Assembly (NCBI RefSeq): GCF_006345805.1
Contig: NC_043000.1
Span: 98,208,001-98,272,000, forward strand
DNA length: 64,000 bases
Reading direction: 5' to 3'
From: Octopus sinensis
Lineage: Eukaryota
Shown: in pieces, positions 1 to 64,000 of the stretch
Layout: every line of letters starts with the position of its first letter
Position numbering within the stretch: the stretch's first letter is position 1
Notes under the pieces: model-generated
Seen by the model: only the letters and a program-made list of their open reading frames with translations
Database searches by the model: none
What the model was told of the DNA's origin: nothing
Translations under genes and position numbers: made by a program

Positions 1-1030
1 TGATGTGATGACGGAGAGTGCAAGAGCAGGATTGAAAATGGAGATAAGGTATGCGGTTGACCTTGTTCTGATGAGTGAGATGATGGAGGGATTGAGGGAG
101 TTTTGGAAATAGAAGGAGGCATTTGAAAGCAAGGGTTTGAAGGTAAACCTCAGGAAGACAAAGGTGATGGTGAGCAGGGCGGAAAGAAAAGTTAGTGAGT
201 AATGTGAATCCATGTAGTGTATGTGGGAGGAGGGTAATGGCAAATGCGGTGTTGTGAACGAGATGTGAGAAATGGATTCATGGTAGGTGTACAAAAATGA
301 AGAAAGTGACTGCAAGACTGGCAAGAGAGTTTGTTTGTGGAAGACATGAGAAAGGAACTAGAGGGCTGGCAGAACCAGTGGAAACACCATGTGATGAGGC
401 GGAAATGGTGAGAGGGTTTTGTTATTTGGGAGATATGGTGGATGTAAGTGGTGGATATGAAGCAGCTGTGACAGCAAAAGTGAAACTTGGCTGGGTGAAG
501 TTCAGGGAATGTGGAGCATTGTTATATGGGAAAAGGTTCTCATTAAAGATGAAAGGAAGGGTCTATAAGAGTTGTGTGAGAGCTGCAATGCTGTATGGGA
601 GTGAGTCATGATGTCTGAGGGAGAGAGAAATGGTAATTTTGAGAAGTACTGAGAGAGCAATGGTGAGAGAAATGTGTGGGGCGAAGCTGTTTGATAAGAG
701 GAGGATTGAGGATTTGATGGGAATGCTGGGGTTGGAGAAATCGGTGGAATGGTTGGCAAGAGTGAATGGAGTGAGGTGGTGTGGGCATGTGTTGAGGAGG
801 GATGAAGAGCATGTTCTGAGGAGGGTGATAGCGCAAGAGTGAAGTGGACTGAGGAAAGGGTGGAGGAGACAGGTGGAGGAAGAGATTGGGAGGGTTGGTT
901 TGAAAAAGGACACCCAAAACCGGGCAAGATTGTGAGATGGTGTGAAGGCAATTGCTATGGCATTGAGGTAGATCCAGCCACCCCCGTTAATGGGGACAAA
1001 ACTTGGATTTAAAACAGTGGATGATGATGA
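1..1030 (+). mobile_element. RTE-clade LINE remnant: RT C-terminal half plus (GAT)n tail, frameshifted, truncated by the window edge
   Basis: Degenerate RT motif YAVDLVL near 50. ORF 297-611 FCYLGD..GG..AVTAKVKLGWVKFREC..LKMKGRVYKSCVRAAMLYGSE and ORF 630-842 RWCGHVLRR match RTE RT C-termini. Ends in gatgatgatga near 1030. Confidence 0.85.
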
Positions 1031-3789
1031 TCACTGCAAGAAACTGATCACTCGCCTGAATAAAAATAACAGCAAACTTTCCCTTAAATCATGCACAACC
1101 ATCTTAAAAAGGGAAATACATTATATAATGTAGTGCTAGGTACATTTTACATAGGGGGAAAAATAGATAGGATGGTCACAGTTGAAATGCTTTTTATCAT
1201 AGGTCTGTTCAAACAAGCCTGATTTTCAACTAAAAATGACAAATTGACAAAATGGTCAAAAATACTTTCGACCGTTGGTCTGCTCGATCAGGTCTGACCT
1301 GAGGTTAAGCAACTACCTCGTATTCTATGTAGTCGTCGTAGTTCGGGATGCTAGAAATAGCAGCCAAATCTTTGTAAACCACAAATAATTCATTGGACAA
1401 TATAGCTGTGCATATCCCTCACCTCGACAAACAAGTGGTTATCACTGAAATACTGTTGCTCATAGGTATGCGTGATCAGGGCTAATCCAAACAACGACAC
1501 CCATTTTACGAACTTTCTGATTTCACTGCGAGACTAAATGTGTACAAAATATGATTTCGTATATAAAGTCACTGACTCCTATACACAATGGCTCTGGTTG
1601 TGTCATAATCAACCTCATGTGGTTATGTTTGTGAAAGGGGAACATCATATGATGACACAAGCCTTGTGACAGATCGGTGAGATGAGAGGGTAAAGGATGC
1701 GCGCACACACCATAATAAAACCAAAATTTTTGCATGTGACCTCACACTCTCAGAACATTAAAGAGATCTTAAAACATTTGTTTTAAGACATTTAATAGTC
1801 CTCTCAGTATTGGCATATTGTAAATAATTCGTGTGTTATTAGAGCCACTATCTTTGTAAACATTGTATGTAGGTGTGTTTATCTATGTATACACATACAA
1901 AGGTACATGTATATAAATATGCCAACTCCAAAAGATCGCGCGTGTGCGCGCACACACATATATGTATATATATACATACACACACAAACAAAACGTGACT
2001 AAGAGGAAGATGACATCCTTGAACTTTTTATATTTTTTATTTTGCAGGACTGGGCGAGGTTGGTTGGAAAAAGACACAAAGAAGAATGTCAAATGGTTGC
2101 TTAAATGTGGGCTACATCCCTAGATCAGAAATATGGTCCGATTGCATGCAATCCGTCAATAGTTCCTACGAAAACTGCATGCAATTCCGTAAATGGTTCC
2201 TACGAAAACTGCACTGCTTTTAAACTACCCAATGGAATTTAAGACAACTTTAGGTCAGCTCTGATCGAAGAGACTTTCGATGAAAAGAGGTTCAGCTGTG
2301 ACTATAAATCTTTTATTTAGGCTACAATTTATAGCTATACTATCTGGTGACCAGTCATTCTGTTTATCAAGACGCTAGAATGTGTAATTGAAAGAGATTT
2401 GGTTACTTCTTTTTAACAGGTCGAGTAAATGAATGAACAGAGATTTCCTTTCGTTGGCAATTTATTCCCTCAATCATGAGCGAATAAGCAAAATTACAGA
2501 AAACCAGAATAATGCCACCAAGTTTCAAATCTCGGATGTTTTATCGGAACATGAAATCAGTCCTTACAACTTGACTGGTACTTTACTATTACCGACACTG
2601 AAAGGATGAAAGGCAGGCTCGTTTAGATAGAAAAAAATTATATCTTTAACTATTAGCACAGTAATAAAAATAAATAAACTTAAAAAAAAAAGTTTAACAA
2701 TTTCGAACTTTGGGCCAAGTGTACAGTATTACGAGAGCAAAACAGTAGTTTAGATCGACCTAGTCAAGGGGTGGCATTCTTAACGGCTGTTTCTTATAAT
2801 GACAATCGGAAGTCGAACTCGGCGAGTTTTGAACTCACTTTATACGTAAACAACGCAAGGTATTTTACCAGACACTTGAGAGATTCTAAGCCATATGTAA
2901 TTAGTATTAATCTAGTCTAAAACATATTTTAGTCACCTTTCAAGTTGTTTGTTAGCTTTTCGTTTGACACAGTCAGAACCGAAGTATGTTTACAATTGAG
3001 TTCATAACGGTTTGTCACATAGGTGCAAGGCTAGAATTCTGTAAAGTATGGGAAAGGCTGGAGTGGGGAAATAATAGATTAAAGGTAAAATCGAATTTGA
3101 CGGGATGTGAATATTTGAATGGAATAACTAAAGGGCTGTAACAAATTACCACAACGCATTTTGTCCGACGCCCAAACGATTACGCCAATCTATCAATTAG
3201 AGGCAATATTTATTGAGAAAAATGCGTATGTTTGCTAGTCAGAAGAGGTGTGGCATTGAGTAATGCTTTCTATACACTTTCTTCGACTCGGTCCAATGTA
3301 GCATAGATATTTTATGAAGTTTTTCACTGCTTAATTGGGACAACTTTCGCAAGTGTTGCAATTGTTGTGTGAGTCATTAAAACGTCGAGTATAACTGACA
3401 ATTTTAAACAAGTATTGTGTGTATGTATATAAACTCCTATATGTTTGAAACTCGGAGAAACAATTAAACAATCATCAACTTACTCTCAATAAAAATAACA
3501 ATATTATATATATATATATGCGCGCGATCTCACGTGTGTATAAGGCAACGCTAACGATATAAAGTACGAGATATTTTGACAATTATATGTATATATATAT
3601 TATATTAATATATACGTGTATGTGTTTATGAAAACAAATATATTTTGTTTGAAAGGGAAAATAATATAAACATTAAATAAACATAAATGTACGAGTAAAA
3701 CAGATATTAATCAGCATTTAGCCAATACTTACAATAAAAAAATCAGTTTAAGGCAAGAAAAGTAAATAAATCCTAGATTCGTAACAAAA

Positions 3790-3835
3790 CTACTTCCTCC
3801 CCGAAAGATGTCGTTTCCAGTGACGTCACCAATAT
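3790..3835. promoter_or_regulatory. Promoter-like motif cluster (CRE palindrome, CCAAT, ETS-like)
   Basis: GTGACGTCAC palindrome at 3820-3829, CCAAT at 3829-3833, ACTTCC at 3792-3797, in CpG-retaining DNA. Motif match only. Confidence 0.3.
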
Positions 3836-4534
3836 TAGTGAATAGCCTTTAATAATAATTTTAAGTTGTTAGTACCTATTTATATACAGAATAAATATAA
3901 AAAACGTGTTCCCTTAAATATTTCTTATTATTAAGTATAGTTATTCGTCATGTGTTGGAATGAAATTTATATTCACTTAAACTAATAAATATTTGGTGTG
4001 TGTGTGTCGTGTATACGTATCTATGTGTATGTGTAAGTATAAAAATGAGTTAACTAGTTTTTCAAAATTATTATCCTAAGTATTGCCATTGTTATTATTA
4101 TTATTATTAATAAAGAATAAATTACTATTAATATCATGAAAAATATAATATAATCATTCAAATTTATTCTTTAATAACTATTTGATGAATGTGTGTATGT
4201 CTATAAACGTATTTATATGTGTGAGTATTTGTGTGTGTGTGATTATATATATATATATATATATATATTGTAATGAGTCACCCAGAGCTTTTGTTTTTAC
4301 ATCTATTATTTTATCAAGTGTAAAGTTCGATATAATCGATAATACCCTCCTACTCCGCAATATTCCTGGTCATATGTCAATATAAGAATATTTTTATCGC
4401 AAAAATATTACATAAACTCACTGAATAAAAAAGGAAACTCAAAGAAAATGAAATGCAAGTATATATATATTTAAATATATATTATACACATCCCAGTACA
4501 ATGGTTTCTGACATAGGCTCTAGGCCTGAAATGT

Positions 4535-4925
4535 GACCGATTCCGGTACTCGGCCCTTTTCAATCAAGATACCGCACTCATTGGTGTTTTAGTTTATCCA
4601 CTCTGAAAGGATGAAAAGGCATGGTTGACCTTGGCGAGAGTTGAGCTCAAAACATGAAGGACCAGAAGGAATGCGGCTAGGCAATTTTCTACCCCGATGC
4701 TTCAACGATTCTTCCAGCTCCCAATATAATAATCGTTTTTACTATAGGCACAATGCCTGAAATTTTGTGGGAGGTGACAAGTCGATTGCATCGACCCAAG
4801 CGCTCAACTGGCACTTGTTTTATTGACTTCGAAATAATTAAAGGCTAAGTCAACCTCAACGATATTTGAACTCAAAACGTAAAGAGCAAGAAGAAACGCA
4901 GCTAAGCATTTTGTCCGTTGCCTTT
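4535..4925 (-). mobile_element. Two adjacent degenerate copies of a tRNA-derived SINE (family B)
   Basis: Reverse complements of the family-B core (gagttcaaat..gaggtcgactttgcctttcatcc) also seen at 8705, 38037, 39250, 60157 and 62335. Confidence 0.65.
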
Positions 4926-6094
4926 ATAGGTCCCACTATAATAAAAAAAAACATTCAGGTAGATGATGTACCGACTGCAAGACGTTTAAGTATTTTGAGA
5001 TTTTCAGATTGAGTTATTTCCCTTAGCTCACTTTTTTTTTTCAATTATGCAAATTACTACTGGCTCGAAATTTTTTCAATATTCACTCATCAAGCGGGTC
5101 CGAGAAGATTATTCTTCGTTGATGAGGTCTGATAAGACGAAAACATGTGCCTTACTAATCAGATTTTCTCATCTAAAGATCTAAATTCAATTTTCTGAGA
5201 ATTTGTTTTTCTAAAATTATCTCCCTTCTCTGTGAGTGCTGCTAACAATTACCACTAGGCTTTTGTCTTCTTTCCCCCACAGGCAATGCTTAAATTCAGT
5301 GAGCATATTTTGTGTACTCTATTGAGTGCATCACCTACTTGAATGATCTAAATTCATGTCATTGGGTCTCTTAAGTTATTTCCCTTAGCTTAGTTAAAAA
5401 AAATATTCTTGGTCCGTATATTTGTTACAAGGGCTAACAAAAGATGAACTCCAAATTAGCAATGGAGGGATGGGTTATATTTCAATAAAAAAAGAAAAGC
5501 AATAAAGAAAAAGGAAAAAATTCACAAATAAATTTAAAAGTCAAAATATATATCTCGTTATAGAATCGGTTCTTTTATTTGCCACAAGGACAATGAGGTG
5601 AGGGGACATTAAACTAAAAAGGGTGAAGTGAGGAAATTATGGGTACGTCTTTTTTAAAGAAAAAGAAACAAAGAGAAACAAGAAAAACAGATGGGAATAA
5701 AATGAAATTAAAAAATTTACAGTATATATGTAAAATATAATAACAAAATAGCTTTTATTATTTGACACAAGGGTAAAAGAAAAAGGATGAGATGCATAAC
5801 CATGAGTGAGGGGGGAGGGGAAAAACAGAAATCGAAAAACGAACGAAACGAAAATATAAATGGAAAATAAAACAAAAACAAACCTGAATTAAACGAAATG
5901 AAATATAAATACATATATTTTTATTCTATTTAGTTTTTATTATCATTATTATCAAATAATAATTATAATGATGATGATTTTTAAAGCGACTAAAGAAGAA
6001 AAATAAATATAAAATGAGGAGAAGAAGAAAACATTTATAAGAACTTTTCGTAGTAATCATTTTGAGGAGGAGAGTAGTTTACATGACTTAGTTT

Positions 6095-6139
6095 CCTACC
6101 AAAGATGGCGGCATTGTTGCAGTGTTGTGCGGAATTGGG
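6095..6139 (+). other. CSDE1: Probable first (5'UTR) exon / TSS region of CSDE1
   Basis: YY1-type AAGATGGCGGC at 6102-6112, followed by a strong donor GG|GTGAGT (intron starts 6140). Lies in CpG-rich non-repeat DNA upstream of all coding exons. The start coordinate and the link to CSDE1 are inferred. Confidence 0.55.
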
Positions 6140-6786
6140 GTGAGTTTTTTGTCTGTAAACCTCGTTATTATTACTAGTTTCGTTAACTGTTCATCGTTAC
6201 CACTTTCTAAAGACTGCTACTAAAGATCTTGTCTAAATTTCGTGTTCGTAGGTTCTCTCTACCATCAATTGTTTTAGTAATTTAATCAATGAGGAGGAGA
6301 GAAGAAAAGTAACATAGATGTATGTGTATGTATATTTGGCATTCGACCACATCGCTTCATGTATACATCTTCATCTCTATGCAACTATTAACTAACACAC
6401 ACACATTGCTACTAAATAACGAAGGGAGGGAGCCTTTACGTACGAGGTCGCTCGTCATTCTAGAAAGAAAGAATCACCAAATCTTCCTACAATCCAACAC
6501 CATGCCGTTTTTTAAAAAAAATAAGATAAAAAGATAAAAAAAAAGGAAGAACCATGTTTGACAATGTAGTAGTTTCTGATATAAAAAGGACGCGATAGTC
6601 ACGTCTGGAACGCCTTTAACCATAGCTTTTCTCTAACAATTGAGAATCGCATATTTACAAATATAACATGATCAAACAACGAACATATAGCCATACAAAA
6701 AAAAAATGAGAGGGACGCCATGTGTTTTACTTTTTTTCTGTTTTCATCACTCCATGTTATGCATCTGTATGTATATACATACATAT

Positions 6787-6829
<43 letters not shown>

Positions 6830-7384
6830 ATGTCTTATGTATATAGATGTTTGTGTTTATATATATATATAGCCTATGTGTGGGGGAGTATATGTGTGAT
6901 TGTATGTATGTGTGTATATGTACCTATGTGTGTGTGTTGCTGTGTAACCCCCAAAGCCTTGTGAAAGGCTTTCCAGCTGTGACTGCTTCATATTTTTAGG
7001 GGTATGTATGTGTGTATCACTACATTTCCAATGTGTTCTTACCTTGTTTTAAGGTGTGATTTGAGGGAAATACGACTGTTATTGCTTGAAAATCGAGAAA
7101 CCACGAAAAGGCTCTTTTCTTGGTTCGATGTGTGTGAGTATATATAAATGCGTTTGTGTAGGTATGTGTATGTGTATATATATATATATATGCGTTTGTT
7201 TCTGTATCTAAATCTATTATATATAAATGAATAAACCTGCATGAATATATAAATATTTGTATACAAGAGTGTATCTGTATAGTGATTATATATATGTATT
7301 AGTGTATATGTTCTGGTGTTTGTTTTAATCATCACCTATAGGCTATTCTGTAACACTATGTTGGTACATTGTGTTTTTACATAT

Positions 7385-7430
<46 letters not shown>

Positions 7431-8178
7431 TTTGTGTAGGTATGTGTGTACCTATATATATATATGTAAACACATACAGTGTGTGTTTAAACATAAATGC
7501 GCACAAATATATATAATGCATATTCAAAACCGTTTTAGATTATTTGTTACGATGATAAAAGGGTTATGATTATGTGTATCATGATGAAACCGACTTCAGG
7601 TCAGAATTTACCAACGTAACTGATGAAGGTGTTTCCATCATCATTGAAAATGAGGTGTTTTGTTGGTATAGATCGTCGTGCAGAATATTCTATAATTTCT
7701 AGACATTATGCAGTGACAGTTTTCCTCTTTATTCCACCACTTAGTCCTTGGGTATCTTTAGTGCATGCAGTCCATTTTGTTGCAATTTATCCGGACCCGT
7801 TCTCCATATGCTTACTAACCTTTCATTGTAGCGATCCTTGATTTGCTAGGGCCAAAAAGGAGAGCGTCTATGCGGCAACTCGGCTTACAAGCAATGTTTG
7901 ATTTCCCTCATATCATAGCCCACCTTCAAGAAAAGCAAGACAACAAGAGTAGGTGGGTGGATGGGGAATCATATTGAAAAATGCATTTCTGGATACACAA
8001 AGCGATGGGACAGTCCCATCTGGAATGCCTTTGATCACTAGTCTGCTGAATTAGGGCCGAGCTGGTGTTAACAGCAACAACCACAATTCGTGATTCCTCT
8101 CGCCATTTCTTCATAGCAGTCTTGGAATCGGTAATGGACTTTGTCCCTCTTTCTGTAACTGAACTCTCTCTCTCTCTG

Positions 8179-8180
8179 TA

Positions 8181-8254
<74 letters not shown>
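8179..8254. repeat. (TA)n microsatellite, representative of many TA/CA/CT tracts in the window
   Basis: Read directly. Other tracts near 6780, 7380, 12997, 16000, 25400, 37150, 37735 and 41490. Confidence 0.95.
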
Positions 8255-8255
<1 letters not shown>

Positions 8256-8257
8256 GG

Positions 8258-8643
8258 TTTTACTTGTTTCAGTCATTTGACTGTGATCATGCTGGAGTAC
8301 CGCCTTTAGTCGAGCAGATCGACCCCAGGACTTAGTCTTTGTAAGCCTAGTACTTATTCTATCGGTCTCTTTTGCCGAACCTCTAAGTTACGGAGACGTA
8401 AACACACCAGCATCGGTTGTCAAGCAATGTTGGCGGGGGGACTAACACAGACACAAACATATACACACACATGCATACATATATATGACAGGCTCCTTTC
8501 AGTTTCCGTCTACCAAATCCACTCACAAGGCTTTGGTCGGCCCGAGGCTATAGTAGAAGACACTTGCCCAATGTGCCACGCAGTGGGACTGAACCCGGAA
8601 CCATGTGGTTGGTAAGCAAGCTACTTACCACATAGCCACTCCT
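8258..8643 (-). mobile_element. Near full-length tRNA-derived SINE (family A), CpGs retained
   Basis: Reverse complement reads ggagtggctatgtggtaagtagcttgcttaccaaccacatggttccgggttcagtcccactgcgtggcac...gactgaaacaagtaaaa. More than 10 related copies in the window. Confidence 0.85.
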
Positions 8644-9466
8644 ATGTTTATAGCACAGTGTATAATTAAATCAGTTGGTACATTTTATTTTGGGTGGCGT
8701 GTGTTTCATTAGATGGGTGTAGGCGGTCAGTTTGCCTAACCGTTAGAACATCGGATAAATACGTTGCGATATTTGTTCCAACTATCTCTGCGTTTTGGGT
8801 TCAAATCTTGCCGAGATCAACTTTGCTTTTCGTTCCTCTGGTTGTCAATAAGATAAATTACCATTAAAATATTGGACTCTGTTCTCGCCTCTCACTCAGA
8901 ATCAGCTGTTTTCTTGTGCTTTGCGGACATGTTGCAGGAGGGACTAACTACTCCCTTTCCGCCAAGACGAATCTCTTTCATTGACTCATAGTTGAAGTTC
9001 GTAGTCTCGCCGATGCTATGACACATGAACAAAAAATAAAAAAAAGGGATTGTTAAAACGACGAAGAAATTCGTTGAAATTAGATTGATTTTTAAAAAAA
9101 TCACTTTCTATTATTTTTTTCCAATTGACTGTTTATAGTTTATTCGCTGATCATGTAGTAAAAATATTTGTGGACATTGTTTAATCCTGATCCAGCAAGA
9201 TTTAATCAAAAGAGTACTTGTGGTGACCATCCTGTTTTTTTTTTCTGTCTTTGTACTATGCGTTTACGATTACAACCAATTTAAAAAGTGTGGTGAGATT
9301 TGGCCATTGTAAATATATATTGAAATCAGCTTGATTCGGTTGTTCAAATCCAGATTACTTTTGATCTAATAGTCGTATGACCAGAGGGCGTTCCATTAGT
9401 GGTCGTGCCGTCGCCTTTTGTATGATTGGGTTACTGTTGTGTAGCATTTCGAATAGCCACCTAGGG

Positions 9467-9868
9467 CAGTGATTCTCCAAGTTCTTCTGTTATTCCGCCC
9501 CACCTCCTTGATTTAATGTAATTTTTCCATTCCCCCTTATTCCCATGCAAATAAGTAAACTAATGTGTGTTCTTAACAAGCATATAACTATTTCTCACGC
9601 TTTCGTTGTAATGCTGTTACGTAACATCTGCGATCCTTCTCGTACACCCTCTGCCGTAACGTTATACATACATATATATATATGTGTATATATAAAAAAT
9701 ATTACGTACATATATCACATCGTTTTCTTCCCCTTATTTGCAAACATGTATGACCTCTCTCCCTTTCACGAAAAAGATGTAAAAGCAAACTTCGTAAGTT
9801 ATGCAATGGCATGATCTGTTATGTTCACCCCTTGTGAGAATAAATGTGTCCCTGTGTGAGAATCACTG
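9467..9868. mobile_element. hAT-like MITE
   Basis: Perfect 11-bp terminal inverted repeats CAGTGATTCTC / GAGAATCACTG. No 8-bp TSD recognisable. Confidence 0.5.
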
Positions 9869-11005
9869 ACGAGGTTCGTGTTGTCGACGGTTATCCCCTC
9901 TCACATGCAAAATCTTCATAGTTTGACTGTTAAAACTGTTCTCTGTGCTCACAAAGATAGTAGGGTGTGATTTAAGGGAGACGAAGGTTGCATTTTGCAG
10001 CAAATCACGCTGCCACGTGTAGGCTCTCTTGTGTTTGTGCATTTTGACTTTAGCTCTGATTCAGCAAGCATTTTAACCAAAGACGTTACAGTCGTGACCA
10101 ATTCATCTATTTTCAAAATAGCTATAGAACATCATCCAGTGTTTTTCCCCCCTTTATTAAAGCAGTAGGGTGTAATTAGATTGAAATTTAACTGCGGTTT
10201 CTAACTGCTTCGACCGATCGCTTAGAATCTACCTCGTTGGCTTGTAACAGATACTATTTCTCAAGAATGTGACATTAGCGAATTTAAAGACTCACATTAC
10301 GTGACAGTGCTGCTGCTCTACTACTACTAATACTAATATAATAATAATAGTGATAATGGTTTATTGGTTTGGCATACAGCCACACGTCTGTAGAGGTGAT
10401 GAGTATGTTTTACATATTGAATTAACCAAGCTACTTGGCTCATTGTGTATTTCTCTACTTTTTTTTAATTCCAATCTTCGAAAGATGAAAGGCAGTTAAC
10501 TCTGTCGGGAGCCTCTAAGGGCTCTTGGTTCGACCGCCTGTTCTTACTCTTCTTTCACCACCAATTTCTTGACCCATTCTTACTATCCTGTCGATCTGTT
10601 GTTGTCTTTGTTGTTTTAATCCTATGCCCGTCTTGATTGTGCAGGCCTGTAATCATAGATATCCCTGTCACCCTCACGGACTTCTCATACTGAAGACATT
10701 AGGGTGTATTTTGAGGGAGATTTGCCTGCTATTTCTTGCTGTTCGAGCGACGACTTAAAGGTTGTGTCGTTTTCTTCCTCGCCGTCATGTTATCGTCATC
10801 ATTATCACAACTCGCGTCCTTTATGTATTCTGTTATTAAAGGGATTAGAATGTTAAAGACTTTTTTTGGTTTTAACTCTCACCAACCTTTTTATTCTAAA
10901 CGTTTGTTGTTTTATTACAAATTGTTCGATTTTATTGTTGGTACAACGTAGAATAAAAAAGCATCAACAAAGAATTCTGTAATCTTTTGTTGATTTTAAT
11001 TTCAG

Positions 11006-11040
11006 GCCTTCAAATCTATCTTCAGATACACGATAAATAG
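11006..11040 (+). other. CSDE1: Candidate 35-nt 5'UTR exon of CSDE1
   Basis: Acceptor tcttttgttgattttaatttcag| and donor tag|gtaaga flank non-repetitive sequence. No transcript evidence. Confidence 0.4.
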
Positions 11041-12987
11041 GTAAGATAGGTAGTGAAAGTTAATTTCAAATGAAGAAAAATGCAATAAAAAAAGTGTTCT
11101 CGTGTAATTTTAAAAAAAACCCAGAAAAAAACGTCGTTGTGGAAGGAAAATCAAGTGCCGAAAGTATCTACGGATATCGGTTTGCCTTTTATCCTCCTGA
11201 GGTCGAGGAAATAATTAGCAGTCAAATACTGGGGTCTGAGAGTCAACATAATTGATAATATACTTTTGGCCTTGTGCCAGTCTTAGAAATTACAGTTATT
11301 CCGAATTGAACACTATTTTTTTTTGAATATTGTGTAAAAATCAAACGTTAAACATGTAGCTGGGTTCGTAGATATCTGCTTGAGATGGTGAATTGTAACT
11401 ACAGGTAAAGAAAAAATATATATTAAAAATGTTTCATAAGATTTAAGTGGATAAGTAAAAGAAAAAAAAAATTGTTCGTAAGTTTTTACTTCGTTGATAT
11501 TATCAAATTGTAATTAATTATTTGTAGTTAAACTCCATATTTTGTTGAAAACTGAATAAAATGAACGAAATCTAACAGAGGACAATGCAAAAAATGCAGT
11601 ACACAAGACAACCAAACAAGTAACGCTGGTAAAACATTTTGAAGAAATGTAGTTTACTGGAGAGGTTGTGTATATTTTGTTGACGGTGAATTATGTGTGT
11701 GTGTGTATGTATACACATACATACATAGGAACCATGCTTGTATGTACTTTAATGAGTGTCTGCAGATGTTTAAGCTATGTTGTGCTGTATGTATTTGTAG
11801 CTGTTTGTAAGTGTGTGTGTATCTGTTTACTGTGTGTTTTTCTGCCATGAAACAGCATTCTTTTGGCTGTTGCCAGACTTTCTTTTGGTGCTATAGCTAA
11901 CCCAAAGTTTGGATTGTAAAAGGTAGTAGACAACAATGAAGAATGCTTAGAGGAGCTGTTTGATTTTCTGCGAGACTTATGAAATAAACTCTCTCTTTCT
12001 CTCTCTCTCTCAAGACGAGACAAGCTATAATTCTCATGAAACCAAATCCAAGGAACGAACTTGTCTTTCTGTTCTGGAATTATTTCAACATACTTTCTAT
12101 ACTTTTGTTGTTCACCTTACACTCCTCTCTTTTAAACAATTTTTTTGTTTCTTTTTTTTTTTTTTTGCTTTTAGAAAAAATGAACAGTTCATGGATTTTA
12201 TATATTCTTTGAAGTGTAGAGTTTAATTTTTTTTCTTTACTACACACATACACACTTAAGCACATTTTTATTTGCTTCGATGTTTCTATCGCATTCTTTA
12301 ACTTCTTTTGCTATTCCACTCTCATACCTCTTCCTAATGGGAGTTTATTTGTGAAAATTCTTTAGAATTTTCGAAACATGCCTGGATGCAGTATTCTGGA
12401 AAACCATTTGATATTACCGAGGGTAAATTTTTATTTGTTGTTGTTGCTTCAGTTTATATTGTGTGTGTGTGTTGAGGAATGTCGTGTTGGTAATAATATA
12501 GCAGTGAAGAATGGTAGTGAGGGAGAGATAAGTGTTTAGACGCTAACTGCTGCTATCGGGTTTTCGTATAAATATATATTGTTTTTCTTTCAGGAGAAAT
12601 GATGGTGATGTTGTTTAGTCCCAGGTCAGACCTGATCGAGCAGGTGTTACAGCCGTTTATAAAACCATCATTGTTCTGTGTGTGCTTTGTTTGAACCCGT
12701 AACGTGTGATTGATAGCAAATTTGGCTGCTATTTCTAGCAGGTCGATGCTCTCATTGGCTTGTTGAGTGATGATGATTTTTGCATTCGTTTCGTGTAATT
12801 TGTTTTTCGTTAATAGTTTTTGGCAAAACTTCATGTTTTTCTGTTCATTTGTGATAAACCATTTATATAACTGGTATTCCACAGGACACGAGTATGTAAA
12901 CGAGGTGCATAAAAAAAAAAACAAATCAAAAACTTTTCTGAATTCTTTAAATATTTTCCACATTTTCGCCATCTTCTTATATGTATG

Positions 12988-13040
<53 letters not shown>

Positions 13041-15984
13041 ACACCTAGAAACACTTATTAAACTAGCTCATTGTTGGTGTTGACATGCTTATACTTAGTA
13101 TAGGGTTCAGAGTTCAAAAAAGGCCATCCGAAACTGCTCTATTAACATTATTATTTCAAATTGTTTCTCTGTTATTTATTGGAACCACACCAACGTCATT
13201 GTGTGTGTGCCTTATGTTCAGTCGTTGTTAGTGTTTTATACTATAATTAATTTAATTATTAAGTGATCAGTAAAACCATGTATTCTTTTGTTTTCGTTCA
13301 CAAACGTTTACCAAATCTGGGACAAATCAAAACGCATCGAGTATATCGAAAAGGCTATCTCGTAATTTCCTTTCTCCTCCTCCCCATCTTCTTTTTAAAC
13401 TTCAAAAGTTTGCGAAGAACAAGTAAACAGTCGTCTCTTTTCGATGGCAGTACATTTTATTAAATGGAAAAGGGGAAGCTAGATATTTCTGCTGAAAGAT
13501 TTATGATTTAATCTAGTACTAAAAAAAAAAAGTCTTCCATTTACCGTTTCGTAACTTCAACTTAAGGTCTACCATTACCTATTGTAGCATTTTAGAGATT
13601 ATGTGTGATGATGGCGGGGCATCTCTATTGCGTCGTTATACAAACGTTGAAGTTTGTTCCTTTATATTATTGATTACTGTGACACGTAAGCGCAGTATGG
13701 CCAAATGGTTAACAAGTTCGCTTCACAGCAAGTCTCTGGTTCGATCTCACTGGGCATAATTTTCTATAATCTCGTTGATCCATACCATGTGAGGTAAACT
13801 AGGTAGACGGAAACAACACAGAAGCCTGTCGGGTGGATTGTACCTGTAATTCACAAAAAAAAGTACATGATTCTCAGACACAGTCAGCGTGACAAAATGT
13901 GACAAGTAACTTTAAAGGTGTCTGAAATGCTCGACCAGAAAGTTGTTAATTCAGGAGCAGGTAATTCAGTTGATCGAACAACTGGATCTTCATTGTGTAA
14001 CGACAGATCCTCCATCACCACGATGACACATTGCCCCTCTGCCATCCCCTTTTTGTTTAAAAATTATTACAACCGATCAAACGAGCGTTCGGTACGTGTC
14101 TGATACTTGTTTATCGATCCTGGAGGGATAAATGGCAAAGTCAGTTCTGTCGGAGTTTGAACTTACTACTTTGAAAGTTGTAGCTAAACGCCATTTATTT
14201 CACTACTGCTTTCTTTATGTTTCTGATGATCTCTAACTTAGGTACCAGACCACAACTTTAATGAATGGTTGTAGTTGATGAAAACTCTAGTATTCGATTA
14301 AGATTATTTTGAATTTGCCTTTCATCCTTTCATAAGTACCAGTTATGCACTAGGGTCTATGTAATCACTAACCTCCTCCAAAATTTCAGACCTTGTGCTT
14401 ATAATAGAAAGGATTATTATTTAGGTGGTAACCTGGAAGAATCGTTAGCATACCAGACAAAATGATTAGCAGCATTTCATCTAGCTTTCCTTTTTGAGTT
14501 CAAATTCTGCTGAGGTCACCAAATCTTAACTGTTTTCATGTAAAGGATGTTTTTTTTTTCTTCCCCAGGTCTTTTCAAAAGTGACAAGTTATAATTTTCA
14601 GCAAGAAATGTCAACATCATCATCAGTTTGCTCAAGCATTAATGATGTTGAATATCAGTATTCATGCACATTTGTGCATGTATGCACACATGTGTGTATA
14701 TGTACACATATACAGTCTTCCTACCTTAATAACAGATACTATGTAACATAATTTAAAAAATGGAATTTATTTCAGTATAGTCTGAGAGTGAATGAAATCA
14801 ATGGATTTGGTTTGCATTAAGGTAAACTTCTCATTGAGATTGTTAAGTTTGGTAGAGCATCTGATAGAAGGCATTGTGATATTAACTTATATCCCTAATA
14901 TTTAGTTCAAATCTTGTCAAGGTTGACTTTGCCTTTCATTTTTCTAGTACTGATAAAGTATTAGTCAAGTGCTGAGGTTAATATAATGAGCTATATACCT
15001 TCTCTTTAAAACTGATGATTCTGGGCTCTGTGCTTAGAAATTATGACTAAAGTTCTTGACAATAGTTTGTATATATACTTATGTTAGTATAATGTCTTGG
15101 AATATCAGTATATCTAGTGTATGTTTTACAATTTTGTGTCTGCATATGTTATGTCTTATATAGACAAAAAGAGGGTGGATTCATTGACACTGAGAATGCA
15201 TTGCTATAGATGATTAGTAGATCTATAAGTTGATACAGTCAGCTTTCTGTGTCTAGTGGTAAAAATAAAACCCTCATCAATTTACCAGATTTTCTTTTGA
15301 TAGCCACAAATATAAGAGATGTTTTTCTTTCAGCTATCCATACTTACCGTGCTTGCTGCTCTCATTTCACCATTACTGTATGTAAGCAGTTTGAGTGTCT
15401 CTCTGACCACCAAATATATGCTCCACTGAAGATATGATTCTAAGAACAAAATACGTTTATTGACTAGAGTAAGTGCCCAGCAAAAGCTGCATTCTTTAGT
15501 TGAATACACCTGAAGTGACTGATCACAGATTGGTCAGAAATAGACATGTGATGTGCAGAAGCTTACAAGCCATAATGAGCTTTTTTTTTTGTTTAAAACT
15601 TAACACATTTCTCAAAAGTTTACTTGGTTAAAAATAATCATGTGACATGCAAATCGATCAGGCTTTGGGATTCATTCTTTTTGTGTTCTGGAAAAGGACA
15701 CCAAAATAATGCATAATGTATGTGTGTGTGTATATGTGTATGTCTGTATCATTGTCATTTGAAGTCCACTTTTCCATGCTTACATGGATCAGATGGAATT
15801 TGTCGAGGCAGATTTTCTATGGCTACATGCACTTCTGGTTGCCAACATACACACGGTTTCAAGTAAGCCAATATTTTTGCATGGCTTCATGTTTTTCACA
15901 GAAGGCTGGAAATTAGCAACCTTGCTTGTGTGATGATGATGCTTATTTATCACCATCACATGATGCCTAGACACACAATGTGTA

Positions 15985-16033
<49 letters not shown>

Positions 16034-16089
16034 ATATATATCATCGTTTAATGTCTGCCTTCCATACTAGCATGGGTGGAACTATATAT

Positions 16090-16132
<43 letters not shown>

Positions 16133-16972
16133 ATACACACTTGCTGAGTTGCCTGTTCTTGCTAGGCAATTTTCACGGTAGAATGCCTTTTTTTTTAATA
16201 TTCCATGTCTGACCAATGGCTAGGGCTCTTGATCAGGAGAGATTTGTGCAATTTTTTGCAAAAACTTTCGTTGAGGATTTTTTCCTTTGTAAATTATTTA
16301 CGTGCTTGTTTGGCTGTTTCACATTACTTTATTAATTAAAACATCAAAACTTCCTACAACTTTTGTCTTCATAATGTTTTTTTTTACATTCATTTTATGA
16401 TAGACAGCTATTATGCAGAAAATGTCAGCTTCCACTTCTTGTTTTTTGATTAGGTAAAAATGATCAAACTTTAAACCTCTGTATCATTTTTCAAACATTT
16501 TCCTGGAGCAAATAAATAACAAAATTGGATTCAGCATGAAAAATTACATCAATATATCAAATTTGAAAATTTTCACTTTATTTTAAGACCTCAAAATCTC
16601 TGTCAGCAACAGGAAATGTTGATAGACAGTTATAAGACATGACACACTAATATACGTACACAAACATGCTCAGGTAATCATGAGTTTAAAATGGTGTCTT
16701 CAAAGACATTCAATATTGGTGATCTGGAAGTTGAGTTATTTGTTTTAGCAAATGAATTATACTTTTTGTTATATAATGGTCTCTAAAGTTAGAAGAAGAG
16801 TAGCTTGTGAGAGCTGTACAAGCCATGTACAGTGGTGCTGTCAGTAGGGTGAGAGTCAGCCATAAATACAGTGATAAATTTAGTGTACAAATAGCTCAGT
16901 CCACCCCTATTTTTCATAGCCCACCAGGCCATAACAGGAGAATTTGAAACTGGCATCTCGTGGGAATTGCTA

Positions 16973-17188
16973 TGAGAGAGTACTGAAAGGTTCCTGGCTT
17001 GGGTAAAAGAAACTATAGGAGGATCAGCTAAGTATGATTTTATTGAACATATTCCCCTCTCAGATTCACACACTTATTGCAGTGGTCCTTCAGGTTTTCT
17101 CAGCCTTGTAAAAGAACTTGGAAGGTTGGACCTCTAACCAGGCCTTTCATAATACCCTTAAAGCCTGGAACTTTACAGTACCACCTTG
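16973..17188. mobile_element. Tc1/mariner-type MITE inserted at TA
   Basis: Imperfect TIRs gagagtactgaaaggttcctggctt / aagcctggaactttacagtaccacc with TA on both flanks. A second copy in opposite orientation lies near 27257-27470. Confidence 0.75.
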
Positions 17189-17383
17189 TATGCTGATGAC
17201 CTTGCTCTTATTGCAGAATCTGTTGCTGAATTGGAGAAGAAATTTTAGGTATGGAAGCAAAACATGAAATCAAAGGCCTCAAATTTAACCTGGTAAAGAC
17301 CAAAGTTGTTAGTAAGGGAGTGTATAAAGACTCTATTTCCATCAAGTAAATGGCCCTGCTCAATATGTAGGAAAGGAGTTTAA

Positions 17384-17593
17384 CCCTTTCGTTAGCAACC
17401 CGGCTGAAACTGGCTTTGGCTACAGATGTCTTCTTCTCATAAGTTTTGAATTAAAATCTACCAAACCTTAGTCACAATTTATGTTCATAACACTGGCTGA
17501 ATGATAACTAAGTTATTGTACTAAATTCTTTGTTATATTGAAAGTAATTGAAAGAAACACAGAGCATCTCAAAATAAATCCAGTATGAAAGGG
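17384..17593. mobile_element. piggyBac-type MITE (210 bp)
   Basis: TTAA|CCCTTTCGTT ... ATGAAAGGG|TTAA, with the TTAA target duplicated. Confidence 0.8.
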
Positions 17594-19529
17594 TTAAAGA
17601 AATTCCATTCATTGCAGTCAGTGCAAGCTATGGACACATAAGAGGTGCAGTAGAATCACAGGTAGATTGACAGAGGAAGTTGTCTTAGCAGGAACCATAA
17701 GCACTAAGGACACACTGAAATTAGACTCTCAAATACCTAGGATGCTCTGTTGAGGTTGTGGATAGTTTCTATTAATTAGGTGACCAAATTAGCAATGGTG
17801 AAGGATGTTCTGAAAGTATTCTTTGTAGAATAAGAGTAGGATGGAGGAAGTTCAGAGAGCTGTTACCTCTGTCGGCTACAAAAAGATTCTTTCTCAGAAT
17901 GAAAGGCAGATTGTATGATGCTTGTGTATGAATGGCTATGCTCCATGGTAGTGAGACATGGGCTCTAAACACAGAAGACATGCATAGACTAGTATAAGTT
18001 GATGGATATGCAATGTCAGGGTGTATGTATAACAAAATGCAAATGTACTGAAACAAAAATTGGGCATAAGAGGAATCAAATGCAGCATGCAAGAGGGAAG
18101 ACTATGTTGGTTTGGACATGTGATGCATATGAACAAAGACAGCTGTATAAAGAAGTGCTGATCACTCAAAGTGGCTGGTACCTTTGGAAGATGGAGATCC
18201 AGTGAGGGCTGATCTTAGGATGTTGGACTTCATGGAAAAGATGATGATGGACTGAAATGTCTGGTGATACGAGGTTCTTGAAAAAAACCCACCCACTTCT
18301 GCAAAGCTGAGTTCTGGAAGTGCTGTGTCTCGCCCACATGTAATATTACATTTTTTACACACCCATCCCAATAAACCAAACTACTTTTCTTCTCTTGCTC
18401 ATATTTCATGCATATTTCACTCATCACTCCTGCAATCTAATTCTTTCCTTACTGATCTGCCCACTGTATCATTGCTATCCTGTTGTCCCCCTTCTATATA
18501 CCAAGGTTTCAACAGATTTTATATTCTCCCCTTTTCCATCTTTGCATGCATATAGATTTCCTACTCCCTACTCTTGCATACTTGGCAATGCTCTACCATC
18601 TCATTTATATTCTCATCCCTGTACCTTGAGAGTATGTTCTGGCACCATCTCTTACTCTTTTTCACATGCTTTCACTCTTACTCTCTCATTCTTGATCACT
18701 CTTTCTTGCTCTGTCTTTCTGGCTGAGATAACCATGTCTTCTCTACATCAATATCTGTTTCTGTCCCTCTGTCACTCCTATCTCTCATAACCTGGCACAA
18801 GGCCACCTCTTCCAATACCCCCACCTCCCAAATGATTTCTGTCTTGCAAGTTACTTGTTGACCTCCACCAATGTTGGTGCCATGTAAAAAGCATCCTGTT
18901 CACACTGTAAAATGGTTAGCATTCGGAAGGGCATCCAGCTGTAAAGTTCATGCCAAACAGACCTTGCTGATGCTGGTGCCACATGAAAAGTACCCAGTCC
19001 ACTCTGTAAAGTGAAATATGAGGAAGAGAAGATAAGTAGTTTGGTGTATTGGGGTGGGTGTGTGAAAAATTTAATATTACATGTGGGTGAGACACAGAGC
19101 GCTTCCAGAACTCAGCTTTGCTGAAGTGGGTGGGTTTTTTTTTCAAGAAAACCATGCCAAACAGACCTTGCTAGTGCTGGTGCCATGTGAAAGCACCCAG
19201 TCCATTCTGTAAAGTGGTTGATGTTAGGAAGGGCATCCATCTGTAAAAACCATGCCAAAACAGTCTGGTTCAATCCTTTATTATTATAAACATACATATA
19301 TGTATATGTATGTTTATATTTTTATGTATATGTGTGTATATACATAGTATGTATGTGGCCAACCACCTCATCACCTACAAATCTGGTGAACATAGAAGTT
19401 ATATTCTCACTGAGAAATGGAACAGAATGGCTATTACCAAATCCTCTTCTAGTGAAAAGTGCACAATGCAACATAGGTTAGGGGCTAGTGACTTCAGAAA
19501 CAAAATCTATGATGCTTGATATAACAGAT

Positions 19530-20100
19530 TGTCACAGCAAGTTCTAGTAAATGGGACCAGTTACAATACCATTAAAAAAATGGTTCAATTAATCCTATTG
19601 CTGATAAGCTGCAATATACTGTAACTCTTGGTAAATCATCATGTTTCCATAATATGTGGTTTCTCAAATGTGGCAGTTAATCGAGCCATTTGGTTCAAAT
19701 GTAGCTTTATCACTCCAAACTATCTTCCTTTGAAAGTATGCATCTGCTACACACCTTGCCAAATGCCACTCCTAAAACTCCACTTTGGACTGGATCATTG
19801 ACTTGGAGAGCATGGATTATTCTTGGAATGCAACTTTTCCTCTGATGGCACTTCAAAATTCTATGGATGCTTGATTTTGAAATATCTACCTCATGACTTG
19901 CTGCACAAATTTTCTTGAACTCAGACAATATGTTTCTAGACCCTTTTCTTGCTTTGTGAGACTTATTGATGTTGGCAGTCTTCTGGAACAGTTCTATCTG
20001 TTTCAAACTTTATCTCTATTACAAGTGATAAGTTGTGTAGATGGTTTCTTTCATATTTTTTCTAATGGGTTATATCTAAAAAGAAATGTCAATTGAGTTA
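19530..20100 (-). mobile_element. Tc1/mariner transposase remnant
   Basis: ORF 19710-20006 has ISKSSIHRILK..IIHAL (HTH plus linker). A neighbouring frame has [18 protein letters not shown], resembling the first catalytic D block. Confidence 0.7.
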
Positions 20101-20535
20101 TTAGCTGTTGAAGTGTGTATACATTTTCTTGGTAACACCCTTTATATATGTATATGGGCTTTTTTCAGTTTCAGTCAACCAAATTTCACTCGTAAGTTAT
20201 TGGTCAGTCCCACAGCTATAGTAGAAGGTGAGTGTTTATGCACTCTTGAACCTTAAATCACATTCTGAAGTGAAATTCTTTGACATATAACCATCCCTTT
20301 GCCTATATGTATTCACATTTATATATGTTTAGATGTATATCTATATATGTGGGGCCTGGTGCAGCCTCCTGTTTTCCCAGACCCCGGTCGGACCGTCCAA
20401 CCCACGCCAGCATGGAAAACGGACGTTAAATGATGATGATGATGATGATTTATATTCATACATGTGTGTTTTGTTATGTGTTTGTGTGTGGTGTGTGTAT
20501 ATACATATATGTATGTATGTATGTATATAGGCACA

Positions 20536-20918
20536 GGCATGGCTATGTGGTAAGAAGCTTGCTTCCCAACCACATGGTTCCGGGTTCAGTCTCATCACTG
20601 CATGGTACTTTGGGCAAGTGTCTTGTACAATAACCTTGGGGTAACCAAAGCCTTGTCATTAGAATTGGTAGATGGAAACTATTGTGTGTGTGTGCATATA
20701 TATATATAAAGACACACACGTGTATGTGTATGTCTTTGTGTTTGTGCTCCCATCACTGCTTGACAACTGGTGTGTTTTTGTTCCAGTTCGGCAAAAGAGA
20801 TCAATAGAATAAGTACTAGGCTTAAGAAATAAGTCCTGGGGTGATTTGTTTAACTAAAACCTTTGAAGGCGGTGCTCCAGCATGGCCACAGCCAGCTGAC
20901 TAAAACGAAAGAATAAAA
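20536..20918 (+). mobile_element. tRNA-derived SINE family A
   Basis: Homologous along its length to 8258-8643. Confidence 0.8.
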
Positions 20919-21226
20919 AAAAATATCCATAAACGCACACTCACATGCACACACTTGTCTGTGTTCTAAATATAATTTGTGCTATGTATTAAGTGGTCAA
21001 CATATGGAATTTCTGTAAAGATTACTGTGATGAGGTATATTGCCACCCACACACTTTTACATTATATTTTCAACAGCAATTTTTAATGTGACTTACTGAA
21101 CTGTTACAACCCAAGAGGAAGTTTTATTTAACATTTGAGTATTTCTAGTGACTACCAAAAATATCCATAGCACATACTCTCTGCTACTAAGTGCAGCCAG
21201 ATTTCTTTTCTATACTTCTGAATGTT

Positions 21227-21294
21227 GGAATTAACGTTTCCTCTTTTTAACAAGAATGCAGGAATTAACATTTCCTCTTTTTAACAAAAATTCA
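21227..21294. repeat. 34-bp tandem duplication
   Basis: ggaattaacgtttcctctttttaacaagaatgca followed by ggaattaacatttcctctttttaacaaaaattca. Confidence 0.9.
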
Positions 21295-21929
21295 GAACAT
21301 CTTTATGATGCTAAAATTCAAAGACTCTGTCTAACTGTCTAGATTTTCTACAAGACCGTATTTTGTGGTGATAAAGTTTCAACTAATATACTCTTACACA
21401 CTGAAAAAGTTTTAGAACTTCCAAAACAAGAAACTTTTTTCTTTTTTATATTAACATATTAAAGAAAATTTTCTTCATTGCTGTGAATAGTAGATGACAA
21501 AATAACTCGTACAGAGGCACACACACATACTTAATACAAAGCAAAAGATATACATGCATACATAAGACAGACACACACATCCCATAATAATGTCTATTAA
21601 GTTAGGAAACAAAAATGTAAACTCAGTGTTGACAACATAAAATGCCGTGCAAGTATTTTCTTGTCTTCACTATTGTTTTAACGGCAACTTTTCTATACTG
21701 ACACATGGGTCAGACAGAATTTGTCGAGGTGGATGTTCTATGGCTGGATGCTCATCTTCACCAGTTTCCTACTAAGGTAATATTTCCACATGACCAGACC
21801 TGTTTTCATGGAAGATTGGAAATGGACACTGCTTGTTTACAACATTCACATGATGTCAAGACAAGGAGACAGTAACACACGTGTGTGTATGTGTGTAATA
21901 TCTATCTATCTATCTAATATATATATCAT

Positions 21930-22640
21930 CATCTTCACCTGCACTAGCAGCTGCATCTCCTGCTCTCTCTGTCCTTCTCTATACATCGGTCAATCGGGAC
22001 GCCGCTTGGTTGACTGGTTTGAAGAACACCCCCAAGACATCCGACTTGGCAACAACACCCCGGTCTCACTCCATTTCCACTCTACTGGTCACTCTTTACA
22101 AAACCTGTCTGTATTCGGATTGTCCTTACTCAGGGCCATCTGGACTCTCGTCTTTGCTGTGAGCAGGGATTAATTTTCTCTCTTCACTCCTTTGTGCCAC
22201 ATGGGCTCAACTCTCCTTGTTTCATCTAACCCTCCTCCTCTCTCCTCTACTTCCTCTCGCCACACCACCCCACACACACTTGCACTGACCACTTTTCAGC
22301 ACCTACACCATCACCCACACACTTACACAGGCACACACGTCAATGTCACCAGTCCCCTTCCACACACACATGCACACTCTCACATGCACACACGCACCTT
22401 CGTTTTGGGATCACCACTATTATTTCCCCTTCTTCCTAGCTCCCCTGTGTGACCCCTCTGTCCGGCTTTCACCATGATAGATCACTAGCCACTAAACCTT
22501 TTTCTATTTTCTCTCCCTGTTTATTTCTGTGTTCCTTTCTGTCAAAGAGCGTAGGCTCGAAATGTAAAAGACTTTCTCACTTCCCAAGCATTAAACTAAT
22601 ACATTTGTTTGTTGTTTACACACCTGTCTTCTTTTGTTTT
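21930..22640 (+). mobile_element. Penelope-like element 3' remnant (GIY-YIG endonuclease plus terminal region)
   Basis: ORF 21790-22173 contains CISCSLCPSLYIGQSGRRLVDWFEEHPQDIR..VSLHFHSTGH, a GIY-YIG pattern typical of PLEs. Confidence 0.75.
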
Positions 22641-23205
22641 TTTGTAAATTCTCATGATATCTCATCATCATTTAATGTCCATTTCCCATGCTAACATGGG
22701 TTGGACAGTTTGACAGGAGCTGGTAAACCAGAAGATTGTACTAGGCTTCACTGTCTGTTTTCTTCTAATGCCAACTATATACACATGTACACACACATAT
22801 GTATGTACATACATATACACATGCACAAAGGTTTTCTTTCAGTTTCTGTCTACCAAAACCACTGAAAAGGCTTCAGTCATCCTCTTGTTGTAGAGAACAC
22901 TTGGCCATGTTGTCGTCTAGTTTCATTGAACCTAGAACCATGTAATTGGGAAGTAGGCTGCTTACCACACAACAACACCTTGCACCTAACTAAACTTTTA
23001 TTAGGTTAAGTTTCAAAGTCACAATAAAAATTTGTTTTGCATAAATCCTGTATTTTTCTATCTATCCATCCATATATGTTTGTATGTGATTGTATATATG
23101 TATGTCTACATAAATATGTGTAAGTTTGAGGGGGACTTATTTAATGGATAATAAACTCGAAGCTAACATCTCTAAGTCAACTTGGTAAATGATCTTTTGT
23201 AAGAT

Positions 23206-23245
23206 AGTACCATTCATTTAGCTTAAGTACCATTCATTTAGCTTA
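23206..23245. repeat. Perfect 20-bp tandem duplication
   Basis: agtaccattcatttagctta x2. Confidence 0.95.
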
Positions 23246-23629
23246 CTCTTTGTTATGATCTGTTACCTTGTTCCCCTCACTACATGTAATTACATTTTGT
23301 CTTGGAACACCCACTTTCTACTATCATTTCTCTGAATTTTATAGTTAATAGGCCTAAAGATTTGATTGACTGATCATGAACTATCCCACTTCAATAGGTA
23401 TTGTTAGTTGATTTGATATACTGTTTTGAACTCAAAGATAGGTGTTGCCAATTGATTTTTATATGCTGTTTTGGACTCAACATAATGGCATATCAGTTTC
23501 TACTCACTTGAACTAAAGTATAACCTGAGGATTTGAGAGTTTATATGTAATGTATTGCATAACCTTATTGGTTTATACGTAATGTTTATACGTAATTTTT
23601 TTATGTGATGTTTACATCACAAAGTCTCT

Positions 23630-24100
23630 GAAATGTAGTTAGGTCAGGTATGGAGGCATGTGCTGTTGCAGTGCATTGATGCGTCCATTGTTTGTTGGTA
23701 TTTGCTTGGGTCATCCTGGATAACTCTTGGATCAGTGTCTCCCAGTCAGTCCCCATCTCCGTTAAATACTTCCTCACACACCGTGACCATGTGGCATGTG
23801 ACTGACCAACGCATTCTGTCACCCTGGTCACTATATGTAGGATTCAAGTTAGAAAATTGAGCAATGTGACCAAACAGTCTGAGCTGATGCTCCAGAATCC
23901 TACAAGTAGCAGGACACATTTCAAATTCTGAGTGTTGTTGGTGGCTGTATATGAAATCCAGACAATGATAATCCGTAATCTTGCAAAGTGTCCTGGTACG
24001 AAAGGAGTTAAGGCAGCTCCCAAGGGCCCTGGACAGTACCCAAGTCTCACAACTATTGAGCAAAACAAAGAGGATCAGATACATACTCACACACAACTGC
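23630..24100 (-). mobile_element. Old RTE-like LINE RT C-terminal remnant
   Basis: ORF 23746-24207 contains VLLNSCETW..LNSFRTRTLCKI..EHQLRLFGHIAQ. Confidence 0.65.
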
Positions 24101-24855
24101 TTTAAGATCCACTTTCCCATGCTTGCATAGGCTGGATGGAATTTAGTGATGCTGATTTCCTTCAGCCAAATGCTCTTCCTGCGGTTAACCTTCACCATTT
24201 TACACACACGAACATATTTTTGTGCTACTCTGTCTCTTTCCTTTACTTTGCTTCTCTCAATTTCCTTTCTTTCTCTCTCTCTGTCACCCTCCTCCCACTA
24301 TCACGTGTCATTCTTTTTCACATTGCCTTAGACTGGACTGGTTGCGATTTTCTGAGCTCTTCCTTTCTCTCTCTCTCCTGCTGTCTGTCGTTTTTACTCT
24401 CCTTTCACTATTACATGATCCTTGACAGCATAAGTTGGTGTCATTCTCTTTAGCATTGCCTTTGACTGGACTGGTCACATTTTTCTGAACTCCTTGCTCT
24501 ACCCCTCCCGTGTTTATAGTCCTTTAGGGTAGTTTTCATTGCTCCTTTGAGTTACCCATTTTTGTCTTGTTTTGCAGCTGTGAGGCTTTTTTTGCTGTAT
24601 ATGTATTAATTTCATTTTAATTGTTGTTTTTGCGTGGCCTTAAGCCTTTATTCTGTGTATTGTTTTGTTCTTCACCTGTATCAAGCTCGTCTTGTTATGT
24701 TTTGGTCCCATTCCTGGCAGGTTTCTTGCCAGTGCCTCCAGAGTGGAAGCAATTTTATCGATAATAGCTGAAATTGCGCTTTGACCCTCTGACCAATAAC
24801 TGAAGAGGAGTTGGTGACCTTCTGTTCATCTGTGTATTTAGTGTATATTCGTATG

Positions 24856-24928
24856 TCTATTTACTACATGTTTTTGTTCCACTCATGCTAGCATGGAACA
24901 CAGACATTAAATGATGATGATAATATAT

Positions 24929-24960
<32 letters not shown>

Positions 24961-25030
24961 ATATATTATCATCATTTAATGTCTGTGTTCCATGCTAGCA
25001 TGAGTGGAACAAAAACATGTAGTAAATAGA
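24856..25030. repeat. Long palindrome: 63-bp perfect inverted repeat around a (GAT)n spacer
   Basis: 24856-24918 is the exact reverse complement of 24968-25030. Confidence 0.9.
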
Positions 25031-25394
25031 TGTGTGTGTATATATATATACACACAGGTATGTCATATTTTCTGTTTGTTGTCTTTTTATTTAATCCTGA
25101 AAATATTTATTTAACACAAGCACTCATTCACTTTTTACCTGTGTGTGTATATATATATATACACACACACACACATATTTATGTATATATACATACATAT
25201 ACACACGCACACATAGTTATACATGCACTTACATAAGATAAACTCCTTTTTTGTGGTTAAAAACAAATATTTCATCATACACTCGGTATCCCATCCATAA
25301 GATGGTTGCATTAGGTACATGACAATTTTTTGTTATATTTAAGAATAAAAAAGTGTGTTCAGTACACTGGCATATGTATAATATATAAATATAA

Positions 25395-25436
<42 letters not shown>

Positions 25437-27256
25437 AAAACAAAACAAAACTGTTTTATGTTGGTCATGCAGGTAGGGGGAATCCAAAGCAAAATAATGG
25501 AGTGGCAATGAGTGACGGTCAGAGATGTTAGATTTGTGTGAGACTTACTTTGAAGTCACTGGTATTGTAATCAAAAGGAAACTGCAAATGTAAATTATAT
25601 TTTATTAATCATTTACGCACACACACTCAAAATTTAATATTAAACTCTTAAAGATATCATCATTTGCATAACATTTATAAATTGCTTATACCTTCTTTTT
25701 TTTTGTCTAAATCGGTTTTTCCGTGCTTGCCCTTCCTGATACTAACACTAATTTCTTTTTCCAAGTAATAGACAACTTATTTTACATGTTTTCAAAAAGG
25801 GGAGTTTATGGACATGGAGTTGTCAACAAAAACCAATTTCAACTATCTTTCTCAGAAATGTAAACAAATATACACATGTATATACACACAGGCATACACT
25901 CACAAACATGAATACATACATATTGTATACACACACATCCATCCATGCATGGTTATATATATGGCAGAAAAGATAGAGAAGCAAAAGTAAGTACAAGGAG
26001 TGTCTTCACATGGAAAGTTGTGTATACAAATGAATGATATAATCAAGTCTTGATTTACACCATTCATTTGTTTGAATACACATCTTCCCATGTGATTATA
26101 CTACTGACACTTACTTTTGTCTATGTTTTCTGTTGCTATAGCCACTCAATGAAGATCATTCTTATAGTAGCTCTTTCTACCTCAGCACTACATGCACTGA
26201 ACTAATGAGTTGGAGTTTAAGTTTCAGATCTGTCTGGGCACTGTTTGGTTACTGTCTCTACCATGTTTATTTTAGCATTCTTTTACACATTCTTTGTTTT
26301 CATCATTTTTCATGCTGGCATTGGCTGGACAGTTTTTAGGATCTAGCAAGCTGCAGGGCCATGTTGAACTCCAGTGTCAGCTTTGGTGTGTTTTCCGTAT
26401 GCCTTTCCTAATGCCAGCCACTTCACAGTGTGTTCTTGGTGCTTTTTGTTTTTCATTGTTACTGGCTCTAGTCAGGTTGTTAGGTAACTTAGAAGAAAAG
26501 AAATGGAATAAGGAAAAACTCCTTCAACTATGTGTGTGGTGAGGTAGTACTTGAGAGGAGATGGTGGTTTTGTGCCAGGTGTTGAGAAACTGAAGTGTGA
26601 TACAAGGACAAGTCAAGTGTCTTTCTACGCTGCATTATATAAGGCTGAATGGGAGTAGCTGGAATGAAGATAGTGATGGTGAGATGTAAGAGCATCCCAA
26701 GATACAAGAGGGTGGATATATGGAAGTATATAAAGAATGGATTAGATGGGGTAGAGAGAAAGAGTAGCTTTGTAAGACTGTAAGGGGGGAGTAATAGATG
26801 GTCAGATATAGAGGTAGAGTGTAGTGAGTGATGAACAGATGAATGGGAAATATCTGTTTGGAATCTGAAGAAAATAGTAGTCTTGTGAAATTTCTTTATA
26901 GACATGTACTAGCTCTTGTTGTATTCTTGTGTAGTCCTATATGAGAAAACTTATGTGCATTTCAGACATGATCATCTCGGGCAGAGTGTACGTATGAAAG
27001 GATTTTGGTGCTATTTTTTGTAGGTTGGGCAACCACATAGGTGTTCTTGTTGGCTTGTCCAAAAGATTGTTTTTTTGCTCTTTGTTTCTGATTGTAAAAC
27101 ATTGACAGTTTAGAGTAATCAAATAAATAGAATAGAATTTTAATACTTTTGGTAGTTATTGTTTTTTGGCCATCATTTTAATCCCCGTTTTCTTTTACAG
27201 ACATAGCTAAGGCTTCATTATACATTATCACATGTGAACAGTTGCTTTCCTTATAT

Positions 27257-27470
27257 ATAAGGAGGTGCTGAAAAGTTCCTGGCTTCAAGGGATAGCGCAA
27301 AAGGCTTGGTTTGCCCAACCTCTGAGTTCTTTTACAGGACTTAGAATGACTGATGGACCGCTGCAATAAGTGTGTGAATCTGAGAGGGGAATTTGTTCTA
27401 TAAAATCCTTAGTTGATCCTCCTGTATTTTCATTTACTCAAAGCCAGGGACTTTTCAGCACCCCCTTGTA
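27257..27470. mobile_element. Tc1/mariner-type MITE, same family as 16973
   Basis: TIRs ggaggtgctgaaaagttcctggctt / aagccagggacttttcagcaccccc with TA flanks. Confidence 0.75.
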
Positions 27471-27804
27471 TATAATACACACACACACACATATATATAT
27501 ATATTAAAAACATGAATGAGTTTTCTGGTATTCTTACAATAGTTTCATTAGTTTTTATTTTGAAACTCCTAACAAAACAATTGTAGCAACACTAGAAAAT
27601 CCATTTGTTTGTTTTTATTATTTGGTGCCACACTTAAGGTTTGTTGTTGGATACTTAAGGATATTGGAATTGCTGGTTATCTAATTATAGTGTTTTTACT
27701 TCATTGATGACTTCTGTGCTATGATATTCAATTACTTACTGTCTGTTTTGTGGTGCTTCCCTTGGACATGCTTTGATATTATAAAGGTTCTATATCAAAG
27801 CATT

Positions 27805-28130
27805 ATAATAATAATGAACTTGTATACAGTGCTCAGGTGCACTACAACTTAGACAAAGAAACCAAAAATGCATGAACAGTACATAGAATATGCACAGGAA
27901 GTGAATAGTGAATGTCTTTAAAAAAAAAGAAACAGATGGGGAGCATGCTGGTGAATTTCACGTAGTATGGAAGTTTTGAAGGATGTGGTATCTCGACAGT
28001 TAGCAAATGATGCAGTTAGTTTATTCCGTGTTTCAACAATACTGAGCATGGAAAAATATTTCTGAAAGTCATGGGTGCTCTGTTGGTTTTTGATTTTATA
28101 AGCATATCCATGAATGTCAGGATGTATGGA
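27805..28130 (-). mobile_element. CR1-like LINE 3' end
   Basis: Minus frame reads HDFQKYFSMLSIVETRNKLTASFANCRDTTSFK, with an (ATA)n tail at 27805. Homologous to 56686-56896. Confidence 0.7.
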
Positions 28131-28293
28131 ATTCAAAAATGTGCTCAAGGTTGTTGTTGGAAATGTGGTGGATAAACTTTGTGGGTGTCTACTAAACCAG
28201 TTGTCAGAGCCCTTTATGGAGATGCCACAGCTGAGATACTGACAATGAAAGGCCCTACCCAGCAACAGAATGAAGTGACGGTAGTGGAGACGC

Positions 28294-28340
<47 letters not shown>

Positions 28341-30488
28341 CTCTCTCTGGTTGGCCTTGGGGCTATAGTAAAAGACACTTGCCCAAGGTACCATGCAGTG
28401 GCACTGAATCCATGAATACATGGTTTGAAAGCTTCTTAACAAAACAACTATGCCTGCACATGCACTCAGTAGCTGAATAACTAAGTTTACTTAGTCTGTT
28501 TCACAACCCTGATACCTGGGGTTTGGTCCCATTATATGATATTTGGATTGACCTATACATTGTGTGATAAAGACAGTAAACAGAAATTGCATGGAAACCT
28601 GTTGGGTAGATTGTACCTAATCTTGTTACTATGTCATGTGGATATTGCCGAAGAATTGCATTATGGGTACATATGTCCATAGAAAGCTTAGCCACTTACT
28701 CATAAATTCAGGAACAGGTGTTTCTGTTGATATATGTGTATATGAGAGCAGAATAAAATAAAACTGTTCTCATTTAGCTCTGTCTGTTAGCAGAGATTGG
28801 TATATAATGATGGATTAAATTACTCTTTTTTTCTGAAGATCTAGTAATTCAAGCTGATTATGCAAACATCTGTGTAACAATTACTGCACAATGTTCATGA
28901 AACACTTGTAAAGATTTTATAATTTATGATGTCATAAGAGGGCTTTAACTAAATCAGTTTTATTCTACTCTCAGATGTCACACTCTTCAAATTATTCAAA
29001 TTATTCAAATAGCAAATGAAAAAAAAAAAACAGAAGATAGAAAATAGGACACATGTTTAATGAAAGTTGGATATACATTGATTTATATGGAGTTCTAAGC
29101 CTTGGTTAATTGTTGTACTATCTCGTTTGAAATAGCACTTTTTCAATATATATATATGTGTGTGTGTGTGTATGTATATAAGTACACATGAAAGTATAAT
29201 TTTCTTAGATTTTGTAATTGAAAACAAAATATTTTAAATTACGAACATTAAAACCACATCTTTTAACAAATAATGAAATGTGCATTGTAGATGTAGTATG
29301 GGGGCATTAGTTGTAACAGCGTGTTGCATCCACCATTTACTGGTAATTTCCTACTCCTTACAGATGATATCTTTGCACCTCTCAGGCAACAACCCTCCAA
29401 CCAATGGGTAGTCGCTGCTGGTAAATGTTTTACAAAGTTGAAGTGCAAATTCTACCTCGACCTCTTTTAGTTGCCTCTTATGGCATGCAGAGGAAGCATT
29501 GGGTCTATTCTTTGACATGCCAGTCCCCTCACAGCACTAGAACAATATGAAATGAAATGTTTTGCTCAAGAATAAAACATGTCACCTGGTCCAGATATTG
29601 AACCCATGATCTGGCAATCGTGAGTGCAACACCCCAACCACTAGTCCACAAGCCTTCACCAGCCATGCACATTTGTATTCATAGAAAATTATTTCGCTTG
29701 CACAATTTATCTAAAAATTGGGTAGTTAATAAATTTTTATCATTTGTAATGTATGAAGTAAAGATAAATGAAAGGATACCTAAGATATGTAATGCTAATT
29801 TTCTTATTTCACTTACACTGTCATTTCACATTGGAAATAATTTTGTCTTGGATAAAAATAAAATGAAAACAAAACGAAAATTGGGAACTTAATAGAATAT
29901 TTATATATTTTTATATTTAGAGAGAGAAGTTAATTTTGGATTGTTTTAGAAGATATTTGATTACTTTTTGCTTGATTATCATTACTGTTTTCTTTCTTTT
30001 TCTTGGCAGAAACAAAAATCTTAGCTGAGTTAATAACCAAAAATAAATATGAAACAGAAATTGATATTTTAGTTAGATAAATATTTGATTACAGACTAAT
30101 CTTCACTCATATATTTCTTCTGTAAAGACTTGAAATTTTAAATACATGTTCTGATACTGTACTGATTAAAAAATTTTTTTTTATGTCACTGTTTAAAATG
30201 GTCTTGTAGTCTAGTTTTCTGTTAGCAGTTTTGTTAACTTAGTCTATTGCCAGCTTAAGTAGTGGTGTTGATAGGGGTTTATTATAAAATGGGTTGAAGG
30301 CCATATTTTATGTTGTTTATCTTATGTAATATTTTATTCTGAACTCTATGTTGTTTACTGTGTAATATTTTATTCTGAACTCTAGCATCCATTTTATTTT
30401 TTTCATATCTAGTTTATCTAGGACTACATAATGCATAGTGCCTCTAATATGGTAGTGAAATGTGATGGGGTTGAATGATAGCATAGAG

Positions 30489-30644
30489 CAATGGTTCTCA
30501 GCCAGGATCCATATGACCCTTGGGGATCCATATAAGATCTTGTTGTCAAAATTGAAGTGCAATAAATTGGTTGTGTTTGTAGTGACGTTTGAATAAAATA
30601 GAAATCAAAGAGGTACATAAGCAAAAACTAGCTGAGAACCATTG
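30489..30644. mobile_element. hAT (Charlie-like) MITE
   Basis: Perfect 14-bp TIRs CAATGGTTCTCAGC / GCTGAGAACCATTG. Flanks gcatagag and gtgtagaa look like a decayed 8-bp TSD. Related to 49845-50104. Confidence 0.75.
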
Positions 30645-32749
30645 GTGTAGAAGTTCCCTCCTTTGCTCAAGGACTCTGTGTAAATGAATGGCTACCCACT
30701 CCTGGAACATGATTTCAAATCCATTGCAGGGATTTCTTTCTGTTGTTGAACGACACCTTTCATTGTCTGTATCTCAGTTTGGCTATCTCTCTGGGACCCA
30801 TAGCAGCATTTCTTTGAGAGTGACTTGTGATAAGCCACTAATCTGTTCAGGAGTAGATTTGTTTCTTATCTACAGAACACAGTACAAAGTTTATATAAAT
30901 ACTAATCATGTGCGCCAATGTTGTTCATGCAAGAACATTACCTTTTAAAAGTAATACTTACTATAGTGCTTCTTGTTTTCGGTATTTGCAAGAAGAGCTG
31001 CAAATCTTGGATATTCATAAAAATTAAGCTATAAACTGATACACCATCTGGATGTATAACACATCCATTCTACTTCATTTTCTCACTGTACTTACAATAT
31101 TTTGATTGCTGTTAATTGTATTTTTCTTGTTTAAAAATGACGACCTGTGTAGAATGTAGTCATATTTGCATCTCAGTATCATATATTATAGTTTAAAATA
31201 ATTTTTAAAAATTATATTCTCTAATATTGATTTTTCAAGGTTTTATTTCTTTTATATTCTAATTTTTATGCCAAACTAATGTAGATGACTTCGAATAAAA
31301 ATCTTGTAAAACAGGTAAAGGTTAGCTAGAGAAGGAGCAGCTAGCTGTAAAATACTGCCTCAGATAAGTATCTATCCAACCTAAGCTGGCATAGAAAAAT
31401 TAACATAAAACAAATGAATAAAGCTATATGAACATATATATAAAGAGCCAATTGCAGTTTTTGACTGACAAGAGAAAGATTTAAAATCCAGCTTTCCAGT
31501 CATAATATTAGCTAGATAAATTGTCAGGTGGTGTAAGACAAATTAAATATTTTTGTAAACTGTAGGATTCGAAGAAATATTGCTAGTCTACGTTGATAGT
31601 TGGTGAGCATAGACAGTTGAGAAATGGAAGAAGTGGTTTGTATTGAGGGAGAAGAAAAGTCTTGGAGAATGATATTTTCTGAAAACCAATTTATTAAACC
31701 TTTGAACAGTTTATAAACACTAAATATTTTTGAGTTTCTGGGGAAGATATCTTGAAAAAATTTTGCTTAACAGTTTCCTCAGAAGTAATTAGTATTCAAA
31801 ATCAATATTCTAGTTTTGAATATTTTGTTACCATATTTTAAAAATATTGTCTGTGCTTCAATTATTTGCTTCAGTTAATTTTGAAAATAATTCATTAAAT
31901 TTTGTCATTATTAATATAGTGTTTAGAATATAAATTAACATGAAATTTTGATGGAAGGTTTTATTTTGGATTATAGGGAATTTGTATCATAGAGTCAAGG
32001 GTAGTTGCAGGCAGGTTGGCGTAAGAGAGGTTAAAAATTGCATCCAGTTTTTACCTGTATTCTTTTATTCGTTCAAGTTATTGGACTGTAGCCATATTGG
32101 GGCACCACCCTCAAGGGTTGAGTTGATCATATCAAGTCCATTACTTATTTCAGTTTGGCATTTATCAGTCTATATTTGCTGAACTCTTCAGTTATAAGAC
32201 ATAAAGGGACACAAACACAAACTACATATATTTTTATACCATAAACAAAGTTACACACACACATGTGTGCTTCTGAACAATTTCTATCTCTCTGTTGATG
32301 GCTTGCATTTATTATGCTTTATAACATATCAGGCTTAATACTCTATTTTGGTTTGTGGTGAGCAAATAAATGGGGACTACGTAAAATTGAGAGGGCAACT
32401 TATCTTTTACATGTTTCAGTCATTAGACTGCAGCTATAGTGGGCACTCTCTTGAAGGGCTTTTAGTTGAACAAATCAACTCCAGTACTTGTAATTTTTAA
32501 GTATCAGTCTCTTTTTGCTGAACTGCTTAGTTATTGGGGTCTAAATTAACCAACACCGGTTGTTAAGCAATGTTGGGATACAAATACATAGACAAAGAGA
32601 TATATGTGTATGTGTATATATATATATATCATCTTCATTTAAGCTCCATTTTCCAAGCTGGCATAGGTTGGATGGGGGCTGCACTTGGCTCCATTGTCTG
32701 TTTTGCTATAGTTTCTACAGCTGGATGCCCTTCCTAATGCCAACCACAT

Positions 32750-33215
32750 TGCATCTAATTCCTCTTATGACCAACTTTTCTCTCAATATTCTAGCGCTCT
32801 GTCATGCATGTACACTGATATTGCACATCCAGCAACGCATACTAGCTTCATTCCTTTCTAGTCTTTGCATCTCCTCTGCATTCAAAGCCCATGTGCCACT
32901 ACCATTTGGTATTGTTGTTTGTACACATGCATCATACAACCTTCCTTTCACTGAGAGAGAGAGACCTTTGGTTGCCAACTGAGTTAAAAGCTTTTAGAAC
33001 TTTCTGCATCCTATTCCTATTCTAGCAATTACACTTTTGGTACATCCTCCTCTACTGCTTATTTGGTCACACAAGTGACAGAAATTATCTACTACTTCTA
33101 AAGAGCCTCCAGGGCATTCGAGAAACTTCCTGTGTATCTGTAGAGTTTATGGCTCCTGTGCATCTTCCTCATACAAACACTATTTTCTGTTAAATTTCCT
33201 TTTATTCCACTGCAT
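32750..33215 (-). mobile_element. RTE-clade LINE RT remnant
   Basis: Reverse complement is homologous to 17770-18110 (..KGRLYDACVQTTIPNGSGTWALNAE..). Confidence 0.7.
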
Positions 33216-34096
33216 CTCTTGTGTGTCCATAGCTTGCACTGGGTACACCATGTGGAATACCTGCCTGCACCTTTCCTACATATTCAGTAGGGCCATTTAC
33301 CTGAATGGGGTAGGGTCCAGTTTATTTATATGTATATATATATATATATTTATTTACACACACACACACACAACTGGCTTCTACACAGATTTTGTCTGCC
33401 AAATTCAGTCACCAAGTGACTGGTTGACCTGGAGCTGTACTGAAAGACACTTGCCCAAGGTTCCATGGAGCGTGACTGAACCTGAAACCACATGGTTGTA
33501 AAGTGAGCTTTCTAACTGCACAGTCTGTACCTATATCTTGTTGAAGATATGATAAATTCTCTAATGTTGGTGCTCCAATATAATGTAGCCAGTACTTTCT
33601 GTAAGGTGATTGGTGATAGGAAGTCTAAGTGTAGAAATCAAGGCAAAAATACCATTTTATGAATGAGCAAGACATGGTTCTCCAGCTTGTCTAGGAGATA
33701 AGTAACTTCAAATAAGAATTGACTTGATCTGTGACAACCAGTCTGACTCATGCTAACAAGAAAAATGAATGTAAAATGGCTGTATTGATGGTAGTGCCTA
33801 TATTAGTAAAGATGAGCTGGCTGGTGACATTCAACTATTTAGTTTCTTTTCTGGTCTTTTTCTTGAGAGAATTTGGTTTAATATTTGCAAATACTTTATA
33901 TATTTCGTATGCATACATTTGCAGTAGAGAAAGCATTTTATTGGAAGATAACCAACCTTGAAATATTATCATTGCATAAGATTGTGAGCTTGTCTGAAAT
34001 ATTTTATGAAAGTGTATACTAACCATATGAAAACGGAATCTTTAAGAATATGAAAATGTTGAAATTCAAATGTTCATTTCTTTTTTCTCGTTTCAG

Positions 34097-34351
34097 CACA
34101 TTTCAATTATAAGGTCTGGTTTCCCATTGGCAACCGCCGAAAAGGGTTAAAACATCAACGACTGAAAGCGTGAAGATTAAAAAAAAAAGAAGTGCCCAAT
34201 CCTCAAAAACTAGCACACACTGCACATCTGAGGATTGTCAGGAGTCTCCAGTATATAAAGGAAGGCTTCGACTGGGATAGAAAGACAAATAATTACTTAC
34301 TACTGTCTGCCTGTCCTCTTTGAAAGAATCAACATCACTTTTGGCAAAACA
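34097..34351 (+). other. CSDE1: CSDE1 5'UTR part of the start-codon exon
   Basis: Acceptor ttcttttttctcgtttcag| ends at 34096. No ATG before 34352. In-frame TAA at 34256-34258. Confidence 0.6.
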
Positions 34352-34390
34352 ATGTCTAACTCAAGGAAAACAACTAGTCCTCAGTGGAAG
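34352..34390 (+). CDS. CSDE1: CSDE1 coding exon 1: MSNSRKTTSPQWK
   Basis: aaaacaATG context with A at -3, upstream in-frame stop, donor AAG|GTTAGT, phase 0 joining the next exon in frame. Confidence 0.75.
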
Positions 34391-34448
34391 GTTAGTCAAA
34401 CTACCTCTCCAAACAGTTTTTTCACCTTTTTTTTTATCTCTCTCTCTG

Positions 34449-34484
<36 letters not shown>

Positions 34485-35563
34485 TGTTTTGACTATTTTT
34501 TCTTGATTTAACCCTTTAACTGTGAAATTAAATGTCATGGTTATTCCAGTAATGATATTAAATATCTACTGAAAAATATGAGTACTTTCAGTAAGTCATG
34601 TTGTCTTAGTAAACTTAATGTATCTCAATAGAACATAGTTTCAAGCATGACATTCCTTAACAAAAGATAGATTGGTATATAAAACTGCTTTCTACAGTTA
34701 AGTGTAATGACATTTTGAGTGGACATATCTGATATCTCCTGTAAAATATTTAATGTTAATCTTCAGTGTATGATAACAGATGGATCAGAATTTGAGATCA
34801 ATTGATAACCTTTTAGAACATTTCTACCTCATTAAGGAACTTAACAAATTCACAAGCCAGTAAGCAACAGTCTCTATGAGATTGCTTGACATGCTAGAAA
34901 TGGAAGCGAATTCTCATTCAAACCATTGTATTGTCTTAAAAAAGGACACAGGATAATGCAGTTAGGAGTATATATAGGATTTATCCTGAGTACACTGTTC
35001 TTGAAAAAAAAATCCTGGGTGGTCATGGTTTGAATGTCTTTGAGTATAGATGAGGTTGAAATGGTGCTAAACAATAATTCTTTGTGTTGGAAGTGTCATT
35101 AACTGGTTAAAAAATTTATACACTGTCTGGAATATCCCTGTTAATGAAGCCTGACATTGAAAATAGTTTTCTGGCATTGCAGTTACTGTTGATGGTAGGA
35201 TGGAGCACGTTTATGGTTAATAAAGGGATTCTCTAATTTTTCATCGCATGTAGAAAGGAAATATTTTGTATTGTAATAGTATCCAGTATAATTAAAAATG
35301 AAATAGCTTCTCTTAATATTATTTATCAATGTTTGTAAAACCATTTTGTGAGCTATTGAGGGCACTATTGAGTGGTCAATCCAAATTTCCCTCAAATTGT
35401 GTGCTACTCTTTTGGAAAAGTTGGCACACATTGGATATGCAATGCTCCAGGAAAAGCTGGGATAGTCATGGCAGCATTATCCCATCTTTGTTCAGAGGTT
35501 GGTTCACTCAAGGTTGACTTGGGGTTAATTATCAACAACAATTTTTGTGAATGAAAATCATTT

Positions 35564-35635
35564 ATTTTCTTCAGCAGATATCCAAGAAATTATGATAATA
35601 TAATCATAATTTCTTGGATATCTGCTGAAGAAAAT
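35564..35635. repeat. Perfect 33-bp inverted repeat with 6-nt loop
   Basis: attttcttcagcagatatccaagaaattatgat-aatata-atcataatttcttggatatctgctgaagaaaat. Confidence 0.95.
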
Positions 35636-36221
35636 TTCCTAAGTTTAAGTTCTAAACATTCTTCTGTTATGTGTCTGAAATGGAGTGTAGCATATCTGTA
35701 AAGTATGTATATTGACAAGGTATGACCTGCAACAACCAAGGGAAAAAAATTAACCTTATTTTTTTCTCTTGAAAGTGCAATTCTATCATAGCAGTTCATT
35801 TGGTTATGTGTTAGGGAAATGGTTCAGTAGTTGAGCTGTTCATTGACACACTGTCTTATTAGTTCATTTTGCGAGATCTGAGTTGAAGCTACTTATTAGA
35901 AATGATTTTGTTCAATCCTAGATAAGACTGATTAAGTAGATCTATAATCAAAGGGCTTCTAGTTGTGACCACCCTGTCTTTTATTTAGAAACTGATTATC
36001 TTGGATGCATTATTCTGTGTTCTTTATTATGATAGTAGGGTGTGATCAGAGATTTTGCTGCTGTTTCTAGTAGGTTGCATGACCATATGGAGCTTTCTTC
36101 TGTAGCTCTACAGCTCTTTAGAAATTACTTACAGTAGTGTGAAAGAAAGTCTGTTAAATGAAGACTGATAAATTTCTGGATTAAAACTTCATATAAAATG
36201 TCCTTTTCATTTTTATTGCAG

Positions 36222-36356
36222 AATTTCCAGCCGCCAGCTCAGAATCCCTCCATTCTTTATAGCCAGAGAACACCAACTACAAACAATTCAATTGCTACTT
36301 CACCTAACGGCACAAGTAATGGAGTTCGACAAACTGGCTTTGTGGAAAAATTACTG
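36222..36356 (+). CDS. CSDE1: CSDE1 coding exon 2: NFQPPAQNP...GVRQTGFVEKLL (start of CSD1)
   Basis: ttttattgcag| ... |gtaagt. Matches vertebrate UNR RETGVIEKLL. Confidence 0.92.
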
Positions 36357-36393
36357 GTAAGTATTAATTTATACCTCTTTAAACTTTAAGTGC

Positions 36394-36772
36394 AGGAATG
36401 GCTGTGTGACAAGAACCTTGCTTCCCCACCACACGGTTCCTGGTTCAATCTCACTGCTTGGCACATTGGGCAAGTGTCTTCTACTATAGTATTCAGTTGG
36501 CCAGAGTACCTTGTGACTGGATTTGGTAGACAGAGCTGAAAGAAGCCTGTTGTGTGTGTGTGTGAGATTGTGTCTGTTTGTTCCCCCCCCCACTGCTTGA
36601 CAACCAGTGTTGGTGTGTTTGCATCCCTGTAACTTAGTGGTTCGGCAATAAAAAAACAAAAAACCATAGAATAAGTTCCAGGCTTAAAAAGAAAGAAGTA
36701 CTGCAAGTCGATTCGTTTGACTAAAGATTCTTCAAGGACCCAGCATGGTTAATGACTGAAACAAGTAAAAGA
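36394..36772 (+). mobile_element. tRNA-derived SINE family A starting about 37 nt after the exon donor
   Basis: Homologous to 8258-8643, with CpGs largely lost. Confidence 0.8.
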
Positions 36773-36898
36773 GCACCCTGTACTAAACATTTGATTCAAT
36801 TTTTCAAGAATTACAACTGTCTTTAATATCTTTCTGAACATCGTGTAATGGTTTGATTTGAACAGAAGTTTAATTAATCGTTAATTTGGAAGGAATTG

Positions 36899-37041
36899 GA
36901 TACAAAACTGTATGAAAAGTTTAACAATAATCAAACAAAAGCATGATTATTTAGGTACAAAATGTATGAAAAAGTACCTATATTTAGGTATAATATTTAA
37001 AATAACTTTCAGGAGAGGAACAATATAAAGTGAAGTTGGGT
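36899..37041 (+). repeat. 143-bp direct repeat, copy 1 (copy 2 at 38853-38995)
   Basis: Manual alignment gives 5 substitutions and no gaps. Confidence 0.9.
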
Positions 37042-37148
37042 ATTCCACAGGTCTTAATATTAACAAGGAATATCAATATCATCACCACCACTCTACTCAG
37101 ACAGTAAGAAGTGAAATATCAACTCCCTCTCTCTCTCTCACTCACTCA

Positions 37149-37185
<37 letters not shown>

Positions 37186-37731
37186 CACACACACACACAC
37201 ACACACACACAGGGCTTAGTACAGTTTCCATCTACCAAATTTATTCACAAGGCATTAGTTAGACTATAGTAGAAGATAGCATGCCCAAGGTGCTGTGCAG
37301 TGGCACTGAACCCCAAACCATTTGTTTGCAAAGTAAACTTACCTACTTTGCCATGGCTGCACTGTGACTGTCTGTTTAAAAAGCAAAAATGTCTTCCATC
37401 CTCTCAGTCAATACAGATCACTTCAAATTTCTGGTTATTTCATTAAACCAACTGTAAGTCAGAGTTGGGAGGGTTTTGTTGGCAAAAGCTTACTTTTAGT
37501 AATTTATTTGGCATTGTTTTAGATCCTTATATAGACTGGAATTTCCTCATCTTAAATGTATTTTACTTGTACTTCACCACGTCCTCTATGCATTCTTATA
37601 TCATATATTTGTAAACTAAGGCTATAAATACTTGTCTTTTCTGCAGTAGTTGGCAGACTATTACGTTTTTCATTATGAATTTAGATTTGATTTGTAAATA
37701 TCTACATTTATAAATTTTTACTTGAATTTAG

Positions 37732-37779
<48 letters not shown>

Positions 37780-39522
37780 GTGGTGGTGATGGTGGTGGAA
37801 CATTGGCAGAAATAGTTGATGCTAGACGTAGAGGGTATTGCAGTATTTATGGACAGAAAATGATGGGGTGATTGGAGAACAAATGTATAATTATTGCTTT
37901 AAAATAAGATTAAATTAGATTTCAAGAGAAGATGTAATGTTTCAGGTAGAACCCTTCTTCAAATATTATTTGCTATTTTTTCCCTTGTTTGCTATTGTAG
38001 ATGATTACTAGTTTAATTTTTTTCCTTGTTGCTTAAGGCAGTGAGAAGGCAAAATGATTAGCATGCTGGACAAAATATTTAGCAGCATTTTGTCAGTGTT
38101 TACATTCTGAGCTCAAATTCTTCCGCGGTTGACTTTACCTTCCGTCTTCACAGGGTTCATAAAATAAGAACCAGTCAAGTATGCGGTTGATGTAAGTGAC
38201 TTCCCCTCCACTCAAAAACTGTTGGGCCTGTGCCAAAATTAGTAACCATTATTGTTGTTGTTTAGCTTCAGGTTAGCTCTGATTGAATAGACCTTTGAAT
38301 AAATGTGTTCTAGCTGTGAGCATCCTCTTTATTTTTCTCTTTTTTTCTTCTTTGTGGGATATCATGATTATCATTGTCGTTTAATGTACACTTTCCATGC
38401 TGGCATGGGTTGGACAGTTTGACTGAGGACTAGCGAGCCAGAAGGCTGCACCAGGCTCCAGTCTGATCTGGCAAAGTTTCTACAGCTGGATGCCCTTCCT
38501 AACACCAACCACTCTGAGAGTGTAGTGGGTGCTTTTATGTGCCACTGGCACCGATTTGAGGGAGATTTGGCAGCTATTTTTTTTAGAAGTTAACATACCG
38601 TTCAGAGACTCCTTCATCAGCTTGTTTAGTGGAAAATAATTGTTGAGGATAGCAACATATATAACAAATAAATTAAATTTTATAATTTTTGCATCAGTGT
38701 TTAAAAACAAATTGTTCTATAGTGAAAAAACTTATGAAATAAATGAGTTTTAACATTTCTGGTAAAATACTGAAACTAATGCATTGCAAGAAAATTGTTT
38801 TGTATAATTTTATGAGCTACCTTTAGATACAAAAAGGTAACTCATATCCTTAGATACAAAACTGTATGAAAAGTTTAACAATAATCAAACAAAAGCATGA
38901 TTGTTTAGGTACAAAATGTATGAAAGAGTACCTATATTTAGATATAATATTTAAAATAACTTTCGGGAGAGGAACAATATAAAGTGCAGTTGGGTCATAT
39001 ACTCAAATAGTTGAACACAACTATTTGTCTCTTAGGTGCAAGCATTTGGACCTAATGTTTGTTCTAAGGATAATTTGTTTCTTTGGTGCGCTGCTGACAG
39101 TACTCCACAAGTCATGGCTTCTTTTGCGCCCCACCAGTCTTGGAGGCTCTGCAAAAAAAAAAAAAAAAAATTAAATCATGGCTGCTGCCCTTTCGCCTCT
39201 AAGTCTTATTAGAAAAAGTAACAGGTATTATTTCATATTGTAATAATGGTGGCGAGCTGGCAGAATCATTAGCTTACAGGGGGAAATGCTTAGTAGCATT
39301 TCATCAGTCCTTATGTTCTGAGTTCAAATTCTGTTGAGGTTGACTTTATCATTTATCCTTTTGGGGTTGATAAGTATCATTTGGGTACTAGGGTTGATGT
39401 AATCGACTTAACCAGCTTCCCTGGAATTGCTGGTCTTGTGCCAAAATTTGAAACTAATATTTAACTCTTGCCATTTGAAAAAAGACTATTTCTATGATTC
39501 TAATTTTCTTTTGTCTCTTCAG

Positions 39523-39619
39523 CATTCCTATGGTTTTATTCAGTGTAACGAAAGAGAGTCAAGAGTTTTCTTTCACTTCAGTGAATACAGTGGTAATGCG
39601 GAGAATGTCAAAGTTGGAG
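39523..39619 (+). CDS. CSDE1: CSDE1 coding exon 3: HSYGFIQCNERESRVFFHFSEYSGNAENVKVG (CSD1 RNP motifs)
   Basis: gtctcttcag| ... |gtaagg. YGFI and FFHF cold-shock motifs. Confidence 0.95.
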
Positions 39620-39708
39620 GTAAGGTGATGCTTTCTATTTTAGTGTTTTATTTAACAAACACTATGCCTTAACTCAACTACAATGCAGTGTACAGAACTA
39701 CATCAAAT

Positions 39709-39739
<31 letters not shown>

Positions 39740-40505
39740 CTATATATTATGAACTTTGAGAAGATGGATGGCTCTGTTTACCTCTGACAGTTCTCACTTT
39801 TAGCCTATCACCTGAAAGTTTCTACCATAGAATCAGCTGCCATCTCTAACCATGTTTTTGGTACATCATGATATATAAATAATTTTTTTTATAATGCCTT
39901 TTACCAGGTCATCCCATTAGTTCTGTCCGATTTTACCTTTTTTAAAATTGAATGAAATTTAATAGTATTTTAGAACATCTATATATATTTTTTTGATGAT
40001 TATCAAAACATGGAAAATGAAGTGGTTGGTTGTGTGACACTATGCCATGACTCTTTAACCCCAGAGAATATGGTCTATGTTTGGAGAAACTCATGATAAA
40101 TGATGTACAGAAAGTTTATGTAGATGGTAGCTGAGTAACACCACTTTATGAACAGGGAAGATGGTAGAAACTTGAGAATAGTTGTTGACTCGGTAAAGGT
40201 AAAGTGTGAGGGTTGTGTATCATGTTGTGTACTTACTGTCACTGTAGGTTGTGAGTGCTAATTCTTTGGGATCAAATCCAGTCTGGGATTATGTATGCAT
40301 CCAAAAATTATATCTTAACAATTTGAGATCAAATTTATCGGAATGTAATGTAGATAAATGTACACTTGAAAGATGAGGATAACTATATTCTAGGAATCTT
40401 ATTAACTCATTTTAATAATTTGGATTTAAAAATATCAAAACTGAAAAGCTTGTGGTTAATTTCTTTAATTTCTTAAAGCTATTCATTTTCCATTTCTTTA
40501 TGTAG

Positions 40506-40666
40506 ATCCTGTTGAGTTTCAGTTGTCGTATGATCGACGAACTGGGAAGCGGATTGCATGTTCTGTGATAAAAATTGACCCTGGCGTATCCTCTCAAGAA
40601 ATTTTAAGTGAGGAACGTTTTCAAGGCTCTATAGTTCAAGAAGCAAAACCAGTTAAAGCCAAAAAT
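40506..40666 (+). CDS. CSDE1: CSDE1 coding exon 4: (D)PVEFQLSYDRRTGKRIAC...KAKN
   Basis: tttatgtag| ... |gtaagt. Matches UNR VEFEVSSDRRTGKPIA. Phase 1 to 0. Confidence 0.95.
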
Positions 40667-41508
40667 GTAAGTTTATTCTTTTGAGTTTTTTTTTATAGTT
40701 TATTGCATGGAAATGGTACAAATAGTATGGTTATTTCTATAATAATTGAATGAAATTCGTTTTACAACCATGTGTTTTTGAGTTCAGTCCCACTGCATAG
40801 TACTGTTGGCAAGGGTCTTCTATTATATTCCTGTGTTGATCAGTGAATTTGGTAGATGGAAACTGAGAAGCCTGTCATATGTGATCGAAAATAGTCACTG
40901 TTCATAAGAGTTCTTTGTTTACAACTTTCCCTGTAAATATGTCCCGATCATTGATTCTTTGTTATTTGAAGGGTAAGAGAAAATATCTTGCTTGGAAACA
41001 GGTTAAGGGTTAATGACAGAAAGAGCATCTGGCTGTAGAAAACCTGCTTCAAAATGTTTTCTCTAACTTTCAGATGTGGAAAAGTGGATGTTATGATGAT
41101 GATAATTCAAACCTTTTAACAAGCAATAACAAACATTTTTGTATAATGCAACATGTCTTTGTAGATAATCATTTAATTGAACATATTTTATGTATGTGTT
41201 TGTTTTCTCTACCATTTCCACTTATTGCTTTACACTCAGAAGTGTAGTAAGGACAAACTTTTACCTGATAATGTTATAGACACAGGTAATGGCTGTATAG
41301 TTAAGAAATTTGCTTCCCAACCTTGTAGTTTTGGGTTTAATTTCACTGCATGACAGCTTTGGCAAGTGTTTTCAACTATATCCTTGAGCTGATAAAATTC
41401 TTGTGGGTAGATTTGGTAAATTAAAACTGAAAGAAAACCGTTTAGAACTATCACATGATGTCAAGTGAATCAAGGTAAGGAGGTACAAACACACACACAC
41501 ACACACAC

Positions 41509-41594
<86 letters not shown>

Positions 41595-41620
41595 TAAAGC
41601 AGCAGAAAATTCAACAAAAC

Positions 41621-41658
41621 CTGTTACTCTGAGTTTCCCGTTGCCGTTCATCGGACAG
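41621..41658 (-). ncRNA. Minimal type-I hammerhead ribozyme motif (Penelope-associated) with two non-canonical positions
   Basis: Minus strand reads CUGU-CCGAUGA-ACG-GCAA-CGG-GAAA-CUC-A-GAG-UA-ACAG: stem I 4 bp, core with U4C, stem II with GNRA loop and an A.G closing mismatch, stem III, GUA cleavage triplet. Confidence 0.65.
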
Positions 41659-41744
41659 CTGCTTTAAATAAAGCATATTACTCTACCACTGGTATTTGAG
41701 TACTCTTTTTTCCACCTTGTTTCACATTTATGTGTTTACTCCGG

Positions 41745-41782
<38 letters not shown>

Positions 41783-41789
41783 ACAAAAA

Positions 41790-43145
41790 ACAATGAAAAA
41801 TCTTGCATCCTTAATTCTTCTACATGGAAAAGGCCTGGCAGTCTTTTTTACGGCCTTCCTAAAATACACAAGAGCAAGATAATCAATGAAGCTTGCAAAT
41901 ATAAATATCCAAATGCCAGAAGACTTAACTTTAAGACCCATTGTAGCTGGGCCAGCCTGTGAAACCCACCGCCTAAGCAATTTTCTAGACATCCTACTGA
42001 AATCCTTGCTGAAATACATCAAAAGTTTCATTAGAGATGATTTAGACATGCTAGAACACCTACCAAAAACAATTAATGAAGAGGCAATATTGGTTACCCT
42101 CGATGTTATCAATCCTCACACCAACATCCCCCATGACTATGGAATAAAGCAATTAAATTCTGGTTGGAAAAGTACCCCGAAGTCCTCCCGGAATGCATAA
42201 GTCAGATCTTTATTATTGAATCTTTAAAATTTATACTTCAGAACAATTATTTCCTATTTGATGACACATACTATTGTCAGAAATGCTGAATTGTGATGGG
42301 AACGAAAGCAGCAAACCTAATAATGGGTTATTTTGAATTCACCTTATATGAAGTATCATTTCAGAAATATGGTTACCAATTTTACCTCTACATAAGAGAA
42401 AATTGGAAAAGATACCTGGATGACTGTTTTATCATTAGGAAGGAGAACATCAACAAACTTTTGGATTTCAAATCAACACTGAATGATATAAATAGTAACA
42501 TTTAATTCACAATGGAATATAACAAAGAACAACTCCCATTTTTAGACATCATGATAAAAAAAGTTAACAATCAAATCATAACTGATATCTATTATAAACC
42601 GATTCAAAACAATATCTTCTCTTTAACACATGCCACCCAAAACACATCAAAATAAATATCCCTTTCAATTTGGCAAAAAGGATTTGCACAATAGTGTCTG
42701 ATAGAACAACTCGAGACCTTCGTCTTCAATACCTCAAAACAACGCTTACTGAAAGACAATATCCACCCTCACTTGTCGACAAGGGAATTAAATGTACCAA
42801 ACAATTAGACATAAAAACACTAAGAACAATAGAATATAACACCACACCTCATCTCAAAACATTACTATTTATATCAACACCCAACCCCAGAAACAGTGAG
42901 GCTTTCAACACTGTTGTGCAAAATCTTCCTTTACTAACTAGAGATCCAAAAATGAATGACATCCTGAAAATACACAAACTCATCAAATGCAAAAAGCAAG
43001 ACAAATCGCTAAAGAGACTACTAACAAATGCGAAGCTTTACAAAACAACCATGAAACCAACGGTTGAAAAATGTGGACGCCCAAACTGTGGAACCTGCCC
43101 CAACCTACATGAAGGCTTGGATTTCCTTTTCAAACAAGGACAGAG
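41790..43145 (+). mobile_element. Penelope-like retroelement reverse transcriptase, frameshifted remnant
   Basis: FYGLPKIHK, LRPIVAG, LVTLDVINPHTNIPH, MGT..ANLIMGYFE, WKRYLDDCF, FTME..QLPFLDI and the C-terminal extension occur across ORFs 41696-43200. Confidence 0.9.
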
Positions 43146-43452
43146 GTCTTGTGTAGGAAACAAGCTCCTGTTGTACTCTTTGACAAATACCGAAAGGTAG
43201 TTTACTTATACAAGATCCCACTGATTTATTGTTTTATAATTAGGTACAGGATAGACCTTCAAAGACTGCTTTGAGAATCTGCTTGTGACATCTATACTTT
43301 TTGCAAAAATAGCCTGTAAAGTCTATAGTTTGAAGCATACATTGAAATCTATAATCTATACAGCAACCAAGCACCATATTGCATATTAAATTTAAATGTT
43401 TTTTATAGTTGTTTCTGGAAAGCCATATTTAAATGCTTCACTTTTGTTATAG

Positions 43453-43610
43453 GGCACAGTATCAGGAAATCAGGATGGGCTTGGTAGAGTCACGTATCTA
43501 CACAATGGAGAATGTTTTTTCCTTCCTTATGGCTTAGAAGATGTAATTGATGGTTCTTCGAAATTGAAAGCTGGAGATCAAGTCAGATTTTATATTGCTT
43601 CTGATAAAAG
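43453..43610 (+). CDS. CSDE1: CSDE1 coding exon 5: GTVSGNQDGLGRVTYLHNGECFFLPYG...RFYIASDK (non-canonical CSD2)
   Basis: ttttgttatag| ... |gtgagt. Aligns with UNR GSVCYERNGEVFYLTY..GDKINF. Phase 0 to 2. Confidence 0.92.
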
Positions 43611-44545
43611 GTGAGTTGAACATTGCCTATATTGAAGTTATGGAAAGTCTGCTACCTTTTTGATTTTAAGTCTTTTGAAATCATTGTCCATATAGCTGTT
43701 GTGTGGTTTAGCAAGACTATGGACTTTGATATGTTTCTTTGTTGGTTTTGGTGGAATATACTATTTACATTGTAATAAGTCCAGTAACCAATCTTTGCTA
43801 AGTGTGGGCTTCAGCTGCCTAAAAACCAATTTTCTATTTCGCCATGAAATACTGTATATGACCTTATACTTGAGATTGTCCTTTGGGAGATTTACAGATA
43901 TGTTGACAAGCTAGAAATAAATTCTTAAAATTAGGAAATGTTCTCTTGAAATTAGGTTGATGACCTGATGCACTAGTTTGCTCCCATCACAATTATGATG
44001 CATGTAATAAAGGCTTTTGCTCCCTTATCACTTGTGTCATACTATTTTCTGTTAAAATGATATTTCAGATGTCTTGCAAATTTATGACTGCTTTTGCCAT
44101 AATTTTACATAAATATGCAAAGTATGTTAAAAATCTACTTTTGCCTTATCGCTGCCTAGATTTTATGTAGGCCCTGGCACTGTGCCAAGGAATTGTAAAT
44201 GTTTATACAGCATGAAGTCATTTTTTAATATCTATAATTTTCTATGTCACTTTTTACTGCCACTGAGATCAGAAATAGTAATGTGTGTGTTATCTTAGGT
44301 AAAATCAAAATAGTATCCCTCTACTTTTCCACAATCTCTGTGTGTGTGAATGAGAGAGAGAGAGAGGCACTCAATCCTTTATGATAATTAGTGTCTGTCA
44401 ATTAAATAGCAGGTATCATTTTTAAAAATAGAAGTAAGAAACATAAAATATGATGTTAATAGACTTATCAGTCTTTACTATTCTTGTAATGGTTTATCTG
44501 AATGTTAATTATATTCTGCAAATTTTTCTATGAAAATCATTTCAG

Positions 44546-44759
44546 AAATGGTAACATTAGAGCTCGAAGACTTGAAAGTGTCATGGTGCAAAATCAAGAG
44601 AAATATCAAGGTGTCGTTTGTTCGATGAAAGAGAACTTTGGCTTCATAGAGCGTTCTGATGTTGTGAAAGAAATATTTTTCCACTACAGTGAATATAAAG
44701 GCGATATCAGTGAGCTGCTTCTTGGAGATGACGTAGAATTTCAAATTCAGTCAAGAAGT
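44546..44759 (+). CDS. CSDE1: CSDE1 coding exon 6: ...YQGVVCSMKENFGFIERSDVVKEIFFHYSEYKGD...VEFQIQSRS (CSD3)
   Basis: atcatttcag| ... |gtaagt. Very close to UNR QGVVCAMKEAFGFIERGDVVKEIFFHYSE. Confidence 0.97.
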
Positions 44760-45929
44760 GTAAGTTGGACTTTTTTTTTAAACCTTCAATAGCTAACTAA
44801 ACAAATTATAAGTTGTTTTTAATGAGTTAGTTGGATATTAAATATATGGTTTTAACTTCATTCAGAATGTTACCATAGATTGTTATATATTGTTATATTG
44901 TTTTAGAAGCAGAACTTTTGAGCTGGGAAGTTGGAAATTTGGGCAAAATAATAAATTCTATCTTTCCATTTACTCTCACACATCCTTATATAATGTGGGT
45001 AGCCATATACTTGTGCTTGTCCTTTTATAATACTTTAGCCTCTCAACATCTGGTATAAAAGCACCTCCCCTCCCCCAATTCATTTCAGGGGCTTTTTCCT
45101 TTTCTTTGTCATGCAAGTTATTTGGGAACCTCTGTATTGTTAATTGTATAAAAAGGTACCTGTAAAACAGTTGACATTAGGAAGGGCATTCAACTGTAGA
45201 AACTGTGCCAAAACTGACATTGGAGCTCAACACAAACCTCTGGCTTGTTGGATTCTTTCAAACTGTCTAGTCCATGCTAACATGGAAAATGGACATTAGT
45301 TGATGATGATACTGCCTGTAATTTCAGGTCAAGAGTTTGATAAGTAACCTTGTGTTTGATGTTGTTGTCTAACATTTTGATACCAGTTTCACATTAGTCA
45401 AATTTGACATTATTTTTTTATTAGTTTGCTGATAGTTGCTTATTATAAACACCTGCTCAGCCTTGACTGAGATGACCTATGATGAACAGTGGTCGTACCA
45501 TATTCATTATTTTTTTGTTATTGTGTACTATTCTGTTTTTTTTTCTCTCTCTAGAATGGTAGTCTGTGATTTACGAGGAATTTGATTGTTATTTCTAGTA
45601 GATTAAGTGATTGTAAAATCTCTCTTGTTGGCTAATGGGATTGTTTGGTTCCTAGGCTACCAAATGTGGGATTGATGGTTGATATTCTGTTACTGTAGCT
45701 ATGTCCCTGTCAAAAGTCTTTTAGATCTTATTATTTCTGTCAGTTCACTTAACTTTAAAGAGCATACTTCTTCACTTTGGATGGCAGCAACACTGTTGTG
45801 CTGAATAAGGATTAAGTGTTGCATGCATTCTAAAACCCTGCTGATGGTATATGTTTCTGAATGTGTGTTACATGTTGTCCTGATATAATAAATATGTCAC
45901 TTAATAATGTTAAAATTTTCCTTTTGTAG

Positions 45930-45986
45930 AGACAATGGGATTATTCATTAAATAGCCACAAAAACAGTAACCAACCAGAAAATGAT
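45930..45986 (+). CDS. CSDE1: Candidate 57-nt cassette exon: RQWDYSLNSHKNSNQPEND
   Basis: ttttccttttgtag| ... gat|gtaagt. 19 open codons, phase 0/0, inside a phase-0 intron. No recognisable homology. Confidence 0.5.
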
Positions 45987-46774
45987 GTAAGTGTATAAAT
46001 TTTATTTCAGTGATCTTTGTTTTTCAAATGAGTATGTTTCATTTTACTATAGTATTTGTCATTCAAACTAAGCAAGTTTTACATTGAAATGATACCATGC
46101 CACTAATGATTTCAGAATGAAACTATCACTTCAGCATGAGAATAATGATTTCAAAGTGTGATTATCTCATAAAGATTTATTTAATAGAAAATATAACATT
46201 AAAACAACATTAGTATTGTTAACGATGTGAACTCACTTAGTTAATTATAAGTTCATGTCAGTCAAGCAGCAAGACATAAACCTCATCTTATAGCTATAAT
46301 ACTTTCCAGTTTGTTTGATGAAAAGTACTGCATTAGCACTCAGTGCTAATTTTCTGAGAATATAACAGTTATGTATAGCTTGTATGGGAACTTCAGTTCC
46401 ACAGTGAGCAAGTACATTACTGAATATTTAAATATATTTGTGGCTTTAAAACTGTTCAGTAAAATGATGAAAATTTTTAGGCTGCACCTTTTGTTCGTAT
46501 GCTGTGAAATCTTCATTACTTTAAAAGGCCTCAACCTAGCAGAAACATTACCCCACTGATCAAAATACATAGGGGAAGAAATACCAGCTTTGTATTCTGA
46601 GTTCAAATTCAATCCTTTTGAACTCAATAAAAGAAGTACTAGTTGAGCTTGCTTGCTGAGTTTGTAAAGGGCAATAACTCATAGGTTTTAGGGATTAATT
46701 CTGTTATATGACTATAATATAAATATGACTAGGCTTGTGTTTGTATGTTTTGGTTATCTATATGTAAAACTTGT

Positions 46775-47025
46775 GGAGGCACGTGGCTTAGTGGTTAGGG
46801 TGTCAGCATCATGATTGCAAGATTGTGGTTTCGATTCCTGGACCAGGTGACGTGTTGTGTTCTTGAGCAAAACACTTCATTTCACATTGCTCCATTTCAC
46901 TCAGCTGGCAAAAATGAGTAATGCTGTGATGGACAGGTGTCCCGTCCAGCTAAGGAACACATACACCATTGAAACTGGGAAACTGGGCCCATGAGCCTGG
47001 CTAGGCTTTAAAAGGGTGCATTTAT
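46775..47025 (+). mobile_element. tRNA-derived SINE (third family)
   Basis: A box tggcttagtgg and B box ggtttcgattcc followed by a non-tRNA body. A related reversed copy lies near 29460-29660. Confidence 0.75.
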
Positions 47026-47717
47026 TTACTTTTTTATATGTAAAACTTATTTGTTTTGGGGATTGAAGTAATACTACTCTTTCATTATGATGAACTTCTA
47101 CCTGAACTTGATTAACATAGATCTGATTTTCAATAGATGGCATGGTTTTTCTGATAGCTGAACTTTATTTTCGGCTGCTATGAAATGGAATCTTATAAAA
47201 GGAGAGTTAATATACCTGGCATGCTGTCACTGATCTGATATAGCTAAGTAATTGAAAATATTGTGATTTGTACATGGTGCAGATTATTTTTGGGTGGAAT
47301 CTGTTTTATATTGTTAGTTAAACAGACATTGGGTAAAAAGCTTTGAGAAAATACAATAATCTTTGTTACAAGCAGTTAGCAGCGGAGAAAGTCCCTTAAG
47401 TGGCAAACTATGCCACTAAATCTTAATGAAGTAACATCTAGAATTTTGAGGCAAAAAAAGAAACTGCATTCCAGATCTTTGCTGGCTCAGACATGGCTGT
47501 ATTACTTAGAATTTTGTTTCACAATCATGGTCCTGGGTAATTGAGTTTCTTGTAACTGAATAGACACAAACTGCATAAGTCCTCAAATGAACTTGACCTG
47601 GGTTGGAGACCTTTTCTCCTCCGACCAAATTATAAAACCAGCCCAATAAAACAGATCTAAAATATACGAATCATGTTTTTTCTTACTACTACTTATGAAT
47701 GATCTTATCATTTCCAG

Positions 47718-47887
47718 GGTAGGGAAGTTGCTGTAAATATTTCACGATTACCTGAAGGAACTGTGATATTCGAAGATGTTGCTATTGAAAGCATAAACGG
47801 GAGAATTCTGAAAACCTTAAAAAATTCCAATAAAGGTCGTCAAGGAGATCCCCTTTGTGGAAGAATTGTTTATGAAGTAGATAACCG
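47718..47887 (+). CDS. CSDE1: CSDE1 coding exon 7: GREVAVNISRLPEGTVIFEDV...GDPLCGRIVYEVDN
   Basis: atttccag| ... |gtatgt. Matches UNR GKEVATDVRLLPQGTVIFED..NDPLPGRI. Confidence 0.95.
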
Positions 47888-48544
47888 GTATGTTTTTATG
47901 TATATATGTGTGTCTGTCTGTGTGTGTGTGTGTATGTATATACATATATATATATATATATATATGAATGATCATTATTGTTTTAACATGTATTTTTCTA
48001 TGCTTGCATGGACTTTCTACAGATTGATACCTTCCTATTGCTAACCCTCACTTGTTTCCAAGCAAAATAATATTTCCCCATGACCAGACATGTTTACAGG
48101 GAAGATTATGATAGTGATGCTTGTTTATAACAATCCTATGATATCAAGACATAAAGACACACATTTATCCCAAGTGTACATCAACCTGGGGATATCAGTA
48201 GGATTTGCACATAACCATCTGTCATTTCTCCTGTTGGACTTTTGATTTTGGTAAAAGTTTTTCTCATTAGAGAACTAAAGCATGCCATATTTGTGTGTGT
48301 ATATATATATATATATATAAAAATTGAAAAAATAGAGTCAACAGGAAGGAGTACGTTTAGACAGCTATTTGATAAACACTACACATGTTTTGATACTTCA
48401 TAGACCCATATATATACAGGATTTAAATTAAGCAATGGTTTTAATTCTAAGGGTGAGCGTACTTTATTTTGTACTCTAATATGGTTCTAACGGCATACTT
48501 TAAGTTTATATATATATATAGTGAGAGAGAGAGAAGTGTTGGCA

Positions 48545-48985
48545 GCAGGAAGAACATTTGACTATTTCTTCTTCTTAATCCTTTTTGCCCCTTGTGGAGA
48601 ATAGGGCCTCAACAGTTGTTTTCTGCTTTTTGCAGTCATTAGCGTGTTTCTTGGCTGCTTCCCATATCAGGCCGGTGGTCCTGATCTCATCCAAAATGCT
48701 CCACTTCCAAGTCTGCTTTGGGCATCCTCGCTTCCTTTTCCTCTCTGGGTTCCAGTCAAGTGCTTGTCGTGTGATATTTGAGGATTCTTTCTGCAGTGTG
48801 TCCGATCCATCTCCATTTCCATCATCTAATCTGAACATATAAGGGCTCCTCGTTGGCCCTTTCCCACAGGTCAGTGTTTGGCACTCTGTCGGACCACTTT
48901 AGATGGAGGATCTGCCAGAGACATTTGTTGATGAAGGTCTCGATCTTCTTGTAGTTGCTGCAGGTTACTCTCAATGTTTCAGAGC
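48545..48985 (-). mobile_element. RTE LINE 3' end
   Basis: Minus ORF reads NITRQALDWNPERKRKRGCPKQTW..EALFSTRGKKD, followed by a (GAA)n tail. Confidence 0.8.
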
Positions 48986-49363
48986 CATATATTTGACTAT
49001 AAACAGCTTGTTTCTAAACAGCTTTTATCTAACTCTTATGGCCCTCCAAAAACAGATGTGAAAATGCTGACAGTAATGTCTATATACAAGTGTATATATA
49101 TGTACATAATTGTATATTAGTATACACATTCTCTCTCTCTGTCTCACTATCTTCCTCTTTCTTGCTTCTCTCTTTCTCCCATTTTTTTTTAATAGATACA
49201 GTGACAAATAGTTATACTTTGTTATCAGTTTTGCAAGATATACTTTTTGATAAGTGGAGCTTTAATCTGTGTTGCTATTATTGGTTTGTTACATCTTGGC
49301 ATCAAATAATCAACCCAAAGAATTGTTTCAGCGTTTTCTTTTTATTTATTATTTTTAACATAG

Positions 49364-49535
49364 GCAAGTTGAAATTCCATTTGGAGACAAGGACCAAAAG
49401 GGAGACTTCACATTACAGGTTGACGATCTTGTTGCATTTAATATTGCTACAGACCGCAGAGATGGATTACAACGAGCTACACAAATTGAACTTCTTGACT
49501 GTACCTTTGAGAAAAGCAAAGAAACCAGAGAGGTG
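49364..49535 (+). CDS. CSDE1: CSDE1 coding exon 8: QVEIPFGDKDQKGDFTL...FNIATDRRDGLQRAT...ETREV
   Basis: tttttaacatag| ... gtg|gttagt. Matches UNR ELPFGDKD..FNISTDRRDKLERAT. Confidence 0.95.
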
Positions 49536-49844
49536 GTTAGTGTCATATCTTTACACTTCCCCATTTGTATTGTTGTACAATGAAGCATCCCATTCCCCAG
49601 TATCTCTCTTTCAGTCCTACCCTTATTTATTTACCACACCCACTGTCTCTTTCCTCTATCTCTGTCTCTCTCTATGACAAAAGGAATTCCTGAAGCATCT
49701 TTCTTTCTCCTCCTTTCTCTCCGATGAAGGGAATTCCTGAAACTCCTCACAGATAGTCCTGTTATCAAAAACAGTAAGAGTCTACAAGGTTTTTGATTTC
49801 AGGACTATCTTTTGTGTCTTTGAATTATAGTTTTCATTCTAGAG

Positions 49845-50104
49845 CAATGGCTCTCAATTGGGGTCCACATGATCCTTGGGAGTCCATGTGAGATTTTGTA
49901 GTTTCAATTTATGTGCAATAAATTGACTGTATTTCAATAATACACAAAATATTTTAGCAATTTTTTAAATACAATTCTTAATAATATTTAATTGAAAAAA
50001 TATAATTGGATTTTCTTTTTTAAACATTGAATGGGTATGAGGTCCCAGTAGAGTAAAATAAGAATCAAAAGGGTCTTTAAGCAAAAAATGGTTGTGAACC
50101 ACTG
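49845..50104. mobile_element. hAT (Charlie-like) MITE with intact TSD
   Basis: Perfect 8-bp duplication TTCTAGAG at 49837-49844 and 50105-50112. TIRs caatggctctcaa / ttgtgaaccactg. Confidence 0.85.
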
Positions 50105-50561
50105 TTCTAGAGCATAAAAGAACATGTCTTTATTACTTAATTAGAATCATGTTTTCGTTTTACTCTGTGTGTGTGAAAATGAATGAATTTATTATGGAAA
50201 CAAATGAGTGAATATATTAGGAAAATACATAATCTTACCTTCAGAATATTATGGACCCAACAAAAGTGCTCTGTTTTGTTGTTTGACCTGCTAGGAATCA
50301 CATTTATTATACCCATCTGTTTCTAGTAGTCTTCACAATTGTCTTCAAGTGTGATACTTCTAAACTAGGCTAGGCTAAGGGTTATTTTGCTAAATCAGTT
50401 GTGCAACTGAATGTGTGATTAGAAATAATCAGATTCCTTTCTTATTCCAAATGTATGCTGTTATCTACATTTATAGGTGTATTTTCTAGTTAAATAGGCT
50501 CTGAAAATTATGTGAAATTGTCAATAACTAACTAAAATGCTTTATGTGGTTTATTCAACAG

Positions 50562-50705
50562 GGCATTGTTGCTACTCTGAAGGAAGGATATGGTTTCATA
50601 CAATGTGCTGATCGCGACCTCAGAGTTTTCTTCCATTTTAGTGAAATGCTTGATCAAACTAAGGAGTTGAAGCTGCAGGATGAAGTTGAATTCACAGTAG
50701 TACAA
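50562..50705 (+). CDS. CSDE1: CSDE1 coding exon 9: GIVATLKEGYGFIQCADRDLRVFFHFSEML...VEFTVVQ (CSD5)
   Basis: ttattcaacag| ... |gttagt. YGFI and FFHF motifs. Confidence 0.96.
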
Positions 50706-51131
50706 GTTAGTATAACTCTCTCTCTTTCACTCACACACACAAAATGTGTTTTATTGAAGCTGAGGAAAAACCTCACAAACTGTTACTCAGTGTTTATTTA
50801 ACCTATCATCAAACAAAAGTGGAATTTTGGAACACTGCAATGATTTATAAATGTTTATAAATGATGCAGAGATAGTGATTTATTTAGTCATTAAATAAAC
50901 ACGAAATCTAATTGAACAAGAAATTAAAACTTTTCAGATTTAATGGAATCTGTTAGATATGATTGACCATTGATTAAAAAATAATATAAACATGAAAAAT
51001 AAATAAAATATGAGAACAACATAACTCATATATGTACATAATATGATTGAGGAAAGGGAAAAAATTATTACTCTTATAAAGTGCTTTTGGCCTTTCCAAC
51101 AGTATATATCTTAACTTTTACTTGTTTCAAT

Positions 51132-51538
51132 CTTTAAACAGTGGCCATGTGGGGTGCTACCTTGAAGAATTTTTAATCGAATGTATCAACCCCAGTACTT
51201 TTTGTTTTTATAAGCCTGGTACTTATTCCATCAGTCACTTTTACCGAACCACTAAATTACAGGGATTTAAAGACACAAACACTAGTTATGGTAGGTGGGG
51301 GGACAAACACAGATACAAAGACACACACATACATAGCTATATATATACATTTATATGTATGTGTATACACACACACACACACACAATGAGCTTCTTTCAG
51401 TTTCTGTCTACCAAATCCACTTAAAAACCTTTGGTTGGTCTGAGGCTATAGGAGATACTTGCCCTAGGTGCCACACTGTGGGACTGAACTCCGAACCATG
51501 TGGTCGGGAACCAAGCTTCTTACCACACAGCCATGCCT
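51132..51538 (-). mobile_element. tRNA-derived SINE family A
   Basis: Homologous to 8258-8643 with CpG-to-TpG changes. Confidence 0.8.
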
Positions 51539-51616
51539 GTTCTTGTATATGGTACTAAATAATGTAGAAGTTCTGAGTCACTGAAATATGATCTCTTATT
51601 TTATTTGATTGCAATT

Positions 51617-52339
51617 CATCATCATCGTTTAACGTCCGTTCTCCATGCTAGCATGGGTTGGACGGTTCGACCGGGGATCTGGAAAGCCAGAAGGCTGCAC
51701 CAGGCTCCGGTCTTATCTGGCAATGTTTCTACAGCTGGATGCCCTTCCTAACGCCAACCACTCCGTGAGTGTAGTGGGTGCTTTTTACATGCCACCTGCA
51801 CTGGTGCCAGGCGAGGCTGGCATCGGCCACGGTCGGATTGGTGCATTTTACGTGCCACCTGCACGGAAGCCAGTCGAGGCAGCACTGGCTTGGGCCACGA
51901 TTTGGATGCTGCTTTTTACGTGCCACCGACACGGAAGCCAGTCGAGGCGGCGCTGGCATCGGCCACGATTTGGATAGTGCTTTTTACGTATCTCCAGTCC
52001 AGGGGTCCTGGCATCTGCCGGGTGCCAGTTATAGGATTGGTTCAATTCGGTTCAGTTTTCACTTGCCCCAACAGGTCTTCGCAAGCAAAGGGGGGTAGGC
52101 ATAGGTGCCTGTCGTCGGATGAGGTTCGATATCGACTTCGCTTGCCTCAACAGGTCTTTGTGTGTCCAAGGGAGGAAAGGCATGCATAAGTGGGCTGGAC
52201 TCACTTGTCCTGCCTAGTCTTTTCACGCACAGCATATTTCCAAAGGTCTCGGTCACTGGTCATTTCCTCAGTGAGACCTAAAGTTCGAAGGTCGTGCTTC
52301 ACCACCTCGTCCCAAGTTTTCCTGGGTCTACCTCTTCCA
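51617..52339 (-). mobile_element. Young 5'-truncated RTE LINE: last ~45 RT codons, 3'UTR with ~65-bp tandem repeats, (GAT)n tail
   Basis: Minus strand reads GRGRPRKTWDEVVKHDLRTLGLTEEMTSDRDLWKYAVREKTRQDK*. CpG-rich. Tail-only copies near 16030, 20340, 22660, 38375 and 61080. Confidence 0.85.
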
Positions 52340-52567
52340 TTAATAAAATAATTTAACTTCATAAATTGGTTTCAATATTCGTCACTGTAAAATTATAAAA
52401 GTGTAAAAATTACATGACAAGAAATCAAAATATGAATGGAATTGAGAAAATTTGGGATCATAAAGAAAGGAATGTGACCTGGGACTCACTTGTCTGTTTA
52501 TTAATTTATCAGCTAGGGTTTTTTGTTAAATACTTTGCTAAAACCGTGTCTTTTTTCTCCACTTCAG

Positions 52568-52700
52568 GATCCTTCATCACCAAATAAGCAAATAGCTATT
52601 CGCATTAAAATGCTTCCCAAACGAACACTCTCTCTTACAATTTCTACTGAAAAATATATTGGAACAATTGACCGTGAGCCTGCAACACACAAAAGCCCAG
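52568..52700 (+). CDS. CSDE1: CSDE1 coding exon 10: DPSSPNKQIAIRIKMLPKRTL...EPATHKSP
   Basis: ctccacttcag| ... cag|gtaggt. Matches UNR AIRIKKLPKGTV. Confidence 0.93.
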
Positions 52701-54125
52701 GTAGGTTGAAGTTCATAAAATATGCCCATCTTTTTTTTTTCTCTCTTTTTATTCATTTAATGTTTAACCCTAGGTCAGCCCTGATCATGCAAATGTGTGA
52801 TCACATATATTCGCCGCCAACCAAGATCTCCTTGTTTTTTAAGATTATGTAGAAATTTGTTATCCAATATCTCCTCATTTTCAAGTCATTAAGGTTAGAA
52901 AACTTTGGTTCCTATTTCTAGCATATTGCATGATCACGCAGAGATTTCTTTGTTGATTCATTCTTTTCTCTTCTCTATTTAAGGGTTTGATGTAATGTTG
53001 AAGTTAATGCCTGTGAAATAGTGTGATGTAGCCTTGTTTGTTGTGAAAGTCTGCTGATTGAGTTGTTAGTATTGGATTACTGGTTTTATAATTTCAATGT
53101 CCGCTTTACAATGTTACTTGGGTTGAGTGGATCTGCCAAATGCTATATAACCACTTGTCTTAGTTCTGTGTTATCTTGTTCATTAGATCCAAGTGCATCT
53201 TCAACTTTCCCTAACCTCATGCATCTTCTGCTGCTGGTGCACAAGGCATTTCTTTCATTCGTCATTGGATTATTCTTTACATTTTACTATTGCAACTGCC
53301 TGTCTTGTTGATAATTGCTGATGATCAGTGGCACTTCAGCCTCTGCAGACTTTCCATGTCCAATACAGCATCATACTTTTTACATTTTGTGTGGAAAAAG
53401 TGAGGGAATACTGTTACTGCAAAGTGAGATAGTAGTTTCTTGAACTTCTACTGCTTTCTTACTCTGACTTTATGATCTTAACTACAATTAACTACAATCA
53501 CCACTTGTTATTAATTAGGTCACTTTGATAGTGAAGATTATCTACATATTTAACATGGTATTAATAGTTTCTTAACCTAATTAACAAATAGGAAATTAGC
53601 TGCTAATTCTGTTTCATGGTTGACTAGCTAATGTCATAAAGAATTGTAAAACACTGTTCATTGTCATAGAATTTTTGGACTACAGTGTTGATGTAAATAT
53701 CATAAAACATTTGCTTTTAAAAATGTAGTTGATAGTCTAAAAAAGTTTTATCTAATTAAGTAATATATTTGAACTTGAAGACCAAACAAATCTATGTAGC
53801 ATGAATATGTAACACCATCATAATCATTTACATCTATCTCTTATCCATTGTTCTTGCCTATGCAGAAGTCCTAGTCTTCTTGTCTTATTACTGTCCTCTC
53901 ACTTGATAACATTTGTTGCTTCCTTAGGTCTTGTCAGGAGTAGTTGTGCTTGCATTTGTTGTTTGTCTTTGTTATATGTAATAAGGCAACAGTTCCTTTT
54001 GCATAATAGCTGTATGATCACCTCTTGGTCTGACCTACAAATATTTGTGTTTTAATTTTTTGTGATATTAATTTAATGTAATATTTACAAGTTCCATTTA
54101 TATACTTAGTCTCAAATCCTTTTCT

Positions 54126-54159
<34 letters not shown>

Positions 54160-55523
54160 AGTGAGACTAACTTATATACAATTTATGCTACTTATTGTTC
54201 TAGTCTGACTGGACAATGCCTGTTCTTATACACAAAGAGCATGTCTCTGATACATAGCTGTTGCTTGTGTTGCTTACCAGGCTAATGGGAAGATTTCAAC
54301 TCATCATCTGAAGATAGTAAAACATGGTATACCTATTGCTTATTGTAGGAACCTATATTTTGTGGGTTGAGTTAGAATGCATGCTTCAAACAATGATGAA
54401 AGTAGAAAAACACTTCTGTCAGTAAATCAGTATTTTTTGCTATAACAAGGGCTAGTTGTATTTCATTGGTTGTAGTTGATACTGGTCAGGTTTGAAAAAC
54501 CACTGAAATATACCTCTTCCCACTCATTCATTTCAGCAGTGAGCCAGTGAAAGAACTATGTGATTGTGCAACCTTGTAAAAATAGCAGCCTAATGTTCCT
54601 CTAAGTATACACTAGCATCTTGAAATGTCAGGGATATATTTTGTATTTTTCCTGCAAACTATTCCTGCCCATTTGCTACATATGTTGTCCCTCTCTGTCA
54701 AACAATATGAAATTCTATGCAATACCTGAAGGAAGTACAGGTCCACAATGACTGGCATGCTTTTGATGATAGATCTATTTAGTCAGGGATGACCTGCAGA
54801 TAATATAACTGATGTAATAAATAATCAGTTTACTGATCTTTTATAGTCAGAGGAATCATTTAAGATACTATTGACTTCAGGGCATGAGAATTGCGATGTT
54901 TGTGATGTTCCTTAGAGTTTTAGCAGAATAGCACAACTCTCACTGGGATGTAAAACTGAATTGTAGTCTCAGTTTGTTGGAGGCTTACCAACCATCTTTT
55001 AAAAGTGTATCATGTTTATACCAGCTGGCCAGTATAGTTCAGATTGTTGGCCTATGTTCTTTACATATGGATTTAGAGGTCAATAAACATTATGTCCCTA
55101 ACAAACGTAATGCTAGTAGCAGAACTTGAATATTTTAGTTGTCTAGCTCTCAAAAATTCAGTTCTTGTGTATATATTATATGGTTATTTTTTGGAGATTT
55201 TTTAGCATTCAGTCCTCACTGTCATTGGTTTGCCATTTATTGGCAGATATATTTGGTATTTGTAATAATGTAACAAAAGATTTTTATGTGAAATTATGTT
55301 TGAAGGTTTTTTTTTTAAAGCAAGAGATTTTGTATTAGAGAACCAGGTCGTCTATTAAAAGAATTAAAGTAAAGCTTCTCTTTCATTGGTAAGGATTTGA
55401 ATCTGCTTTGAAACTGATGGACGTCTATATTGATTTTTCAGCTACATATGAATTTTTAGAATATTAAATTAGCTTCTTTATTTTTTTGTTATGTTTTATC
55501 TAAATTATTCCTCTGTTTTGCAG

Positions 55524-55645
55524 GCAAAAACAAAGAAGGGGAATCTGGAAATATAATATATGACTATGAAGGTGCTATTCAACAAATTCCATATTACTTA
55601 AAAGATTTAATAGACCAGAAGGGTCCTCCAAGATATGGTGATAAG
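55524..55645 (+). CDS. CSDE1: CSDE1 coding exon 11: KNKEGESGNIIYDYEG...PRYGDK
   Basis: ctgttttgcag| ... aag|gtaaag. Matches UNR EDGIIAYDDCG..PQIGDK. Confidence 0.92.
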
Positions 55646-55917
55646 GTAAAGTTAAAAATCCTCTTAAATACCTTTTTTCTTTATTATTTTAATTGGTTTC
55701 AGAGGGTGGGAAAAAATATAGAAAAAGGTGTCTGTAAGTCTCTGATAGGTTAGTGAAAGAAAGTCTTACTTAGAACTTGTAAGTAATGCTTGAGAATTTT
55801 TATATCAAACAATACATTTAAATATGTGCATTTTACAAGAATGTGTAATTTTGACTTGTAACTTCTTTAAACTGTCATAGCCATTTCATAATTTCTTTTT
55901 CCTTTATTTTTCATTAG

Positions 55918-56090
55918 ATTGAATTTAGCATTGGTGAATCGTCTAGAAATGGCCAAAAGAGAGCTGTCAATATAAGAGTAGTTCTTCGCAATGTTGCTGG
56001 CAAATGCCAAGGCTTCATTGCTACATTGAAAGACAACTATGGATTCATTGAAAATGCTGATCATGAGAAGGAAGTTTTCTTTCATTTCAG
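55918..56090 (+). CDS. CSDE1: CSDE1 coding exon 12: IEFSIGE...QGFIATLKDNYGFIENADHEKEVFFHF (CSD7)
   Basis: tttttcattag| ... cag|gtaagt. Matches UNR ATLKDNFGFIETANHDKEIFFHY. Confidence 0.96.
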
Positions 56091-56339
56091 GTAAGTTTAT
56101 AATCCATTTGAATTGCTCCATGGTGGCAGGGTGATAATGCAGTACAAGCAAACACTTGTATTACATTGTTTATTTTATATGATGTGAATGAAGAACTGAA
56201 AGTATTTAATTTGGTCTGGTTTAAATTTTCTGTGTATTAACTTTGTCAGTAAAATCACTACCATTGAAATATTAAGATTTGAACATCTTGCTCATTGCTC
56301 TTGATGTTTTATTTTTTTTTCTCTATCTTTTTAACACAG

Positions 56340-56466
56340 CTCTATTGAGAATGATCAGTTAGAATTTAATCTTGGCGATGAAGTAGAATATACATTGGCT
56401 AAAAAAGGAGCCAAGTTGAGTGCTGAAAACATCAAAAAACTTCCTAAAGGCACTGTTTCACCCGAG
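56340..56466 (+). CDS. CSDE1: CSDE1 coding exon 13: SIEND...LGDEVEYTLAKKGAKLSAENIKKLPKGTVSPE
   Basis: tttaacacag| ... gag|gtaagc. Matches UNR LGDMVEYSLSKGKGNKVSAE. Confidence 0.95.
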
Positions 56467-56685
56467 GTAAGCATAATCCCATGAAATAATCTTAATTTTG
56501 AGCTTAGTTAAGATAAATGGTTCTTAATTTTAAGTTTCTTAAAATTTGTTTCCCCAACCACTTGTTTCAAGTTCACTTCCACTTCCTGGCACTTTAGGTA
56601 AGTGTCTTCTATACACTTGGGCCAACCAAAGCCTTGTGATAAGATTTGGTAGATAGAAACTGATGTGTGTAAAAAGTATATATAA

Positions 56686-56896
56686 TAATAATAATAATAA
56701 TAAACATTGTGTACAGTGCTCAGGTGCACTACAACTCATCGAAAGTGTATATATAATCAGGTGTAGTTTCGACGGATTTCGGAAAGCATGAGGGCCTTAA
56801 AGGATGCAGTGTCATAGCAGTCAACAACTGACGCAGGCAGTTTATTCCATGCTTCAGCAACTCTGAGTGTGAAGAAATGTTTCCGAAAGTCATGGT
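56686..56896 (-). mobile_element. CR1-like LINE 3' end
   Basis: Minus frame reads HDFRKHFFTLRVAEAWNKLPASVVDCYDTASFK..*, with an (ATA)n tail. Confidence 0.85.
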
Positions 56897-57660
56897 ATTT
56901 CCTTTCTCTTCATATGTGATTTCAATCTAATGTTCATTACTGTTGAAGGATCAGAAATACTAACATCTGTATTGCCTCCAGTAAAACTGAAAATTTTTTT
57001 TTCTCTCAGTATTTCCAGTATTATGAGGGAGAAAACTTTTAGATTCATATTTAGAACTAGTTGGTTCCAATTATAGTATACTTACCTTATCTGGTACCCT
57101 ACAGAAATTCTCAAGAAACACTGCCCAGAAAAAAAAAAAAGTGTGTTATGAGAGTCAAGAATATTTGTGCTAATTTGTGTTAATTGTTATTAAAAGAAAG
57201 TTATTACTGTACCATAAACGAATAATTTGCTTCTCTTGGTACAGTGCAGTATTTTATTTTATTGTATTTACAATTACTGTATTTTATTAGGTTAATATAG
57301 GTTGTTCTTTATTTAAATTATATTTCCCCATTTTTCTCTCATTTCTACTAAATTAATACTAATGGATAATATTGGTGTATATAGATGGAGTTTTGAGTTT
57401 TGTAAGGTACTAAGGTAATTTAAAAAGTGATGATCAAGTAACCTGAAGAAGTCAGTTATCAGTGGTGCTGGATAGGGGGTAGTTTACTGTATATATCACC
57501 TACATCATTTTGGAAAGAAAATTTGAGTTTATAACTAAAATTGCATACTAAAAGTTATTAGTAAAAAATTTTTAATTCTGTATTTGATTGCAAACACAGA
57601 TAAGAAATATAAGAAATTTGTACAGTAACTAAATCTATAAAGCAATAAAATAAAGTTTAA

Positions 57661-58754
57661 CCCTTTCGATACCAAACCGCCCGAAAAAAATTTTGGTTAA
57701 TGTGACCAAACCGCCCGAAAAAAATTTTGGTTAATGTGACCAAACCGCCCAAAGCCACCCGAATTTACCTATTCATATTTAAATGAGAATATCAGAACAA
57801 ATCTCTTTAGTACATTTGTGAAAACACGTATTATACTTCGTAAACTACAGTTTTGTACAAAAATCGAAGTGTAATTTTAATTCCGTGAATTTTGGGAGAT
57901 TTTTTTCCGAAATTTGTTCCTATTGTGTTTTCAAAATTTGTAATTCTGGCTAAAAGTGGATACGAATTTCATTATATCAAGCAGCGAGTCAGAATTCGAA
58001 GGATTTTCTACTGAAGACCTTCATAAATCTAACTCTATGACTGAAAAAAAAGCACGTGGTATTTGATAATGAATCTGATGTTTCATTTTCCGAAAATGAA
58101 AACAGTGAATCCGAGATCTCCGACAGCGATAAAGAAAATGAATTGGCACCTGAATGGAGTGAAAATTTAAAAACTGTTTCTTTCGGTGATTTTTCTGAAG
58201 AAACTGGACCAAGCCACAGACTTTCCCAGACTTTCCTTAGACTATTTCTTTTTACTTTTTCGAATGAGCCTATTTGAAATCATTACGACAGAAACGAACC
58301 GTTACGCTAAATGTAAACAAAACGAAAGAAAGGATACTTTGTGGTTTCCCATAACCTTAAATGAAATTAAGACTATTTGCCATAAATATTATTATGGGTA
58401 TCAGAAAGTTACCCAGAATAACAAATTCTATCGTAAAATTTTGTTGTATACCCAATTGAATATTAGCTAATAACCCATTTTCTATAGCGATGTTTGAACA
58501 AAATTTTAATAATTTTATATTTTGTTGAATTTACCTGTATCTACCTGCAATTAGAGTCACTTTGTGACAAAAATTATAGTATAGAATTGGTTGAGAATAT
58601 TTCATTAAATTATCTTCCAAAATTCACGTTAATATATTGATAAATAAAAAAGTTATAGTTGTTTAATGAAACCAGACTAAATTTATGATTACGTTAGAAA
58701 TTAATTGAAACACATAAGGGGTGTATTTTGGTCAGAAATATAGTAACGAAAGGG
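57661..58754 (+). mobile_element. Internally deleted piggyBac transposon (1094 bp)
   Basis: TTAA|CCCTTTCGATAC ... GTAACGAAAGGG|TTAA (11/12 TIR match, TTAA TSD). Acidic N-terminus (ORF 58056-58277) and LDYFFLLF..LFEIITTETNRYAK..WFPITLNEIK (ORF 58186-58470) match piggyBac transposase N-termini. No DDD core. Confidence 0.88.
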
Positions 58755-59482
58755 TTAATATGGTAGGATACATTCAAGAGATGTGTCACATTTTTCTTTT
58801 TATGAATTTATCTCTCTTCTTTTCATTGGTTTTATATGAAGGAAGGGACAGTACCCATAGGCCTTGCAGGCCCTCCGGCATTGGCAAGATTGATGTCTTT
58901 ACTTTTTTGCTCCAGCTGTTGCGAGTTGAAGATAGGTTAGGCATGTATAGGTAGGGAAATCAAGAAGGCCAGTATTCTGGGATGTAATGACCGGTAGTAG
59001 TAATTAGTATAGGACTTTTGGGTTGGGGTGGACACTAAATGATGAAAGGAGAAATAAGGAGCGAATTGAGAGTACTTGGGTGGAGGTGGCACTATACTTG
59101 CTAGAACTAAGGCATAAAGGCCATTATAGTTTCAGTAGAAAAGGCAGAAAGGAAATGATACTTATGTTGACTAGAGTTTGGAGTGTATTTATGTGTCTTC
59201 ATAGCAATCATTGTGTATGGATGCAGTCTAAGATGTATGTGTGTGGCAACAGCAGCAGCACTGTCCTAGATGTGGGGGAGTACTCTATTGTTAGTCGCTC
59301 CTGAGCTTTGTACAGGACTGATAGTTGATAGCAACATTTTAGAGCAAGCACAGTTGTCATTAGATATCTTGTGATCAAAGCTTAAGGAATTATGTTTTCT
59401 TAGTAAAGTGATTTTATCGCTGCTTATTATGTTAAATTGCCTCTTTTCAAGTGTTTTGAAATTTGACATGTTTCATTTTCAG

Positions 59483-59591
59483 GAAATTATTTGGGAAAAA
59501 GGGACCCTACAGGGAAAGATTATTCGACCCTTACGCATTGTCAATCCTGAACAGGATGAATATAGTGGTCTTGTACAAGTTGGTTTGGATG
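59483..59591 (+). CDS. CSDE1: CSDE1 coding exon 14: EIIWEKGTLQGKIIRPLRIVNPEQDEYSGLVQVGLD
   Basis: tttcattttcag| ... |gtaagt. Matches UNR GKVIRPLRSVDPTQTEYQGMI. Confidence 0.95.
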
Positions 59592-60156
59592 GTAAGTGCC
59601 TCAGTTCTTTCTACCTCTAATTATATGCTTTAGTTTTACATATGATCTGATTCATTAATTTGGTGACTGTTATATCTGGGTAGGCTATACACTTTTTTAT
59701 GGAGAGTGATTACATTTTTGCTGAGCTATTAAAATACTGGTCTAGCACTCTAAACATTCTGTAGGGAGGCAAGTTACTAATATCAGAGTTGATTGCTTGA
59801 TATCTGCCATGTGGTCTTTAGTTGCTTCTCTTTATATCCTCTTTTACCTTGTGAGGAGGTTTTTTTTGTGTCCCCCTGTATCCTTTTGCCCTTCTACGAT
59901 TGATAAAATAGATACAGTCAAGTATCAGAGTAAATAAAATAAATTGGTCTACTCCTCAAAATTTGGGTCCTTTTGCTTATGCTAAAAATCCTTGCAGTTA
60001 TAAATATTGAAGAGTCAGGAAATGTGTCAGATAAACCTTGTTATAGTCTCTGGAAGCTCTGATTTCATATACTGCCTGGGTTGGCTATAGAGTTTCTTAA
60101 ATATGTATGGCCTTGTGTCAGTATTTGAAATCATTGTTAATATTAATGCTGCAAAA

Positions 60157-60370
60157 GGCAGTGAGCAGGTAGAATCGTTAGTGCACCAAGCAAAATGCTT
60201 AGTGGCATTTTGTCTCTCTTCTACGTTCTGAGTTCAAATTTTGCTGAGGTCAACTTTGTCTTTCATCCTTTTGGGGTCGATAAAATAAGTTGATCACTGA
60301 GGTCAATGTAATCAACTTACCCCTTCCCCAGAAATTACTGGCCTTGTGCCAAAATTTGAAACCAATACTA
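60157..60370 (+). mobile_element. tRNA-derived SINE family B (representative copy)
   Basis: ggcagtgagcaggtagaatcgttag..gagttcaaattttgctgaggtcaactttg..tcctttt. Further copies near 8705, 38037, 39250 and 62335. Confidence 0.8.
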
Positions 60371-60826
60371 ATACTGCATGTCTGTGTAGTTAAAAGGTTT
60401 GCTTCACAATCACATGGTTCTGGGTTAGATCCTGCTATATAACACCATAGCATCTTTTTGATCAAAGCATTTAAAAGAAATTTGGTAGATGGAAACCTGT
60501 TATACCCTCACACCTCTCTTCCATCTCTCTCCATCATTTCTTTTCATCATATCTAGCCACTTGAGACACAAGCATTTGATCTGTGCATAGTGAATTCCCT
60601 ACTTTTTAGGATCTGTCATATCTTTCCATTCCCACATTATCTCTTTTCCTTTTACTTCTCCTTTCTCTATCTTTCCAAATCATTATGATAGAGTGGGCAG
60701 GGTGGGATTTCACTCTTGCGTTTCTCAAATGCTCTCCTTGTTTACCTTGTGCATGTTACCTTGAGAATATACTTCATTCCTCCTCTTCTCTTCTGTTCTT
60801 CTCTGCTACCACCCTCTCAACAACAA

Positions 60827-60920
60827 ATCCTCTCATCATACTGTATCCAATCATACTGTATCCATCATACTGTATCCTCATACTGTATCCTCTCATCCAA
60901 TCCTCTCATCATACTGTAAC
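60827..60920. repeat. Imperfect minisatellite (ATCATACTGTATCC-like unit)
   Basis: Five occurrences of catactgta with 12-15 bp spacing, the last one offset. Confidence 0.85.
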
Positions 60921-61567
60921 TTCCCACAATGCCTCATCTGAATTCATTGTTCTCTTTCTTGTTCTCTCTTTTATACCACCTCATTAGTGCTGATGGCACA
61001 ATAAACACCCATTTTATTACTCTGCAAAGTGGTTTGCAAATTGAGCAGAGACAATATTGGCTTGAGGGGATTCTTTAGTCATGCTGCGGGCAAGGCAATT
61101 TCTGATGTGCCATAAAAAATACATCCATTACACTCTGTAAAGTGGTTGGTGCTTGAAAGGGCAACCAGTCAATAGAAAATAAGCCAAAACTGAAGCACAG
61201 AAGCAAGTTGTCTGACCCATCAGAACCTGTCAAAGCATCCCACCCATGCCAATATGGAAAGTAATATAAAAAATGATGATGGTTAGATATTAGGAGAGGT
61301 TGACACAATCAGTATTGTGCTGAACAAAAATACCTTGTAGTATTTGGTTCTTTTCATTACACCTAAGATAATGCCTCATAGTGATAAAAAATGCAGGGCA
61401 AAATATTGGTGCTGCTGTAAGGCAAAAAACAGCCACCTTTCAATGCCTGAGCCCTGTAAAATAGTAAAAGAATATCATGTTAAAGTTGTAAGATATTACG
61501 CACCTTAAAATGTGAAAGATTGTATTTATGAAATAATTTCCATTTTTCATTTCTTTTTGTGTTACAG

Positions 61568-61752
61568 AAGATGAAGAGGAAGTGTACCAATATGGTATCA
61601 CTAGCCTGGCTGATAAACGAGATTTCCTCCAGAAGGGTGATGTTGTAAAGTTCCAGATTGCATCAGTGAAAGCCACTGGGAAAAAACGAGCTGTTTGTGT
61701 GGCTGCTATGCGTAGCTATGTGCGTGCTAAAGTTGATTCTGTGAAGGGATTG
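61568..61752 (+). CDS. CSDE1: CSDE1 coding exon 15: DEEEVYQYGITSLADKRDFLQKGDVVKFQI...RAKVDSVKGL
   Basis: tgtgttacag| ... |gtaagt. Matches UNR VYPFGIVGMANKGDCLQKGESVKFQL..RATVECVKDQ. Confidence 0.95.
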
Positions 61753-62751
61753 GTAAGTTAAATTTTATATGGTTTCTGCATTTGAAGTAGACATATCACA
61801 AATCTGGTTTGTTTGGAAGGGCTAAAGTCAGACACTTTCCTCTTTGGCCAAGGCCTCGTCAACTTTTTCAAGTTCCACTTGAAAAGGAAGGTGAAAGTAG
61901 AGAGGGAAGTATTGTCTTCTAGATAATTTGTTAAAAGGTGGGTGAATGTCGAAAGAATGACCAGTATGGATGGACCAATTCTGAGATTACACCTGTAAAA
62001 AAAAATAGGTATAAAAGGGAGAAAGGGCTCTAGCCCTGTTGACCAGGCACCCGTGGCTTTTATGGATTTTTTTTACCACGAGTAACCTTAGAAGTGCCCC
62101 CCCCCTATTGGGAGTTTTTACTTGTTATATTATTTTTTCTGTTATCAAATGTTTACATGGACCTTTTTTTTTTGCAAAACCCTTTGTATATCATCTCTGT
62201 ATTGTCCTTTCATGTTTTTGATTTATATTAGTCCTTGTGGCCAATAAAAAAGAATTTTTGTAGTAGTAGTAGATTGGCAGAATCATTTGAGTGTTAGAAG
62301 AAAATGATCTGCAATATGTATTTAAGGTGAAGAGCTTGCAGAACCATTAGCCTGCTGGGCAAAATGCTTAGCAGCATTTCATGCAACTTTATGTTCTGAG
62401 TTCAAATTCTGCTGAGGTCAACTTTGCCTTTCATCCTTTTAGGGTTGATAAAATAAGTATACCTCGAGTTCTGGGGGGTCAATGTAATTTCCCTTGAAAT
62501 TACTGGTTTTGCCCCAAAATTTGAAACCTACATATATATTTCAGTTCTTAATGTTTTGAGTTTGTATCTCAGCAGGGTAAATTTTGCCTTTCATCCTTAC
62601 AATGCCGATAAAATGCCAATGAAGTACTTGGTTCAATTTAATCTACTAACCTTTCCTCTTAGATTTTTGGCCTTGTGTCTATGCTAGAAACAGTGATTAT
62701 ATATTTTTTAAAGATTTTATGCATTCATATTTGCATAACTTTTTCTTTCAG

Positions 62752-62915
62752 TTTGGCTTCCTGAATTATGAAGTTGAAGATGGCAAAAAGCTATTCTTTC
62801 ATATGACTGAAGTCCATGACAGTATTGAGCTGCAACCTGGTGATGAAGTTGAATTTGTAGTTGTGCAGAATCAAAGAAATGCCAAATTTTCAGCTTGTAG
62901 TTTGCGTAAAATTAC
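62752..62915 (+). CDS. CSDE1: CSDE1 coding exon 16: [21 protein letters not shown]...FSACSLRKI (CSD9); gene continues beyond the window
   Basis: ttttctttcag| ... |gtaagt. Matches UNR [21 protein letters not shown]. No stop codon reached. Confidence 0.96.
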
Positions 62916-63289
62916 GTAAGTTGCATTTTTCTCATTTCTTCTTGCTACTTTTGCAGTTTTTACATTCTTGTTTTTTTTTTCTGTTGCTTATACCAGGCCA
63001 GTCTTTATTGAGCAAACTTATGATCAAAGGTGTTCCCACAATGAAAATCCTGTCTCATTGAATATCTGAGGCTACATGTAAAATCCATGTCTCCTTCTTA
63101 AAGACATTAGAGTGTCATTTAAGGTAGATTTGGTCTGTATTTTCAAGCAGGTTGAGCTAACCTTTGCTGGCTTGACAATTTTTCTATTTTTATGTAATGG
63201 GGTATGGTTTGGCAGAATTGGAGTCACAGATTAAATTTCTTAATTTAAATACTACTTTCATTTTTCTGACTTTACTTTGGCCTATGCCC

Positions 63290-64000
63290 CTCAGCCGGGG
63301 CTATCTGATGAACAGAAGGACTGATTTTATGACACCCTTTTGAAGACTACCTCGTCGATGAATGACAGGGACCTTCTCTTTGTGGTTGATGACTTTAATG
63401 GGCATGTTGGACAACATGCAAGGGGCTTCCATGGCATACATGGAGGCTATGGTTTTGGTTCCCGCAATGAGGGGGGAACCAGGCTGCTGGAGTTCTGCAA
63501 TACAAATGATCTTATGGTTTGTAATACCAATTTCAGGAAATTTACTAGCCACCTATTCACTTTCCGATCTGGTGGACACACTAGTTAAATTGATTATATC
63601 CTCACCAGGAAATAAGAAAGATGGCTATTTGTAAATGCCAGAACTTTCCCAGGTAAAGAATGCACCCCACAACATAGATTTGTAGTTAGTGACTTCAAGA
63701 TCAGCGCTAAATGGATGCCCAGAAGATGGCCAGCATGGAAAAGAAGGGTCTGGAAGCTTAAATGGACAGAAATTTAGAGACATATTATTTGAGCTTTTGA
63801 CAAAATAGAGGGGGATATAACATCACACAATGTGGAAGACAACTGGAGGTTTCTACGGGACAACCTGTTGAGGGTTACTGACCAAATCTGTGAATGGTGC
63901 AATGTCCCTTCTCGACCTAAGGTGGTGGAACAGTGTAGTTGACAGGGCCATTTGGGAAAAGAAACAGGCATGGAAGGATTGGTGGTAGCAGGGAATTGTC
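63290..64000 (+). mobile_element. RTE-clade LINE apurinic-type endonuclease remnant
   Basis: DFNGHVG..GGYGFGSRNEGGTRLLEFC..LMVCNTNFRK..TFRSGG..IDYIL..QHRFVVSD, with internal stops. Confidence 0.88.

Follow-up and report, generated by a model that had tools for sequence, protein, structure and literature searches.

UNR/CSDE1 is a conserved translational regulator. In human and Drosophila, it is composed of five canonical and four non-canonical cold-shock domains (CSDs) in alternation (PMC7383231), and in the revised nine-domain numbering the canonical domains are CSDs 1, 3, 5, 7 and 9 (PMC7383231). Alternative exons have been described in mammalian CSDE1, namely exon 3, which encodes an N-terminal extension, and exon 6, which lies in the non-RNA-binding ncCSD2 (PMC12530126). 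At the turn between strands beta4 and beta5 of CSD3 the human and fly proteins are contiguous (RN/GKEVA), whereas the cephalopod proteins have 19 extra residues at this position. We found no description in the literature of an insertion in CSD3, of cephalopod CSDE1 isoforms or of the octopod exon that encodes these residues.

Here we analyze a 64,000-nt stretch of genomic DNA from Octopus sinensis (hereafter, the window) that includes part of the UNR/CSDE1 gene. The reading that best explains the observations, and that we consider very probable, is that a 57-nt segment of this gene is a real and already annotated exon, specific to cephalopods and constitutive-like in octopods, that decapodiforms have a different, alternative 57-nt exon in its place, and that the encoded loop has a role that we infer from its position. 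The contrast between octopods and decapodiforms at the CSD3 site appears to be undescribed, although the exon itself is annotated.

The UNR/CSDE1 locus of Octopus sinensis

The gene is unambiguously the UNR/CSDE1 orthologue. The best PDB matches of its product are fly Unr and human CSDE1, the product shares 47-88% identity with CSDE1 of molluscs, annelids, arthropods and chordates, and in a protein search with the full-length query the part encoded in the window was 100% identical to XP_014783652.1 of O. bimaculoides. Positions 32352-64000 of the window are 100% identical to O. sinensis CM016862.1 (GCA_006345805.1). Pfam recognizes five PF00313 stretches and four PF23456 stretches (CSDE1-type non-canonical CSDs) in the spliced product, and these alternate as in the human and Drosophila proteins. 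The insertion junction lies within the second canonical domain, which is CSD3 of the nine.

A 15-exon model was built by tblastn and splice-site inspection, with a human CSDE1 sequence that served as a probe only. The model has a single open frame from 36222 to 62915, and an RNA contig supplied a 5′ exon beyond it, at 34096-34390. Based on the model, the Pfam matches and the exon blocks of the RNA contig L020 (see below), the gene extends from 34096 to 64000 on the forward strand and is partial, with its 3′ end past the window. The first to eighth exons are located at 34096-34390, 36222-36356, 39523-39619, 40506-40666, 43453-43610, 44546-44759, 45930-45986 and 47718-47887, and the ninth to seventeenth at 49364-49535, 50562-50705, 52568-52700, 55524-55645, 55918-56090, 56340-56466, 59483-59591, 61568-61752 and 62752-62915, all on the forward strand.

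The constitutive exon at 44546-44759 encodes a linker and strands beta1-beta4 of CSD3 and ends in ...VEFQIQSRS/gtaagt, in phase 0. The constitutive exon at 47718-47887 begins with cag/GREVAVNI and encodes beta5 of CSD3 and the start of ncCSD4. Both are supported by the model and by L020. The upstream intron (44760-45929, 1170 nt) and the downstream intron (45987-47717, 1731 nt), which flank the 57-nt exon on the forward strand, do not align to Argonauta or cuttlefish. Dispersed repeats occur in introns of the gene at 45170-45310, 36896-37041 and 38850-38995, and none of them overlaps the 57-nt exon. Further copies of the first, of 70-86% identity, are found in the loci of O. sinensis and O. 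vulgaris, and the other two are copies, 96% identical, of one 146-nt element. A (TG)n(TA)n microsatellite at 47900-47965 starts 13 nt past the donor of the exon at 47718-47887, and similar tracts are found elsewhere in the locus.

A 57-nt exon in the third cold-shock domain

The segment at 45930-45986 (forward strand) is a 57-nt coding exon of phase 0/0. Its frame 0 encodes RQWDYSLNSHKNSNQPEND without a stop, corresponding to residues 269-287 of the 836-aa octopus CSDE1, and both other frames contain stops. It is bordered by ...ttttccttttgtag upstream and gtaagt downstream. The acceptor reads ttaaaattttccttttgtag/AGA and the donor GAT/gtaagt. The 3′ splice region (45900-45929, forward strand) includes a candidate branch point, cttaat, proposed by resemblance to the consensus, the polypyrimidine tract ttttcctttt and the acceptor tag, and is free of AG between branch point and acceptor. 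The 5′ splice site gtaagt (45987-45992, forward strand), with GAT on its exon side, is the same in O. vulgaris and Argonauta.

The initial annotation, made from the sequence alone, had proposed an open 57-nt segment with a GTAAGT donor, phase 0/0 and the flanks VEFQIQSRS and GREVAVNI, and all of these features were confirmed. Its statement that the segment is not visibly repeat-derived also holds within the window, as no second copy of the region 45400-46500 was found within the 64-kb window and no repeat family is present at the exon; an origin by exonization of a transposon was rejected within the window on the same grounds.

The splice sites are unexceptional for this gene, with acceptor and donor position weight matrix scores near the median of its real sites. 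Decoy pseudo-exons were counted with two splice matrices, on shuffled sequence and on the antisense strand, and the outcome depends on the matrix. Across the introns (24.4 kb), 5 AG...GT pairs under a gene-tuned matrix and 41 under a generic one match both scores of the segment, and just 1 or 2 of these pairs are open and frame-preserving. An equally good decoy that is open and frame-preserving appeared in 0 of 40 dinucleotide-shuffled sets with the gene-tuned matrix and in about 38% of sets with the generic matrix. The open frame itself comprises only 22 codons and is closed on its upstream side by the TAG of the acceptor. The segment has an unusually high A content, and its GC content (32%) is lower than that of every other exon of the gene. 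Sequence statistics alone are thus ambiguous, and the reality of the exon is settled by transcripts and conservation.

Annotation, transcripts and conservation in octopods

The 19 residues are present in annotated CSDE1 proteins of O. sinensis (XP_029634673.1/XP_036358152.1), O. vulgaris (CAI9721198.1), O. bimaculoides (XP_014783652.1) and Argonauta hians (GAB1606779.1). The insert is identical in O. sinensis and O. vulgaris, and in A. hians it reads RTWDYSLNSHKNSNQPEND, with 18 of 19 residues identical. The cluster of octopod CSDE1 proteins at 90% identity, in which O. sinensis and O. vulgaris share one sequence and O. bimaculoides has another, also includes an insert-bearing protein from a 2.9-kb Logan contig. 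The exon is therefore already known: publicly available protein models in RefSeq and GenBank include it for three Octopus species and for Argonauta. The A. hians protein additionally contains a 9-aa tandem duplication (YQGVVCAMK-YQGVVCSMK) just upstream of CSD3, which stems either from an artefact of the gene model or from a short duplication in the genome and accounts for its length of 845 rather than 836 aa.

Splicing of the exon was observed in a Logan RNA contig (L020, run SRR3401912) from a related Octopus, which is 98-99% identical to the window and spliced as in the model. Its alignment blocks are 44544-44759, 45930-45987 and 47718-47887, and the exon forms its own block at 100% identity. 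The boundaries are 44759/45930 and 45986/47718, the junctions that had been predicted from the genomic sequence. Inclusion was thus seen in four of four octopod sequences, comprising genome annotations and a single assembled RNA contig. An 817-aa skipping isoform is absent from the 90% protein cluster, and a 331-aa query representing the skipping form returned no cephalopod fragments in a search that seems confined to targets between about 0.55 and 1.75 times as long as the query. Exact scans of metagenome contigs, in which no octopod data were found, gave 0 hits for the skipping junction and 0 for the inclusion junction, and an exact look-up of the open reading frames of the window gave no match. 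Inclusion in octopods is probably constitutive or predominant, on a very thin sampling of octopod RNA.

The O. vulgaris sequence is uninformative for conservation because it is 98% identical throughout. Between Octopus and Argonauta, the exon is the only part that aligns between the flanking exons (87% over 76 nt). In a global alignment of the introns, the exon window reaches 86-91% identity, whereas the mean is 21% and the best of the other windows reaches 58%. Argonauta retains the acceptor AG, the polypyrimidine tract, the gtaagt donor and the frame, so that the splice sites and the reading frame are conserved in a relative, as the initial annotation had anticipated for a functional exon. 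The Argonauta acceptor lies at the same position and reads tttcctttgcag, and the sequence further upstream has diverged. Beyond the exon, the alignment continues for only ~13 nt on the upstream side and 6 nt on the downstream side, and conserved intronic flanks were not found between the two genera.

Within the exon there are 8 nt differences from Argonauta, of which 5 are synonymous third-position changes and the remainder fall in one codon (Q to T). This excess of synonymous changes is significant (Fisher p 2e-5 to 6e-4), and the dN/dS of ~0.03 equals that of the adjacent constitutive exon at 47718-47887 (0.03). The octopod exon carries the hallmarks of a constitutive exon, and its peptide is under strong purifying selection.

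Taxonomic distribution of the insert

To assess the distribution of the insert, we aligned 128 full-length sequences of orthologues, 9 from cephalopods and 119 from other animals. A 19-aa insert at the CSD3 junction occurs in 9 of the 128, all of them cephalopod, and 116 of the 119 non-cephalopod sequences are contiguous there. The contiguous groups comprise gastropods, bivalves, a chiton, annelids, a brachiopod, nemerteans, hemichordates, echinoderms, amphioxus and arthropods. The solved structure of the human domain (PDB 2YTX) is likewise contiguous at the CSD3 hairpin, so the earlier claim of continuity in vertebrate UNR holds for human. The other three of the 119 have short additions. Two amphioxus (Branchiostoma) isoforms (P0215 and P0223) gain VRN and read TRN-VRN-GKEVA, possibly through use of an alternative donor 9 nt downstream, and a Logan sequence (P0227) has 6 extra residues. 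The phase-0 intron in the CSD3 hairpin seems to give rise to isoform variation repeatedly.

The position of this intron is shared with arthropod orthologues, which also have a phase-0 intron in the CSD3 hairpin. Open reading frames on arthropod-like genomic contigs (P0001, P0004-P0006, P0011 and P0014) read through a short intron at the exact junction. Their extra residues start with V-S or V-G, as expected from translation of a gta or gtg donor, and end with Q, from cag. Because these frames read through an intron, its position must be ancient and common to arthropods and molluscs. Among the orthologues compared, in which cephalopods are represented by Octopus, Argonauta and decapodiforms, an exon at the CSD3 site is restricted to cephalopods, specifically coleoids. 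The insert was accordingly lineage-specific, as first suggested. The proposal of a candidate lineage-specific exon stood in that the exon is real and confined to one lineage, and failed in its novelty, as annotated octopod proteins already include it.

A positional counterpart in decapodiforms

Exactly where octopods have their insert, cuttlefish- and squid-like sequences also have 19 extra residues, but different ones, TVAHDQKSQCQGSVVTKSE with two variants. Both isoforms are annotated in Acanthosepion pharaonis, with the insert in CAE1158589.1 and without it in CAE1158585.1. Decapodiform RNA contigs of the skipping form come from 92 sample blocks, and those of inclusion forms from a dozen. 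An inclusion contig (L018) and a skipping contig (L008) are 99.8-100% identical outside the alternative blocks, and each maps exon by exon onto the A. pharaonis genome. The decapodiform cassette is therefore truly alternative, with both RNA forms present in one cuttlefish, A. pharaonis.

In genomic sequence, the cassette is 57 nt long and of phase 0/0 (positions 7517-7573 of contig L007; also in L001-L003). Its acceptor is attttttgcag and its donor, GAG/gtcagc, is non-consensus. Two Sepia-like genomes, whose identity elsewhere is 92-93%, match perfectly over a 225-nt block that contains the cassette. The dN/dS of the cassette is 0.13-0.46 in three species, compared with 0.05-0.28 for the flanking exons, and one pair of decapodiforms differs in the cassette by 0 synonymous and 6 nonsynonymous changes. 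A weaker donor, conserved flanks, relaxed constraint and the occurrence of both isoforms are together the hallmarks of a regulated alternative exon. The comparison of donor strength between the octopod and decapodiform exons (9.6 vs 5.5 with the gene-tuned matrix, 7.2 vs 7.9 with the generic one) depends on the matrix and is therefore given little weight.

The A. pharaonis cassette thus resembles the octopod exon in intron, phase, 57-nt length and the residue position of insertion, and differs from it in having an unrelated sequence, no aromatic residues, a gtcagc donor, conserved flanks and demonstrated skipping. Identity between the octopod and decapodiform exons is 14/57 at the DNA level, where the null mean is 15.5, and 1/19 at the residue level, with BLOSUM scores no better than those of shuffled sequences. 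Searches with the octopus exon (blastn and tblastn) gave no match in the cuttlefish-like contigs L001-L003; since the decapodiform cassette is present in them, similarity is lacking there rather than an exon. No relic of the other lineage's cassette was found in the octopod intron or in the decapodiform intron.

A further exon of the gene varies among decapodiform transcripts. The exon at 50562-50705 (forward strand; 144 nt, phase 0/0) encodes 48 aa (GIVATLKEGYGF...EVEFTVVQ) that form the core of the third canonical domain, CSD5, and its decapodiform counterpart is at 14159-14302 of L007. RNA contigs of three decapodiform species (L018, L021 and L022-L031), whose proteins are 790-791 aa long, lack it, and decapodiforms therefore have a frame-preserving isoform that lacks most of CSD5. 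An apparent coupling between skipping of this exon and inclusion of the 57-nt cassette may be an assembly artefact. The Octopus CSD5 exon has the weakest donor in the gene (CAA/gttagt), and no skipping of it was seen in octopods.

Status and origin of the octopod exon

That the segment is a genuine coding exon is virtually certain. It could have been a chance pseudo-exon, an AG...GT pair around an accidental open frame that gene predictors wrongly included: decoys of equal quality arise in the ~38% of shuffled intron sets noted above for the generic matrix, a 19-codon open frame is about 25% likely in this composition by a rough estimate, and the GC content is intron-like. However, the segment is contained in the spliced RNA contig L020 and is the only conserved island relative to Argonauta, where both splice sites persist and synonymous changes are in strong excess, and we rejected this explanation as extremely improbable. 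Given that the exon is real, octopods could also use it as a regulated cassette that is left out in certain tissues or at certain stages. Its positional counterpart in cuttlefish is alternatively spliced, with skipping forms in many sample blocks alongside inclusion forms; short, frame-preserving, loop-encoding exons are typically regulated; and the octopod transcript sampling is tiny. We nonetheless regard octopod regulation as unlikely, as all four octopod sequences include the exon and the protein cluster holds no 817-aa isoform, the gtaagt donor is of consensus type in both Octopus and Argonauta, intronic flanks are not conserved between these genera, and the dN/dS equals that of a constitutive exon. 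The original suggestion of a cassette exon giving a tissue-specific isoform is thus unsupported in octopods.

With regard to origin, we lean slightly towards a single gain in the coleoid ancestor, in which a fast-evolving exon of a minor splice form was later fixed and constrained in octopods and is still alternative in decapodiforms. Young exons usually begin as alternative and fast-evolving and then become constitutive, a course described by the exon-birth model. A single gain would explain why the exons of both lineages occupy one intron and agree in phase (0/0) and in their 57-nt length, and the relaxed constraint on the decapodiform exon (omega 0.13-0.46, and the pair with nonsynonymous changes only) fits this usual life history. 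The lack of similarity between the two exons in nucleotides and residues, and of relics in either intron, argues against it. These same observations could be accounted for if unrelated intronic sequences were exonized independently in octopods and decapodiforms and the equal lengths were coincidental, which we think possible but hold to be the less probable course. Similarity is wholly absent even though each exon is well conserved in its own lineage, and the +VRN of amphioxus and the +6 aa of another taxon at the same intron suggest a permissive site that is used recurrently. Against independent origins, the occurrence of an equal 57 nt in the same intron is improbable, at a few percent among frame-preserving short exons by a rough estimate.

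Structure and proposed role of the loop

The insert interrupts the Pfam CSD match after profile position 56 of 66, at the beta4-beta5 turn (hairpin) of CSD3. The 836-aa insert-bearing protein was modeled with AlphaFold2 from an 88-sequence alignment. Strands beta4 (259-267) and beta5 (289-297) are in high-confidence blocks and residues 270-286 have pLDDT below 50. The strands being kept, the CSD fold is predicted to tolerate the insert. The model renders the insert as a flexible loop, although its low pLDDT could partly reflect an alignment that is shallow in this region rather than true disorder. Pfam and AlphaFold2 thus agree with the initial annotation in placing 19 residues in the hairpin between the last two beta strands of CSD3, and the structure prediction that it had called for, run with the insert, gave intact CSD3 strands and a low-confidence loop.

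R267, directly before the insert, is invariant in 88 of 88 orthologues. In an alignment with the sequence of Bacillus subtilis CspB, the junction is presumably between N55 and R56. Arg56 of CspB touches the phosphate backbone of the bound oligonucleotide, and the flexibility of the loop that carries it is needed for high-affinity binding (PMC8417293). The exon, spliced between 44759 and 47718, adds RQWDYSLNSHKNSNQPEND to the beta4-beta5 turn, and we hypothesize that the resulting loop lies at the edge of the RNA-binding platform of CSD3. Because it splits the turn that carries a phosphate-contacting arginine in the bacterial prototype, this loop probably modulates RNA affinity or specificity, or provides a docking site for partners. 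The octopod segment R(Q/T)WDYSLNSHKNSNQPEND is strictly conserved and includes two aromatic residues, which suggests that its role depends on its sequence and that it is more than a spacer. Its conserved W-D-Y portion could add a stacking or docking surface.

A more extended scenario, which we offer as speculative and consider rather improbable as a whole, is that the coleoid ancestor gained the 57-nt exon, that octopods fixed it as a constitutive exon for a strongly constrained W-D-Y loop that alters the choice of UNR targets, and that decapodiforms keep a version of unrelated appearance as a regulated switch. If true, the octopod loop would extend the RNA-binding platform or form a partner-docking site, and the choice of UNR targets would differ between clades.

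Comparison with known systems

The pattern at this site is that of a constitutive-looking and constrained loop in octopods and an optional, faster-evolving and unrelated one in decapodiforms, of equal length and position. It offers a compact natural case of how new exons become fixed and a natural test of how the beta4-beta5 loop tunes RNA binding by a CSD, and its interest is modest, mainly for specialists in the evolution of splicing and in cephalopod RNA biology. With the exon-birth model the locus shares a short, frame-preserving, loop-encoding exon that is limited to one clade, within which one branch has it as an alternative, fast-evolving exon and the other as a fixed and constrained one. 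It differs from that model in that no transposon or duplication source was found and the homology of the exons of the two branches is tentative. Like the frame-preserving optional exons 3 and 6 of mammalian CSDE1 (PMC12530126), the octopod exon keeps the frame and alters a cold-shock domain of this protein. The mammalian exons lie outside CSD3 and are truly alternative (PMC12530126), whereas the octopod exon is located within CSD3 and appears to be constitutive.
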